Part shown: positions 1 to 64,000 of the stretch, piece after piece
Layout of the letters: each line of letters begins with the position of its first letter
Position numbering within the stretch: the stretch's first letter is position 1
NCBI GenBank assembly: GCA_040758375.1
Contig: JBFLWE010000020.1
Coordinates: forward strand, 1,202 to 65,201
DNA from: Pseudomonadota bacterium
GTDB lineage: Bacteria > Pseudomonadota > Gammaproteobacteria > Burkholderiales > Burkholderiaceae_C
Length of the DNA: 64,000 nt
Direction: 5' to 3'
Translations under genes and position numbers: made by a program
Notes under the pieces: generated by a model
Databases searched by the model: none
What the model was told of the DNA's origin: nothing
What the model saw: the letters and a program-made list of their open reading frames with translations, nothing else

Positions 1-153
1 CTCGAACTGCACCCGGCGCGCCCGCTGCGTGAGGTCGCCGGACACCACCAGCACGTGCGGCGCCAGTGCGTGCACGCGCTCGGCCAGCGGCTGCAGCAGC
101 CGCTCGTCGACGCGGCCGAAGTGCAGGTCGGACAGGTGCACGATCTTGCGCAT
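1..153 (-). CDS. metallophosphoesterase (calcineurin-like), N-terminal part; continues past the window start
   Basis: Reverse-strand ATG at 151-153. Translation MRKIVHLSDLHFGRVDERLLQPLAERVHALAPHVLVVSGDLTQRARRVQFE carries the DxH (SDLHFG) and GD (SGDL) metal-binding motifs. It is too short to appear in the ORF track. Confidence 0.55.
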   Translation of the reverse strand, partial: MRKIVHLSDLHFGRVDERLLQPLAERVHALAPHVLVVSGDLTQRARRVQFE

Positions 154-301
154 GGCCACGGCAGCGGTGCAAACCGGATGCCGGGCGTGGGGATTGCCGC
201 GCCGCGAAGGCCCCGCCCGCGATGACCCCTGGCGCGATGACCCTTGCGCGCGATGGCCTTTCGCCGCATCGGGGCAAGCCCGTGCTGCTTACAGTTCGCC
301 C

Positions 302-1540
302 ATGACCGCCACGCCCCGCCTGTCCGTCCCGAAGGAAAAACTCAAGTTCGTGCTGCTCGAGGGCATCCACCCCTCGGCGGTGCAGACGCTGCAGGCCGAG
401 GGCTACAGCCAGATCGTCACCGCGCCCAAGGCGCTCAACGGCGAGGAGCTGGCCACCGCGATCGCCGACGCCCACTTCGTGGGCATCCGCTCGCGCTCGC
501 ACCTGACCGAGCAGGTGCTGGCGCGTGCGACCAAGCTCACCGCCATCGGCGCCTTCTGCATCGGCACCAACCAGATCGACCTGGGCGCCGCGCTGCGCCG
601 CGGCATCCCGGTGTTCAACGCGCCGTTTTCCAACACGCGCAGCGTGGCCGAGCTGGTGCTGGCCGAGGTGATCATGCTGATGCGCGGCATCCCGCACAAG
701 AACGCGGTGCTGCACCGCAACGGCTGGGTCAAGAGCGCCGCCGGCTCGTATGAAGTGCGCGGCAAGACGCTGGGCATCGTGGGCTACGGCCACATCGGCA
801 CGCAGGTGGGCGTGCTGGCCGAGCAGCTGGGCATGCAGGTGGTTTTCCACGACATCGAGGCCAAGCTGCCGCTGGGCAATGCGCGGCCGCTGCCGTCGCT
901 CGACGCGCTGCTGGAAGCCGCCGACGTGGTGACGCTGCACGTGCCCGAGACGCCGGCCACGCAGAACATGATCGGCGCGCTGCAGCTGGCGAAGATGAAG
1001 CCGGGCGCGCACCTGATCAATGCCTCGCGCGGCACGGTGGTCGACATTGATGCGCTGGTGGGCGCGCTGGACACCGGCCACATCGCCGGCGCCGCGATCG
1101 ACGTGTTCCCGGTCGAGCCACAAGGCAACGACGCGCGCTTCGAGTCGCCGCTCACGCGCTTCGACAACGTGCTGCTCACGCCCCACATCGGCGGTTCCAC
1201 CGCCGAGGCGCAGGAAAACATCGGCCGCGAGGTGGCGGCCAAGCTGGTGCGCTATTCCGACAACGGCTCCACCGTGAGCGCGGTCAACTTCCCCGAGGTG
1301 TCGCTGCCCGAGCACACCGGCCGCTGCCGGCTGCTGCACATCCACCGCAACGTGCCCGGGGTGATGGCGCGCATCAACGAGCGCTTTTCCGAAGCCGGCA
1401 TCAACATCGCCGCGCAGTACCTGCGCACCAACGAGGAAGTGGGCTACGTGGTGATCGACGTGGACACCACGGCCAGCCAGGTGGCGCTGGAAGAGCTGTG
1501 CGGCATACCGGGCACCATCCGCTGCCGCATCCTCTACTGA
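302..1540 (+). CDS. serA: D-3-phosphoglycerate dehydrogenase
   Basis: The internal ATG at 302 of ORF 29..1540 gives 412 aa starting MTATPRLSVPKEKLKFVLLEGIH. It has the NAD-binding GIVGYGHIG motif, a 2-hydroxyacid dehydrogenase core and a C-terminal ACT-like region. The 91-codon upstream extension is Arg/Ala-rich junk. Confidence 0.9.
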   Translation: MTATPRLSVPKEKLKFVLLEGIHPSAVQTLQAEGYSQIVTAPKALNGEELATAIADAHFVGIRSRSHLTEQVLARATKLTAIGAFCIGTNQIDLGAALRRGIPVFNAPFSNTRSVAELVLAEVIMLMRGIPHKNAVLHRNGWVKSAAGSYEVRGKTLGIVGYGHIGTQVGVLAEQLGMQVVFHDIEAKLPLGNARPLPSLDALLEAADVVTLHVPETPATQNMIGALQLAKMKPGAHLINASRGTVVDIDALVGALDTGHIAGAAIDVFPVEPQGNDARFESPLTRFDNVLLTPHIGGSTAEAQENIGREVAAKLVRYSDNGSTVSAVNFPEVSLPEHTGRCRLLHIHRNVPGVMARINERFSEAGINIAAQYLRTNEEVGYVVIDVDTTASQVALEELCGIPGTIRCRILY

Positions 1541-1556
1541 CGGGCCGGCACGCGTT

Positions 1557-1937
1557 TCAGCTGTCGATCTCCCACAAGTGCCCGCAGCGCCGGCACTGCA
1601 CGCGCCAGCGCCGCCCGCCCTCGCTGTCGGCCAGCAGGTTCCATTGCGCGTAGCTCTTGCAGGCCGGGCAGGCCGCCTGGTTGGCCACATACTCGGCGTG
1701 CATCAGCAGGTACAGGTAGCGCCGCAGCGCCCAGACACCGATCACGCCGCTGGTGAGCGCACACCCCGCCAGCACCACCCGCTGGCCGAGCGGCAGCTGG
1801 GCGCTGAAGACCTCGGCCGTGCTGAACAGCGCCACCGCGCACAGCAGCAGCAGCACCAGGTGCAGATGGCTCTGTGTGAGCTCGCTTTGGTACCAGCGCT
1901 GGAAGCCTTGGCTGCGCACTCTCTGGATCGCTGTCAT
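1557..1937 (-). CDS. hypothetical membrane protein with C-terminal CxxC...CxxC zinc-ribbon
   Basis: ATG at 1935-1937 (Met16 of ORF 1557..1982). Two hydrophobic helices (LHLVLLLLCAVALF, VVLAGCALTSGVIGVWAL) are followed by CPACK...CRRCGH. Confidence 0.5.
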   Translation of the reverse strand: MTAIQRVRSQGFQRWYQSELTQSHLHLVLLLLCAVALFSTAEVFSAQLPLGQRVVLAGCALTSGVIGVWALRRYLYLLMHAEYVANQAACPACKSYAQWNLLADSEGGRRWRVQCRRCGHLWEIDS

Positions 1938-2213
1938 GGGGCCCGCCTTTCCCGCCCGCCCCGCTTGCGCGAGGCCTGCCACGGCACGATGTTCTCACCG
2001 TGCGGCCCCTGTCGCAAACAGCGTGCCGCCCGTGTCCCGGGGTGAGGCGGCGCCTGGGCCAGAATAGCCGGCCTCGCCGCGGCCACCCCCGGGACAACCC
2101 CAGGGCTGTCTAGACAAGCAGTCACAAATCCTGCTTTGCCCCTATTGCCCCGCACAAACGGTGGCCTAGACTCGCGCGACTTCGATCCATCCTCACAAGG
2201 GACGCAACAGGCC

Positions 2214-3827
2214 ATGAAGAAACCCTTCAAACCCGCCGCCTCGATCCGCCACGCCGCCGTGCTGGCCACCGCGCTGTGCGCCTTCGGCGCCCAGGCGGCC
2301 ACCACGCTGATCTACTGCTCCGAAGGCAGCCCCGAAGGCTTCGATCCCGCGCGCTACACCGCCGGCACGACCTTCAACGCCAGCTCGCAGGCCATCTTCA
2401 ACCGCATCGTCGAGTTCGAGATCGGCGGCACGCGCGTGATCCCCGCGCTGGCCGAGAAGTGGGACATCAGCGCCGACGGCCTGACCTACACCTTCCACCT
2501 GCGCAAGGGCGTCAAGTTCCACAGCACCGACTGGTTCAAGCCCAGCCGCGACTTCAACGCCGACGACGTGGTGTTCACCTTCGAGCGCATGCTCAACAAG
2601 GAGCATGCGTTCAACAAGGCCACGCAGCCGGCGCCCAGCTTCGAGTACGCGCAGGACATGGGCCTGCCCGACAACATCGCCAAGGTGGAAAAGGTCGACC
2701 CGCAGACCGTTCGCTTCACGCTGAAGAAGGTGGACGCCGCCTTCCTGGCCAACCTGGCGATGGACTTCGCCTCGGTGCACTCGGCCGAATACGCCGACCA
2801 GCTGCTCAAGGCCAACGCCGCCAACGACCTGAACACCAAGCCGGTGGGCACCGGCCCGTTCGTGTTCCGCCGCTACGAGAAGGACGCGCAGATCCGCTAC
2901 GCCGCCAACCCGCAATACTGGCGCGGCAAGGCCAAGATCGACAACCTGATCTTCGCCATCACGCCCGACTCGGCCGTGCGCATGAACAAGCTCAAGGCCG
3001 GCGAGTGCCAGATGTCGGTGTATCCGAAGCCGGCCGAGGTGGAGGTGCTGAAGAAGGACCCCAACATCAAGCTGGTGCACGAGAACGGCCTGAACATCGG
3101 CTACCTCTCGCTGAACGTCAAGCACAAGCCCTTCGACAACCTCGACGTGCGCCGCGCGATCAACATGGCCGTCAACAAGAAGGCCATCGTCGACGCGGTG
3201 TACCAGGGCGCCGGCCAGGTGGCGGTGAACCCCATTCCGCCGGCGATGTGGTCCTACAACAAGAACGTGAAGGACTACGAGTACAACCCCGCCAAGGCCA
3301 AGGAGCTGCTGGCCAAGGCCGGCTTCGCCAACGGCTTCGAGACCAAGCTGTGGGCACTGCCGGTGCAGCGCCCCTACAACCCCAACGGCTCGCAGATGGC
3401 CGAGATGGTGCAGGCCGACCTGGCCAAGGTGGGCATCAAGGCGCAGATCGTCAAGTACGAGTGGGCCGAGTACCTCAAGCGCGCCAAGGAAGGCGAAAGC
3501 GACATCGGCATGTTCGGCTGGACCGGCGACAACGGCGACCCCGACAACTTCCTCGCCACGCTGCTGTCGTGCGCCGCGGTCGGCGGCTCCAACTACGCCC
3601 AGTGGTGCGACAAGGAGTACGACGACCTGGTCAACAAGGCCAAGCAGACCACCAAGGTGGCCGAGCGCACCAAGCTCTACGAAAAGGCGCAAGAGGTGGC
3701 CAAGCGCGAAGCCGTGTGGGTGCCGATCGCGCACTCGGTGGTCTACCAGCCGATGCGCAAGAACGTCGAGGGCTACAAGATGAGCCCGTTCGGCTCCGTG
3801 CAGTTCTACGGCGTGAGCGTGAAATGA
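2214..3827 (+). CDS. dppA: dipeptide ABC transporter periplasmic substrate-binding protein (family 5)
   Basis: ATG at 2214 (Met27 of ORF 2136..3827). The signal peptide ends AFGAQA. The sequence is collinear with E. coli DppA as recalled (TLIYCSEGSPEGF, AEKWDISADGLTYTFHLRKGVKFH, GWTGDNGDPDNF). Confidence 0.9.
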   Translation: MKKPFKPAASIRHAAVLATALCAFGAQAATTLIYCSEGSPEGFDPARYTAGTTFNASSQAIFNRIVEFEIGGTRVIPALAEKWDISADGLTYTFHLRKGVKFHSTDWFKPSRDFNADDVVFTFERMLNKEHAFNKATQPAPSFEYAQDMGLPDNIAKVEKVDPQTVRFTLKKVDAAFLANLAMDFASVHSAEYADQLLKANAANDLNTKPVGTGPFVFRRYEKDAQIRYAANPQYWRGKAKIDNLIFAITPDSAVRMNKLKAGECQMSVYPKPAEVEVLKKDPNIKLVHENGLNIGYLSLNVKHKPFDNLDVRRAINMAVNKKAIVDAVYQGAGQVAVNPIPPAMWSYNKNVKDYEYNPAKAKELLAKAGFANGFETKLWALPVQRPYNPNGSQMAEMVQADLAKVGIKAQIVKYEWAEYLKRAKEGESDIGMFGWTGDNGDPDNFLATLLSCAAVGGSNYAQWCDKEYDDLVNKAKQTTKVAERTKLYEKAQEVAKREAVWVPIAHSVVYQPMRKNVEGYKMSPFGSVQFYGVSVK

Positions 3828-3854
3828 ACCACCCCCGGAGCGCCTGCGGCGCCT

Positions 3855-3868
3855 CCCCCTCAAGGGGG
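3855..3868. repeat. C5-N4-G5 mini-hairpin (CCCCCTCAAGGGGG) in the dppA-M13 spacer; member of a loose intergenic GC-hairpin class
   Basis: Similar units occur at 11228-11242 (GCCCCCCGAGGGGGC), 37984-37998 (CCCCTCTCGGAGGGG) and 53189-53207 (CCCCCTCaagcaGAGGGGG). Confidence 0.3.
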
Positions 3869-4024
3869 CAACACCAGCAGACCGGCGCAGCCGGATCTGC
3901 GGTGTTCGCTGGGCTGCGGCCGCTGGACGCGGCGCAGAGGTAATCCGCAGGCCTGGCGGCCTCGGCTTGATGCCTGGCCCACCGGCCGGGCATCGTTGTT
4001 TGAAACGTCCACGAGACGAGATCC

Positions 4025-6061
4025 ATGAAACTCCATCGCATCGCGCTCGCAGCGCTCGTGCTGCAGGCCCTGGCCGGCTGCGCCGCCGGGCCGTCCAGCG
4101 GCCCCGCCGCCGGCGCGCTTTCCGGCATCGACAAGACGGCGCTCGACCCCGCCGTGCGCCCGCAGGACGACCTGTTCCGCGCCGCCAACGGCCGCTGGTT
4201 GAAGACCACGCAGATCCCGGCCGACAAGTCCGACTGGGGCATCGTGCGCGAGATGCGCGACCGCTCCGACGCGCGCGTGCGCGCCATCGTCGAAGACCTG
4301 GCCAAGGGCACGCACGCGCCCGGCAGCATCGAGCAGAAGATCGGCGACTTCTACGCCAGCTTCATGGACGAGGCCGCGATCGACGCCGCCGGCCTGCAGC
4401 CGCTGCAGCCCTGGCTGGCCGAGATCGACGCATTGAAGACACCCGCCGAGCTGGCGCGCCTGATCGGCCGTCTGCAGGGCATGGTGGACACGCCGCTGGC
4501 CGTGGTGGTGTACCCCGACGCCAAGGACCCCGGCACCTACCGCGCGCTCACCTGGCAGGACGGCCTGGGCCTGCCCGACCGCGACTACTACCTCAAGGAC
4601 GACGAGCGCTTCGCCAAGGCGCGCACCGCCTACCAGGCCTACCTGGAAAAGCTGTTCGCGCTGGCCGGCGACCCGGCCGCGGCGGCCAACGCCAAGACCG
4701 TGTATGCGCTGGAGAAGCAGCTCGCCGAGGCGCAATGGCCGCGCGTGGACAACCGCAACCCGGTCAAGCGCTACAACCCCATGACGCCGGACGAGCTGGC
4801 GGCCCAGGCGCCCGGCTTCGACTGGCGCGCCTATTTCGCCGGCGCCGGGCTGCCGCCGCTGGACCGGCTGTCGGTGTCGCAGCCCAGCTACGCGGCCGCG
4901 TTCGCCAAGCTGGTGGCCACGCGCCCGCTCGCCGAGCACCGGTTGCTGCTGCGCGCGCGCCTGCTCGACGGCGCGGCCGACGTGCTGCCCAAGCCCTTCC
5001 GCGAGGCGCGCTTCGCGTTCCGCGACCAGGCGTTGCGTGGCGTGCAGCAGCCGCTACCGCGCTGGCAAAAAGCCACCGGCGCGCTCGACGCCGCGCTGGG
5101 CGAGGCCGTGGGCCAGATCTACGTGCAGCGCCATTTCCCGCCGGCCTACAAGGCGCGCATGCAGGAGCTGGTGGGCAAGCTGTTCGAGGCTTATGGCCAG
5201 TCGATCGACGGCGTGGCCTGGATGAGCCCGGCCACCAAGCTCAAGGCCAAGGAGAAGCTCGCCAAGTACTCGGTGAAGATCGGCTACCCCGAGGTGTGGC
5301 GCGACTACTCCCGGCTGGAGGTGCGGCGCGGCGACGCCTTCGGCAACGGGGTGCGCGCGGCGCGCTTCGAGTACGAGCGCCGCGCGGTGCGCGCCGGCCA
5401 GCCGGTGGACCGCCGCGAGTGGGGCATGACGCCGCAGACCGTCAACGCCTACTACAACCCGAGCTTCAACGAGATCGTGTTCCCCGCGGCGATCCTGGAG
5501 CCGCCGTACTTCGACATGCGCGCCGACGACGCCTTCAACTACGGCGCCATCGGCGCGACCATCGGCCACGAGATCAGCCACGGTTTCGACGACTCGGGCA
5601 GCCAGTACGACGGCGACGGCAAGCTCAACAACTGGTGGACCGAGGCCGACCGCAAGGCCTTCGAAGCGCTGGGCGCCAAGCTGGTGGAGCAGTTCGACGC
5701 CTACGAGCCGGTGCCCGGCCACAAGGTCAACGGCAAGCTCACGCTGGGCGAGAACATCGCCGACCTGTCGGGCCTGCAGATCGCCTACAAGGCCTGGAAG
5801 CTCTCGCTGCAAGGCCGCGAGGCGCCGGTGATCGACGGCTTCAGCGGCGAGCAGCGCTTCTTCATGGGCTACGCCCAGTCGTGGCGCGACAAGATGCGCG
5901 AGGAGCGCATGGTGCAGATCCTCGCCAGCGACCCGCACGCGCCTTCCGAATACCGCGCCAACGGACCCACCAGCCACATGGACGCCTTCCACCAGGGCAT
6001 CGGCACCAAGCCCGGCGACGGCATGTGGCGGCCCGCCGACCAGCGACTGCGCATCTGGTGA
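4025..6061 (+). CDS. M13 family zinc metallopeptidase (PepO / endothelin-converting-enzyme-like), lipoprotein
   Basis: 678 aa. Lipobox LQALAGC. HEISHGFDD (HExxH) zinc site, downstream GENIADLSG motif, typical M13 length. Confidence 0.85.
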   Translation: MKLHRIALAALVLQALAGCAAGPSSGPAAGALSGIDKTALDPAVRPQDDLFRAANGRWLKTTQIPADKSDWGIVREMRDRSDARVRAIVEDLAKGTHAPGSIEQKIGDFYASFMDEAAIDAAGLQPLQPWLAEIDALKTPAELARLIGRLQGMVDTPLAVVVYPDAKDPGTYRALTWQDGLGLPDRDYYLKDDERFAKARTAYQAYLEKLFALAGDPAAAANAKTVYALEKQLAEAQWPRVDNRNPVKRYNPMTPDELAAQAPGFDWRAYFAGAGLPPLDRLSVSQPSYAAAFAKLVATRPLAEHRLLLRARLLDGAADVLPKPFREARFAFRDQALRGVQQPLPRWQKATGALDAALGEAVGQIYVQRHFPPAYKARMQELVGKLFEAYGQSIDGVAWMSPATKLKAKEKLAKYSVKIGYPEVWRDYSRLEVRRGDAFGNGVRAARFEYERRAVRAGQPVDRREWGMTPQTVNAYYNPSFNEIVFPAAILEPPYFDMRADDAFNYGAIGATIGHEISHGFDDSGSQYDGDGKLNNWWTEADRKAFEALGAKLVEQFDAYEPVPGHKVNGKLTLGENIADLSGLQIAYKAWKLSLQGREAPVIDGFSGEQRFFMGYAQSWRDKMREERMVQILASDPHAPSEYRANGPTSHMDAFHQGIGTKPGDGMWRPADQRLRIW

Positions 6062-6100
6062 CCCTTGCACCGCTGGGATGAACTCCGCTTCCGACACGAC

Positions 6101-7678
6101 ATGAACATGCATCGACACCTGATCGCCTTCGCCGCCGCGCTGATGCTCGGCTCCGCCCACGCCGCCGGCACGCTGACCGTGTGCACCGAAGCCTCGCCCG
6201 ACGGCTTCGACATCGTGCAGTACGAGTCGGCGGTGACCAACGACGCCGCCGGCCGCACCCTCTACGACCAGCTGCTGGGCTTCAAGCCCGGCACCACCGA
6301 GGTGGTGCCCGGCCTGGCCGAGAAGTGGGAGATCAGCCCCGACGGCCTGACCTACACCTTCCACCTGCGCAAGGGCGTGAAGTTCCACACCACGCCCTGG
6401 TTCAAGCCCACGCGCGACCTCAACGCCGACGACGTGGTGTGGTCGATCAACCGGGTGAACGACAAGAACCATCCCGCCCACGGCGTGGCCAAGAACGGCT
6501 ACGTCTACTGGGAAGGCATGGGCATGAGCAAGCTGATCAAGTCGGTGGAGAAGGTCGATGCCCACACCGTGCGCATCACGCTCACGCGGCCCGAGGCGCC
6601 CTTCCTCGCCGACATGGCGATGGAGCCCATCGGCTCCATCTACTCGGCCGAATACGGCGAGCAGCTGCTCAAGGCCGGCAAGATCGGCGACATCAACACC
6701 CAGCCGGTGGGCAGCGGCCCCTTCATCTTCCAGAGCTACCAGAAGGACGCGGTGATCCGCTACACCGCCCACAAGCAGCACTGGCAGGGCGCACCCAAGG
6801 TCGACAAGCTGATCTTCGCGATCACCAACGACCCCAACGTGCGCATCCAGCGCCTGAAGGCGCAGGAGTGCCTGGTGGGCACCAACATGAAGCCCGAGCA
6901 GGCCGGCACCTTCGACAAGGACCCCAACGTCAGGATCGTGCGCAACAACGCGCTGCTCACCTTCTACATCGCGCCCAACGCCAAGCGCAAATGGGTGTCG
7001 GACAAGCGCCTGCGCGAAGCGCTGTGGCACGCCTGGGACAAGAAGACCTTCGTGCAGGCCATCTACGGCGGCAACGCCACGCCGGCGGCCACCTTCCTGC
7101 CGCCCAGCATGTGGAGCCACGACAAGAGCCTGAAGGACCGGCAGGACGTCGAGAAAGCCCGGCAGCTGGTCAAGGCCAGCGGCTACGACGGCAGCGAGCT
7201 GGTGGTGTTCGTGCGCATCGGCGGCTCCATCGACGGCAAGCGCGCCGCCGAGCTGATGCAGGCCGACTGGGCCAAGGCCGGCATCAAGGTGCGGCTGCAG
7301 ATGATGGAGTGGGGCGAGATGCTCAAGCGCAGCGGCAAGGGCGAGCACGACATCACCTTCCTCAACTGGGCCGGCGACAACGGCGACCCCGACAACTTCC
7401 TCACGCCCAACCTGAGCTGCGCCGCGGTGGAAGGCGGCGGCAACAAGAGCCAGTGGTGCAACAAGCAGTTCGACGAGCTGCTCGACGCCGCGCGCAAGGC
7501 CACCGACCACAAGAAGCGCATCGAGCTCTACACCAAGGCGCAGAGGCTGGTGTACGACGACGTGGGCCTGATCCCCGGCGTGTACCCGGTGTACATGACG
7601 GCAGTGAACAAGCGCGTGTCGGGCTACATCCCCGATCCGTTCACGCACAACGACTTCCGCTCGGTCAGCGTCAAATGA
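6101..7678 (+). CDS. family-5 peptide ABC substrate-binding protein, DppA paralogue 2
   Basis: ATG at 6101 (Met13 of ORF 6065..7678). Signal peptide MNMHRHLIAFAAALMLGSAHA. Motifs TLTVCTEASPDGF, AEKWEISPDGLTYTFHLRKGVKFH, NWAGDNGDPDNF. Confidence 0.88.
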   Translation: MNMHRHLIAFAAALMLGSAHAAGTLTVCTEASPDGFDIVQYESAVTNDAAGRTLYDQLLGFKPGTTEVVPGLAEKWEISPDGLTYTFHLRKGVKFHTTPWFKPTRDLNADDVVWSINRVNDKNHPAHGVAKNGYVYWEGMGMSKLIKSVEKVDAHTVRITLTRPEAPFLADMAMEPIGSIYSAEYGEQLLKAGKIGDINTQPVGSGPFIFQSYQKDAVIRYTAHKQHWQGAPKVDKLIFAITNDPNVRIQRLKAQECLVGTNMKPEQAGTFDKDPNVRIVRNNALLTFYIAPNAKRKWVSDKRLREALWHAWDKKTFVQAIYGGNATPAATFLPPSMWSHDKSLKDRQDVEKARQLVKASGYDGSELVVFVRIGGSIDGKRAAELMQADWAKAGIKVRLQMMEWGEMLKRSGKGEHDITFLNWAGDNGDPDNFLTPNLSCAAVEGGGNKSQWCNKQFDELLDAARKATDHKKRIELYTKAQRLVYDDVGLIPGVYPVYMTAVNKRVSGYIPDPFTHNDFRSVSVK

Positions 7679-9243
7679 AGCCGCTGCACGTTCTGGTGGC
7701 GGCCGGGCTGGCGCTGTGCGGTGCCGCCCAGGCCGCCGGCACGCTCACCTTCTGCATCGAAGGCGCCCCGGAAGGCTTTGACATCGCGCAGTACGAGACC
7801 ATCGTCACCAACGACGCCGCCGGCCTCACGCTGTACGACACGCTGCTGCAGATGAAGCCCGGCACCACCCAGGTGGAGCCCGCGCTGGCCGAGCGCTGGG
7901 AGGTCAGCGCCGACGGCAAGGTGTACACGCTGCACCTGCGCAAGGGCGTTCAGTTCCACACCACGCCCTGGTTCAAGCCCACGCGCGAACTCAACGCCGA
8001 CGACGTGGTGTGGTCGCTCAGCCGCATCAACGACAAGCAGCATCCGGCGCATGCGGCCGCTCGCAACGGCTTTCCCTATTGGGCCGGCATGAGCATGCCC
8101 GCGCTGGTCAAGTCGGTCCGCAAGGCCGGCCCGATGAGCGTGCGCATCGAGCTCACGCGGCCCGAGGCCGCGTTTCCCGCCAACCTGACCATGACCTCCA
8201 TCGCCTCGGTGTACTCGGCCGAATACGGCGAGCAGCTCGCCAGGGCCGGCAAGCTGGAGCAGCTGAACACCCAGCCGGTGGGCACCGGCCCCTTCATGCT
8301 CAAGAGCTACCAGAAGGACGCGGTGATCCGCTACAGCGCGCACAAGCCCTGGTGGGGCGGCGCGCCGAAAGTGGACCACCTGGTGTTCGCCGTCACGGTG
8401 GACAACGCCGTGCTGGTGCAGCGCCTGAAGGCCGGCGAGTGCATGGTGGGGCGGCTGGCCAACGACAAGGCCGCGGCCTTCGCCAACGACCCCAAGTTCA
8501 CGCTGGTGCGCAGCAAGCCGCTGACCACCACCTACGTCGCGCCCAACGCCCAACGCCCGTTCACCGGCGACAAGCGCTTGCGCCAGGCGCTGTCGCTTGC
8601 GATCGACCGCGCGGCCATCGTGCAGTCGGTCTACGGCGGCGAGGCCGAGATCGCGGGCAGCTTCCTGCCACCGGGCATCTGGAGCCACGATCCGCAGCTC
8701 AAGGAAGCGCGCGACCTCGACAAGGCCCGGCAGCTGGTCAAGGCCAGCGGCTACGACGGCCGCGAGCTGCAGCTGTTCGCCACCGCCGGCAAGAGCGACG
8801 TCAAGCGCTTCGTCGAGCTGCTGCAGGCCGACTGGGCGCGCATCGGCGTGAAGGTCGCCGTGCGCCTGATGGAGCTGGGCGAGCTGTACAAGCGCACCGG
8901 CCAGGGCGAGCACGACCTGGCCCTGCTCAGCTGGTACAGCGACAACGGCGACCCCGACAACTTCTTCACCCCCAATCTCGCCTGCGCCGCGGTGGAAGGC
9001 GGCGGCAACAAGGCGCGCTGGTGCGATCCGCGCTTCGATGCGCTGCTGTCGCGGGCACGCGCCACCACCGACTTCAAGCAGCGCACCGAGGCCTACGCCC
9101 AGGCGCAGCGCCTGCTGCACGACGAGGCGGGCGTGCTGCCGCTGGCGCACCGCTACGGGCTGGTGGCGGTGGACAAGCGGGTCACCGGCTTCGTGGCCAC
9201 GCCCTTCGGCGGCCACGACTTCCGCGCCGCCGGCGTCAAGTAG
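7675..9243 (+). CDS. family-5 peptide ABC substrate-binding protein, DppA paralogue 3
   Basis: The ATG at 7675 overlaps the TGA of the previous gene (ATGA). It starts MKPLHVLVAAGLALCGAAQA plus TLTFCIEGAPEGF. Only the last 522 codons of the 1020-aa ORF 6181..9243 are real. Confidence 0.88.
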   Translation: MKPLHVLVAAGLALCGAAQAAGTLTFCIEGAPEGFDIAQYETIVTNDAAGLTLYDTLLQMKPGTTQVEPALAERWEVSADGKVYTLHLRKGVQFHTTPWFKPTRELNADDVVWSLSRINDKQHPAHAAARNGFPYWAGMSMPALVKSVRKAGPMSVRIELTRPEAAFPANLTMTSIASVYSAEYGEQLARAGKLEQLNTQPVGTGPFMLKSYQKDAVIRYSAHKPWWGGAPKVDHLVFAVTVDNAVLVQRLKAGECMVGRLANDKAAAFANDPKFTLVRSKPLTTTYVAPNAQRPFTGDKRLRQALSLAIDRAAIVQSVYGGEAEIAGSFLPPGIWSHDPQLKEARDLDKARQLVKASGYDGRELQLFATAGKSDVKRFVELLQADWARIGVKVAVRLMELGELYKRTGQGEHDLALLSWYSDNGDPDNFFTPNLACAAVEGGGNKARWCDPRFDALLSRARATTDFKQRTEAYAQAQRLLHDEAGVLPLAHRYGLVAVDKRVTGFVATPFGGHDFRAAGVK

Positions 9244-9254
9244 AGGCTCACCCC

Positions 9255-10283
9255 ATGCTCGGATTCCTGCTGCGCCGCGTGGCGCTGGTGGTCCCCACCT
9301 TCCTCGGCATCACGCTGCTGGCGTTCTCGCTGATCCACCTGATCCCCGGCGACCCGGTGCAGGTGATGGCCGGCGAGCGCCGGCTCGACCCTGAATTCCA
9401 CAAGCAGGTGCTGCACCAGCTGGGCCTGGACCTGCCCCTGTGGCAGCAGTACCTCAACTACCTGGGCAAGGCGGTGCGGCTCGACCTCGGCGAGTCGTTC
9501 GTCACCCACGAGCCGGTGTGGAGCGAGTTCACCAAGCTGTTCCCCGCCACGCTGGAGCTGTCGCTGTGCGCCATCGTGTTCGCCACGGTGCTCGGGCTGC
9601 TGGCCGGCGTGCTGGCGGCCATCAAGCGCGGTTCCTGGCTGGACCATGGCGTGATGGGCCTGTCGCTCACCGGCTTCTCGATGCCGATCTTCTGGTGGGG
9701 CCTGCTGCTGATCATGTTCTTCTCGGTGGGCCTGCGCGACATCGCGCCCGAATGGGCGCTGCCGGTGTCCGGGCGCATGGCGCTGGAGTTCGACATCGCC
9801 CCGCGCACCGGCTTCATGCTGGTGGACGCCTGGCTCTCGGGCGAGGAAGGCGCGCTGAAGTCGGCGCTGTCGCACCTGGTGCTGCCGTCCATCGTGCTGG
9901 GCACCATACCGCTGGCGGTGATCGCGCGCATGACGCGCTCGAGCATGCTGGAGGTGCTGCGCGAGGACTACGTGCGCACCGCCAAGGCCAAGGGCCTGTC
10001 GCCGGCGCGCATCGTGTTCGTGCATGCGCTGCGCAACGCGCTGGTGCCGGTGATCACCGTGATCGGCCTGCAGGTGGGCACGCTGCTGGCGGGCGCGGTG
10101 CTCACCGAGACCATCTTCTCCTGGCCGGGCATCGGCAAGTGGCTGATCGACGCGATCGCGCGGCGCGACTATCCGGTCGTGCAGGGCGGCATCCTGATCG
10201 TGGCCACGCTGGTGATCCTGGTGAACCTGCTGGTGGACCTGATGTACGGCCTGGTCAACCCCCGTATTCGACACGCAAAGTAA
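9255..10283 (+). CDS. dppB: dipeptide ABC transporter permease
   Basis: ATG at 9255. The 342-aa product is near-collinear with E. coli DppB as recalled (MLGFLLRRVALVVPTFLGITLLAF...IPGDP...VNPRIRH). Confidence 0.9.
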   Translation: MLGFLLRRVALVVPTFLGITLLAFSLIHLIPGDPVQVMAGERRLDPEFHKQVLHQLGLDLPLWQQYLNYLGKAVRLDLGESFVTHEPVWSEFTKLFPATLELSLCAIVFATVLGLLAGVLAAIKRGSWLDHGVMGLSLTGFSMPIFWWGLLLIMFFSVGLRDIAPEWALPVSGRMALEFDIAPRTGFMLVDAWLSGEEGALKSALSHLVLPSIVLGTIPLAVIARMTRSSMLEVLREDYVRTAKAKGLSPARIVFVHALRNALVPVITVIGLQVGTLLAGAVLTETIFSWPGIGKWLIDAIARRDYPVVQGGILIVATLVILVNLLVDLMYGLVNPRIRHAK

Positions 10284-10293
10284 GGGACCGCGC

Positions 10294-11202
10294 ATGAGTG
10301 CTGTGCTCGCCACCGAGGAAGCCGCCCACGCCGGCGCGCCGCCCTCGTCGTTCAAGGACTTCTGGCGCCACTTCGCGGCCAACAAGGGCGCGCTCGCCGG
10401 GCTGATCTACTTCTCGCTGATCGTGCTGGCGGCGCTGCTGGCGCCGCTGATCGCGCCGCACAGCCCGATCGAGCAGTACCGCGACGCGCTGCTGGCGCCA
10501 CCCGCATGGCATGCCGACGGCAGCAGCCGCTTCCTGCTGGGCACCGACGACATCGGCCGCGACATCCTGTCGCGCCTGCTGCACGGCGCGCGGCTGTCGC
10601 TGATGATCGGCCTGGTGTCGGTGACGCTGGCCATCATCCCCGGCATCGCGCTCGGCCTGGCCGCGGCCTTCTTCCCGCGCGCCGGCATCGCGATCCTGCG
10701 GCTGATGGACATCATGCTCGCGCTGCCCAGCCTGCTGCTGGCGATCGCGGTGGTGGCGGTGCTGGGCCCCGGGCTCACCAACACCATGTTCGCGATCGCG
10801 CTGGTGGCCATTCCCAGCTACGTGCGGCTGGTGCGCGCCTCAGCCATGTCGGAGCTGTCGAAGGACTACGTGATCGCCTCGCGCCTGGCCGGCGCGCGCA
10901 CGCCGCGCCTGATGTTCGACACCGTGCTGCCCAACTGCATGGCGCCGGTGATCGTGACCGCCACGCTGGGCTTCTCCGACGCCATCCTCACCGCGGCGGC
11001 GCTGGGCTTCCTGGGCCTGGGCGCGCAGCCGCCCACGCCCGAGTGGGGCACCATGCTCGCCTCGGCGCGCGACTACATCGAGCGCGCCAACTGGGTGGTC
11101 ACCTTCCCCGGCCTGGCCATCCTGACCACGGTGCTGGCGATCAACCTGATGGGCGACGGCCTGCGCGATGCGCTGGATCCGCGAATGAAGAAACTTTCAT
11201 GA
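10294..11202 (+). CDS. dppC: dipeptide ABC transporter permease
   Basis: 302 aa. BPD-type inner-membrane component with six hydrophobic segments and the motif ASRLAGARTPRLMFDTVLPN. Sits directly after dppB. Confidence 0.88.
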   Translation: MSAVLATEEAAHAGAPPSSFKDFWRHFAANKGALAGLIYFSLIVLAALLAPLIAPHSPIEQYRDALLAPPAWHADGSSRFLLGTDDIGRDILSRLLHGARLSLMIGLVSVTLAIIPGIALGLAAAFFPRAGIAILRLMDIMLALPSLLLAIAVVAVLGPGLTNTMFAIALVAIPSYVRLVRASAMSELSKDYVIASRLAGARTPRLMFDTVLPNCMAPVIVTATLGFSDAILTAAALGFLGLGAQPPTPEWGTMLASARDYIERANWVVTFPGLAILTTVLAINLMGDGLRDALDPRMKKLS

Positions 11203-11275
11203 ACCCCCACGCTCACATTCGTTCGCTGCCCCCCGAGGGGGCTGGCCTCCTTGAGGCGGCTCGGCGGAGGCCGTC

Positions 11276-12271
11276 ATGAGCCACCTCCTCGAAATCCGCA
11301 ACCTCACCGTCGAGTTCGGCCCCGAAGGCCGGGCCTTCGCGGCGGTGAAGGGCGTTGACATCACCCTCGACCGCGGCGAGCTGCTCGGCGTGGTGGGCGA
11401 ATCGGGCTCCGGCAAGAGCGTGAGCATGCTCGCGCTGATGGGCCTGATCGAGGCCCCCGGCCGCGTGAGCGCCGACGTGCTGCGCTTCGACGGGCATGAC
11501 CTGCTGAAGCTGCCGCCGAAAGAGCGCCGCAAGATCGTGGGCCGCGACATGGCCATGATCTTCCAGGACCCGATGACCAGCCTGAACCCCAGCTACACGG
11601 TGGGCACGCAGATCATCGAGACGCTCAAGGTGCACCAGCCCGGCACCAAGGCCCAGATGCACGAGCGCGCGCTCGAGCTGCTCAGGCGGGTGGAGATCCC
11701 CGACCCCGACTCGCGGCTGCGCGCCTATCCGCACCAGCTGTCCGGCGGCATGAGCCAGCGCGTGATGATCGCGATGGCCCTGGCCTGCAACCCCAAGCTG
11801 CTGATCGCCGACGAGCCCACCACCGCGCTGGACGTCACCATCCAGGCCCAGGTGCTGGACCTGCTGGTCACGCTGCAGCGCCAGCAGAACATGGCGCTGA
11901 TCCTGATCACGCACGACCTGGCGCTGCTGGCCGAGCACGCCCGGCGCATCGCGGTCATGTACGCCGGCGAGGTGGTGGAAACGCAAACGGTGCCCACGCT
12001 GTTCGAGCGCCCGCACCACCCGTACACCGCGGCGCTGATGGCCTCGATCCCCGAGTCGAGCCGCGGCGCGCGGCGCCTGCCCACGCTGGCCGGCGTGGTG
12101 CCCGGCATGCACGACCGTCCGCAGGGCTGCCTGCTCTCGCCGCGCTGCCCCAACGTGCGGCCCGAGACCTGCACCCAGGTCCACCCCGACCTGCTGCCCA
12201 TGCCCGACGGCGGCCATGCGCGCTGCCTGTTCCCGCTGAACGTCGCGCCGCACGAAGAGGTGGCCCCATGA
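11276..12271 (+). CDS. dppD: dipeptide ABC transporter ATP-binding protein
   Basis: Walker A GESGSGKS, signature LSGGMSQR, Walker [13 protein letters not shown], and an oligopeptide-type C-terminal extension. Confidence 0.9.
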
Positions 12272-13272
12272 ATGCCGTGACCACCCCCTTGCTCGAAGCG
12301 CGCGACCTCTCGCGCCACTACCACGTCTCGCGCGGATTCATGAAGCCGCACGCCACGGTGAAAGCGCTCAACGGCGTGAGCTTCAGCGTGCACCCCGGCG
12401 AGACGCTGGCGGTGGTGGGCGAATCCGGCTGCGGCAAGAGCACGCTGGCGCGCGCGCTCACGCTGATCGAAAAACCCACCGGCGGCGCGCTCACCATCGA
12501 CGGCATGGACGCCACCGCCGCCTCGCCCGAGCAGGCCAAGGCCTTGCGCAAGCGTGTGCAGATGGTGTTCCAGAACCCCTATGCCTCGCTCAACCCGCGC
12601 AAGCGCGTGGCGCAGATGCTGGAGGAGCCGCTGCTGCTGAACACGCCCATGAGCGCGCCCGAGCGCCGCGAGCGTGTGCAGCAGATGCTGGCCCAGGTGG
12701 GCCTGCGGCCCGAGCATGCGCAGCGCTATCCGCACATGTTCTCCGGCGGCCAGCGCCAGCGCATCGCGATCGCGCGCGCGATGATGCTGCAACCGAAGCT
12801 GCTGGTGGCCGACGAGCCCACCTCGGCGCTGGACGTGTCGATCCAGGCGCAGATCCTCAACCTGTTCATGGACCTGCAGGAGCGCACCGGCACCGCCTAC
12901 GTGTTCATCACGCACAACCTGAGCGTGGTGGAACACATCGCCGACCGCGTGATGGTGATGTACCTGGGACGCGTGGTGGAGCATGCGCCCAAGGCGCGCC
13001 TGTTCGCGCAGCCGATGCACCCCTACACCAAGGCGCTGCTGTCGGCCACGCCCAGCATCGACCCCAGGCGCCGGCTGCAGAAGATCAAGATCGTGGGCGA
13101 GCTGCCTTCGCCGCTGAACCCGCCCAGCGGCTGCACCTTCCACAAGCGCTGCCCGTATGCCACCGAGCGCTGCAGCGCCGAGGTGCCCGCGCTGCGGCCG
13201 GTGGCCGGCGCCGAGGTGGCCTGCCACTATGCGGAGGAGATCATGGCGGGAACCCAGGCGGCCACGCAATGA
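12268..13272 (+). CDS. dppF: dipeptide ABC transporter ATP-binding protein
   Basis: ATGA overlap with dppD. Walker [10 protein letters not shown], signature FSGGQRQR, Walker [13 protein letters not shown]. Confidence 0.9.
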
Positions 13273-13384
13273 CGGCGGCTCATCCCTAGAAATCGACATT
13301 TCGTCAGCCGGCGGTTGCCTTTCGCCGCGCGGGCCTCCTACAGTGCGCCACCCACAAGGCGCACAACACCCAGGAGGCCAGCGC

Positions 13385-14287
13385 ATGCTGTCGATCACCC
13401 GTCTCACCCACACCTACCCCAACGGCACGCGGGCGCTCGACGACGTGTCGCTGGACATCCCGCGCGGCATGTTCGGCCTGCTCGGCCCCAACGGCGCGGG
13501 CAAGTCGTCGCTGATGCGCTGCCTGGCCACGCTGCAGATCCCCACCGCGGGCGAGATCCGGTTCGACGGCCTGGACGTGCTGGCCGAGCCCGCCAGGCTC
13601 AGGGCCCAGCTGGGCTACCTGCCGCAGGACTTTGGCGTGTACCCGCGCGTGTCGGCCTGCGACATGCTGGACCACCTGGCCGTGCTCAAGGGCATCGGCT
13701 CGCGCGGCGAGCGCAAGGCCACGGTGGAAGCGCTGCTGCAGCAGGTGAACCTGTGGGAGGTGCGCAAGAAGCCGATCGCCGGCTTTTCCGGCGGCATGCG
13801 CCAGCGCTTCGGCATCGCGCAGGCGCTGATCGGCAACCCCAGGCTGATCATCGTGGACGAACCCACCGCCGGGCTCGACCCGGAGGAGCGCAACCGCTTC
13901 AACAACCTGCTGGCCGAGATCGGCGAAAACGTGGTGGTGATCCTGTCCACCCACATCGTCGACGACGTGACCGACCTGTGCTCGCGCATGGCCATCCTGG
14001 TGCACGGCCGCATCGTCGCCAGCGGCGCGCCGCAGACCATGATCGACGAGCTGCAGGGCAAGGTGTGGCAGCGCGCGATCCACAAGGAGCAGCTGGCCGC
14101 CTACCGTGAGCGCATGGCCGTCATCGCGACGCGTCTGCGCGGCGGCCGGCCGGTGATCCACGTGCTGGCCGACCATGCGCCCGAGCCCGGCTTCGAGCCG
14201 GTGCAGGCCAGCCTGGAAGACGTGTACTTCGCCACCCTGCACGGCCAGCGCGCCCATGGCAAGAGCCGCGTGCGGCTGGTGGCCTGA
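13385..14287 (+). CDS. ABC transporter ATP-binding protein (ABC-2 / DrrA-like subfamily)
   Basis: ATG at 13385 within ORF 13157..14287. Walker [10 protein letters not shown], signature FSGGMRQR, Walker [13 protein letters not shown]. Confidence 0.88.
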
Positions 14288-14308
14288 AGCCGCACAAGGA
14301 GCCTCACC

Positions 14309-17300
14309 ATGCTGCGACACGTCGCCGCCTTCGAATGGCGCTACCAGATCAAGAGCCCGGTGTTCTGGGTCGGCTGCCTGATGTTCTTCCTGCTGGCCTT
14401 CGGCTCGGTCACGGTGGACCAGATCCAGATCGGCTCGAAGGGCAACGTCCACGTCAACTCCCCGTTTGCCATCGTGCAGACGCTGGCGATCATGAGCCTG
14501 TTCGCGGTGTTCGTGGTCGTCGCGCTGGTGGCCAACGTGGTGATCCGCGACGACGAGACCGGCTTCGCGCCCATCTTGCGCTCCACCTCCGTGGGCAAGG
14601 TCAGCTACCTGGTGGGCCGCTTCGCCGGCGCGCTGGCCGCGGCACTGCTGGTGCTGGCCTCGGTGCCGCTGGCCATCCTGGTGGGCTCGTGGATGCCCTG
14701 GCTCGACCCCGAGAAGCTGGGCGCCTTCCGCCTCGGCCACTACCTCTACGCGCTGTTCGCCTTCGGCCTGCCCACGCTGCTGATCGTCTCGGCCACGTTC
14801 TTCGCGCTGGCCACGGCCACCCGCTCGATGATGTGGACCTACGTCGGCGCGGTGGCGCTGCTGATGCTGTACTTCGTGATGCGCGGCATGCTGCGCGAGC
14901 CGCAGTACGACGGCATCGCGGCGCTGGTCGATCCCTTCGGCCTGTCGGCGCTGTCCACCACCACCAAGTACTGGACCGCCGCCGAGCGCAACACCCTGCT
15001 GCCGCCGCTGGCCGGCCCGCTGCTGGCGAACCGGCTGATCTGGGCCGGCGCGGGGCTGGCCATGTTCGCCTTGGCCTACCGCCTGTTCCGATTCGAGCAG
15101 CCGGCGTCGCGCAAGGCCAGGCCGGCAGCCGCTGCCGACGACACGCCGCCGCCCGCGCCCGCCACCGCCGCGGGCAGCGCGCTGGCCGCCCCACGCGCCG
15201 ACGCCGCCACGCGCCGCGCCCAGCTGTGGCGCCTGGCGCGCTTCGACATGGCCTTCGTGTTCCGCAGCCCGGCGTTCTTCGTGCTGCTGGGCATCGGGGT
15301 GCTCAACTCGACCGGCTCGCTGTGGATGGCCGGGGAGCTGTACGGCAGCGGCTCCTATCCGGTCACCCGGCTGATGGTGCAAGCGCTGCAAGGCGCGTTC
15401 ACGCTGATGCCCATCATCATCGCGATCTTCTACGCCGGCGAGCTGGTGTGGCGCGACCGCGAGCGGCGCATGCACGAGATCGTGGACGCCACCGCCGCGC
15501 CCGACTGGTCGCACCTGGCGCCCAAGATCCTGGCGATCGCGCTGGTGCTCACCGCCAGCGCCCTCGTCGGCGCGGCCACCGGCATCGCCGTGCAGGCGCT
15601 CAAGGGCTACACCCGCTTCGACCTGGCCGCCTACGCGCTGTGGTTCGTGCTGCCCACCACGGTGGCCGCGCTGCAGCTGGCGGTGCTGTCGGTGTTCGTG
15701 CAGGTGCTGGTACCGCAGAAGTTCATCGGTTGGGGCGTGATGCTGCTGTACATCGTGAGCAGCATCGCGCTGGCCACCGCCGGCTTCGAGCACAACCTCT
15801 ACAACTACGGCAACACCCCGCCGGTGCCGCTGTCGGACATGAACCGCATGGGCCGCTTCTGGGTGGGCGCCTCGTGGTTCCTGGCCTACTGGAGCGCGTT
15901 TGCGCTCGTGCTCGCGGTGCTGGCCCATGCGCTGTGGCGGCGCGGCGCCAACGTGGCACTGAAGCCGCGGCTGAAGCAGTTGCGCCACCGGCTGCGCGGC
16001 GGCACGCTGGTGCTGCTGTGCACCGGCGTTGCGGCGTGGCTCGGGCTCGGCGCCTGGATCTTCTACAACACCAACGTCCTCAACACCTACCTGCCGGCCC
16101 CTGAGCGCGAAGCCCTGCTGGCACAGCTTGAAAAGGAGCTGCTGCCCTTCGAAAGCCTGCCGCAGCCCAAGATCACCGCGGTCACGCTCGACGTGCAGCT
16201 CTACCCGCGCGAGGCGCGCGCCGTCACCAGCGGCCGCTACGAGCTGGAGAACCGCAGCGGACAGCCGATCGACCGGCTGCACGTGAGCTGGTTCAGCGAA
16301 TGGACCTCCCTCGACTCGCTGCAGCTGCCCGGCGCCACGCTGCACAAGGACTACCCGCAGTACCACTACCGCATCTACCGCCTGCAGCCCGCGCTGCAGC
16401 CGGGCGAGAAGCGCACGCTGCAGTTCGCCACCACCGTGCAGCAGCGCGGCTTCGGCAACGGCCCGCCGTTGCAGCGCGTGGTGGACAACGGCAGCTTCCT
16501 CGACAACACCGAGTTCGCGCCCGGCATCGGCATGTCGCGCCAGCCGCTGCTGACCGACCGCGCCAAGCGCCGCAAGCATGGCCTGCCGCCCGACCTGCGC
16601 CCGCCCAAGCTGGAAGACGACAGCGCGCGCGCCTTCAACGAGTTCCGCCGCGACAGCGACTGGGTCAGCGCCGACATCAGCGTGACCACCGACGCCGACC
16701 AGACGCCCATCGCGCCCGGCTACACCGTGAGCGACACGGTGTCCAACGGCCGCCGCACCGTGCGCTTCAAGCCCGACGCGCCCCTGAGCTACTTCTTCTC
16801 CATCCAGTCGGGCCGCTACGCGGTGCAGCGCGACAAGTGGAACGAGGTGGACCTGGCGGTCTACTACCACCCCGAGCACGCCTACAACGTGGGCCGCATG
16901 ATGGAGGCGATGAAGCTGTCGCTGCAGATGTTCAGCGAGCGCTTCTCGCCCTACCAGTTCCGCCAGGCGCGCATCCTGGAGTTCCCGGCGTATGCCGACT
17001 TCGCGCAATCGTTCGCCAACACCATCCCGTATTCCGAGAACCTGGGCTTCCTGTTCCGCCACACCGACCCCGAGAAGGTGGACATGGTCACCTACGTCAC
17101 CGCGCACGAGATCGCGCACCAGTGGTGGGGCCACCAGCTCGTGCCGAGCGCGCAGCAGGGCGCCAGCATGCTGGTGGAAAGCTTCGCGCAGTATTCGGCG
17201 CTGCTGGTGATGGAAAAGATGTACGGGCGCGAGCAGGTGCGCCGCTTCACCAAGTACGAGCTCGACCGCTACCTGCGCTCGCGCGGCGGCGAGGTGGTGG

Positions 17301-17896
17301 AAGAGCTGCCGCTCGCCCGCGTGGAGAACCAGGGCTACATCCACTACCGCAAGGGCACGCTGGCGATGTACTGGCTGCGCGAGGCGCTGGGCGAAGACAC
17401 GGTGAACCGTGCGATGAAGAAGCTGCTGGCGCAATACGCTTTCAAACCCGCGCCTTATCCCAACACGCGCGACTTCATCGCCTTGCTGCGCGCCGAGGCC
17501 GGCACCCAGCACGACCCGCTCATCACCGACCTGCTGGAGAAGATCACGCTGCTGGACGTGAAGGTGAGCGATGCCACGGCCACCAGGCGTACCGATGGCA
17601 AGTACGAGGTGACGCTGAAGGTCGAGGCGCGCAAGCTCTATGCCGATGGGCAGGGCAAGGAAACGGAAGCCCCGCTCGACGAGCCGTTCGAAGTGGGCGT
17701 GTTCAGCGCAGAGCCGGGCAGCGCCGGGTTCAAGGCCGACGCGGTGCTGCGCTTCGAGCGCCAGCGGGTGAAGACCGGTGCGCAGACCCTCACGCTGGTG
17801 GTCGACCGCGAGCCGCGCTTCGCGGGCGTGGACCCGTACAACAAGCGCATCGACCGCAACGGTGACGACAACCTGAAGCCGGTGACGCTTAAATAA
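14309..17896 (+). CDS. ABC-2 type permease fused to an M1 family (gluzincin) aminopeptidase domain
   Basis: 1195 aa. The N-terminal two-thirds has many hydrophobic helices. The C-terminal part has HEIAHQWWGH (HExxH) and a downstream Glu (LVESFAQY), as in M1 peptidases. Confidence 0.8.
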   Translation: MLRHVAAFEWRYQIKSPVFWVGCLMFFLLAFGSVTVDQIQIGSKGNVHVNSPFAIVQTLAIMSLFAVFVVVALVANVVIRDDETGFAPILRSTSVGKVSYLVGRFAGALAAALLVLASVPLAILVGSWMPWLDPEKLGAFRLGHYLYALFAFGLPTLLIVSATFFALATATRSMMWTYVGAVALLMLYFVMRGMLREPQYDGIAALVDPFGLSALSTTTKYWTAAERNTLLPPLAGPLLANRLIWAGAGLAMFALAYRLFRFEQPASRKARPAAAADDTPPPAPATAAGSALAAPRADAATRRAQLWRLARFDMAFVFRSPAFFVLLGIGVLNSTGSLWMAGELYGSGSYPVTRLMVQALQGAFTLMPIIIAIFYAGELVWRDRERRMHEIVDATAAPDWSHLAPKILAIALVLTASALVGAATGIAVQALKGYTRFDLAAYALWFVLPTTVAALQLAVLSVFVQVLVPQKFIGWGVMLLYIVSSIALATAGFEHNLYNYGNTPPVPLSDMNRMGRFWVGASWFLAYWSAFALVLAVLAHALWRRGANVALKPRLKQLRHRLRGGTLVLLCTGVAAWLGLGAWIFYNTNVLNTYLPAPEREALLAQLEKELLPFESLPQPKITAVTLDVQLYPREARAVTSGRYELENRSGQPIDRLHVSWFSEWTSLDSLQLPGATLHKDYPQYHYRIYRLQPALQPGEKRTLQFATTVQQRGFGNGPPLQRVVDNGSFLDNTEFAPGIGMSRQPLLTDRAKRRKHGLPPDLRPPKLEDDSARAFNEFRRDSDWVSADISVTTDADQTPIAPGYTVSDTVSNGRRTVRFKPDAPLSYFFSIQSGRYAVQRDKWNEVDLAVYYHPEHAYNVGRMMEAMKLSLQMFSERFSPYQFRQARILEFPAYADFAQSFANTIPYSENLGFLFRHTDPEKVDMVTYVTAHEIAHQWWGHQLVPSAQQGASMLVESFAQYSALLVMEKMYGREQVRRFTKYELDRYLRSRGGEVVEELPLARVENQGYIHYRKGTLAMYWLREALGEDTVNRAMKKLLAQYAFKPAPYPNTRDFIALLRAEAGTQHDPLITDLLEKITLLDVKVSDATATRRTDGKYEVTLKVEARKLYADGQGKETEAPLDEPFEVGVFSAEPGSAGFKADAVLRFERQRVKTGAQTLTLVVDREPRFAGVDPYNKRIDRNGDDNLKPVTLK

Positions 17897-17897
17897 T

Positions 17898-17915
17898 GCG
17901 GGGCGGGCTCCCCGC
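17898..17915 (+). terminator. GC hairpin just after the permease/M1 stop codon
   Basis: GCGGGG-cgggct-CCCCGC, a 6-bp stem. There is no clear T-tract, so termination activity is uncertain. Confidence 0.3.
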
Positions 17916-17922
17916 CTGCGCA

Positions 17923-17936
17923 TACAGAAATCTGTA
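17923..17936. promoter_or_regulatory. palindrome TACAG-N4-CTGTA upstream of vapB (candidate antitoxin operator)
   Basis: Perfect 5-bp inverted repeat 14 nt upstream of the vapB ATG, in a locally AT-richer stretch. Type II antitoxins usually autoregulate through such palindromes. Confidence 0.25.
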
Positions 17937-17949
17937 CACTTCAAGCATC

Positions 17950-18192
17950 ATGAAGACAACGCTTGATCTGAGCGATGCTCTGCTCTCCGAAGCCAAGGCG
18001 CTCGCCGCCCGCCAGCACACGACGCTGACACGCGTGATCGAAGAGGGGCTGCGGCTGCGCCTACAAGCCCAGAAAGCCGCATCCAAGGGCCGCCGCCGCA
18101 CACTGCCAGTCTTCAAGGGCCGCGGCGGGCTCGTGCCCGGAGTTGACCCGCTCAGCAACAAATCAATGTTGCAGGCAGCCGGCGACGAATGA
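17950..18192 (+). CDS. vapB: type II antitoxin (VapB-like)
   Basis: 80 aa from the ATG at 17950 (MKTTLDLSDALLSEAKALAARQHTTLTRVIEEGLR). ATGA overlap with the downstream PIN gene. Confidence 0.7.
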   Translation: MKTTLDLSDALLSEAKALAARQHTTLTRVIEEGLRLRLQAQKAASKGRRRTLPVFKGRGGLVPGVDPLSNKSMLQAAGDE

Positions 18193-18623
18193 CGCCAGAT
18201 GTCAATGTGCTGGTCGCCGCGTCGCGTGACGACCATCCGCACCACGCGGTGGCACGCGAGTGGCTCGAAACGGCGGTGGATGAGGCCTCCGCCGGTGGCG
18301 GGTTGATCTTGTTGCCGATGGTCGTGGCGAGCTTTCTGCGGCTCGCCACGAACACGAAGGTCTTCGTCTCTCCGACACCGACGGAAGACGCGGTCGCGTT
18401 CATCGACGCACTGCTGGCGATGCCCGGCGTGCGCATGCCCGAGGTCGGCGGCGAGTGGCCGCGACTGCGCGCGCTGTGTTTGAGCAAGAAGCTTCGCGCG
18501 AACAGCCTGCCGGACGCCTGGATTGCCGCAGCGACCCAGCAGCTTGGCGAGCATCTGGTCACCTTTGACGCTGACTTCCGCAAGCTCCTCAAGAGAGCCG
18601 AGTTCACGCTGCTCGCCGTATAG
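18189..18623 (+). CDS. vapC: PIN-domain toxin (VapC family ribonuclease)
   Basis: 144 aa. N-terminal acidic residue in MTPDVNVLV and a C-terminal LVTFDADF motif typical of PIN domains. Translationally coupled to vapB. Confidence 0.75.
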   Translation: MTPDVNVLVAASRDDHPHHAVAREWLETAVDEASAGGGLILLPMVVASFLRLATNTKVFVSPTPTEDAVAFIDALLAMPGVRMPEVGGEWPRLRALCLSKKLRANSLPDAWIAAATQQLGEHLVTFDADFRKLLKRAEFTLLAV

Positions 18624-18718
18624 GCAGCCTGAAGCGCGTGATGCTGAAGTAGGGCAAAGCGCCAGCCCTAATAGTTGGGATAACTCACTCAAGGGTTCCG
18701 CCACTAGCCTTCCAGCCC

Positions 18719-19962
18719 GTGGCCTCCCTCTTCCGCCGCGAGGCAATCGACCACCAGCGCGATCGCTTTCACGGGGCGATCGTGCTGGCGAGCACATGGT
18801 CGTCCACGGCGCTGACGCTGTTCCTCTGCGCAGCCGTGGCCTCGGTGATTCTGTTCGCAGGCCTCTTCGGCTTCGCGCGCAAAGAGGCGGTCAGCGGCGT
18901 GCTGGCCCCCGACCGGGGCTTGCTGCGGCTTTCGGCCCCGCAAGCCGGCGTGGTGGCCGACATTCACGTGAGCGACGGCCAGGCGGTACATGCGGGCGAT
19001 CCGCTGTTCACCATCTCCAGCGCGCAAACCAGCGCCACCGGCGCCACCCAGAGCACGATCAACGAAACGCTGGCCGAACGCATGACGCAGCTGCAGGCAG
19101 ACCTGCAGCGCCAGAGCATCTCGCCGCCAACTGGCGCGCCGCGCTGAACGCCCAGTCCGCCAGCCTGCGCGCGGCCTTGCAGCAGCAGGATGCCGATCTG
19201 CAGGTGCAGCAGGAGCGCCTGCAGATGCTGCGCGACATCGCCCAACGGTTCGCTGACCTGCTCAAGACCGGCACGGTAACCGAGGTCGCGGCCAAGGAAA
19301 AGTGGGCTGCGGTGATCGAGCAGCAATCGCGCATTGCCACGCAGCAACACGCCCGGCTGCAGCTGCAGCAACAGGCGCTCGACATCCAGGCGAGCTTGGC
19401 CGACCTGCCACTGCAGACGGCCCGTGAAACCTCCCGTCTGAGCCGTGAACTCGCAGAATTGCAGCAGCAACGCGCAGAAAACGAATCCCGCCGACGGCTG
19501 GTGGTCCGCGCCGAGCAAAGCGGAACGGTCGTCACCCTCATGGCCCAGTCTGGACAAGCCGTGGCCAGCGGCCAGCCCTTGGCAGAACTGCTGCCCTCCC
19601 GCAGCCGGCTGGAGGCCGAACTGCTCGCACCCACCCGCGCCATCGGCCTCGTGCGCCCAGGCACCGAGGTGTTGCTGCGCTACGACGCCTTCCCTTATGA
19701 GCGCTTCGGCCAGTTCAAAGGTCGGGTCCGCGACATCTCCCCCACCGCCGTGCCCTCCGGCGCCCTGCTCGAAACCACCCGCTCACCAACGCCGCTGTAC
19801 CGCATTCGCGTGCAGCTCGAATCCCAGGACGTCATCGCCCAGGGCACACGCCATCGCCTGCGGCCCGGCATGCAAGTCAGCGCCAGCCTGGTGCTGGAGC
19901 GGCGCTCCCTTGTCGAGTGGGTACTGGAGCCGCTGCTGGGCTTGACGGGAGGCCCGGGATGA
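18719..19962 (+). pseudogene. HlyD/CvaA-family bacteriocin-secretion adaptor, frameshifted
   Basis: The N-terminal 142 codons (LFRREAIDHQRDRFHG, one TM, GVVADIHVSDGQAVHAGDPLF) stop at 19145-19147. The rest (coiled coil, SGTVVTLMAQSGQAVASGQPLAELLP, C-terminus) continues in the frame of ORF 18523..19962. The frames switch near 19108-19125, consistent with a 1-nt deletion. Confidence 0.75.
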
Positions 19963-21030
19963 GCCTGTTCCAGGGCCTGCAGCTGGGCCTGGGCCAGCGG
20001 TTGCCGGTGTTGTTGCAGACCGAAGCCACCGAATGCGGCCTCGCCTCGGTGGCGATGATCGCCATCTACCACGGCTACCGCACCGACCTGCCCACGCTGC
20101 GGTTGCGCTTTGCGATCTCGCGCAAGGGCGCCACCTTCGAAAGCCTGATCCGCATTGCCCGCGCACTCAAGCTCGAAAGCCGTCCGCTGAAGCTGGACGT
20201 CGAGAGCCTGCACCACCTGCAGCTTCCGTGCGTGCTGCACTGGGTTCGGGCTCGAACGGGTGCTCATCGTCTGGCTGGCGGCCCACGCCGTGCTGGACAA
20301 GAGCTTCACCGCCGGCATGCTGTTCGCGTTCGTGGCGTACCGGGAGCAGTTTTCCACCCGCATTGCGGGCCTGATCGACAAGGCCACCGAGCTGGCCATG
20401 CTGCGGCTGCATGGCGAGCGCGTGGCCGACATCGTGATGCACGAGCGCGAGGCCGAGACGCCGCATGAACACGATGAGGTGGATCTGCAGCGCGTGCCGC
20501 CGTCGATCGAGCTGCGCGACGTGTCGTTCCGCTACCCGCCCACCGAGCCTTTTGTCTTCGAAAACGTCAGCCTGAAAATCGCCGCCGGCGAATGCGTGGC
20601 GATCACCGACGCTTCGGGTGGCGGCAAGACCACCTTGGTCAAGGTGATGCTGGGCCTGCTGAAGCCCTCACAGGGCGAGATCCTGGTCGGCGGCACCCCG
20701 GTGCAGCGCCTCGGGCTGACCACCTACCGCCAGATGATCGGCACGGTGATGCAAAGTGACCGGCTGTTCAGCGGCTCGCTGGCCGACAACACCTGCTTCT
20801 TCGACCCGATGCCCGACATGGAGCGCATTGAAGCCTGCGCCCGGCTGGCCTCGATCGACAAAGAGATCCTGGACATGCTCAACGAGCGCAACGTGAATGA
20901 TGCGGTAAAGGCCATGCAGCTCACCCGCGTGCTCGTGGCGCACCGGCCCGAAACGATCGCCATGGCCGACCGGGTGTTGGTGATGGAGCGGGGGCGCCTG
21001 GTGCCGCAGGCGGCGGGTGCCATGTCTTGA
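19959..21030 (+). pseudogene. C39-peptidase-domain ABC exporter (CvaB/ComA-like) remnant with two internal deletions
   Basis: The ATG at 19959 overlaps the adaptor stop. The C39 domain is intact through QTEATECGLASVAMI...LPCVLHW. Near 20241 the reading frame jumps to the last TM helix (GFGLERVLIVWLAAHAV). The NBD has ITDASGGGKTT (first Walker A Gly replaced by Asp), a Q-loop and an H-loop (VLVAHRPETI), but no LSGGQ signature and no Walker B (junction near 20871-20885). The total is about 357 codons, where I recall about 700 for the family. Confidence 0.75.
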
Positions 21031-21044
21031 GCACGAACCGAATG

Positions 21045-21067
21045 AGGGGCGCTGCCAATCCGCCCCT
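21045..21067 (+). terminator. hairpin after the ABC remnant
   Basis: AGGGGCG-ctgccaatc-CGCCCCT (7-bp stem) followed by ttgtctgt. Confidence 0.3.
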
Positions 21068-21107
21068 TGTCTGTGACACCTGATTGGCAGTTGACAGGAG
21101 GAATGCT

Positions 21108-21305
21108 GTGAATTCAGAAGACAAGCAAGTCCCGCCCTCGGCGCCCGCGCAGCCGGAGCGGCTGAGCGAGGAGCAGTGGCGTCAGGTGGCCGGTGGGCCG
21201 ATGCCGAGCCCAGGAACAGCCCGCGGTGCCCGCACTGCTGAGCGCCTCAGCGAAGAGCAACTGCGCCAAGTGGCCGGCGGGCCAGTGGTATCCCCAATAC
21301 TGTAG
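21108..21305 (+). CDS. double-glycine-leader peptide precursor with two tandem leader-core units
   Basis: AGGAGG (21096-21101) lies 6 nt before the in-frame GTG at 21108. Product: VNSEDKQVPPSAPAQPERLSEEQWRQVAGG-PMPSPGTARGARTA-ERLSEEQLRQVAGG-PVVSPIL. Both LSEEQxRQVAGG units fit the LSxxELxxIxGG leader consensus. The two 45-nt copies (21156-21200, 21240-21284) differ at 10 nt in 9 of 15 codons. Eight of those codons change only at a synonymous third position, and the ninth is the W/L codon (tgg/ctg). Confidence 0.6.
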   Translation: MNSEDKQVPPSAPAQPERLSEEQWRQVAGGPMPSPGTARGARTAERLSEEQLRQVAGGPVVSPIL

Positions 21306-21321
21306 TTCCGCCACCTGAGCC

Positions 21322-21346
21322 GTCGGGGGAGCACAGTTCCCCCGAC
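21322..21346. terminator. perfect 9-bp hairpin between the convergent peptide gene and TPR regulator gene
   Basis: GTCGGGGGA-gcacagt-TCCCCCGAC, 17 nt after the peptide stop and 27 nt before the regulator stop. No T-tract on either side. Confidence 0.4.
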
Positions 21347-21372
21347 TCCAACCGATCGCCCCAAGAGGGCGG

Positions 21373-23688
21373 CTATTCAGTGGGCAATAGGTAACGCGTT
21401 GCCGGGCCCTTGCCCACCTGCACCAGCAGGCCCCGCTCGGCCAGCAGCCCAAGGTGCTTGGACGCAGTGGCCAGGCCCACCGAGCACAACTCGGCATAGA
21501 TGCTCTTGCTGATCGGCTCGCCGCGCACCAGACGGTCGAGCAAGGCGGCACGGCGTTCGTCCGGCAGCAGGTCGGATGTCGCTTGCCGCCAGTGCGCCGT
21601 CACGCGCTGCTCGCGCGTGAGTTCGCGGTTGAAGACCGCCCGCAGTCCGTCGAACTCGTCCGCGAAGGCATCGCCTAGTTGGTGCTTGTGAATGAGCGCA
21701 AGTGCCGCCTCGCGCTCCTTGGTCGAGATCGTCAGGTAGGACCGCGCAATCGCGATATGCGCCTTCACGTGCACCTGCGGCTCCAAGGGCAACGCCAACA
21801 CCGCGCGTTGCCGCTGCACCTCGGCCATCTCGTGGAAGTGCACCGCAAACTCCTGTGGCAGCAGGCGATCGTAGGAGTCGTTATCGCGCGGTCCAAGGAT
21901 CTCTCGCTTAAGTCCGCGAGTTGCCTCGATCGCCCCCGCGTCCGCGTCCTGCGGCCAGAGGGCAAGAGCGGCTGCAGCATGGGCATCGCCCCGCTGCTCG
22001 TCCTCGGGCCGCTCCAGCGCCTGGAAGCGCTTGTAGTAGGCCTCTGCAAGGTTGTAATGCGCGCGTCCCATCAGTAGCCGCAGCTTGGCCGCGGCACTGC
22101 GTTCGAGTGCGGAACGGTAGTGCTCGATCGCCTGGTCGTATCGGCCTTGCCAGAAGTAGGTGGCACCCAGGTTCATGTGGGTAGCCGCTAGGGTTTCGGG
22201 CTCGATCGCGACCTGGCCCTCCAGCGCCAGCACGCGCTGCGAGTATTCAATCGCGCGGGCAAAGTCCTTTGCGTCCCCGTACAGCAGACTTAGGTTGCTG
22301 TAGGTCTTGAGCACCGACTGCTGGTCGCCCATACGCTCGTAGAGATTGAGCGCGCGGTGCTTGTGCTCCAGCGCCGCGCGCAAGTCCCCCGCGCGCCGCC
22401 AGTACTCGCCCCAGGCCTGCTCCAGCAACGCCTGAACCTCTGAAGGCAGCGCGCGCATCGCACGCAAGTCTTCCGCCTGATCGAGTACCGGCTTTGCGCG
22501 CGGGTCATTGCGGAGCACGTAGATCCAGGCCAGCTTCACCAGCGTGTTCACGTATTCCGCCAGCAGCGGCGCATCCGCCTCGGCAGGGTTGTCCTGCAGA
22601 CCCGCCCGCCGCAGAAACTCGGCGCTGTCTTGGTAGCAGGAGAACGCGCGGTCCGGGTCGCGCGGCTCATGGAACTTGCCCAGAGCGCCGTACACGATGC
22701 CCAGGCGCAACGGATCATCGCCAGCAAGTCGTAGCGTCCGTTCATACGCCTGCTGTTCCCGGTCGTCGTCGCCGCGCACATGCCACAGCGCTGCCACCGC
22801 CAGCGCAAGCCGAAACTGCTGCATCTGCACCATCGGCTGGCCCTGCAACGCTTCCAGCAGGGTGTCCGTGGCAACGTCGTTCGCCAGTTCGATGCGTCGT
22901 CGTTCAAGCGTAGCCAGGATCTGGTCGATGTCTCCCGCGGCCAGCAGGTGCCAAACTGCTGCGGCTGGTTCGCGCGCCAAGAGGGCGCGCGTGGCCTGCA
23001 ATCGGTGCCACTCGGCGCGCTGCTCTGGCTGCTCCAGGCCAAGACGCTCGTACACCGACTGCTGCACGAGGCGCCACAGCCCGAGCTGGCCACGCCCGTC
23101 CGACGGCGGCTGCAGCAGCACCTCAGCCATCAGCCGTTTGCCCTTGTCGAGGTAACGGTAGAAGGTGCTAGGCCCTACTGACCACAACCCGCACAGGTGA
23201 TCGGACGCCGATTCGTCGGCCCGCGCCCTGTAGCGGTCGCGGAAATCGGGCACCGCAGCAAAGCCATACTGGCACATCACGGCCAGCATCGGACGCCAGC
23301 TGGTGCGCTCGATCCAGCACTCGCGCGGAATGTCCTGCAGGCTGGCCTGCCCATCCGGTCTCAGCCGGGTCACGGCCCACCGAAGCAGCAGTTCCCAAGG
23401 CGCGGCCACGCCGGTCCGATCGAGCGCGTCACCTGCAGCCAGCCTAATGGGCCGCAAGAGTTGCTGCTCGAACCTGCGCGTCAGGCGCGGCCGACGGCGC
23501 AGCAATTCGGCCAGCGTGCCCGCCTTGTATGCGTTGAGTGCCGCGCCAAGCACCGCTTCGACGACCGCCGGCGCAAGCGCGTGTCCACACGCTAGCTTGG
23601 TTTCACCCTGCGACTTAGGGGGTGTGGTGACGTCGCTCTTCAACCATCGTCTCCCGATCGTCTGCGGCGTGGTCCACAGGGGACGCAA
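21373..23688 (-). CDS. large TPR-repeat regulator with C-terminal winged-HTH
   Basis: 771-aa ORF. The central region has repeated TPR-like units (e.g. GDAKDFARAIEYSQRVLAL, WQGRYDQAIEHYRSALE, AHYNLAEAYYKRFQAL). C-terminus: SIYAELCSVGLATASKHLGLLAERGLLVQVGKGPATRYLL (ArsR/MarR-like wHTH). There is an N-terminal HTH-like stretch GPSTFYRYLDKGKRL. The start is uncertain: TTG at 23688, or TTG at 23643 preceded by GGAGA. Confidence 0.65.
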   Translation of the reverse strand: MRPLWTTPQTIGRRWLKSDVTTPPKSQGETKLACGHALAPAVVEAVLGAALNAYKAGTLAELLRRRPRLTRRFEQQLLRPIRLAAGDALDRTGVAAPWELLLRWAVTRLRPDGQASLQDIPRECWIERTSWRPMLAVMCQYGFAAVPDFRDRYRARADESASDHLCGLWSVGPSTFYRYLDKGKRLMAEVLLQPPSDGRGQLGLWRLVQQSVYERLGLEQPEQRAEWHRLQATRALLAREPAAAVWHLLAAGDIDQILATLERRRIELANDVATDTLLEALQGQPMVQMQQFRLALAVAALWHVRGDDDREQQAYERTLRLAGDDPLRLGIVYGALGKFHEPRDPDRAFSCYQDSAEFLRRAGLQDNPAEADAPLLAEYVNTLVKLAWIYVLRNDPRAKPVLDQAEDLRAMRALPSEVQALLEQAWGEYWRRAGDLRAALEHKHRALNLYERMGDQQSVLKTYSNLSLLYGDAKDFARAIEYSQRVLALEGQVAIEPETLAATHMNLGATYFWQGRYDQAIEHYRSALERSAAAKLRLLMGRAHYNLAEAYYKRFQALERPEDEQRGDAHAAAALALWPQDADAGAIEATRGLKREILGPRDNDSYDRLLPQEFAVHFHEMAEVQRQRAVLALPLEPQVHVKAHIAIARSYLTISTKEREAALALIHKHQLGDAFADEFDGLRAVFNRELTREQRVTAHWRQATSDLLPDERRAALLDRLVRGEPISKSIYAELCSVGLATASKHLGLLAERGLLVQVGKGPATRYLLPTE

Positions 23689-23804
23689 ATGGCGCCTATG
23701 AATGCGACACCGAAAAGCTTAGTGTATGAGGCGTCGTCGGCGCACTCCCCGTCGAGGCACGCCGCCGTAACACTCATTTGCATCGTCCTACTAAGGAGAC
23801 CTCC

Positions 23805-25358
23805 GTGCCGTTCCCCACCATCCTTCCCAGTGATACGCGTACCGCGCCGACAGACGCCGTGACACTGGCGGTGTACGCACCCTTCGGCACCGACGAGGTG
23901 CTCAGCTCCTATCCTGACGGCAGCTCGCGCGAGCTTGCGCAGCATCCGCTGTTCAAGAGCCTGCTGCAGGTCTGCGAGTGTGGCGTCCACGTGAGTGCGT
24001 TGATCGACCTGGCCGGTGACGACACCTACCTGGTTGACCTTCCCGCCGGCCAACCCGCGGCGGTGAAGGTCATCTCGCGCTGGAAGCAGGACATGTCAGC
24101 CCCAGCCACGCTGGCCGGCTTCCTGCGCCACGCGCAGGCGACTTGGCCCTCGTCCGCGCTCGTGCTGGCGCTCGAAGGCCACGGTGCTGGCTTCCTCCCT
24201 GATATCGACCGCCGCCAGCTGAGCACGCAAAACGTCACCGCGGGCGGCACGATCGAATGGCGTATGTCCGGAGACCATGCCTCCCCCGTGCTGCCGATGG
24301 GCTCGCCGCTCCTGCCCATGGGCTCGCCGTTGTTGCCAATGGGCTCACCGCTGCTGCCAGCGAACCACATGCCGATATCCACTGCCGGCCTGGGCATTGC
24401 CTTGAAGGACGCCATCGCCCACGGAGCGCCGAAGATCGCGGCACTTCACTTCAACAACTGCTTCAACATGTCGGTCGAGGTGCTGCACACGGTGGCCCCG
24501 TATGCCGAGTACGCCACCGGCTACATGAACTACAACTTCTTCACCGCGGGAGCAACCTATCCCGCGGTGTTCGCCCGCCTGCAGCGAGCGGGCAGCGCGA
24601 GTGCCGAACAACTGGCCTGCTGGTTCGCCGACGAGAACCGCGCCGCGCTGGCACAGAAGAAGCACCACCCCACCGTCGGGGGGGTGATCCGCCTGTCCCG
24701 CATGCACGAGATCGCCGAACGCATCGACGACCTGGCTGACGCCTTGCTGTCCGCACTGCGCACGGCCTCTGCGGGCGCGCGGCCTGCCGTCGTCAGCAAG
24801 GTCCGCCACGCCATCCTGAAGGCACAGCAGTACGACACCGACGCACCGATGGAGCTGGAATCCCCGGATCAGCTTACCGACGTCTACAGCCTGGCCGCCG
24901 CATTGACGCAGTTCGACTTCGGCCCGCACAAGGTGCATTCGGCTGCACTGGCGCTGCAGAAGGCACTGCAAGGCGTCAAGGCCTATGGCGAGAACGACCA
25001 CCCCTGGGTCGCCTTCGACCAGCGCTGGAACTTCAGCGCGCCCACATTGGCAATGAACATCTTCCTGCCCGATCCTCTGCTGAGCGGGCTGTGGGACTGG
25101 CGCTCGCCCTATTACCTGAATGTGAACCCCGACCCGACGCTACCCCAGGTGCAACCCCGCATCATTGAATTCCTGAAGGTTACTGACTGGGTGGACTTCA
25201 TCATCGAGTACCACAAGGAAGCCCGCTTCATCGGGCTTCTGCCAGCCGCCATACCCGCGTTCCCGGTGTTCAACGCCGGCTTCGAACCACCCCGCAAGTC
25301 AGACGACCCCTGCCACGACGGAGGTTCCAAGGAGGGAGGCAAGGGCACCGCCCGCTGA
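23805..25358 (+). CDS. clostripain-like cysteine peptidase (family C11, clan CD)
   Basis: AAGGAG (23793-23798) lies 6 nt before the in-frame GTG at 23805. Putative catalytic dyad: His in LVLALEGHGAGF and Cys in IAALHFNNCFNM. This matches the C11 His-Gly ... Ala/Asn-Cys pattern as I recall it, with no HMM run. No signal peptide. Confidence 0.55.
   Translation: MPFPTILPSDTRTAPTDAVTLAVYAPFGTDEVLSSYPDGSSRELAQHPLFKSLLQVCECGVHVSALIDLAGDDTYLVDLPAGQPAAVKVISRWKQDMSAPATLAGFLRHAQATWPSSALVLALEGHGAGFLPDIDRRQLSTQNVTAGGTIEWRMSGDHASPVLPMGSPLLPMGSPLLPMGSPLLPANHMPISTAGLGIALKDAIAHGAPKIAALHFNNCFNMSVEVLHTVAPYAEYATGYMNYNFFTAGATYPAVFARLQRAGSASAEQLACWFADENRAALAQKKHHPTVGGVIRLSRMHEIAERIDDLADALLSALRTASAGARPAVVSKVRHAILKAQQYDTDAPMELESPDQLTDVYSLAAALTQFDFGPHKVHSAALALQKALQGVKAYGENDHPWVAFDQRWNFSAPTLAMNIFLPDPLLSGLWDWRSPYYLNVNPDPTLPQVQPRIIEFLKVTDWVDFIIEYHKEARFIGLLPAAIPAFPVFNAGFEPPRKSDDPCHDGGSKEGGKGTAR
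24294..24356 (+). repeat. 3 x 21-bp in-frame tandem repeat encoding PMGSPLL x3 inside the C11 protease
   Basis: ccgatgggctcgccgctcctg / cccatgggctcgccgttgttg / ccaatgggctcaccgctgctg. Every difference between copies is synonymous. The repeat lies between the putative catalytic His and Cys. Confidence 0.9.
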
Positions 25359-25568
25359 AAAGCCCGACTGGCCCGGCGACGCCCTTCCCACGCAACCCCT
25401 GCTGCGGCCGCAAGGCCCGGCAGGGGTTGTTCTTTATCGTCTCGCCATCGTCCTCCGGCACCGCCCGCACCGCCTTGCATCGCGCGTGGAGATGGGAACG
25501 CGCCAGCGCTGCAATGGCCTCCGACACGCCGCTTTCGGCTGCCACCCACACCACGGAGGACATTTCCC

Positions 25569-27761
25569 ATGGCCATCACGATGCAAGGCGCCTGGACCAT
25601 CCGGGTCAGCGCCAAGAACGCTTCCTTCGCACAGCGCTTCGTCGTCACCGGCGCCGACAGCGGCAACGGCACCTACACCGGCACGGTGGGCACCAGCGTG
25701 TTCGTCTCGGGCGCGCAGTGGTCGCTGAACATCCAGCACCAGCCCACGGGGCAGCCCTGGCGCGACTCGGCCCAGCGCATCGGCTTTCCCGGCGTGGCCG
25801 GCGGCCTGCTGCGCTTCGAGATCCGCTCCAACGACGCCGGCGCCGACACCGACTACGACGACCTGGTGCTCAGCTGCTCGCTGCCCGCCAGTGCGTCCGA
25901 CTACGTGCTGTACGGCACGGTGAAAACCTACGCCGGCCTGTGCCTGTTCAACCCCTGCCGCGACGACTACGTGGTGCTCGACCCGCCGTACCACCTGCAG
26001 CGGCTGTGCGAGCGCTTCCCGCAGCTGTGCGACGTGCTCGCCAAGCTGTACCCCGAGCGCCTGCGCGTCCCGCCCATCCCGCTGCCCGATCCGCCGCCGG
26101 AGCTCACGCCCATCGTCATCCCCACCGGGCTGCCGGTGGTGTCCAACGGGCTGGTGTTCCAGTCGCGCATGGCGCGCGCGCCGCAAGCCGGCGCCAAGCT
26201 CGCCGACGACCAGCGCGAGGCCGAGGCCGTGGCGGCGCTGGGGCTGAACGTGCGGCGCACCGCCTTCCGCTCCAGCGCCATGGCCGCCGGCCTGGACAAG
26301 CTCTCGCGCCTGGACCTGGAGGCCATTGCCGGCATCCGCGACATCGGCATCCGCTTCCGCTGCAACGTCGAGCGCGCGCCCGGGCTGCTGCTGCGCTTCC
26401 AGGAATACGACCGCACCGCCGCCGAGAAGCTCGGCGGCCCCTACAGCGGCGCCGGCGCGCGGCAAGACCTGGGGCTGGCGGTCACCGACGAGCTGGGCAA
26501 CTACATCTTCCGCTTCAGCCCCTCGCTGGCCGACATCGCCGAAGAGACCGCCGACGTGGCCGCGGGCGAGAGCCTGGCCGCGCAGCTGCGCCCCGACGTG
26601 ATCGTGCAGGTGGTGGGCACGGGGCTGACCGCCACCTACGAGACCGCGCCCTACAACAACGTGGCCAACCTGCAGCGCATCGACCTGTGCGTGCCCTACG
26701 ACAAGGCCCACCCCAGCCGCGCCTGCGCAGGCGACCGCGTGATCCAGCGCGTGGGCGACATCGTGCTGCTGCACTCGGCCATCGACGGCACGCCCAACCA
26801 GCTCGATGCCGAAGGCCGCATCACCTGCCGCAACGCCAACGCGCCGCAGGTCGATTGCGCCGGCTGGCGCGGTGCGCTGCGCCTGTATGCCTGCTTCGGC
26901 CGGCCGGAGGCGGTGCGCTATGCCGTCTTCCACAAGCGCCCCAGCGAGACGACGTGGCACGCGGTCAACGAACCGCATGCGCTGAACTGGATCCCCAACC
27001 TCGTGGCCGGCGGCACCTCGGTGGGGCCGAGCGACCAGATGGTCACGCCCAGCGTGCCGCTGGCCGGCGGCCCGGGCCAGCCGGTGCCCACCTATGCCAA
27101 CCATGAAGGCGACCTCAACTGGATCGAAAACGACCTCAAGCTGATCCTGCACACGGCCCTGTACCGCCCCTGGGACGAGCCGGGGCCCGTGCAGTTCCAC
27201 ATCGAGGCCTACGACAGCGCCGGCAACGCGATCGCGGCCACGGCCGACACGGTCACGCTGTACATCCACAACCGCACCGCCATCGCCGGCCGGCCGCAGA
27301 AGGGCGACATCGAGTCCATCACGATGGGCAGCACCACGCTGGGCGACTGCGGCCTGTTCGTGCTGAGCGCGCCCGATGCGCCGCTCACCGTGAAGCACCG
27401 CGCGGTCGACCCCGAAGGCTTCCTGCACAGCTGGTCCTTGAGCGTCACGCGCGGCAACCACCATCCGGTGTCAACCGTGGTGGTCGGCGGCGTCACGCCC
27501 AAGGCCTTCAACGCCGCCGCCACGCCCTGCGACTTCACCGGCACGCGCGACGAGCCCACGGCCGACGTGAACGACTACGTGCTCACCGAGCTGAAGCCCA
27601 ACCCCCTGAGCGCCGACGGCCCCCACTGGCTGCCGGCGGGCCACAACTTCTGCGCCTTCGCCTTCACCCTGAGCGCCAGCGACCGCGTCACCGACGGCCG
27701 CACGGCCTATCCGCAGGTCGTGTTCTGGCAAGACCTCATCGGGTTGAGCACCGGTGCCTGA
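25569..27761 (+). CDS. hypothetical protein, 730 aa, no family recognised
   Basis: GGAGGA (25555-25560) lies 8 nt before the ATG. Codon usage is typical of the genome's genes (GC-rich third positions). Composition looks beta-rich. No signal peptide and no TM segment. Confidence 0.6.
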   Translation: MAITMQGAWTIRVSAKNASFAQRFVVTGADSGNGTYTGTVGTSVFVSGAQWSLNIQHQPTGQPWRDSAQRIGFPGVAGGLLRFEIRSNDAGADTDYDDLVLSCSLPASASDYVLYGTVKTYAGLCLFNPCRDDYVVLDPPYHLQRLCERFPQLCDVLAKLYPERLRVPPIPLPDPPPELTPIVIPTGLPVVSNGLVFQSRMARAPQAGAKLADDQREAEAVAALGLNVRRTAFRSSAMAAGLDKLSRLDLEAIAGIRDIGIRFRCNVERAPGLLLRFQEYDRTAAEKLGGPYSGAGARQDLGLAVTDELGNYIFRFSPSLADIAEETADVAAGESLAAQLRPDVIVQVVGTGLTATYETAPYNNVANLQRIDLCVPYDKAHPSRACAGDRVIQRVGDIVLLHSAIDGTPNQLDAEGRITCRNANAPQVDCAGWRGALRLYACFGRPEAVRYAVFHKRPSETTWHAVNEPHALNWIPNLVAGGTSVGPSDQMVTPSVPLAGGPGQPVPTYANHEGDLNWIENDLKLILHTALYRPWDEPGPVQFHIEAYDSAGNAIAATADTVTLYIHNRTAIAGRPQKGDIESITMGSTTLGDCGLFVLSAPDAPLTVKHRAVDPEGFLHSWSLSVTRGNHHPVSTVVVGGVTPKAFNAAATPCDFTGTRDEPTADVNDYVLTELKPNPLSADGPHWLPAGHNFCAFAFTLSASDRVTDGRTAYPQVVFWQDLIGLSTGA

Positions 27762-27776
27762 CGAAAGGAGCCGCTC

Positions 27777-39880: not shown

Positions 39881-40381
39881 GTGTCTGCGGCCCCGGTGCG
39901 CAAGCTGACGCAGACCGTCGACTTCGAACGCGTGCTCGCCGCGCCCACCCGGGCGCGCAGCCCGCATTTCGCCGTTCATCATTTGGCGGCCGCGCCGCAG
40001 CCGCGGCGAGCCGGCGTGCCGGCGCCCGGCTCGCAACCGTCTTCCGGGCCGCTTGTCCTCGAGTTGTCCACGGCTGGTGCACCAGCGCCGGGCGAACCTG
40101 TGGATAAGTCTTCTGCACCGGCCTCGTCAGCCCCTGCGGGGTGGTGGCTGGGCACCGTGGTGCCCAAGCGGCACGCCAAGCGTGCCGTGACCCGCGCGCT
40201 GCTCAAGCGCCAGATGCGCGTGGCGGTGGAGCGCCACGCGCATCACCTGCCAGCCGGCTTGTGGGTGCTGCGCCTGCGCAGCCCGTTCGACCGCCAGCAG
40301 TTCCCCAGTGCCGCGTCCGATGCCTTGCGTGCTGCCGTGCGTGCCGAGCTCGACGCGGTGCTGCAGCGGGCCGCGCGCTAG
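39881..40381 (+). CDS. rnpA: ribonuclease P protein component, with a Pro/Ala/Ser-rich insertion
   Basis: GTG at 39881. N-terminal [13 protein letters not shown]...SPHFAVHHL and the RNR-like motif [21 protein letters not shown]. About 50 extra low-complexity residues lie between them. Position after rpmH supports the call. Start codon uncertain. Confidence 0.8.
40099..40107. promoter_or_regulatory. consensus DnaA box TGTGGATAA inside rnpA
   Basis: Exact reverse complement of TTATCCACA. It lies within the rnpA low-complexity insertion (codons for P-V-D-K). Confidence 0.45.
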
Positions 40382-40401
40382 AGGCGCGCCGCCCTTCGCC
40401 G

Positions 40402-40755
40402 ATGAACGCGCCTCAGACGCTGTTCCGCCTGCCGCTGCGACGCTGGCCCCAGCAGGGCTTGATCGGGCTGGTGCGTTTTTACCGCTACTTCCTGAGTCCT
40501 TGGCTGGGCAGCGCCTGCCGCTTCGAGCCGACCTGCTCGGCGTATGCGCTGCAGGCCTTGCAGCGCCACGGAGCGGCCGCCGGCAGCGCACTGGCGGCTC
40601 GCCGCCTTTTGCGTTGCCATCCCTGGTGCGCTGGCGGGCACGATCCGGTGCCAGCGCAGGCGCCACGCCTATTCACTCGGTGGCAGGCCCACCCTGAAGA
40701 CACACCTCAGGACGCCGGCCCCGATTCCACAGCTTCTACTTCGACTTCGCCATGA
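40402..40755 (+). CDS. yidD: membrane protein insertion efficiency factor
   Basis: ATG at 40402 in ORF 40141..40755. Conserved [38 protein letters not shown]...RLLRCHPW. It has a roughly 35-residue C-terminal tail and an ATGA overlap with yidC. Confidence 0.85.
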
Positions 40756-42431
40756 ACGACATCCGCCGCACCATGCTGTGGGTCGTGTTCGCCTCGTCCC
40801 TGTTGTTTCTCTGGGATGCCTGGAACACGCAGAACGGCCAACCTTCACTCTTCAGCTTCGGCGCGCCGCGGCCGGCAGCCACTGCCGCGTCGGCGGGCCC
40901 TGCGGGCCCGGGGGCCAGCGCGCAGCTGCCCACGCCCAGCAGCACGGGGGCGCCCGCCACGATGGCGGCCGCTGCGCCGACGGCCACACCCGCCGCCGCG
41001 GCCGCGGGCGAGCCCATCACGGTCACTACCGACCTCTACAAAGCCACGTTCGACACCCGCGGCGGCGACCTGGTGCGGCTGGAGCTGCTGAAGCAGCTGG
41101 ACGACCTGGATGCGAAGCGCAACGTGGTGCTGTTCGACCGCAGCCCGCAGCGCTTTTACGTGGCGCAGACCGGCCTGGTGTCGGCGGCGGTGCCGCAGCT
41201 GCCCAACCACCAGACCCTGATGGTCGCCAAGCCCGGCGAACGCACGCTGCAGCCCGAGGCGAAGCAGCTGCGGCTGGTGTTCGAGTCGCCGGTCGTGGGG
41301 GGCGTCAAGCTGGTGAAGACCTACACCTTCGAGCGCGGCCGCCACACGTTGGGCGTGCGCCATGAAGTGCTGAACAGCGGCACCGAGCCGGTCGCGCCGC
41401 AGCTGTACGTGCAGCTGATGCGCGACGGCAAGCCGATGCCCAACGAGTCGTCCTTCTACAGCACCTTCACCGGCCCGGCGCTGTACACCGAGGCCAACAA
41501 GTACCAGAAGATCGACTTCGCCGACATCGACAAGGGCAAGGTCGACATCCCCAAGAGCGGTGACAGCGGCTGGGTCGCGATGGTGCAGCACTACTTCGCC
41601 AGCGCCTGGCTGTTGCCCGAGAAGGTGCAGCGCGAGTTCTACGTGAACAAGGTCGACAACGCGTTCTATGCGATCGGCGAGCTGGTGCCGCTGGGCAGCC
41701 TGGCGCCGGGTGCGACGAAGACGCAGGACGCGACGCTGTTCGCCGGGCCGCAGGAAGAGAACGTGCTGGCCGCGCTGGCGCCGGGGCTCGAGCACGTGAA
41801 GGACTATGGCATCTTCACCATCCTGGCCAAGCCGCTGTTCTGGCTGCTCGACCAGCTGCACGGCTGGATCGGCAACTGGGGCTGGGCCATCGTGGCGCTG
41901 GTGGTGGTGCTGAAGATCGCGTTCTACTGGCTCAACGCGAGCGCCTACCGCTCGATGGCCAAGATGAAGGCGGTGAACCCGCGCATCCAGGAGATGCGCG
42001 AGCGCCTGAAGGACAAGCCGCAGCAGATGCAGCAGGAGATGATGCGCATCTACCGCGAGGAGAAGATCAACCCGCTGGGCGGCTGCCTGCCGATCTTCAT
42101 CCAGATGCCGTTCTTCATTGCGCTGTACTGGGTGCTGCTGTCCAGCGTCGAGATGCGCCACGCGCCCTGGATCGGCTGGATCACCGACCTGTCGGCCAAG
42201 GACCCGTACTACATCCTGCCGCTGCTGATGACGGCTTCGACGCTGCTGCAGACCTGGCTCAACCCGGCGCCGGCCGATCCGGTGCAGGCCAAGATGATGT
42301 GGATCATGCCGCTGGCCTTCTCGGTGATGTTCTTCGTCTTCCCGTCCGGCCTGGTGCTGTACTGGCTGACCAACAACATCCTGTCGATTGCCCAGCAATG
42401 GCTGATCAACCGGCAGCTCGGCGTCAAATAA
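40752..42431 (+). CDS. yidC: membrane protein insertase
   Basis: 559 aa. N-terminal TM, large periplasmic domain, C-terminal 60-kDa insertase core ([44 protein letters not shown]). Confidence 0.95.
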
Positions 42432-42663
42432 GCCGCAGCCTTCGCGCTCAACCGAAGCCCGCGGGACGCCGATAACGAGCTCAAGGCAGTGCCGCATCAG
42501 CGGTGCTGCCAAACCATGCGGGGCCCGTGGCCTGCAGACTCATCGGCTCTGCCGGGCCGATGATCTGGCCGGCCCGTTGGAGCGCGACCGTGGGCGTCCA
42601 CGAGGACTCCCCGGCGCTCCGCCCCGCGCCAGCCGACCGCGGCCGGCCAGCGACAATGCGCGC

Positions 42664-44046
42664 ATGCTGCCGCGTCACCAGGACCCGATCGTCGCGATTG
42701 CCACGGCCCCCGGCCGGGGCGCGGTGGGCATCGTGCGTGCCTCGGGACGCAACCTGGCGCCGCTGATCGCGGCCGTGTGCGGCCAGCCGCTGAAGCCGCG
42801 CCATGCCACCTACCTGGCCTTTGCCGACGCCGCCGGCGAGCCGATCGACCAGGGCTTGGCGATCCACTTTCCGGCACCGCATTCCTACACCGGCGAAGAG
42901 GTGCTGGAACTGCAGGCCCACGGCGGGCCGGTGGTGTTGCAACTGCTGCTGGCACGCTGCCTGGAAGCCGGCCGCGGCATCGGCCTGCGTCTGGCGGAGC
43001 CGGGCGAGTTCACCGAGCGGGCGTTTCTCAACGACAAGCTCGACCTGGCCCAGGCCGAGGCCGTGAGCGACCTCATCGAGGCCAGCACCGAGGCGGCGGC
43101 GCGTTCGGCCAGCCGCTCGCTCAGCGGCGCGTTTTCACAGCAGGTCGAAGGCCTGCGGCAGCAGATCGTCGAGCTGCGCATGCTGGTGGAGGCCACGCTC
43201 GACTTTCCGGAGGAAGAGATCGACTTCCTCGAGAAAGCCGATGCGCGCGGCCGCCTTGCGCGGCTGGCGGCCGCGCTGGAGGCGGTGCTCGACCGTGCGC
43301 ACCAGGGTGCGCTGCTGCGCGAGGGCATCAAGGTCGTGCTCGCCGGCCAGCCCAACGTGGGCAAGAGCTCGCTGCTCAACGCGCTGGCCGGCGCGGAGCT
43401 GGCGATCGTGACCCCCATTCCCGGCACCACGCGCGACAAGGTCAGCGAGACCATCCAGGTCGAAGGCGTGCCCTTGCACGTGGTGGACACCGCCGGCTTG
43501 CGCGAGCACACGCATGACGAGGTGGAGCGCATCGGCATCGCGCGCAGCTGGAGCGAGATCGAAGGCGCCGACGCGGTGATCTTCCTGCACGACCTGACGC
43601 GGCAGCACGATGCGGCCTACCGCCAGGGCGACGAGCGCATCGCAGGACGCCTGGGCCTGCAAGGCGGCGCCTGGGCGGCGCACCCGCGCGTGCTGCAGGT
43701 GTTCAACAAGGCCGACGCCGCCGACGCCGCCGTGCCGGGCCTGAAGCTCTCCGCGCGCACCGGCGAAGGCCTGCAGGCCCTGCGCCAGGCCTTGCTCGAG
43801 CGTGCCGGCTGGCATGCCTCGCCAGAGGGCGTGTTCATTGCCCGCACCCGGCACCTCAAGGCCCTGGAACGCACGCGAGAACACCTGCGCGAAGCGCAGG
43901 CGCTGGCTGACAGCCCCGACCCCGCACTGGACCTGCTGGCCGAAGAGCTGCGCCTCGCGCACAACGCGCTGGGCGAAATCACCGGCGCCTTCAGCGCTGA
44001 CGACCTGCTGGGCGAGATCTTCAGCCGCTTCTGCATCGGCAAGTAG
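42664..44046 (+). CDS. mnmE: tRNA modification GTPase
   Basis: ATG at 42664 (Met30 of ORF 42577..44046). [23 protein letters not shown]1 [13 protein letters not shown]3 DTAGLR, NKAD, and the C-terminal FCIGK motif. Confidence 0.93.
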
Positions 44047-44086
44047 CGCCGGCAGGCACGGGGGCTGCCGGGACTTGGCATCTCCC

Positions 44087-44332
44087 ATGTTCTTCCCGAA
44101 GCACGCCATGCCAGACGAAACGGACCCGCGCGCCACCCCCGAGCGCATCGACACCAGCCGCGACCCCGAACTGCGCGCCTGGGCGAAGAAGCTCGATGCC
44201 ACGCCCGAGCAGATCAAGGAGGCGGTGCAGGCCGTCGGTGATCGAGCGGACGAGGTGGAAGCGCATCTCAAGGGTGTGCGCAGCACCACCAACCGCGAAC
44301 GCGTGACGCGCAGCAGCGGCGGCAGGGGTTGA
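44087..44332 (+). CDS. DUF3606-like small protein
   Basis: ATG at 44087 (alternative at 44108) in ORF 43802..44332. The core RIDTSRDPELRAWAKKLDATPEQIKEAVQAVGDRADEVEAHLK resembles DUF3606 as I recall it. Confidence 0.5.
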   Translation: MFFPKHAMPDETDPRATPERIDTSRDPELRAWAKKLDATPEQIKEAVQAVGDRADEVEAHLKGVRSTTNRERVTRSSGGRG

Positions 44333-44428
44333 AAGGCCCTTGCTGTATCGGAAAGTAAAACCCCGTCGCAAAAGGACGGGCGGCCGGCCGGCTCCGACGG
44401 GCGGGGCCGACCCCCCGGGGCTGTGCGG

Positions 44429-44458
44429 TTGTGGTGCACGAGGGGCCACTCGGATAAT
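44429..44458 (+). promoter_or_regulatory. candidate sigma70-type promoter upstream of the cNMP-binding gene
   Basis: TTGTGG (44429-44434), 18 nt spacer, GATAAT (44453-44458), about 33 nt before the GTG at 44491. Motif match only. Confidence 0.25.
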
Positions 44459-44490
44459 GGCTCATCGTTCACCCTTGCCCAGACACCATC

Positions 44491-44994
44491 GTGCTGCGCG
44501 CCTCCCCCATGCCCACGGCCTCCTCCACGGACATCGAGCCGCTGATCCATGCGGTGCAGACGCTCAATGCCGAAGACGCGTTTGCGGTGCGGCTGACGCT
44601 CGAGCAATGGCGCACGCTGGGCTCCTATCTCACCCGGCACGAGATCCGCCCCAATGACCTGCTGATCCAGCAGGGCGACCGCGAACGCACCATGTACCTG
44701 GTGGAACAGGGCAACCTGCAGGTGTTCGTGAACCGCGGCGCGCCGGGCGCGAACCGTATCGCGATCCTGCGTGCGGGCTCGGTGGTCGGCGAGCCGGCCC
44801 TGTTCGGCGACGGTCCGCGCATGGCCAATGTGGAAGCCATGAACAGCTGCGTGGTGTGGGCGCTGCGCGGTCCGCGCATGGAAGAGCTGTCCGCCCGCCT
44901 GCCGGCGCTGGCGCTGGAAGTGCTGCGCGCGGCCGGGGCGGTGCTTTCCGCGCGCATGCGCGCCAACATGGAGCGCGGCATCCCGGTTTGCTGA
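44491..44994 (+). CDS. cyclic-nucleotide-binding domain protein (stand-alone)
   Basis: 167 aa. cNMP-binding-like core LLIQQGDRERTMYLVEQGNLQVF...ILRAGSVVGEPALFG. No attached DNA-binding domain. Start is GTG 44491 or ATG 44509. Confidence 0.65.
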   Translation: MLRASPMPTASSTDIEPLIHAVQTLNAEDAFAVRLTLEQWRTLGSYLTRHEIRPNDLLIQQGDRERTMYLVEQGNLQVFVNRGAPGANRIAILRAGSVVGEPALFGDGPRMANVEAMNSCVVWALRGPRMEELSARLPALALEVLRAAGAVLSARMRANMERGIPVC

Positions 44995-45039
44995 GGCCCC
45001 CGGCCGCCAGGGCGGCCGTCCCCCGAGGGCGGGTGATGG

Positions 45040-47037
45040 CTATTCGTGCAGCAGGCGGGCCTCGGCCAGCGACAGCGGCTCCGGCAGGCCCGAGAGCACC
45101 AATGTGTCGCCGGCGCCCAGCGCCGTGTCCTCGTCGGTCGGGATCACCCGACCGTCGGCGCGGCGCAGCGACACCACCTGCACGCCGAGGCCTTGCAGCG
45201 CCAACTCATGCAGTCGCCGGCCCAGGGCGGGCGCGCCGGGCGGCAGGTTCACGCTGAGCAGGCGCGCCTGGTCCAGTTCTTCCACCGTGTCGTCGTCGGC
45301 GCCGTGGAAGTAGCCGCGCAGCAGCCCGTAGCGCGCGTCGCGCGCCTCGCGCGTGATGCGCAGCACGCGCCGCATCGGCACGCCCACCAGCGCCAGGGCA
45401 TGGCTGGCCAGCATCAGCGAGCCCTCGATGGCCTCGGGTACCACCTCGGTCGCACCGGCGGCGCGCAGGCGCTCCAGGTCGGTGTCGTCGATCGTGCGCA
45501 CTACCACCGGTACCGTGGGCGCGTGCTCGCGCACGTGGTGCAGGATCTTCAGCGCCGAGGGCGTGTCGTGGTGGCTGATCACCACGGCGCTGGCGCGCGC
45601 CAGGCCGGCGGCCATCAGGCTGGGCAGCTTGGCGGCGTCGCCGAACACCACCTGCTGGCCTGCCGCCGTGGCCTGCCGCACCCGGTCGGGGTCCAGGTCC
45701 AGTGCCATGTAGGGGATGTGTTCCGCTTCCAACAGGCGCGCGAGGTTCTGGCCGCTGCGGCCGAAGCCGCAGATGATCACGTGCTTCTCGGTGCGGATGG
45801 CCTTCTTCGCGATGCTGGTCAGCGCCACCGACTGCATCAGCCAGTCGGTGGCCGACAGCCGCATGACGATGCGGTTGCTGTACATCACGATGAACGGCGT
45901 GGCCAGCATCGACAGCACCATGCTGGCGAGCACCGCGTTCTCCAGCGCCGGCGGCAGCAGCTGCCCTTCGCGTGCCAATGCCAGCAGCACGAAGCCGAAC
46001 TCGCCGGCCTGCGCGAGGTACAGACCGGTGCGCAAGGCCACGCCCGGCGCGGCGCCGAAGGCACGCGCGAGCAGCGTGACCAGCCCGAACTTGAACAGCA
46101 CCGGCAGCACAGCCAACAGCAGCACCAGCGGCCATTGCCGCGCCACCACACCCAGGTCGAGCTGCATGCCCACGGTGATGAAGAACAGGCCCAGCAGCAC
46201 GTCGTGGAACGGCCGGATGTCGGTCTCCACCTGGTGCTTGTATTCGGTTTCGGCGATCAGCATGCCGGCGATGAAGGCGCCCAGCGCCAGCGACAGCCCC
46301 GCCAGCTCGGTCAGCCAAGCCAGCCCCAGCGTGACCAGCAGCAGGTTCAGCACGAACAGCTCCTCGCTCTTGCGCCGCGCCACCAGCGTGAGCCACCAGC
46401 GCATCACGCGCTGCCCGCCCACCAGCAGCACCGCGAGCAGTGCCGCCGCCTTGATGCCGGCCAGCAGCAGCGCGCGTCCCAGCGCCTGCGGCTCCGACCC
46501 CAGCGCGGGTATCAGCACCAGCAGCGGCACCACCGCCAGGTCCTGGAACAGCAGCACGCCCATCACGCGACGGCCGTGTTCGCTGTCGAGCTCCAGCCGC
46601 TCGGCCATGAGCTTGACGACGATGGCGGTGCTGCTCATTGCCAGCGCGCCGCCGAGCGCCAGACTGCTCTGCCATGACAGCGGCCAGGCGCGGCCCAGGG
46701 CCGCGAAGCCGAACGCGAGCGTCGCGTTGCCCACCAGTGCGGCCAGCATGGTCAGCGCCACCTGGCTCAACCCCAGCCCGAACACCAGCTTGCGCATGCT
46801 GCGCAGCTTGGGCAGGTTGAACTCCAGCCCGATCACGAACATCAGGAACACCACGCCGAACTCGGCCAGGTGCCGCATTGCATCGGTGCCCTGTGCCAGG
46901 TCGAGCGCGCGCGGGCCGATCGCCACGCCCACCGCCAGATAGCCCAGCATCGGCGGCAGCCGCAACGAGCGACACAACACGACGCCCAGCACCGCGGCGA
47001 CGAGATACAGCAGCACGAGTTCGAGCGTGGACGTCAT
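45040..47037 (-). CDS. monovalent cation:proton antiporter-2 (CPA2, KefB/YbaL-like) with TrkA-N and TrkA-C domains
   Basis: ATG at 47035-47037 gives 665 aa starting MTSTLELVLLYLVAAVLGVVLCRSLRLPPMLGYLAVG. About 12 TM helices, a Rossmann motif VIICGFGRSGQ, and a C-terminal RCK_C-like region. The upper part of ORF 45040..47979 is antisense to kdsD and is rejected. Confidence 0.88.
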   Translation of the reverse strand: MTSTLELVLLYLVAAVLGVVLCRSLRLPPMLGYLAVGVAIGPRALDLAQGTDAMRHLAEFGVVFLMFVIGLEFNLPKLRSMRKLVFGLGLSQVALTMLAALVGNATLAFGFAALGRAWPLSWQSSLALGGALAMSSTAIVVKLMAERLELDSEHGRRVMGVLLFQDLAVVPLLVLIPALGSEPQALGRALLLAGIKAAALLAVLLVGGQRVMRWWLTLVARRKSEELFVLNLLLVTLGLAWLTELAGLSLALGAFIAGMLIAETEYKHQVETDIRPFHDVLLGLFFITVGMQLDLGVVARQWPLVLLLAVLPVLFKFGLVTLLARAFGAAPGVALRTGLYLAQAGEFGFVLLALAREGQLLPPALENAVLASMVLSMLATPFIVMYSNRIVMRLSATDWLMQSVALTSIAKKAIRTEKHVIICGFGRSGQNLARLLEAEHIPYMALDLDPDRVRQATAAGQQVVFGDAAKLPSLMAAGLARASAVVISHHDTPSALKILHHVREHAPTVPVVVRTIDDTDLERLRAAGATEVVPEAIEGSLMLASHALALVGVPMRRVLRITREARDARYGLLRGYFHGADDDTVEELDQARLLSVNLPPGAPALGRRLHELALQGLGVQVVSLRRADGRVIPTDEDTALGAGDTLVLSGLPEPLSLAEARLLHE

Positions 47038-47079
47038 GGGATCTCTAGAATCCCACGATCGTAACCAGCCTTCCCCCCG

Positions 47080-48069
47080 GTGAAACCCAGCACCTCCTTC
47101 GACGCGCAGCGCGCGCTGCAGCTCGCGGCCCAGACCTTCGAGATCGAGGCGCAGGCGCTGCTGGGGCTCAGGGCGCGACAGGGTGAAGGCTTCGCCCGCG
47201 CGGTGCGCAAGATGCTCGAGTGCGAAGGGCGGGTGGTGGTCACCGGCATCGGCAAGAGCGGGCATGTGGCGCGCAAGATCGCCGCCACGCTGGCCTCCAC
47301 GGGCACGCCCTCGTTCTTCGTGCATCCCGCCGAGGCCAGCCATGGCGACCTGGGCATGGTGACCGAGGGAGACGTCGTGCTGGCGCTGTCCAATTCCGGC
47401 GAGGCCGACGAGCTGGTGTCGCTGCTGCCCGCGCTCAAGCGGCTGGACATCACGCTGATCGCGATGACGGGCCGCCCTGAGTCCACGCTCGCCAGGCATG
47501 CCGACATCGTGCTGTCGTGCGCGGTGGACCAGGAAGCGTGTCCACTCAACCTGGCGCCGACGGCCAGCACCACCGCGCAAATGGCCCTGGGCGATGCGCT
47601 GGCCGTCGCGCTGCTCGATGCGCGCGGCTTTCGCGAGGAGGACTTCGCGCGTTCGCACCCCGGCGGCGCCTTGGGCCGCAAGCTGCTGACCCACGTGCGC
47701 GACCTCATGCGCAGCGGCGACGCGTTGCCGCTGGTGGCGCCCGACACGCCGTTCACCGAGATGATGCACGTGATGACGCGCAAGGGCCTGGGCGTCGCGG
47801 TGATCATGCAAGGGGCCCAGGCCGCCGGCATCTTCACCGACGGCGACCTGCGCCGCTTGATCGAGCGCGGCGGCGTCGAACTGCGCACCTTGTGCGCCGG
47901 CGAAGTGATGCATGCCAACCCGCGGCGCATCCGCGACGATGCGCTGGCGGTGGAAGCGGCCGAGCTGATGGAGCAGCACCGCATCACGCTGGTGCTGGTG
48001 GTGGACGCGGCCGACCAGCTCGTCGGTGCGTTGAGCATCAACGACCTGATGCGCGCCAAGGTGATCTGA
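47080..48069 (+). CDS. kdsD: arabinose-5-phosphate isomerase (KpsF/GutQ family, SIS + 2 CBS)
   Basis: GTG start, 329 aa. SIS motif VVVTGIGKSGHVARKIAATLASTGTPSFFVHPAEASHGDLG and a tandem CBS C-terminus. Confidence 0.88.
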   Translation: MKPSTSFDAQRALQLAAQTFEIEAQALLGLRARQGEGFARAVRKMLECEGRVVVTGIGKSGHVARKIAATLASTGTPSFFVHPAEASHGDLGMVTEGDVVLALSNSGEADELVSLLPALKRLDITLIAMTGRPESTLARHADIVLSCAVDQEACPLNLAPTASTTAQMALGDALAVALLDARGFREEDFARSHPGGALGRKLLTHVRDLMRSGDALPLVAPDTPFTEMMHVMTRKGLGVAVIMQGAQAAGIFTDGDLRRLIERGGVELRTLCAGEVMHANPRRIRDDALAVEAAELMEQHRITLVLVVDAADQLVGALSINDLMRAKVI

Positions 48070-48659
48070 TGGCCGGCGCAGCGCTGAAACCGGTGTTGCA
48101 GTTCCCCCCCGATCTGCTGCTCAAGGCGCAGGGCGCCGGACTGGGCATGAAGGCGGCGATCTTCGACGTGGATGGCGTGCTGACCGACGGCCGCATCTAC
48201 GTGAACGAGAGCGGCGAGCCCTTCAAGGCGTTCAACACGCTCGACGGCCACGGCCTGAAGCTGCTGGCCAAGGGCGGCATCGTGCCGGTGGTGATCACCG
48301 GCCGCGACTCGCCCGGCGTGCGGCGGCGCATGGCCGAGCTGGGACTGGCGGAGGCCCATTTCGGCGTGCACGACAAGCTGGCGCTGGCCACCTCGCTGCT
48401 CGCGCGGCTGGGCATCGGCTGGGACACGCTGGCGGTGATCGGCGACGACTGGCCCGACCTGCCGCTGATGCAGCGTGCGGCATTTGCTTGTGCGCCCGCC
48501 AATGCGCACGCCGAGGTGAAGGCGGCGGCGCACCATGTCACCGCCGCGGCCGGCGGCGCCGGCGCGGCGCGCGAGTTCTGCGACCTGCTGCTGATGGCCA
48601 GCGGCCGCTACGCCGAGCTGCTGCACGGCCACCTGACCACCCTGGACACCAACGTCTGA
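48069..48659 (+). CDS. kdsC: 3-deoxy-D-manno-octulosonate 8-phosphate phosphatase (HAD)
   Basis: The ATG at 48069 overlaps the kdsD stop. HAD motif I FDVDGVLTDG and motif GDDWPDLP. Sits between kdsD and lptC. Confidence 0.85.
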   Translation: MAGAALKPVLQFPPDLLLKAQGAGLGMKAAIFDVDGVLTDGRIYVNESGEPFKAFNTLDGHGLKLLAKGGIVPVVITGRDSPGVRRRMAELGLAEAHFGVHDKLALATSLLARLGIGWDTLAVIGDDWPDLPLMQRAAFACAPANAHAEVKAAAHHVTAAAGGAGAAREFCDLLLMASGRYAELLHGHLTTLDTNV

Positions 48660-48666
48660 GCCTGCG

Positions 48667-49308
48667 GTGATCCTGCCTGCACCCGCTTCCGGCTCCGCAG
48701 TGCACGTGCCCTGGTCCTGGCGTGTGCGCGAGCTGGTCTCGGCCTACCTGCCGCTGCTGCTGATGCTGCTGCTGGCCCTGGCCACCTGGTGGCTGGTGAA
48801 GAACACGCCCAAGCCGGAGGAGCCGCGCGGGCCGGTGGTGCCGCGCCACGAGCCGGACTACACCATGCAGCGCTTCGCCGTGCAGCGCTTCGCGCCCGAC
48901 GGCCGGCTGCGCGTGCGTATCGAAGGCGAGCAGCTGCGCCACTACCCCGACACCGACACGGTGGAGATCGACACCGTGCGCGTGCACGCCGTGGGCGAGG
49001 ACGGGCGCATCACCGAAGCCACCGCGCGCCAGGCGCTGGCCAACGGCGACGCGAGCGAGGTACAGCTGCTGGGCGGCGCCCAGGTGAGCAGCCGCCTGGC
49101 CGAGCAAGTGCCGATCGAGTTCGAAGGCGAGTTCCTGCATGCATTCCTGCAGACCGAGCGTTTGCGCTCGCATCTGCCGGTGCAGGTGCGGCAAGGGGCC
49201 AACACCGTGCGGGCGCAAGGCCTGGACTACGACAACCTCACGCGCGTGGTGCGGCTGCAAGGGCCGGTGCAGGCGCGCTTTGCGCCGGCCGAGCGGCGCG
49301 GGAGATGA
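48667..49308 (+). CDS. lptC: LPS export system protein LptC
   Basis: GTG start. One N-terminal TM (LPLLLMLLLALATWWLV) followed by a beta-rich periplasmic domain. The call rests on the conserved position after kdsC and on size and architecture. Confidence 0.65.
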   Translation: MILPAPASGSAVHVPWSWRVRELVSAYLPLLLMLLLALATWWLVKNTPKPEEPRGPVVPRHEPDYTMQRFAVQRFAPDGRLRVRIEGEQLRHYPDTDTVEIDTVRVHAVGEDGRITEATARQALANGDASEVQLLGGAQVSSRLAEQVPIEFEGEFLHAFLQTERLRSHLPVQVRQGANTVRAQGLDYDNLTRVVRLQGPVQARFAPAERRGR

Positions 49309-49315
49309 CCACCCC

Positions 49316-50116
49316 ATGACGGATGCTGCCGCTCCGCTCGTCTTCATCACCGGCGCGTCCAGCGGCATCGGCCAGGCGCTGGCCGAGCGCTTCTATGCCG
49401 CCGGCTGGCGCCTGGCCCTGGTGGCGCGGCGCGAGGCCGAACTGCGGGCCTGGGTGGTGGCGCGCGGGCTAGACCCGGCCCGGGTGGCCGTTTATGCGGC
49501 CGACGTGCGCGACGTGGCCTCGATCACCGGTGCAGGCCGTGCCTGCCTCGAGCGGCAAGGCCTGCCCGAAGCGGTGATCGCCAACGCCGGCATCAGCATT
49601 GGCATGGACACCGCCGAAGCTGCCGACTTGGAGGTGATGCGTGCCACCTTCGAAACCAACAACCTCGGCATGGCGGCCACGTTCCAGCCTTTCGTGCGCG
49701 CGATGTGCGAGCGGCGCTCCGGGCGCCTGGTCGGCATCGGCAGCGTGGCAGGCATCCGGGGCCTGCCCGGGCACGGCGCCTACTGCGCCAGCAAAGCGGG
49801 GGTGATCAGTTATTGCGAAAGCCTGCGCGGCGAATGCCGGCCCTTCGGGGTGAAGGTGGTCACCATCTCCCCTGGCTACATCGATACGCCGCTCACGCGG
49901 CACAACCGCTATTCGATGCCCTTCCTGATGAGCCCGCAGGCGTTTGCCGAACGCGCCTTTCTGGCCATCGAGGCCGGCGTGAGCTATCGCGTGATTCCTT
50001 GGCAAATGGGCGTGGCGGCAAAACTCATGCGCATGTTGCCCAATTTCCTGTTTGACCGTTTGTTGGCCGGACGTCCTCGCAAGAGAAGGCAGGAAAACTT
50101 TGCGGACAAAAAGTAA
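49316..50116 (+). CDS. short-chain dehydrogenase/reductase (SDR)
   Basis: ATG at 49316 in ORF 49139..50116. TGASSGIG cofactor motif, NAG, catalytic YCASK. Confidence 0.85.
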   Translation: MTDAAAPLVFITGASSGIGQALAERFYAAGWRLALVARREAELRAWVVARGLDPARVAVYAADVRDVASITGAGRACLERQGLPEAVIANAGISIGMDTAEAADLEVMRATFETNNLGMAATFQPFVRAMCERRSGRLVGIGSVAGIRGLPGHGAYCASKAGVISYCESLRGECRPFGVKVVTISPGYIDTPLTRHNRYSMPFLMSPQAFAERAFLAIEAGVSYRVIPWQMGVAAKLMRMLPNFLFDRLLAGRPRKRRQENFADKK

Positions 50117-50141
50117 AAGGCGGTGGGTTTGCCACCGCCTT
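50117..50141. terminator. bidirectional intrinsic terminator between the convergent SDR and RRM genes
   Basis: AAGGCGGTGG-gtttg-CCACCGCCTT, a perfect 10-bp stem starting right after the SDR stop. It is flanked by an A-run (5') and TT (3'). Confidence 0.6.
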
Positions 50142-50179
50142 GTTCAAACCGGGGCCTGCAGCGGTCCCGATGTAATCAT

Positions 50180-50611
50180 TCAGTAACCGCCGCGGCCACC
50201 GCCGCCGCCATTGCGGCCGCCGCTGCCGTAGGGGCTGCGGCCGCCGCCGCCGCCGAAACCACCGCCGCCGCCGCCACCGCCACCGCCACGGCCGCCGTAG
50301 CCGCCGCCACCACCGCCGCCGTAGCTGCCGCGGAAGCCGCCGCCACCACCGCCCGGACGCTCTTCACGCGGACGCGCTTCGTTGACCACGATGCTGCGGC
50401 CTTCGAGGGCCTGGCCGTTCATGCCGTTGATCGCGGCTTGTGCCTCGGCGTCGGAGCCCATCTCGACGAAGCCGAAGCCCTTGGAGCGGCCGGTGTCGCG
50501 GTCCATCATGACCTTGGCGGAGGTCACGGAACCAAACTGCGAAAACGCCTGATGCAGAGAGTCGTCACGCACGCTGTAGGCAAGATTGCCGACGTATAGC
50601 TTGTTTCCCAT
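50180..50611 (-). CDS. RRM-type RNA-binding protein with glycine-rich tail
   Basis: 143 aa. RNP2 KLYVGNL, RNP1 KGFGFVEM, then about 60 residues that are mostly Gly with R/Y/S. Confidence 0.9.
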   Translation of the reverse strand: MGNKLYVGNLAYSVRDDSLHQAFSQFGSVTSAKVMMDRDTGRSKGFGFVEMGSDAEAQAAINGMNGQALEGRSIVVNEARPREERPGGGGGGFRGSYGGGGGGGYGGRGGGGGGGGGGFGGGGGRSPYGSGGRNGGGGGRGGY

Positions 50612-50711
50612 GGGGAAGCCCTTTCAATCACTCAAACTCAAAAAACCATGTGGAGCTTCAACCCAGCGTGAACCATTCAGCGAAGGCGCCGCTTCCAGAC
50701 ATAGGAAGGCG

Positions 50712-50741
50712 ATTATCTAGGCAATTTCCGGGGGGAAGTAA
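50712..50741 (-). promoter_or_regulatory. candidate promoter for the RRM gene, implying a roughly 90-nt leader
   Basis: On the minus strand: TTACTT (50741-50736), 18 nt spacer, GATAAT (50717-50712), within an unusually AT-rich spacer (50612-50765). Motif match only. Confidence 0.25.
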
Positions 50742-50765
50742 AGCTGTTTCGGCCAAAGTGTTGTT

Positions 50766-51764
50766 TTGGCAGACCTGGGACAAACCCTCGGGCTTCGTCC
50801 AGGGCGCTCCGTATCATCGCTGCCCGTGAACCCTCCGGCCGACGAACGTCCCCTGCACGCCCTGAATCGGGTGCTCGAAAGCCTGGAAGCGGTGCGCAAT
50901 GGGCGGGCCTTGTACGTGCTGCTCGCGAGTTTTGCGCTCGGCGGGTTGTTGCTCGCGATGGCGCGCGCGGCGCTGCTGCGTGGCGCGCCGGCCTGGGGCG
51001 TGCTCGACGCCGGGCTGGCGCTCACGGTCGCCTTCTACGGCGGCAACGCCGCCGGCCTGTTGCTGATGGACCAGGCGCGTGCGCAGCCCTCGCGCGGCGT
51101 GGGCCGTGCGGTGCGCGATGCGCTGGGCGGCGCCCACCGGCTGATCGTCGTGCTGTTGGCGGTGGGCCTGGCCGGGCTGGTGCTGGTCGCGGCACTGGCG
51201 GGCCTGTTGTGGATCTCGCGCGTACCGGTGCTCGGCACCTGGCTGTTCGGGTTGGTGGTGCCGCTGGGCGTGGTGCTGATCGGGGCGGCCGTGCTCACCA
51301 CCACCGCGGTGGTGGGCCCGCTGGCCGCGCCCGCCATCTGGAGCGGGCTGAGCGTGCGTGCGACGCTGGCGTTCCTGCAGCGGCAGGTGCGGCAGCGTCT
51401 GTTCTTCGCGGCGCTGCTCAACGCGGCGGTGGGCCTGCTGGCCGCGGCGGTGGCGGCGCTGGTGAGCTTTGCGGTGCTCAGTGGGGGCCGGGCGGTGGCG
51501 GGCCTGGCGGTGCTGGTCACTGGTGTGGAGCTGCCGCCGCAGCAACTGCTGGCCGGGCTGTTCGGCTTCGGCCTGCGCACGCTGGGGCCCTCGGGCGCGG
51601 CGGTGGCGCAGAACCCCTATGGCGCGGCCGCGCTGGTGGGCGGTGGGCTGGTGTTCGCATTGGTGCTGGTGCTGCCGGCAGTGGTGTATTTGCGCGGCAC
51701 CTGCTCGGTGTTCCTGGCGCTGCAAGAGGCCGACGCGCTGCGCGCCGCGGCGCGCGACGACTGA
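50766..51764 (+). CDS. hypothetical polytopic membrane protein
   Basis: 332-aa ORF with about 7 Ala/Leu/Val/Gly-rich hydrophobic segments. Start uncertain (TTG 50766 or GTG 50826). No recognisable family. Confidence 0.45.
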   Translation: MADLGQTLGLRPGRSVSSLPVNPPADERPLHALNRVLESLEAVRNGRALYVLLASFALGGLLLAMARAALLRGAPAWGVLDAGLALTVAFYGGNAAGLLLMDQARAQPSRGVGRAVRDALGGAHRLIVVLLAVGLAGLVLVAALAGLLWISRVPVLGTWLFGLVVPLGVVLIGAAVLTTTAVVGPLAAPAIWSGLSVRATLAFLQRQVRQRLFFAALLNAAVGLLAAAVAALVSFAVLSGGRAVAGLAVLVTGVELPPQQLLAGLFGFGLRTLGPSGAAVAQNPYGAAALVGGGLVFALVLVLPAVVYLRGTCSVFLALQEADALRAAARDD

Positions 51765-51777
51765 CGAAACGACACGA

Positions 51778-52416
51778 ATGGACCTGCTCAAGCCCCTGAT
51801 CGCGCTGCTGGCGATCGTCAACCCGATCGGCGTGGTGCCCTTCTTCCTGCACTTCACGCAGAACTTCACCCCCGAGCAGCGCAAGCGCACGGTGCGCGTG
51901 AGCGCCTTCGCCGCGTTCACCGTGATCGCGGTCAGCGCGCTCGCGGGCCTGAAGATCATCGAGTTCTTCGGCATCTCGATCGCCTCTTTCCAGGTGGGCG
52001 GCGGGACGCTGCTGCTGATGTCGTCGCTGCACATGCTCAACGCGCAGCAGGCCGAGTCGCGCGAGGACGACGTGCACGAGGGCCAGGCCAAGGCCGACGC
52101 CGGCGACAGCATCGCGGTGGTGCCGCTGACCATCCCGCTGCTCACCGGGCCCGCGACCATCTCCACGATGGTGATCTATGCCGAGAAGACGCGCAGCGTG
52201 TGGGAGCACGGCGTGCTGGTGGGCTATGGCGTGGTGATCGGGCTGGCGACGTTCCTCGCGTTCTCGGCGGCCACGCGCATTGCGCGCGTGCTGGGCAGCA
52301 CCGGCATCAACGTGATGACGCGGCTGATGGGCCTGATCCTGGCGGCGATGGCGGTCGAGCTGCTGGCCGATGGGTTGACCAAGCTGTTCCCGGTGCTGGC
52401 GCAGACCTTCCGCTAG
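51778..52416 (+). CDS. MarC family (UPF0056) integral membrane protein
   Basis: ATG at 51778 in ORF 51469..52416. Motifs ALLAIVNPIGVVPFF and AVVPLTIPLLTGPATIST. Confidence 0.8.
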   Translation: MDLLKPLIALLAIVNPIGVVPFFLHFTQNFTPEQRKRTVRVSAFAAFTVIAVSALAGLKIIEFFGISIASFQVGGGTLLLMSSLHMLNAQQAESREDDVHEGQAKADAGDSIAVVPLTIPLLTGPATISTMVIYAEKTRSVWEHGVLVGYGVVIGLATFLAFSAATRIARVLGSTGINVMTRLMGLILAAMAVELLADGLTKLFPVLAQTFR

Positions 52417-52443
52417 GGCGCGCCGCCCGCCGCGGGCGCCATG

Positions 52444-53124
52444 TCACCAGAACTGCCAGTTCCCCGTGCTGACCACCCATATGCCGAGCGAGCCGTTGGT
52501 CACGGCATGCGCGGCCACCGGCACCCACAGCTTGCCGGTGCGGATGTACAGCCACGCATAGGCCAGGCCGGCGATCACCGCGGCCAGCCACAGCGTGTGG
52601 GCCAGCATGAAGACGAAGGTCGACAGCACCACCGCCTTCAGCCCCACGCGGCGCGGCTCCACGCCTTCGAACTGCGGCCGCTCGATCCAGCGCATCAGGA
52701 AGGAGCGCCAGAACAGCTCTTCCATCACGGGCACGAGCAGTGCGGCACCGGCCCAGCGCAGCACCACCAGCGGCCAGTCGATGCGGCCTTGGGCATCGAG
52801 CGGCTGGAATGGCGCGGTCGGGCTGCCCAGCCGCAGCGCGGGCGCGTCGAGCGAGATCCACAGGCCGAACACCACCAGGCCAACGACGGCGGCCAACGCC
52901 AGTTCGCGCGCGTCAGGACGGTTCTGCGCTGCCAGCTCGCCGTATTCATGCCGCCACCACCACAGCAGCGCCCCCACCACCGCCACGCCCACGCCGTAGA
53001 GCCAGCGCGGATCGAAGCCCCAGGCGCCGTCGGCCGGGGCGGCGCCGCGCAGCGCGAGCAGCAGCATGAACACGGCAAACGGCGCAATGCGCACCAGCGC
53101 ACTGCGGCTCAGCGAAGGCAACAT
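52444..53124 (-). CDS. CPBP family intramembrane glutamic endopeptidase (CAAX-protease-related)
   Basis: 226 aa. Motif 1 PVMEELFWRSFL, motif 2 FVFMLAH, motif 3 AAHAVTN. Multiple TM helices. Confidence 0.8.
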   Translation of the reverse strand: MLPSLSRSALVRIAPFAVFMLLLALRGAAPADGAWGFDPRWLYGVGVAVVGALLWWWRHEYGELAAQNRPDARELALAAVVGLVVFGLWISLDAPALRLGSPTAPFQPLDAQGRIDWPLVVLRWAGAALLVPVMEELFWRSFLMRWIERPQFEGVEPRRVGLKAVVLSTFVFMLAHTLWLAAVIAGLAYAWLYIRTGKLWVPVAAHAVTNGSLGIWVVSTGNWQFW

Positions 53125-53193
53125 CGGGAACGGCGGTGTTGTTGTTCGAGGCGGCGGGCAGTATCGCCGCCGCCTCGTGGGCTGCCGCCCCCC

Positions 53194-55137
53194 TCAAGCA
53201 GAGGGGGTGGCCAGCAGCCGCTGCACGCGCTCGCGCAGGCCCTCGGGCGTGACTTCGGGCGCCGGCACGGCGGGCCCCGCCACCAGCCCCACGCGGCTGA
53301 AAAGGCCGCGGCGGAACGGGCGCACCATCGCCCGGCCCTGCTCCACGCGCGAGAAGAACGAGCCCCACAGGTTCTGCAGCGCCAGCGGCACCACCGGCAC
53401 CGGGCGGCGTTCGAGGATCTTCATCACGCCGCCCTTGAACTGCGCCACCTGCCCGTCGCGCGTGATCGCGCCTTCGGGAAAGATGCCCAGCAGCTCGCCT
53501 TCGGCCAGCACGCGGTCCGCGGCTTCGAAAGCGGCGGCATAGGCGGCCGGGTCTTCCTTTTGCGGCGCGATCGGGATGCACTTGGCCAGGCGGAACAGCC
53601 AGCCCAGCAGCGGGATGCGGAAGATGCGGTGGTCCATCACGAAGCGGATCGGCCGCGGGCTGGCCGCCATCAGCAGCACCGCATCGACGAAGCTGACGTG
53701 GTTGCACACCAGCAGCGCCGCGCCTTCGGTGGGAATGTGCTCTTCGCCGCGCAGGCGGAAGCGGTACACCGTGCGCGTGGCCACGAAGGCGACGAAGCGC
53801 AGCAGGTACTCGGGCACCAGCAGGAAGATGTAGCCGGCCACCACGGCGTTGGCCAGCCCGGTGAACAGGAACACCTGCGGCACCGTGAAGCCGCTTTTCA
53901 GCAGCACGCCGACGATCAGCGCGCTGGCGATCATGAACAGCGCATTGAGGATGTTGTTGGCCGCGATGATGCGCGCCCGGTGGCTGGCCTGGGCGCGCAG
54001 CTGGATCAGCGCATACATCGGCACGCTGTAGATGCCGGCCGACAGCGACAGCAGGAACAGGTCGGCCATCACATGCCAGTGCGCCGGCTGCGCGACGAAG
54101 GCGGCCACGCCCTGCACACCCGAGGGCGGCAGCGCGCGCGACGCAAAGTACAGGTCCACCGCGAACACGCTCATGCCGATGGCGCCCAGCGGCACCAGGC
54201 CGATCTCGACATGGCGCTTGGACAGCACCTCGCACAGCAGCGAGCCCACGCCGATGCCGACGGAGAACACCACCAGCAGCAGCGAGGCCACCTGCTCGTC
54301 GCCGTGCAGCACCTCCTTGGCGAAGGAGGGAAACTGCGACAGGAACACCGCGCCGAAGAACCACATCCACGAGATGCCCAGCAGCGAGCGGAACACCACC
54401 ACGTTGCCGTGCGCGAGCTTCAGGTTGCGCCAGGTTTCGCTGACCGGGTTCCAGTTGATCGCGAGCTGCGGGTCGGTGGAGGGCGAGCGCGGCACCCATT
54501 GCGCCGTGAGGCGGCCGAGCAGGGCCACGGCCAGGCAGCTCACGCCCACGACCTTGGCGCCCAGGCCGGGAATCGCGATCAGCAGCCCGCCCACCACGTT
54601 GCCCAGCAGGATGGCCACGAAGGTGCCCATCTCGATCATGCCGTTGCCGCCGGTGAGCTCGCGCTCGTTCAGGTGCTGCGGCAGGTAGGCGTATTTCACC
54701 GGGCCGAACAGCGTGGAGTGCAGGCCGAGCAGGAAGATGCACGCCAGCATCGCGGGCACGTGGGTGGTGAACAGGCCAAAGGCCGCCACCGCCATGATGC
54801 CCACCTCCAGCCACTTGACCAGCCGCGTCAGCAGTGCCTTGTCGTACTTGTCGGCCAGCTGCCCGCTGGTGGCCGAAAACAGCAGGAAGGGCGCGATGAA
54901 CACCGCGCCGATCACCAGCCCGGCCAGCGTGGGCGGCATCCAACCCACCTGCAGCTGGTAGGTCACCAGCACCGTGAACGCGAACTTGAACAGGTTGTCG
55001 TTGGCCGCGCCGAGGAACTGCGTCCAGAAAAACGGCGCGAAGCGGCGCTGGCCCAGCAGCGCGAACTGGTTGGGGTGGGTCCCGTGCGGCGGCGCACTTT
55101 CGTGCGCGGGCGCGGCGGCCGGCAGCGTGGACGACAT
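53194..55137 (-). CDS. MFS lysophospholipid transporter (LplT-like) fused to a PlsC-type acyltransferase domain
   Basis: 647 aa. About 12 TM helices in the N-terminal part. C-terminal acyltransferase motifs NHVSFVDAVL (HX4D), FPEGAITRDG, VPVVPLAL. Confidence 0.8.
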   Translation of the reverse strand: MSSTLPAAAPAHESAPPHGTHPNQFALLGQRRFAPFFWTQFLGAANDNLFKFAFTVLVTYQLQVGWMPPTLAGLVIGAVFIAPFLLFSATSGQLADKYDKALLTRLVKWLEVGIMAVAAFGLFTTHVPAMLACIFLLGLHSTLFGPVKYAYLPQHLNERELTGGNGMIEMGTFVAILLGNVVGGLLIAIPGLGAKVVGVSCLAVALLGRLTAQWVPRSPSTDPQLAINWNPVSETWRNLKLAHGNVVVFRSLLGISWMWFFGAVFLSQFPSFAKEVLHGDEQVASLLLVVFSVGIGVGSLLCEVLSKRHVEIGLVPLGAIGMSVFAVDLYFASRALPPSGVQGVAAFVAQPAHWHVMADLFLLSLSAGIYSVPMYALIQLRAQASHRARIIAANNILNALFMIASALIVGVLLKSGFTVPQVFLFTGLANAVVAGYIFLLVPEYLLRFVAFVATRTVYRFRLRGEEHIPTEGAALLVCNHVSFVDAVLLMAASPRPIRFVMDHRIFRIPLLGWLFRLAKCIPIAPQKEDPAAYAAAFEAADRVLAEGELLGIFPEGAITRDGQVAQFKGGVMKILERRPVPVVPLALQNLWGSFFSRVEQGRAMVRPFRRGLFSRVGLVAGPAVPAPEVTPEGLRERVQRLLATPSA

Positions 55138-55170
55138 GCTCTTCTCCTCCGGTCTTGTCGCGGTGGCGCT

Positions 55171-55947
55171 TTATCGCACGACCTGCGGCTCGCCCGCGAG
55201 CCCGGCGCTGCGCACAAACGCGAACACCGAGTCGACCGTCACGGTGTCGATGCGCCCGGCGAAGCGGCGCTCGTTCGGATGGTCGTCGAAGGCCACGTTG
55301 GCGGCCGTGAGCCGGGCGCCCAGGCGCTTGAACGTGGGCAGGCGCAAGGTCGTGGGCTGGTAGCCCTTGAAGCGCAGCCAGGCCTGGGCCTGTGCGCGCG
55401 AGCGGGCCGCGTCCTCCAGCGCGAAGGCCAGTGTCTCCAGCGCCCACTGGTTGCTCTGCTGGTAGCGCTGGGCCCAGGGGTAGGCCACCATGCTGTAGGC
55501 CGGCGTGTGCAGCGTGGCCGCGCGCAGGTTGTCGCGCAGCAGCGGCAGCAGCGCCTGCTGCACCGCCGGCTCGGGCACCACGAGGGCCGCCTCGTAGCGC
55601 CAGGGCTTATCCATGAAGAAGTCGGCCAGGCCCTGCCGGTACAGCGCGGCGTGGTCGGTGCCACAGTGGTTGAGCTTGTGCACGATGCGCCAGGCGCCGG
55701 CCGGCCGCTCGCGGTAGGCATAGCCCAGGTGGGAGTAGCGCAGTCCGTAGGCGCTCAGGTCCTGCCCCGCGCGCGCGATCAGCACCACCTCGGCGCCGCT
55801 GGTGTCCAGCGCCTGGGCGGTGCGGTGCGCGAGGTTCAGCGCCTGCGTGATGTCGGCGGCGCCGGGCTTGTGCGGCTCGCAGGCCTGGCCGGCGTGCGCC
55901 GCCGCGGCCGACAGCAACACGGCGATGGCGAAGACCGGGCGCTTCAT
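55171..55947 (-). CDS. DUF2145-like secreted protein
   Basis: ATG at 55945-55947, an ATGA overlap with the upstream gene. Signal peptide MKRPVFAIAVLLSAAAAHA. The family assignment is from memory (LRYSHLGYAYRE..WRIVHKLNHCG). Confidence 0.55.
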   Translation of the reverse strand: MKRPVFAIAVLLSAAAAHAGQACEPHKPGAADITQALNLAHRTAQALDTSGAEVVLIARAGQDLSAYGLRYSHLGYAYRERPAGAWRIVHKLNHCGTDHAALYRQGLADFFMDKPWRYEAALVVPEPAVQQALLPLLRDNLRAATLHTPAYSMVAYPWAQRYQQSNQWALETLAFALEDAARSRAQAQAWLRFKGYQPTTLRLPTFKRLGARLTAANVAFDDHPNERRFAGRIDTVTVDSVFAFVRSAGLAGEPQVVR

Positions 55948-56372
55948 CGCGTGATCCGTTCGTTGTAGACCAGCGAGGCGCCGATCTCGTTGGGCACGAA
56001 GGCGATCACTTCGCCGGCGGCCGACAGCAGCCAGCCGGTGGACAGCACCGTGCAGGTGACCAGCGCACCGGCGGCGACCGACGCCCCGGCCGCGGCGTGC
56101 CCGGCAAACTGCAGTACGAAACGCGCACCGTCCGAAGCGCGCTCCAGCACCCACGCCGTGCCTTCCGCGCTGGCCTGCACCGTCACCACCGTGAGCGCGA
56201 CGGTACCCGACAACAGCATCACCGGGCCCGCTACCGACACCGCGACCGGCACGGCCACCGACAGGGCCGAGGCGGCACTGGCATCCGAAGGCCCGTGGGC
56301 CCGTGCCGCCGGCGCGGCCAGCAAGGCGGCGGCCAGCGCGGCGCCGCAGAGTCTCATCGACAGCTTTTTCAT
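55944..56372 (-). CDS. secreted Ala/Val-rich hypothetical protein
   Basis: AAGGAG lies 6 nt before the ATG at 56370-56372 (Met6 of ORF 55944..56387). Signal peptide MKKLSMRLCGAALAAALLAAPAARA. Confidence 0.5.
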   Translation of the reverse strand: MKKLSMRLCGAALAAALLAAPAARAHGPSDASAASALSVAVPVAVSVAGPVMLLSGTVALTVVTVQASAEGTAWVLERASDGARFVLQFAGHAAAGASVAAGALVTCTVLSTGWLLSAAGEVIAFVPNEIGASLVYNERITR

Positions 56373-56383
56373 CATGTGCTCCT

Positions 56384-56839
56384 TCATTGGGTGGCTTCGA
56401 CGGCGTCACGGCGACCGGCCAGGCGGGCTTCGAGCAGGTCGGCGTCGTGCGCGTCGCGCAGCGTCTTGGCCAGGGTGAACACGGTGGAGATCAGGAACAG
56501 CCACGACACCAGCAGATAGGCCTTCCACACCGGCTGGATGCCCATGCGCCACAGGCCCCAGCCCGTCAGGCCCATCGCGAAGGCGAAGCCGCACCACACC
56601 ACCAGGCCCCACATCGGCGTGTCCACGCGGCCGCGCTCGTTGTCGCGCACGTATTTCGACAGCGCGAAGGCGGTGGACAGGCAGAACACATAGCCCATCA
56701 CCATGAAGGCGCGGTCGAGGTCGTCGCCCGGCAGCCAGGCCAGCCCGATCGCGCACAGGCTGGCGGCCAGCCCGAAGGAGATCCACACCTGGAGCCGCCA
56801 GGCCCTGGTGTCGCGCCGAACCGCCGTTGTCGTCTGCAT
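56384..56839 (-). CDS. YiaA/YiaB-type inner membrane protein
   Basis: Four TM helices in two YiaAB-like repeats (WISFGLAASLCAIGLAWLP..FMVMGYVFCLSTAFALSKYVRD ; GLVVWCGFAFAMGLTGWGLW..YLLVSWLFLISTVFTLAKTLRD). The start is taken at Met21 (GAGGG 5 nt upstream). Other in-frame ATGs lie at 56899, 56875 and 56866. Confidence 0.6.
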   Translation of the reverse strand: MQTTTAVRRDTRAWRLQVWISFGLAASLCAIGLAWLPGDDLDRAFMVMGYVFCLSTAFALSKYVRDNERGRVDTPMWGLVVWCGFAFAMGLTGWGLWRMGIQPVWKAYLLVSWLFLISTVFTLAKTLRDAHDADLLEARLAGRRDAVEATQ

Positions 56840-56967
56840 CGAAACCCTCGTCGGGCTGTTGAACATGGCGCGCATGCTGCGCGCCTGGCAGCGCTCCACG
56901 GGCCGCGCGATGCAAGGGCTTCAACCGCTGGCGCGATCGGTATCGTGCGGCGATACTCGCCCGCGCC

Positions 56968-57732
56968 ATGAGCACCACCGCAGACCTCATCACCGCCCTC
57001 AAGGCCGAGCTCAAGCGCGCCGGCCTCACCTATGCCGACCTCGCGCGCGAGCTGGGCATGGCCGAATCCAGCATCAAGCGCGTGTTCGCCAAGGGCGACA
57101 TGCCGCTGTCGCGCATCGACGAGGTGCTGCGCGTGCTGAAGATGGACTTCGCCGAGCTGGCGCGCAAGGTGGCCGACGCCCAGCCGCTGAAACTGCGGCG
57201 CGAGCTCACGCTGGAGCAGGAGAAGGCGGTGATCGCCGACCGCAAGCTGCTGCTGATGGCGATCTGCTGCCTGAGCCAGTGGACGCTGGAGCAGGTGGTG
57301 GACACCTACCGCCTGAGCGAGCCGGAGGCGATCAAGTACCTGGCCCAGCTCGACCGGCTGGGCATCATCGAACTCAAGCCGCTGAACCGCTACAGCCTCA
57401 AGGTGGCCAAGACCTTCCGCTGGCGTCCGCATGGCCCGGTGATGCAGTACTTCCGCGAGCACGTGGTGCAGGACTATTTTTCCGGCGGCTTCGACGGCGA
57501 GGGCGAGATGCTGATGCTGGTGCACGGCCAGATCGGCCGCAGCCTGGCGATGCAGTTCAACGAGCGCCTGGCGCGCGTGGCGCAGGACTTCGCGCAACAG
57601 CACCTGGCGGACCAGAAGCTGCCGGCCGACCAGAAGCGCCCGTTCACGCTGCTGCTGGGCATGCGCTCGTGGCTGTTCGCGGCCTTCCGCGACTTGAAGC
57701 GCGATGCGCTGAGCCCGTTGCCGGCGCGCTAG
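56968..57732 (+). CDS. XRE-family HTH transcriptional regulator with uncharacterised C-terminal domain
   Basis: 254 aa. N-terminal HTH LTYADLARELGMAESSIKRVFAKGDMPLSRIDEVLRVL. Confidence 0.7.
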   Translation: MSTTADLITALKAELKRAGLTYADLARELGMAESSIKRVFAKGDMPLSRIDEVLRVLKMDFAELARKVADAQPLKLRRELTLEQEKAVIADRKLLLMAICCLSQWTLEQVVDTYRLSEPEAIKYLAQLDRLGIIELKPLNRYSLKVAKTFRWRPHGPVMQYFREHVVQDYFSGGFDGEGEMLMLVHGQIGRSLAMQFNERLARVAQDFAQQHLADQKLPADQKRPFTLLLGMRSWLFAAFRDLKRDALSPLPAR

Positions 57733-58880
57733 ACCTCGCCTTGGTGCTCGCCGAGTGTCGGGGCGCGATGCCGTATGGCACCCGGCGTCGCGCTCAGCTT
57801 CGGCACGATGCCCGGCACCTGCACCGTGAGCCCGTCGGCGCTGGTCACCTGCTCGATCATCTGGCGCGCGCGGTAGTGCGGATCTTCAGCGATGTCCTTC
57901 ACCGTGTAGATGCGTCCCACCGGCACGCTGGCCGCCTGCAGCGCGCGCACCACCTCGGCCACCGGCCGCTGCACCGTCCAGGCGGTGATCGCGGCGTCGA
58001 TCTCGTCCACCCGCGGCACGCGCTGGGCGTTGCTGGCCAGGCCGGGGTCGCCGGCCAGGTCCTCGCGGCCGATGGCCTGCATCAGGCGCTTGAAGATCGA
58101 GTCGCCGTTGCCGCCGATGACCACCTGGCCGTCGGCGCAGCGGTAGGCGTTCGACGGCGCGATGCCGGGCAGCGCCGAACCGGCCGGCTCGCGCACCACG
58201 CCGAAGGCGCTGTACTCGGGCAGCAGGCTTTCCATGCAGTTGAACACCGCTTCGTACAGCGCCACGTCCACCACCTGGCCGCGGCCCTTGGGCGCATCGG
58301 CGCTGATGCTCTTGGTGCGCGCCTGCAAGGCCATCAGCACCCCGACCACGCCGTGCAGCGCCGCCAGCGTGTCGCCGATGCTCACGCCGCAGCGCACCGG
58401 CACGCGGCCCGGCTCGCCGGTCAGGTGGCGCAGGCCGCCCATGGCCTCGGCCACGACCGCGAAACCCGGCAGGTCCTTGTAGGGCCCGGTCTGTCCGTAG
58501 CCGCTGATGCGCAGCATGATGAGCCCGGGGTTGTCGGCGCTCAGGCGCTCGTAGCCCAGGCCCCACTTCTCCATCGTGCCGGGCTTGAAGTTCTCGATCA
58601 GCACGTCGGCCTCGGCGGCCAGCGCGCGCACCGCCGCGCGGCCTTCGTCGGTGCGCAGGTCGAGCACCACGCTCTTCTTGTTGCGGCTTTGCACCTGCCA
58701 CCACACGCTGGTGCCGTTGTGCAGCAGGCGCCACTGGCGCAGCGGGTCGCCGTCGGGCGGTTCGACCTTGATCACCTCGGCGCCGAAGTCGCCCAGCGTC
58801 TTGCCGGCGAAGGGGCCGGCGATCAGCTGCCCCAGCTCCAGCACCTTCAGGCCGGCCAGCGGCCCGGGGTTCTCGCTCAT
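57729..58880 (-). CDS. family III CoA-transferase (CaiB/BaiF)
   Basis: 383 aa. Motifs GLKVLELGQLIAGPFAGKTLGDFGAEVIKVEPP and the catalytic-Asp region GVSIGDTLA. Confidence 0.85.
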   Translation of the reverse strand: MSENPGPLAGLKVLELGQLIAGPFAGKTLGDFGAEVIKVEPPDGDPLRQWRLLHNGTSVWWQVQSRNKKSVVLDLRTDEGRAAVRALAAEADVLIENFKPGTMEKWGLGYERLSADNPGLIMLRISGYGQTGPYKDLPGFAVVAEAMGGLRHLTGEPGRVPVRCGVSIGDTLAALHGVVGVLMALQARTKSISADAPKGRGQVVDVALYEAVFNCMESLLPEYSAFGVVREPAGSALPGIAPSNAYRCADGQVVIGGNGDSIFKRLMQAIGREDLAGDPGLASNAQRVPRVDEIDAAITAWTVQRPVAEVVRALQAASVPVGRIYTVKDIAEDPHYRARQMIEQVTSADGLTVQVPGIVPKLSATPGAIRHRAPTLGEHQGEV

Positions 58881-58980
58881 TGAGCCCCCTTGGCGCTACG
58901 CGCCGTCCCCCGCGGGCCACGAAGGGGCCCGCTTCGCGGTCCCTTGGGGAGCGAGCGCCTTCGGAGCGGCCGTGCGGCGC

Positions 58981-59832
58981 TCATCGCGCCCGATGCTCCA
59001 GCACGAAGTTGGCCCCGTCGTGCTGGCCCAGCACGTCGGTCAGCCAGGGCAGCGTGTCCTTCAGCTGCCCGTGCAGCCGATGAGGCGGGTTGATGACGAA
59101 CATGCTGCTGCCCACCAGCCCGAAGCCGCGCTCGTCGGCCTGGGCCACCGAGAGCCGCGCATGCAGCCAGCCCTTGGGCGCGGCCTCGGCCGCGGTCTGC
59201 AGCCGGTGCGGCAGCTGCGCCGCCTCCACCAGCTGCACCTGCGGCACCCACACCAGCACCAGCCCTTCGGCGAAGCGCTGCTGCGCCTCGCGCACCGCGG
59301 CCAGCACCTTGGCGTAGTCGGTCTTCAGCTCGTACGAGGGGTCGATCAGCACCACGCCGCGGCGCGAGGGCGGCGGCAGCTCGGCCTTCAGCGCCGCGAA
59401 GCCATCGCTCATGCTCACCTGCGTGTGCGGCCGCTTGCCGAGGAACGACTCGAGGATGCGGTAGTCGGTGGGGTGCAGCTCGTACAGGCGCAGGCGGTCG
59501 GCCGGGCGCAACAGCATCTGCGCCAGCGCCGGCGAACCGGGGTATTGCTCCAGCGCGCCGCCGCCGTTGAACTCGCGCACCCGCTGCACGTAGTCGGCCA
59601 CCGGGCCGGGCAGGTCGTCGCGTCCCCACAGGCGGCCGATGCCGTCCTCGTACTCGTGTTTCTTGTTCGCGTAGCGGCCCTGCAGCGAGTAGCCGCCGGC
59701 GCCCGCATGGGTGTCGATCAGCGTGTACGGCTTGTCTTTCTCGCCCATGTGGCGCAGCACCTGCGTCAGCACCAGGTGCTTGAGCACGTCGGCGTGGTTG
59801 CCGGCATGGAAGGCGTGTCGGTAGGCGAGCAT
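58981..59832 (-). CDS. rlmJ: 23S rRNA (adenine2030-N6)-methyltransferase
   Basis: ATG at 59830-59832 gives 283 aa. Starts MLAYRHAFHAGNHADVLKH, with YPGSPALA and LIDPSYE motifs. Confidence 0.88.
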   Translation of the reverse strand: MLAYRHAFHAGNHADVLKHLVLTQVLRHMGEKDKPYTLIDTHAGAGGYSLQGRYANKKHEYEDGIGRLWGRDDLPGPVADYVQRVREFNGGGALEQYPGSPALAQMLLRPADRLRLYELHPTDYRILESFLGKRPHTQVSMSDGFAALKAELPPPSRRGVVLIDPSYELKTDYAKVLAAVREAQQRFAEGLVLVWVPQVQLVEAAQLPHRLQTAAEAAPKGWLHARLSVAQADERGFGLVGSSMFVINPPHRLHGQLKDTLPWLTDVLGQHDGANFVLEHRAR

Positions 59833-59918
59833 CCCGGGACTGTAGCCGCTCGGACCTGCACAGCGCGGCTGCGCCGGCGCACGCCGGGGCCTTGGCGCGG
59901 CGCCGTAACCTCGCGGGC

Positions 59919-61001
59919 ATGTCAGATCGGTTTGTCCCGGCCTCGCGTCGCGCGCTGCGCATCGCCGGCACGCTGGCCCTGGCCGCAGCGGCCGGCTGGG
60001 TTTGTGAAGCGCTGCGCGTGCCCCTGCCCTGGATGATCGGCCCGCTGCTGGCCACCGCACTGTGCGGCGTGAGCGGCCTGCCGGTGGACGCCGCCGGCCC
60101 CCTGCGCAACGCGGGCCAGTGGGCCATCGGCACGGCGCTCGGCCTGTACTTCACGCCCGAGGTGCTGCAGCAGATCCTGCGGCTGGCGCCGGCGCTCGCG
60201 GCCGGCATCGCCTGGGCTTTGCTGCTCGGCTACGGCTTCTACCGGCTGCTCGCGACGGTGTCGCAGGCCCGGTCCGCGCCTGAGCGGGCCACGGCCTACT
60301 TCGCAGCCGCGATCGGCGGCGCCTCCGAGATGGCGGTGCTGGGCGAGCGCAGCGGCGGGCGCACCGATCGCATCGCGGCCGCACATTCGCTGCGCGTGCT
60401 GATCGTCGTCGTGAGCATTCCCTTCGCCTACCAGTGGGCCGGGCTGCGCGGTGCCGACGTCGCGTTGCCGGCCGCGCAGGCCGTGCAGCCGCTAGGGCTG
60501 GCGCTGCTGGTCGGCCTCACGGTCGCCGGCGCGCTGGCGTTGCGGCGGCTGCGCCTGCCCAACCCCTGGGTGCTGGGTGCGCTGGCCGTGGCGCTGGCCC
60601 TCACCGGCAGCGGCCTGGCGCTGTCGGCCTTGCCGAAGGCGGTGACCAACCTTGGCCAGCTGTTCATCGGCGTGGCGCTGGGCACGCGCTTCACGCCGGA
60701 GTTCGTGCACACGGCGCCGCGCTGGCTGGGCGCGGTGGCGCTGGGCACGCTGGGGATGATCGGGCTGTCGGCGGGTTTCGCCTGGTCGCTGGCGCAGCTG
60801 GCGGGCCTGCACTGGGCCACGGTGCTGCTGGGCACTTCGCCGGGTGGCATTGCCGAGATGTGCATCACGGCCAAGGTGCTGCAGCTCGGCGTGCCGGTGG
60901 TCACGGCCTTCCACGTGACCCGCTACGTGGCGGTGCTGCTGCTCACCGCGCCGCTGTACCGCTGGATCGAGCGCCGCGCGGCGGCGGCGCCCGTCACGTG
61001 A
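59919..61001 (+). CDS. AbrB-family (AbrB/AmoA-like duplicated) membrane protein
   Basis: ATG at 59919 in ORF 59892..61001. Two homologous halves (LPWMIGPLLATAL and NPWVLGALAVALAL). TSPGGIAEM motif. Confidence 0.7.
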   Translation: MSDRFVPASRRALRIAGTLALAAAAGWVCEALRVPLPWMIGPLLATALCGVSGLPVDAAGPLRNAGQWAIGTALGLYFTPEVLQQILRLAPALAAGIAWALLLGYGFYRLLATVSQARSAPERATAYFAAAIGGASEMAVLGERSGGRTDRIAAAHSLRVLIVVVSIPFAYQWAGLRGADVALPAAQAVQPLGLALLVGLTVAGALALRRLRLPNPWVLGALAVALALTGSGLALSALPKAVTNLGQLFIGVALGTRFTPEFVHTAPRWLGAVALGTLGMIGLSAGFAWSLAQLAGLHWATVLLGTSPGGIAEMCITAKVLQLGVPVVTAFHVTRYVAVLLLTAPLYRWIERRAAAAPVT

Positions 61002-61590
61002 TGCGGTGCGCCTTGGCCCGGAACAGCTCGGCGATCCCCACCTCGCGCGGCCCGGGCACCAGCGTGAAGCGCTCGCCGGCGCTCAGGGAACCCGGCGTCT
61101 TGACCGCCAGGTAAAAGCCGCAATAGCCCGACTGCGCCATCATCTTCGCCGCCTTGTTGAAGCCCATCGCGGCGTTGAACTTGAAGCAGGGAAAGCGCGG
61201 CTCGCTCACCACCAGCTCGCAGCCGGCAAAGCGCAGCAGGTCGCCCACCCAGACCTGGCTCTCCAGCAGCCCGCGCAGGCTGAGGTTTTCGCCGATGGCG
61301 CCGGGCGCCAGCGCTTCGTCCCAGCCGGCGGCGCCGGCCTGGGCGCGCAGCGTCTGCCACACCGGGTAGTGCTCCAGCGGGTACGCGTATACCGCCTTGC
61401 TCAGCCCGCCGTGCACTGACAAGTCGGCCTGCTCGTCGCCGGCCAGGCCCAGCGGCTGCACCTCGAGCGCGCCGTGCACCGGCCGCTTGCCGATGGCCGT
61501 CATCACCGGGCGGCCGCCGATCATGCGCGCCTCGGCGCGCGCCACGTTCAGGCTGGCCAGGGTGCCGCCTGCTGGGGTAAGTGAAGGCAT
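60994..61590 (-). CDS. MOSC domain-containing protein
   Basis: ATG at 61588-61590 gives 198 aa. Motifs GDEQADLSVHGG, GENL and EPRFPCFKF typical of YiiM-like MOSC proteins. Confidence 0.8.
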   Translation of the reverse strand: MPSLTPAGGTLASLNVARAEARMIGGRPVMTAIGKRPVHGALEVQPLGLAGDEQADLSVHGGLSKAVYAYPLEHYPVWQTLRAQAGAAGWDEALAPGAIGENLSLRGLLESQVWVGDLLRFAGCELVVSEPRFPCFKFNAAMGFNKAAKMMAQSGYCGFYLAVKTPGSLSAGERFTLVPGPREVGIAELFRAKAHRIT

Positions 61591-61702
61591 GCACACGAGC
61601 TTACAGGCTCGCTGCGTCGGGGTGCCGAGGGCGGTCTTGCGTCTGCGCTGCCCGGCACCATCTGCCCAGCACGGCGGCCTGCGGCCGCGCTGGAGGCCTG
61701 CG

Positions 61703-61981
61703 ATGTGGAAACGGCTGACCCTGTGGTGGACCCTGCTGCGCGGTGACGCGCTGCGGCTGTGGTTCGCGCTGCGCCATCCGGCCGCGCCGCTGTGGCTGAA
61801 GCTGGGCACGGCGCTGATCGTGCTGTACCTGGTGTCACCGGTCGACCTGATCCCCGACGCGCTGCCGCTGGTCGGCGTGGTGGACGACCTGGTGCTGGTG
61901 CCGCTGGCGATCCGCTTCCTGCTCAAGCGCCTGCCGCCCGAGGTGGCCGAAGCCGCCGCGCGCCGCGCCGCGCGTCGCTGA
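61703..61981 (+). CDS. DUF1232 (YkvA-like) membrane protein
   Basis: ATG at 61703. Core IVLYLVSPVDLIPDALPLVGVVDDLVL. Confidence 0.7.
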   Translation: MWKRLTLWWTLLRGDALRLWFALRHPAAPLWLKLGTALIVLYLVSPVDLIPDALPLVGVVDDLVLVPLAIRFLLKRLPPEVAEAAARRAARR

Positions 61982-62034
61982 GCCGAAGCGCCTGCACAAT
62001 GCACCGCCGAGGCAGCGGACAAGGAACTTCGGTG

Positions 62035-62532
62035 ATGCGGCAAGCGGTTGTGGGGGTGCTGGTGGTCCTGTGGCTGGCGGTGCTCGCAGGGCCTGCCGGC
62101 GCGCAGGAGCTGCGCCGCAATCCCTTTGGCGACCCGTTCTTGCGCATCACCAGCGGCCTGGCAGCCTGTCCGGCGCCCGAGGAGCCGGTCTTCACCGAAG
62201 AAGAGTTCCGCGCCGAGGCGCACGACCGCTCGCAGCGCGGCGTGAGCTGCTGGATGGCCGGGCGCTGCCGCCTGCACAACGCCTATCTCTACGACCAGGA
62301 GATCGTGCCGCGCGTCGAGAAGGCGCTGCAGGCCGACGGCCGGTTCGGTGCCGGCACCAGCGTGTGGGCGCTGGGGCAGCGGCGCTACGTGTGGCTCAAG
62401 GGCTGCGTGCAGTCGGCCGGGCAGGCGGCCGAGATCGAACGCATCGTGCGGCTGCTCGACGATGTGGAAGGCGTGCACAACCAGCTGATGGTGGGCACCG
62501 AGGGCCCGCCGCCCTACCGCGTGGCGCGCTGA
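62035..62532 (+). CDS. BON-domain secreted protein
   Basis: ATG at 62035. Signal peptide MRQAVVGVLVVLWLAVLAGPAGA. C-terminal BON-like YVWLKGCVQSAGQAAEIERIVRLLDDVEGVHNQL. Confidence 0.6.
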   Translation: MRQAVVGVLVVLWLAVLAGPAGAQELRRNPFGDPFLRITSGLAACPAPEEPVFTEEEFRAEAHDRSQRGVSCWMAGRCRLHNAYLYDQEIVPRVEKALQADGRFGAGTSVWALGQRRYVWLKGCVQSAGQAAEIERIVRLLDDVEGVHNQLMVGTEGPPPYRVAR

Positions 62533-62839
62533 CACCACGCAGGCGCAGCACCCGGACTCATTCCCCTCCCGACGGTCAAAAGACCTTTGCATCCCGCCAT
62601 TCCGGATTTGCATGACCCCCCGGAATCCGGCGGTTACCAGCCCATTACACTGGAATGACAATGGTTTTGCGCCCCTCTACGTGGTAGCCGAGGGTTCAGG
62701 CGCGGAAACTGCCGTGTAACTTTCGGCTCTCTCCCGATTCGGCGTCGGGCGGCATTGGGCGAGCCCCGCGGACCCTTCTTTCACCGGGCCGCGAGGTTCG
62801 CCCAATCCCGCTTTAACGACTTAGATGATTGGAGCTGCC

Positions 62840-64000
62840 ATGAACCGTCCCGTGATGGAAGGCTTGCGCTTGAACGTGCCGGCCTACGTCAAACACGCCA
62901 GGCTGGTGGCCTGGGTGGCCGAGATCGCCGCGCTCACCGAGGCCGCCGAGGTCTACTGGTGCGACGGCAGCCAGGCCGAATACGACCGGCTGTGCGCCGA
63001 GCTGGTGAAAAAGGGCACGTTCAAGAAGCTCAACCCCGAGCTGCGACCCAACAGCTACCTCGCCTGCAGCGACCCCGGCGACGTGGCGCGTGTGGAAGAC
63101 CGCACCTTCATCTGCAGCCAGCGCAAGGAAGACGCCGGCCCCACCAACAACTGGATGGCCCCGGCCGAAATGCGCGCGCTGCTGCAGACCGGCGAGAAGG
63201 CGCTGTTCCGCGGCTGCATGCGCGGCCGCACGCTGTATGTGGTGCCGTTCTCGATGGGCCCGATCGGATCTCCCATCTCGCACATCGGGGTCGAGCTCTC
63301 CGACAGCGCCTACGTCGCGGTGAACATGCGCATCATGACCCGCATGGGCAAGGCGGCGCTGGAAGCGCTGGGCCCCGACGGCGACTTCGTGCCGGCGGTG
63401 CACACCGTGGGCGCGCCGCTCGAGCCCGGCCAGAAAGACGCCACCTGGCCCTGCAACAAGACCAAGTACATCGTTCACTACCCCGAGACGCGCGAGATCT
63501 GGAGCTACGGCTCCGGCTACGGCGGCAACGCGCTGCTGGGCAAGAAATGTTTCGCGCTGCGCATCGCTTCCACGATGGGCCGCGACCAGGGCTGGCTGGC
63601 CGAGCACATGCTGATCCTGGGTGTGACCGACCCCCGGGGCAAGAAGCACCACGTGGCCGCGGCCTTCCCCAGCGCCTGCGGCAAGACCAACTTCGCGATG
63701 CTGATCCCGCCGCAGGGCTTCGAAGGCTGGAAGGTCACGACCATCGGCGACGACATCGCCTGGATCAAGCCGGCGGCCGACGGGCGCCTGTACGCGATCA
63801 ACCCCGAGGCGGGCTACTTCGGCGTGGCCCCGGGCACCAACTACAAGACGAATCCCAACTGCATGGATTCGTTGAAGCGCGACGTGATCTTCACCAACGT
63901 CGCCCTCACCGACGACGGCGACGTGTGGTGGGAAGGCATGACCGACACCCCGCCCGCGCACCTGATCGACTGGCAGGGCAAGGACTGGACGCCGCAGATC
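62840..64000 (+). CDS. pckG: phosphoenolpyruvate carboxykinase (GTP), N-terminal 387 codons; continues past the window end
   Basis: Absent from the ORF track because it has no stop in the window. GGAG lies 5 nt before the ATG at 62840. My own translation gives [19 protein letters not shown]...[18 protein letters not shown]...[13 protein letters not shown]...IGDDIAWIK, which are GTP-PEPCK signature regions. The 382-aa ORF 62813..63961 (-) is its antisense shadow. Confidence 0.9.

Follow-up and report, generated by a model that had tools for sequence, protein, structure and literature searches.

A probably orphaned double-glycine leader peptide gene with two leader units in one reading frame, beside putative HlyD and PCAT pseudogenes of a Burkholderiales genome

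The main finding reported here is that a 65-codon open reading frame (ORF), located in the window (i.e., the whole 64-kb stretch of DNA that was analyzed) directly downstream of the remnants of an HlyD gene and of a gene for a peptidase-containing ABC transporter (PCAT), codes for a peptide that has been under purifying selection. We consider that it is a real gene for a double-glycine (GG) leader peptide that has been orphaned, and that its layout with two leaders is a by-product of fusion or duplication; to this reading we give a probability of roughly 60%. In peptides of this class an amphipathic leader binds to the C39 peptidase domain of the PCAT, and this transporter cuts after the GG and exports the C-terminal piece with the help of an HlyD-type adaptor and an outer-membrane channel. 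Examples of the cargo of such systems are class II bacteriocins, microcins (CvaC/CvaAB-TolC) and the pheromones of the ComC/ComAB and BlpC type. The pneumococcal rtg GG peptides are a further example of export by this route (PMC7018657). The features of the region are listed in Table 1.

Table 1. Coordinates of the two-leader ORF, its parts and the neighboring features, numbered along the window.
Feature	Position	Strand	Remarks
VapB-like antitoxin	17950–18189	+	weak VapB_antitoxin/DUF6364 matches; 80-aa gene in GCA_049319905.1
VapC/PIN toxin	18189–18623	+	Pfam PIN, E 1e-12; 144-aa gene in GCA_049319905.1
HlyD-family membrane-fusion gene	18719–19962	+	split by a 1-nt frameshift; Pfam HlyD_3/Biotin_lipoyl_2 on both pieces
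PCAT N-terminal C39 fragment	19959–20243	+	residues about 1–90; Pfam Peptidase_C39 positions 2–83 of 133
PCAT C-terminal remnant	20245–21030	+	last TM helix and nucleotide-binding domain; out of frame with the C39 fragment
Shine-Dalgarno AGGAGG	21096–21101	+	6 nt ahead of the GTG start; direct reading
65-codon ORF	21108–21305	+	N-terminal extension (residues 1–16), two leader-tail units in succession, stop codon
Double-glycine leader unit 1, ERLSEEQWRQVAGG	21156–21197	+	L-12, W-7, V-4, GG
Tail ("core") 1, PMPSPGTARGARTA	21198–21239	+	14 residues or fewer
Double-glycine leader unit 2, ERLSEEQLRQVAGG	21240–21281	+	without in-frame start codon of its own
Tail ("core") 2, PVVSPIL	21282–21302	+	7 residues
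Two G+C-rich hairpins	21322–21346, 21356–21372		lie where the ORF and the TPR-HTH gene converge; U tract absent
TPR protein with C-terminal HTH (TPR-HTH), 771 residues	21373–23688	-	flanks the ORF, convergent
C11 peptidase	23778–25358		divergent from TPR-HTH

Reading frame, coding evidence and leader identity

The product of the ORF, VNSEDKQVPPSAPAQPERLSEEQWRQVAGGPMPSPGTARGARTAERLSEEQLRQVAGGPVVSPIL, is built in the order VNSEDKQVPPSAPAQP-ERLSEEQWRQVAGG-PMPSPGTARGARTA-ERLSEEQLRQVAGG-PVVSPIL and ends at a stop codon in 21303–21305. An earlier note on this DNA had described an AGGAGG-N6-GTG initiation site for the 65 codons, and re-reading the sequence gave the same result, with the GTG at 21108. 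The checked translation likewise places the two leader units exactly 28 residues apart, as had been claimed, with their GG pairs at residues 29–30 and 57–58. Due to the absence of a start codon in the second unit, this is translatable only within the whole ORF. Neither tail contains Cys, Tyr or Trp (Tyr is missing from the entire product), and the only modifiable residues of the Ser/Thr type are S34, T37, T43 and S62. Both tails are neutral or basic and hydrophobic, with neither acidic residues nor N-D-P. A promoter scan gave no promoter-like site upstream of the ORF, the 5′ intergenic region showed no significant structure and Tandem Repeats Finder reported nothing at the locus. The region of the hairpins (21322–21372) has an RNA fold of -32.8 kcal/mol (z -2.95), and a consensus scan did not call it an intrinsic terminator. 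No candidate immunity ORF was found between 21030 and 21373.

The coding character of the ORF is seen in the divergence between its two units. The 45-nt copies (21156–21200 and 21240–21284) differ at 10 nucleotides, i.e., 22% of them, distributed over nine of the 15 codons; eight of these codons have changed synonymously at the third position and one is a W/L replacement, so that our recount reproduces the figures given before. The peptide is kept in this frame alone of the six, with one amino acid difference compared to 3–8 in the others, some of which also contain stops. When 10 random substitutions were placed in unit 1, one amino acid change or none resulted in only 1 of 200,000 simulations (P ~5e-6). 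By the method of Nei and Gojobori, pS between the units is 0.77, a saturated value, and pN is 0.044. This frame-specific synonymous divergence bears out the earlier claim of real coding, and indicates that the repeat is real, old and maintained at the protein level. The signal, saturated at the synonymous sites, dates the paralogy of the units and not the age or the function of the fused ORF.

GG occupies -2/-1 in both units, preceded by V (-4), W or L (-7) and L (-12), which are the hydrophobic residues that PCAT substrates require at these three positions. In the cryo-EM structure of PCAT1 with its substrate, the residues at -7 and -12 make up a "hydrophobic knot", and specificity on the C39 domain lies with position -4 (PMC6959990). 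The same set of L-12, W-7 and V-4 is present in RaxX of Xanthomonas (bioRxiv 10.1101/442517). Among the NCBIfam models, NF038153 matched the product with 23.4 bits (cutoff 22) in two stretches, and the leader models cover both units. The GG-proximal ends of the NHLP, Nif11, CTB, XyeA, EntF and bacteriocin_sig models matched below threshold (TIGR01847 with 13.1 bits, cutoff 15.7; PF10439 with 13.3, cutoff 27.1), and TIGR03793, TIGR03798 and TIGR04495 scored far under their cutoffs. All these leader-profile matches span only the generic 12–18 residues next to the GG, and Pfam gave just a weak Bacteriocin_IIc match on the ORF product. A more specific leader HMM was built from 56 distinct leaders of related loci (see below), leaving out the sequence of the window. 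With this model the ORF came out on top among the 995 segments of a six-frame translation of the window, with E 2.5e-6 (the next segment had E 1.5), and both units were detected, with 12.6 and 8.4 bits. The fit of both units to the double-glycine consensus, already proposed from inspection, is upheld by the leader positions and by the family HMM, and we classify the ORF product as a genuine, if predicted, member of the double-glycine leader peptide class.

Export-gene remnants within an inserted segment

The pair of HlyD and C39-ABC genes that had been noticed upstream of the ORF is indeed there, but it is not intact, the HlyD gene being frameshifted and the C39-ABC gene a deletion remnant. 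The two pieces of HlyD code for residues 1–132 (18719–19114) and, in a different frame, for residues 143–411 (19144–19929), with the frameshift falling within 19115–19143. A tblastn search with the HlyD of Janthinobacterium recovered the gene in two frames with 49–55% identity, and in the assembly GCA_049319905.1 it is annotated as two genes of 142 and 261 aa. The C39 fragment of the PCAT corresponds in tblastn (19983–20243, frame 3) to residues 4–90, with 69% identity. It retains the catalytic Cys motif QTEATECG and stops at HW, ahead of the catalytic His. The sequence of the junction that follows, ...CTGCACTGG, then G, then TTCGGGCTC, contains one extra base, and no repeat was found there. 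Beyond it, 20245–21021 corresponds to residues 396–702 with 57% identity and 48 gap columns, made up of a 47-residue deletion and one further gap. Between the two parts about 305 PCAT residues are lost. They comprise the remainder of C39, with its catalytic His/Asp, as well as the larger part of the membrane domain (TM1–5 are absent). Within the C-terminal remnant, the in-frame deletion of residues 604–650, with its junction at 20868/20869, has cost the PCAT both its ABC signature and its Walker B; the Walker A motif is mutated, with the sequence DASGGGKT, and Pfam ABC_tran matches only at positions 2–86 of 137. There is no other PCAT within the 64-kb window. The retained segments of both genes have no stops and a GC3 of 0.81–0.89, which indicates that the decay is recent. 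As far as can be judged from their sequences, HlyD and PCAT are young pseudogenes that leave this genome without a functional cognate exporter, so that a working multi-core precursor would need a PCAT acting in trans. As the neighboring genes are so little decayed, the intactness of the 65-codon ORF is no evidence of present selection. The assembly GCA_049319905.1 is identical base for base from 13384 to 22326 (8.9 kb), including the same split genes, and differs only near 13.25–13.38 kb. It may represent the same population or the same data, and thus gives a weak independent confirmation of the deletions.

The VapB and VapC genes are the left edge of an inserted segment (about 17.9–21.4 kb) which, together with the HlyD and PCAT remnants and the ORF, is placed between an M1-peptidase gene and the TPR-HTH gene. 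The divergent TPR-HTH/C11 pair is found with 55–65% identity in Rubrivivax, Ideonella, Rhizobacter, Aquincola and Piscinibacter. In an Ideonella genome only a DUF3455 gene is located between TPR-HTH and the 1195-residue M1-peptidase gene, and at another locus (L087) TPR-HTH adjoins opp genes; at this place neither of them has VapBC, HlyD, PCAT or peptide. There is no PCAT near TPR-HTH in Rubrivivax gelatinosus either. A Burkholderiales MAG (L023) has an intact HlyD-PCAT pair at the same place, with the PCAT ending inside the 3′ end of TPR-HTH, and contains no peptide ORF between the two genes nor within the 13 kb examined. This pattern shows that VapBC, the HlyD and PCAT remnants and the ORF are an inserted cassette, with core genes that are conserved on either side. 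Profile searches found no modifying enzyme in the insert, and a sulfotransferase was likewise absent. Two neighbors could be considered as partners of the peptide, TPR-HTH in the role of an RRNPP-like receptor and the C11 peptidase in that of a protease for its maturation. We rejected both, since TPR-HTH is conserved at the identity given above without an adjacent peptide gene (Rubrivivax, Ideonella, L087) and the C11/TPR-HTH pair is conserved in genomes without the peptide system, which indicates that they are not dedicated peptide partners.

One-leader relatives and known systems

We surveyed relatives in 80 genome loci and several contigs (86 loci), with about 110 genes of the family. The nearest intact HlyD proteins, with 47–52% identity, come from Oxalobacteraceae and other Burkholderiales, and the PCATs beside them are full-length (697–713 residues). 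Many of these loci with intact HlyD/PCAT contain 1–15 separate small genes, often in tandem arrays, and each gene codes for one GG leader and one core of 8–17 residues beginning with Pro. The 56 distinct leaders used for the HMM were taken from Janthinobacterium, Duganella, Pseudoduganella, Undibacterium and MAG loci (among the members are Janthinobacterium BJB412, Duganella CT11-25, Undibacterium pigrum and Ji50W, and the MAG locus L007), and their consensus is ..MRELTPEEIAAVAGG. The cores follow the patterns P[EDQ][VIL][EQK]N[DE]P.. or PEVDVExGGG. Examples are PESEVGDGSEPD in Janthinobacterium (six genes), PQVQNDPQKPP in Duganella, PDVENDPPPF in L007 (eight genes), PEVENDPGEP in Pseudoduganella and PEVDVESGGG in Undibacterium (9 and 15 genes). 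In two loci, L007 (171-nt period) and L015 (156-nt period), neighboring genes lie in the same frame with a single stop codon between them. The peptides of the relatives had no match in Pfam or NCBIfam. A gene for a Ser/Thr kinase-TPR protein is recurrently linked to some of the loci of the family and is absent at the locus of the window.

The ORF resembles this family in several ways. Its HlyD and PCAT remnants fall in the same HlyD clade (47–52%) and PCAT clade (57–69% over the retained parts), the leader HMM matches both units, Pro follows the GG, the cores are very short and several diverged paralogous units are present per locus. On these likenesses we place the ORF with an uncurated Burkholderiales group of short-core peptides encoded beside one HlyD/PCAT clade. 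Unlike the ORF, the relatives have one leader per gene, each gene has its own start and the transporters are intact. The family cores are also acidic (P-x-x-x-N-D/E-P or PEVDVE..GGG), in contrast to the tails of the window. A literature search gave nothing relevant on this short-core peptide family or on natural GG precursors with several leaders, and the family appears to be undescribed.

None of the about 110 family genes has two leaders in one ORF, and no second two-leader ORF was found in 1.84 billion protein representatives or in scans of genomes, metagenomes and plasmids. The earlier remark that the layout is unusual is therefore well founded. The leader units match the leader HMM of the relatives, as given above; the whole 65-residue product had no homologue in searches of proteins, genome contigs, metagenome contigs and exact products or in a tblastn against plasmids, and no orthologue of the ORF was found outside this MAG population. 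The phmmer search of the 1.84 billion representatives returned three repeat proteins only, which we judged spurious. A degenerate DNA pattern for EEQxRQVAGG had 32 matches in metagenome contigs, all of them attributed to chance as they were inside long or antisense ORFs.

The class of GG-leader peptides with PCAT and HlyD is well known, and it is the two-leader ORF that is without counterpart in our searches. Like the known systems, the ORF has L-12, hydrophobic -7 and -4 and GG in its leader and no modifying enzymes. HlyD and C39-ABC genes adjoin it too, but as pseudogenes, and it differs from the known systems also by its two leader units. The tails, short as they are, come nearer to pheromone-type than to bacteriocin-type cargo. 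A class II microcin has a mature toxin of tens of residues and an immunity gene, whereas the window offers tails of 7 and 14 residues, far shorter than those of class II microcins and bacteriocins, and no immunity gene. A two-component sensor is absent as well. RaxX has one leader and a sulfated Tyr beside its cleavage site, and the sulfotransferase gene raxST is linked to it (bioRxiv 10.1101/442517; PMC6637879). The likeness to RaxX/RaxA-RaxB consists in a short Pro-rich peptide of a Gram-negative, a GG leader with L-12/W-7/V-4 and a PCAT with an HlyD-type adaptor, and the differences are that the peptide of the window has neither a single leader nor a sulfated Tyr nor a linked sulfotransferase gene. 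Precursors with several cores are known among RiPPs, as in the PatE-type cassettes of cyanobactins. The multivalent graspetides plesiocin, chryseoviridin and thuringinin (PMC13003496) are also multi-core RiPP precursors, and the Kex2-processed repeat proteins of fungi (PMC7329392) are precursors made of repeated cassettes. The ORF shares with all of these a single product with repeated cassettes of recognition sequence and short core, in which the recognition sequence is kept and the cores vary. In those systems, dedicated enzymes for modification or proteases are encoded nearby, or one N-terminal leader serves several cores, and none of them is known to use repeated GG leaders cut by a PCAT. 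Unlike them, the ORF has two units only and the insert contains no maturation genes.

Origin of the two-unit ORF, rival explanations and significance

The most probable explanation is that two anciently diverged paralogous units, each with a leader and a short tail, now lie in one frame. They might have been joined by an in-frame deletion or the loss of a stop that fused two neighboring genes, or alternatively they might derive from an old internal duplication of about 84–88 nt. As neighboring genes of L007 and L015 are in frame and one stop apart, a single mutation or deletion would suffice to give a two-unit ORF, and no adaptation has to be assumed. Besides the leaders, the DNA of the N-terminal extension (21119–21155) resembles 21207–21239, i.e., the 3′ two-thirds of tail 1, with gaps of 3 nt and 1 nt. 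The match is short and moderately significant, as 11 of 2000 shuffles score as well, and downstream of the GG-Pro no significant DNA similarity between the units was detected. Should the upstream similarity be genuine, two-thirds of "core 1" would be the N-terminal leader extension copied partly out of frame, and not a selected core. Most likely, the destruction of the exporter has orphaned the peptide gene and made it a relic of an export cassette that was inserted horizontally and is decaying. If translated, the product could be processed only by a non-cognate PCAT encoded elsewhere. Docking of leader 1 and a cut after G30 would export a 35-mer containing tail 1, leader 2 and tail 2, and docking of leader 2 with a cut after G58 would export the heptapeptide PVVSPIL (computed [M+H]+ 724.460). 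For the 35-mer the computed [M+2H]2+ is 1814.47, and [M+H]+ would be 1369.70 for PMPSPGTARGARTA and 2922.50 for tail 1 with leader 2. The peptide would be expected to be unmodified, given that no modifying enzyme is linked.

Some observations speak against a relic. The ribosome-binding site is near-ideal and the frame runs uninterrupted through both units; selection on both leaders, the internal one included, is also expected of a long-lived functional two-leader precursor; and foreign GG peptides can be processed by non-cognate PCATs, as does PctB, which in part substitutes for RaxB (bioRxiv 10.1101/442517). The ORF might therefore be a functional precursor whose two GG sites are cut by a PCAT encoded elsewhere, giving two short peptides or the 35-mer plus the heptapeptide, to be used as signals or antagonists. 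Apart from the initiation site and the selected leaders, which both carry the recognition determinants, this would agree with the lack of cargo specificity of PCATs, which accept non-cognate leaders, and with the arrays of up to 15 genes in the relatives, where several products per locus seem to be favored. It has against it that the cognate PCAT and HlyD are pseudogenes, that the protein and DNA searches gave no other two-leader ORF, that part of "core 1" resembles frame-shifted DNA of the leader extension and that, in the PCAT1 model, the cargo C-terminal of the docked leader enters the cavity, is cut and is exported without cargo specificity (PMC6959990), a coupling of cleavage to translocation under which tail 1 would not be expected to come free cleanly by itself. 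We regard such a multi-product precursor as unlikely, and slightly more doubtful still is its specific version as a leader-core-leader-core substrate cut twice in trans into PVVSPIL and PMPSPG... species. The suggestion of a multi-core RiPP or signaling precursor made before keeps in its favor the two leader units and the tails starting with Pro, and is weakened by the dead exporter, the one-leader relatives and the lack of a modifying enzyme.

Much less probable is a RiPP precursor, in which dedicated enzymes (of the NHLP/Nif11, lanthipeptide or RaxX type) would act on the Pro-rich tails ahead of leader removal, with C11 and TPR proteins involved in maturation or sensing. The weak matches to the RiPP leader families NF038153, TIGR03793, TIGR03798 and TIGR04495 would point in this direction, as would the C11 peptidase and TPR-HTH genes that adjoin the ORF; the HlyD-PCAT pair of L023 also abuts these two genes. 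However, the profile matches are restricted to the generic part of the leaders, L023 has no peptide ORF between PCAT and TPR-HTH, Rubrivivax, Ideonella and other genomes carry the TPR-HTH/C11 pair without PCAT or peptide alongside, and the few Ser and Thr of the tails have no cognate enzyme in the insert. We see equally little chance of an assembly artefact, in which repeats of peptide genes and paralogues of the transporter would have been collapsed or joined into chimeras. The DNA does come from a MAG, tandem arrays such as those of the relatives can be collapsed by short-read assemblers, and the second assembly, so similar outside of a single short stretch, may not be independent; yet the units are too diverged in nucleotides to collapse together, the PCAT junction is without repeat and over this region the sequences of both assemblies are identical. 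In favor of a chance ORF with an accidental repeat are the 66–70% G+C of the window, where long spurious ORFs are common, a GC3 of the ORF (0.71) that lies under that of the core genes (about 0.9), and the lack of a promoter-like site upstream and of a database homologue of the whole peptide. The simulation of random substitutions and the independent family HMM, which detects both units, effectively refute it, and the place of the ORF beside HlyD/PCAT remnants is the one that family members occupy elsewhere. We thus retain the orphaned gene with a fused or duplicated leader unit as the best explanation.

Taken as it is, the locus is mainly a snapshot of the decay of an export cassette and of tandem peptide genes fusing into ORFs with several units. 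We know of no GG-leader precursor that delivers more than one cargo; processing of the two-leader product would, to our knowledge, make it the first. It would then provide a natural test of whether a PCAT uses a leader that is not N-terminal, useful for the engineering of secretion tags. Double cleavage, if true, would mean that an internal GG leader can be recognized, and the ORF would then be the equivalent, in bacteria, of the precursors of repeat type from which eukaryotes and cyanobacteria make pheromones or RiPPs. The better lead is the uncurated family to which the ORF belongs, with arrays of up to 15 short GG peptides beside HlyD/PCAT in Oxalobacteraceae and sometimes a Ser/Thr kinase-TPR gene, which looks like an unexplored peptide-signaling or competition system of Gram-negative bacteria.

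Genes flanking the inserted segment

To the right of the inserted segment lie two core genes in divergent orientation, one coding for a TPR protein of 771 residues with a C-terminal HTH_20-like domain (TPR-HTH), the other for a C11 (clostripain-family) peptidase. The pair is conserved in Rubrivivax, Ideonella, Rhizobacter, Aquincola and Piscinibacter (55–65% identity). A triple PLLPMGS repeat was observed in the C11 protein (about 24290-24350 of the window). On the left side there is a gene whose product of 1195 residues joins an ABC-2-type permease to an M1 aminopeptidase. An ABC ATPase gene precedes it, and in Ideonella (L090) the equivalent ATPase and fusion pair lies beside TPR-HTH. The VapBC pair at the left edge of the segment would fit a cassette that is mobile or addictive. 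In the same place as the inserted segment, next to the TPR-HTH/C11 pair, a Burkholderiales MAG (L023) carries intact genes for HlyD and the peptidase-containing ABC transporter (PCAT). No GG-peptide ORF was found there in a search across 13 kb, indicating that the PCAT substrates are encoded elsewhere or that the site is a recurrent insertion spot. Where a second assembly, L001 (GCA_049319905.1), departs from the window, it does so solely in one short stretch (window about 13250-13383, L001 4047-4207) where two ABC ATPase genes join, which may be a hotspot of assembly or strain variation.

Coordinates of the features in the window and in the compared loci (L handles)
Feature	Locus	Positions	Remark
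TPR-HTH and C11 peptidase	window	21373-25358	
Permease/M1 aminopeptidase fusion	window	14309-17896	
VapB-like antitoxin and VapC (PIN) toxin	window	17950-18623	
Intact HlyD-PCAT	L023	5992-13212	
Short-core GG-peptide genes	L002	13438-14978; 9556-9738	
Short-core GG-peptide genes	L004	8821-9732	
Short-core GG-peptide genes	L007	2-1946	
Short-core GG-peptide genes	L015	3726-4342	
Short-core GG-peptide genes	L016	2292-5789	
Short-core GG-peptide genes	L026	3954-5983; 9586-9768	
In-frame adjacent peptide genes	L007	484-996	period 171 nt
In-frame adjacent peptide genes	L015	3726-4184	period 156 nt
Ser/Thr kinase-TPR gene	L016	10046-12807	
Ser/Thr kinase-TPR gene	L026	9882-12685	
Ser/Thr kinase-TPR gene	L002	15638-17782	
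Ser/Thr kinase-TPR gene	L049	2367-4541	
Ser/Thr kinase-TPR gene	L051	2261-4435	

Short-core peptide arrays in Burkholderiales

In Oxalobacteraceae and related Burkholderiales, small genes stand in tandem, up to 15 per locus, next to HlyD and PCAT genes. Every gene of this kind codes for a GG leader followed by a core of 8–17 residues that starts with Pro (e.g., PDVENDPPPR, PQVQNDPQKPP or PEVDVESGGG). Neither Pfam nor NCBIfam gave any match to these peptides, a literature search found no paper on them, and they apparently represent an uncurated family. The cores of L004 and of the MAG L007, PDVENDPPPR among them, superficially resemble the HDPPPR segment of RaxX and the plant PSY peptides. The sulfated Tyr is missing from them, and their genes have no linked gene for a sulfotransferase. 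In L007 and L015 neighboring peptide genes share the reading frame and are separated by one stop codon, so that multi-leader ORFs would result from stop loss.

Kinase gene beside the arrays

No more than 6 kb from the peptide arrays and PCAT there is repeatedly a gene for a Hanks-type Ser/Thr kinase of about 715 residues that carries TPR repeats at its C-terminus; in Undibacterium a gene for a conserved protein of about 160 residues accompanies it. A sigma-54 activator is also found nearby in L016 and L004. It is possible that the kinase-TPR protein acts as a sensor of the exported array peptides.

Follow-up and report, generated by a model that had tools for sequence, protein, structure and literature searches.

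A divergent C11 peptidase gene with a heptad array in its His-Cys loop, paired with a TPR/HTH regulator gene

What is known of C11 peptidases concerns mainly secreted enzymes with Arg/Lys specificity, which a cut in one loop activates. This loop lies between the catalytic His and Cys and is the site of activating autocleavage; PmC11 is cut there at Lys147, and in clostripain a nonapeptide is excised from it (PMC4850288). In the window, i.e. the whole stretch of 64,000 nucleotides analysed here, a gene with clostripain-like motifs encodes at this very place three perfect copies of a heptapeptide. We asked whether the protein is a C11 enzyme, what keeps the heptads alike, and what they might be for. 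The gene and the sites within it are as follows.

23805..25358, plus strand: C11 (clostripain-family) cysteine peptidase gene, 517 amino acids, without signal peptide (PF03415, Foldseek)
23793..23799, plus strand: ribosome-binding site AAGGAGA of the protease gene, read from the sequence
24180..24182, plus strand: codon of the catalytic His126 (LEGHGAGF), invariant, aligned with the His of PdC11 SHGTG
24207..24215, plus strand: D135-R136-R137 at the start of the loop, candidate Arg-type autoprocessing site; D135 is invariant
24291..24359, plus strand: heptad array in the L5-equivalent His-Cys loop, LPMGSPL x 3.3 (PMGSPLL x 3 at 24294-24356)
24453..24455, plus strand: codon of Asn217 at Cys-2, the S1 Asp position (F-N-N-C opposite F-D-A-C in the PdC11 alignment)
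24459..24461, plus strand: codon of the catalytic Cys219 (HFNNCFNM), invariant, aligned with the catalytic Cys region of PdC11

The reading frame opens with GTG at 23805 and its stop codon ends at 25358; in the intergenic alignment, a GGAG-like element is kept at the position of the ribosome-binding site in other loci. A sequence search returned more than 590 homologues of the protein, and genome bins carry one copy of the gene each. Profile and fold both bear out the assignment to family C11 (clan CD) made in a preliminary description of this DNA. The Pfam model PF03415 matches the protein with E = 7.9e-13 and 49.1 bits, above its gathering score of 25.8; the match is partial, spanning residues 200-439 only, because the loop insertion disrupts the alignment. 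With the AF2 model (pLDDT 67, pTM 0.69), the best seven Foldseek matches are all C11 (E = 1e-8 to 2e-7, probability 1.00) and include 9cip, 6n9j, 6mzo, 6nag and 3uws, at TM values of 0.33-0.54, which amount to a moderate superposition, and at identities to solved C11 structures of about 14-16%. Searching the PDB by sequence, be it with the single protein or with a profile, returned no significant match; the only alignment, a weak one to 6mzo, the PdC11 zymogen, served to place the motifs, and the His and Cys motifs of the two proteins align. The residues proposed as catalytic, His126 and Cys219, are both invariant in 30 aligned homologues. Altogether, the protein is a divergent C11 peptidase of clan CD whose His126/Cys219 dyad is intact.

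What it shares with PmC11 and clostripain is the Pfam family, the fold, and a His-then-Cys dyad in the same motifs with a regulatory loop between them. It departs from both in having no signal peptide, a tandem heptad array in the loop and Asn217 in place of the S1 Asp, and its family departs from them in having no conserved Arg/Lys cut site and an obligate TPR/HTH partner gene. The spacing of the dyad differs as well. In clostripain it is about 55 residues. Here we counted 93, against 46 in PmC11 (His133/Cys179; PMC4850288). The loop is thus about twice the usual length, in line with the unusual length claimed before, and the earlier figure of about 92 residues is off by one. The signal peptide had rightly been called absent: β-strand 1 of the catalytic domain is formed by residues 18-26 of the model, no hydrophobic N-terminal stretch precedes it, and the enzyme is probably cytoplasmic.

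An Asp at Cys-2 in the S1 site (Asp177 in PmC11, Asp229 in clostripain) confers Arg/Lys specificity (PMC4850288), whereas the window protein carries Asn217 at this canonical position; among 157 family proteins the residue is Asn in 105, Asp in 46 and another one in 6. This bears on specificity and leaves the profile and fold case for C11 membership unaffected. The motif DRRQL had been suggested as an Arg-type cleavage site, and D135, R136 and R137 are present as described, but a conserved cleavage site is not supported: by a motif-based count R136 occurs in 91 of the 157 proteins, in 41/46 of those with an S1 Asp and in 49/105 of those with Asn, and is therefore no conserved feature of the family. 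Across the family, the His-Cys loop contains no invariant basic residue, and some loops are devoid of Lys and Arg in their first 60 residues.

A degenerate SPVLP precedes the LPMGSPL array. At the DNA level, the PMGSPLL units read CCGATGGGCTCGCCGCTCCTG, CCCATGGGCTCGCCGTTGTTG and CCAATGGGCTCACCGCTGCTG and differ pairwise at 3, 4 and 4 of 21 nucleotides, every difference being synonymous, as had been noted for the window; TRF reports the repeat at 24289-24359 with period 21, 3.4 copies, 82% matches and a score of 100. The region has a pLDDT below 50, from which we infer a loop that is probably flexible and exposed; the AF2 model assigns it no position.

Two or more perfect heptads are found in 129 of the 157 family members, in about 59 versions, and the array occupies the equivalent loop position throughout the family and in outgroups, down to less than 30% identity. 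Copy number ranges from 2 to about 6, with one protein carrying about 14 copies of a 12-mer. Position 3 of the heptad can be M, Q, T, G, A, L, S, K or V, positions 5 and 7 are also highly variable, and the heptad sequence diversifies fast between near relatives. Within single proteins, by contrast, the units are held alike. Three identical aligned heptads occur in 67 of 111 genes; fourfold third positions differ between units of one gene at 328 of 670 sites (0.49), and switches between the serine codons TCG and AGC are present inside arrays. Where all four units carry Ala at position 3 in one orthologue and Thr in the other, the genes as a whole have diverged at only 0.21-0.31 of fourfold sites. 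Since silent differences within a gene thus exceed those between orthologues, the units are kept identical by selection: purifying selection holds the heptads alike within each protein while their sequence shifts between lineages. Selection on the repeated peptide had been proposed from the three units in the window, and the family-wide data support it far more strongly. On the same synonymous-site statistics, we rejected simple slippage or gene conversion. Units of the same index in close orthologues differ by 0.40 where the gene-wide rate predicts 0.25, which indicates that the arrays are reshuffled at the DNA level. The C11 activation loop has here become a repeat array whose copies must match one another and are free to change jointly, and it offers a clean natural case of concerted evolution imposed at the level of the protein and not through homogenisation of the DNA. 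A full-text search of the literature found no account of the subfamily, of the heptad repeat or of its pairing with a TPR gene. Two outgroup proteins, P0228 and P0235, are without arrays and are encoded on short contigs.

The TPR gene of this pairing lies divergently upstream, and the protease gene is flanked on either side by a direct-repeat site.

21373..23643, minus strand: partner regulator with HTH-like motif, TPR superhelix and winged HTH (Pfam, AF2 model, conserved adjacency)
23646..23663, plus strand: direct-repeat site 1, candidate operator, ATCGTCT-CCCG-ATCGTCT (7-N4-7, 11-bp period)
25436..25453, plus strand: direct-repeat site 2, ATCGTCT-CGCC-ATCGTCC (1 mismatch), oriented as site 1

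The regulator likely starts with TTG at 23643 (756 amino acids); an alternative TTG upstream at 23688 would give 771, of which residues 1-36 are unconserved and of low pLDDT. In the 771-residue reading, an N-terminal HTH-like motif lies at about 161-192 and a C-terminal winged HTH at about 710-767. Pfam finds TPR_12/TPR_1, a weak HTH_20 and a sub-threshold AimR-like match (E = 0.015). The AF2 model (pLDDT 85) is all-α from 40 to 700, followed by the winged HTH, and in the PDB it most resembles the LGN/Pins, consensus-TPR and OGT superhelices, several of these entries being complexes with a bound peptide. LGN/Pins and OGT accommodate long peptides in extended form inside the superhelix, along its inner channel. 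The divergent pairing seen in the window, which the preliminary description had pointed out, recurs in all 118 loci that could be tested, and a TPR regulator also adjoins an outgroup protease of 29% identity with an unrelated array, IPYTPQT x 4. Protease and divergent regulator of about 750 residues hence form an obligate two-gene module, which ties a C11 enzyme to a partner with TPR and DNA-binding domains in two phyla or more. In the outgroup P0219, which has an LTPQNHP x 4 array, the 2.3 kb upstream of the protease gene contain no TPR gene, on a contig that is short; an array is therefore possible without an adjacent partner.

Site 1 immediately precedes the regulator start codon and is about 140-160 nt away from the protease start, on its 5' side. 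It is kept in the intergenic alignment, its exact match in the window compares with 0.01 expected by chance, and with up to 2 mismatches it is found upstream of the C11 gene in 101 of 140 loci. Site 2 follows the protease stop at a distance of 78 nt, and the next gene begins about 115-130 nt beyond it; such a site occurs within 400 nt 3' of the C11 stop in 123 of 143 loci, as opposed to 18 matches elsewhere in the 2.0 Mb scanned, counting both strands. Two 7-N4-7 direct-repeat sites thus bracket the protease gene. A pho box likewise consists of 7-bp direct repeats that are 4 bp apart, with an 11-bp period. The likeness to such operators, which are bound by winged-helix proteins of the PhoB/OmpR type, lies in this architecture of two 7-bp direct repeats with a 4-bp gap; the sequence ATCGTCT differs, and the proposed, candidate binder is no response regulator. 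A scan of the intergenic region with the σ70 consensus found no promoter, and a σ54 promoter was rejected by eye, as the spacing of the motifs after both DNA sites does not fit.

Does the array co-vary with the partner? We compared nearest-neighbour pairs, 25 phylogenetically independent close ones of which 10 differ at heptad position 3 and 15 are alike, by a permutation stratified by divergence. Earlier runs, on all pairs and on hand-picked pairs, were dropped as confounded by phylogeny and overall divergence. Seven regulator columns change along with position 3, with 1.5 expected (P = 0.007; the signal would fail a per-column Bonferroni correction). Residues 399, 505 and 542 change in 6 of the 10 differing pairs and in none of the 15 like ones, and residues 539, 556, 596 and 206 co-vary as well; the signals cluster at residues 490-600, a clustering spotted post hoc. 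The loop apart, the protease body has no column that co-varies with position 3 (0.8 expected).

With this in mind, we tentatively propose, from sequence and models, that the array may be a multivalent ligand of the partner's TPR channel that couples protease latency to transcription. The heptads would act as a linear ligand read by one common surface, for which the concave channel of the TPR superhelix in the partner is the likeliest candidate. Bound to the loop of a protease not yet cut, the regulator could hold the enzyme latent or report its state, and this binding would tie the occupancy of the ATCGTCT sites by the regulator to how much protease is present or how far it has been processed; once the loop is cut or released, both partners would be freed. 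LGN/Pins and OGT suggest how an array of 21-30 residues might lie in such a channel, but the analogy ends with the binding mode: both come from eukaryotes, where they serve as scaffold or enzyme domains, they lack DNA-binding domains, and in sequence they resemble the regulator through the TPR motif alone. If the array is indeed the partner's ligand, the module would be a compact protease-regulator switch of an undescribed kind.

A variant that we hold to be improbable makes the protease its own pro-peptide, from which autoprocessing would excise heptapeptides that serve as ligand of the adjacent TPR/HTH regulator, in the manner of RRNPP systems (PlcR-PapR, NprR-NprX, Rap-Phr and AimR-AimP, of Firmicutes and phages). 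There, too, a TPR and HTH regulator adjoins a motif-bearing gene, and the motif is short and lineage-variable (5-8 residues, 7 in the C11 array); some Phr precursors carry multiple copies of the peptide. The present module, however, has a Gram-negative host, its motif sits in a protease loop, and there is no gene for a small secreted precursor, none being found between the protease and regulator genes. Its regulator, of about 750 residues, has a C-terminal winged HTH plus a second, N-terminal HTH-like motif, and the model matches superhelices of the LGN/OGT type and not RRNPP structures; as such, the partner does not show the RRNPP combination of N-terminal HTH, C-terminal TPR domain for a peptide that is secreted and re-imported, and adjacent small gene for this peptide. 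Were the pro-peptide reading true, it would mean RRNPP-like peptide signalling in Gram-negative bacteria and Chloroflexota, with the heptad variants as lineage-specific "pherotypes" co-evolving with their receptor.

Other explanations leave the TPR channel aside. The heptads might be repeated autoprocessing or pseudosubstrate sites for the protease's own active site, the TPR protein being merely a transcription factor, in which case all units must fit the subsites of the enzyme and shift with its specificity. We regard this as unlikely, even though the array sits exactly where C11 enzymes are autoprocessed, the replacement of the S1 Asp by Asn in 105/157 makes a P1 residue other than Arg or Lys conceivable, any cut in the stretches free of Lys and Arg would have to occur at another residue, and the P0219 array is known without an adjoining TPR gene. 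Against it, position 3 co-varies with seven columns of the regulator and none of the protease body, and the variability at positions 3, 5 and 7 would demand very frequent shifts in specificity, while the surroundings of His and Cys are nearly invariant. Proline-rich units, with two prolines per seven residues, are moreover poor substrates for most endopeptidases, and so are the heptads expected to be.

That the array is a functionless flexible spacer born of replication slippage, its units alike through ordinary concerted evolution by gain, loss and gene conversion, would agree with the range of copy numbers up to the 14-fold 12-mer, with the reshuffling seen in same-index units (0.40 versus 0.25) and with the predicted disorder. 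We consider it quite improbable, given that homogenisation of the DNA would also wipe out silent differences, whereas units differ at 49% of fourfold sites, apparently near saturation, and include TCG/AGC serine switches. Neutral sequence would gain replacements no slower than silent changes, yet amino-acid differences are absent from most arrays, and the same loop position is kept across proteins less than 30% identical. Finally, the array could be a "tripwire", a bait for a foreign protease, e.g. of a phage, with the cut loop activating C11 as an abortive-infection effector. C11 enzymes are activated via loop cleavage (PMC4850288), the heptads diversify rapidly among near relatives, and the module has been transferred between Burkholderiales and Chloroflexota. 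To this we give very little credence: PADLOC-DB v2 yields no defence-profile match at E <= 0.01 for the five proteins of the locus, the module is often flanked by housekeeping genes and not by defence islands, and the universally conserved TPR/HTH partner would be left without a role and the co-variation unexplained. The more general suggestion that the protease serves in a conflict system is weakened, not refuted, by the missing PADLOC match, the single copy per bin and the housekeeping neighbours.

Downstream of the protease gene, three further features were recorded.

25392..25438, plus strand: intrinsic-terminator-like hairpin followed by the U tract UUCUUUAU (folding against shuffles)
25569..27761, plus strand: 730-residue protein, accessory neighbour outside the conserved core, with a homologue 3' of the C11 gene in 9 of 84 loci
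28506..29852, plus strand: 448-residue Cys-rich protein with no known domain, accessory neighbour in 8 of 84 loci at 70-84% identity

The protease gene had been thought to head an operon of unknown function, a view that we abandon. The hairpin with its U tract was placed at 25392-25430, between the protease gene and its 3' neighbour; its folding energy of -35 kcal/mol (z = -5.5) was matched by none of 200 shuffles. A simple terminator scan also marks 25414-25428, and the genes further downstream vary between loci and are unrelated (PPi-phosphofructokinase, ArgJ, a histidine kinase, a type I secretion ABC protein, the 730- and the 448-residue protein); given this terminator and the unconserved 3' genes, the protease gene heads no operon. 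No NCBIfam model matches any of the four non-TPR proteins of the locus, and the 730-residue protein has no Pfam, NCBIfam or PADLOC match. In Ideonella and several Chloroflexota, the gene for the 448-residue protein travels along with the module.

Judged by sequence and predicted structure, the window encodes a C11 peptidase, in which a tandem heptad array (PMGSPLL, or LPMGSPL in the register used for the family) occupies the His-Cys loop:

23805 (GTG) to 25358, + strand: C11 peptidase gene, 517 aa, from the ORF reading
23793-23799, + strand: ribosome-binding site AAGGAGA of the protease gene, read from the sequence
24294-24356, + strand: three perfect PMGSPLL heptads, from the sequence reading

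The preliminary description had read the ORF, the catalytic motifs and the heptads accurately: all are found in the window, with LEGHGAGF providing His126 and HFNNCFNM providing Cys219, at a spacing of 93 residues. Its assignment of the protein to clan CD, family C11, is borne out as well. Pfam Peptidase_C11 matches the protein above threshold (E = 7.9e-13, 49.1 bits, cut-off 25.8), yet only over residues 200-439, because the insertion past the His interrupts the alignment. An AlphaFold2 model, built from an alignment of 30 homologues (pLDDT 67, pTM 0.69), retrieves C11 structures from the PDB at all of ranks 1-7 (E about 1e-8 to 2e-7), including clostripain 9cip, the B. thetaiotaomicron enzymes 6n9j and 6nag and the PdC11 zymogen 6mzo; the eighth-ranked match is PmC11 3uws (E = 4e-3). 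The two motifs align with SHGTG and FDAC of PdC11, and the homologue alignment shows no variation at His126, at Cys219 or in the motifs around them. In the model, the first β-strand of the catalytic domain begins at residue 18, leaving no space for a signal peptide, in agreement with the earlier claim that there is none; the enzyme is therefore probably cytoplasmic. To our knowledge, the characterised C11 enzymes are secreted.

In PmC11, whose dyad is His133/Cys179, activation needs cleavage at Lys147 within the His-Cys loop, clostripain excises a nonapeptide from the equivalent loop, and PmC11 Asp177 (clostripain Asp229), at the Cys-2 position, builds the S1 pocket for Arg/Lys (PMC4850288). 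The loop of the window protein is about 47 residues longer than that of PmC11, and Asn217 replaces the pocket aspartate. Asn occupies Cys-2 in 105 of 157 family members and Asp in 46; the remaining 6 have other residues. DRRQL, previously suggested as an Arg-type cleavage site, does not hold as such for the whole family: R136 occurs in 41/46 Asp-S1 proteins versus only 49/105 Asn-S1 proteins (raw counts, kinship ignored), while D135 is invariant. With R136 not conserved and no basic residue of the loop invariant in the homologue alignment, Arg-directed autoprocessing is not supported as the conserved role of the loop; in its canonical form it may be ancestral and survive in part of the family. 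Residue 217 and R136 are associated, as if joint loss of an ancestral Arg-directed site and its pocket were under way.

When 1.8 billion cluster representatives are searched exhaustively, some 45 full-length clusters (at 50% identity) stand out as a tight clade, below which the score drops sharply and generic C11 proteins (27-31% identity) follow. The hosts are mostly Burkholderiales of the Rubrivivax / Piscinibacter / Ideonella / Aquabacterium group; transfer to Chloroflexota (Ca. Roseilinea, Anaerolineae, Thermoflexales) is clear. Database entries name the members only as 'clostripain-related cysteine peptidase'. One module sits on a contig attributed to a Chitinophaga pinensis MAG (L009), probably through a binning error rather than transfer; its C11 protein is 92% identical to that of the Piscinibacter MAG L008.

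The heptad repeat is the hallmark of this family. At least two perfect tandem heptads lie in the His-Cys loop of 129/157 proteins, usually in 2.3, 3.3 or 4.3 copies; for the window array, Tandem Repeats Finder reports 3.4 copies of period 21 at 24289-24359. About 59 distinct heptads occur, such as LPMGSPL, LPGGSPL, LPAGSPL, LPQGSPI, LPTGGPL and LPGGFPI, but also LPMGCPT, LPMFSAV, LPMTSPE, LPESWPV and LPTKGGV, and mixed arrays are rare (Q,E,Q,Q in locus L003; M,K,K in L025). Outgroup C11 proteins (about 29% identity; P0215, P0219, P0223) carry unrelated heptads at the same loop position, namely IPYTPQT x4, LTPQNHP x4 and MTPQDHP x3. In one family member, P0124 (659 aa), an expanded loop of some 230 residues contains about 14 copies of the 12-residue unit DPVLPGGSPTSH.

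The 21-nt units of the window array show 3-4 pairwise differences, all synonymous. In 67/111 genes the three heptads align without an amino-acid difference, yet 328/670 (0.49) of fourfold third positions vary between the units of a gene, including TCG/AGC serine switches and CTG/TTG leucines. In the orthologue pairs L020/L022 and L008/L009, position 3 is Ala in all four units of one gene and Thr in those of the other, although the gene-wide fourfold difference is only 0.21-0.31; thus, the units of one gene are silently more diverged than the genes of two species, and despite this their amino acids changed together. Since DNA homogenisation would erase synonymous differences too, selection keeping the units identical is the only consistent reading of these sequences; the preliminary description had argued from the window alone for selection on the peptide repeat. 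Same-index units of close orthologues differ silently at 0.40 versus 0.25 predicted from the gene-wide rate, and DNA identity dips locally across the loop, therefore some inter-unit reshuffling has taken place. Apparently, silent variants move between units with the peptide fixed; in L010/L011, L008/L009, L020/L022 and L039/L049, same-index units are silently as different as different-index units.

The gene is paired with a divergent TPR/wHTH regulator (21373-23643, - strand), and two DNA sites and a hairpin lie around it:

23646-23663: site 1, exact match to ATCGTCT-N4-ATCGTCT, just upstream of the regulator's likely TTG start at 23643
25392-25438: terminator-like hairpin and U tract between the protease gene and the next gene (-35 kcal/mol, z = -5.5)
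25436-25453: site 2, one mismatch, just past the terminator

This pairing, already noted in the window, recurs in 118/118 loci with enough sequence, each with a TPR-gene homologue directly upstream, and in the low-GC outgroup L167 (1833-6107), whose divergent 809-aa TPR/wHTH protein is 27% identical to the window regulator (E = 2e-21). The genes 3' of the protease, in contrast, differ between clades (phosphofructokinase, ArgJ, histidine kinase, ABC exporter), and of 84 loci, only 9, 4 and 8, respectively, have a counterpart of the window's 730-aa, DUF1360 or 448-aa gene after it. Given these unrelated neighbours and the hairpin, the core comprises two genes and is not the protease-headed operon proposed earlier.

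Intergenic alignment identified the sites as a pair of 7-bp direct repeats (period 11 bp), for which 0.01 matches are expected by chance in the window. Allowing up to two mismatches, 101/140 loci have a site upstream of the protease gene and 123/143 have one no more than 400 nt past its stop, all in one orientation, with only 18 other matches in 2.0 Mb on both strands. The architecture is similar to that of pho-box operators, which are bound by tandem winged-helix domains. The sites are probably the regulator's operator, and the position of site 1 suggests autoregulation. In L055 the site is lengthened to four tandem 11-bp units, and the intergenic region of L167 has its own direct repeat, CTTTTTGA twice.

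The regulator model (pLDDT 85; 771-aa reading) is all-alpha over residues 40-700, followed by a winged HTH (about 710-767); another HTH-like motif, LCGLWSVGPSTFYRYL, is strongly conserved and maps close to residues 161-185. In structure comparison the model comes closest to the LGN/Pins TPR domain, consensus-TPR superhelices and the OGT TPR domain, and the inner channel of such superhelices accommodates long peptides in extended form. RRNPP regulators are absent among the top matches.

Which surface reads the heptads was addressed by co-variation, with each locus used once and paired with its nearest relative (35 pairs, 25 at divergence 0.08-0.35). Position 3 differs in 10 of these 25 pairs and is the same in 15. 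Seven regulator columns change with it (399, 505, 542, 539, 556, 596 and 206; Fisher P <= 0.005), residues 399, 505 and 542 doing so in 6/10 versus 0/15 pairs; five of the seven sit in TPR helices between 505 and 596, a regional clustering noticed post hoc in a small sample (10 vs 15 pairs). Permutation within divergence strata gives 1.5 expected columns versus the seven observed (P = 0.007), whereas no column of the protease body outside the loop co-varies with position 3 in the same pairs (0.8 expected). This is suggestive of the regulator, rather than the protease's own cleft, being the surface that the heptads must fit, and makes self-recognition of the heptads by the active site unlikely, if still to be taken seriously.

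Excised heptapeptides acting as free, RRNPP-style signals for the regulator are a distinctly weaker prospect. A neutral slippage spacer is slightly less probable still, as homogenised DNA would have lost the silent differences that the units retain, and a tripwire for a foreign protease appears very improbable indeed. We rather propose that the array would be a multivalent linear ligand of the partner's TPR channel, in a complex that could hold the protease in a latent form, or report on its state, and couple the enzyme to transcription at the ATCGTCT sites; the two proteins would then part once the loop is cleaved or released. The protein itself belongs to a known family. In the literature and profile libraries searched, we found no description of a heptad array in the activation loop with protein-level concerted evolution, nor of the fixed TPR/HTH partner and bracketing DNA sites, and the mechanism of control, too, has a real chance of being new.

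Several neighbouring genes deserve mention. The domain-less 730-aa (25569-27761) and Cys-rich 448-aa (28506-29852) proteins occur alongside the module at a minority of loci (noted in L001, L003, L014, L017, L024, L028 and L066). The latter, 70-84% identical between Burkholderiales and Chloroflexota and encoded directly after the protease in Chloroflexota, is a possible cargo or substrate. Upstream, a 73-aa ORF (21084-21305, +), without a Pfam match, contains two double-glycine leader-like motifs, ERLSEEQ[WL]RQVAGG, each with a short, Pro-rich tail after it (PMPSPGTARGARTA and PVVSPIL); it resembles the remnant of a bacteriocin/RiPP precursor, or else a precursor with two cores. A decayed peptide-export locus (18719-21030, +) comprises an HlyD-family adaptor split across two frames (18719-19147 and about 19150-19962) and, in different frames and with the transmembrane part missing, C39-peptidase (19917-20468) and ABC ATPase (20260-21030) fragments. 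It is preceded by a small antitoxin-like ORF and, after it, a PIN-domain protein (17896-18623, +), a predicted VapBC-type toxin-antitoxin pair.
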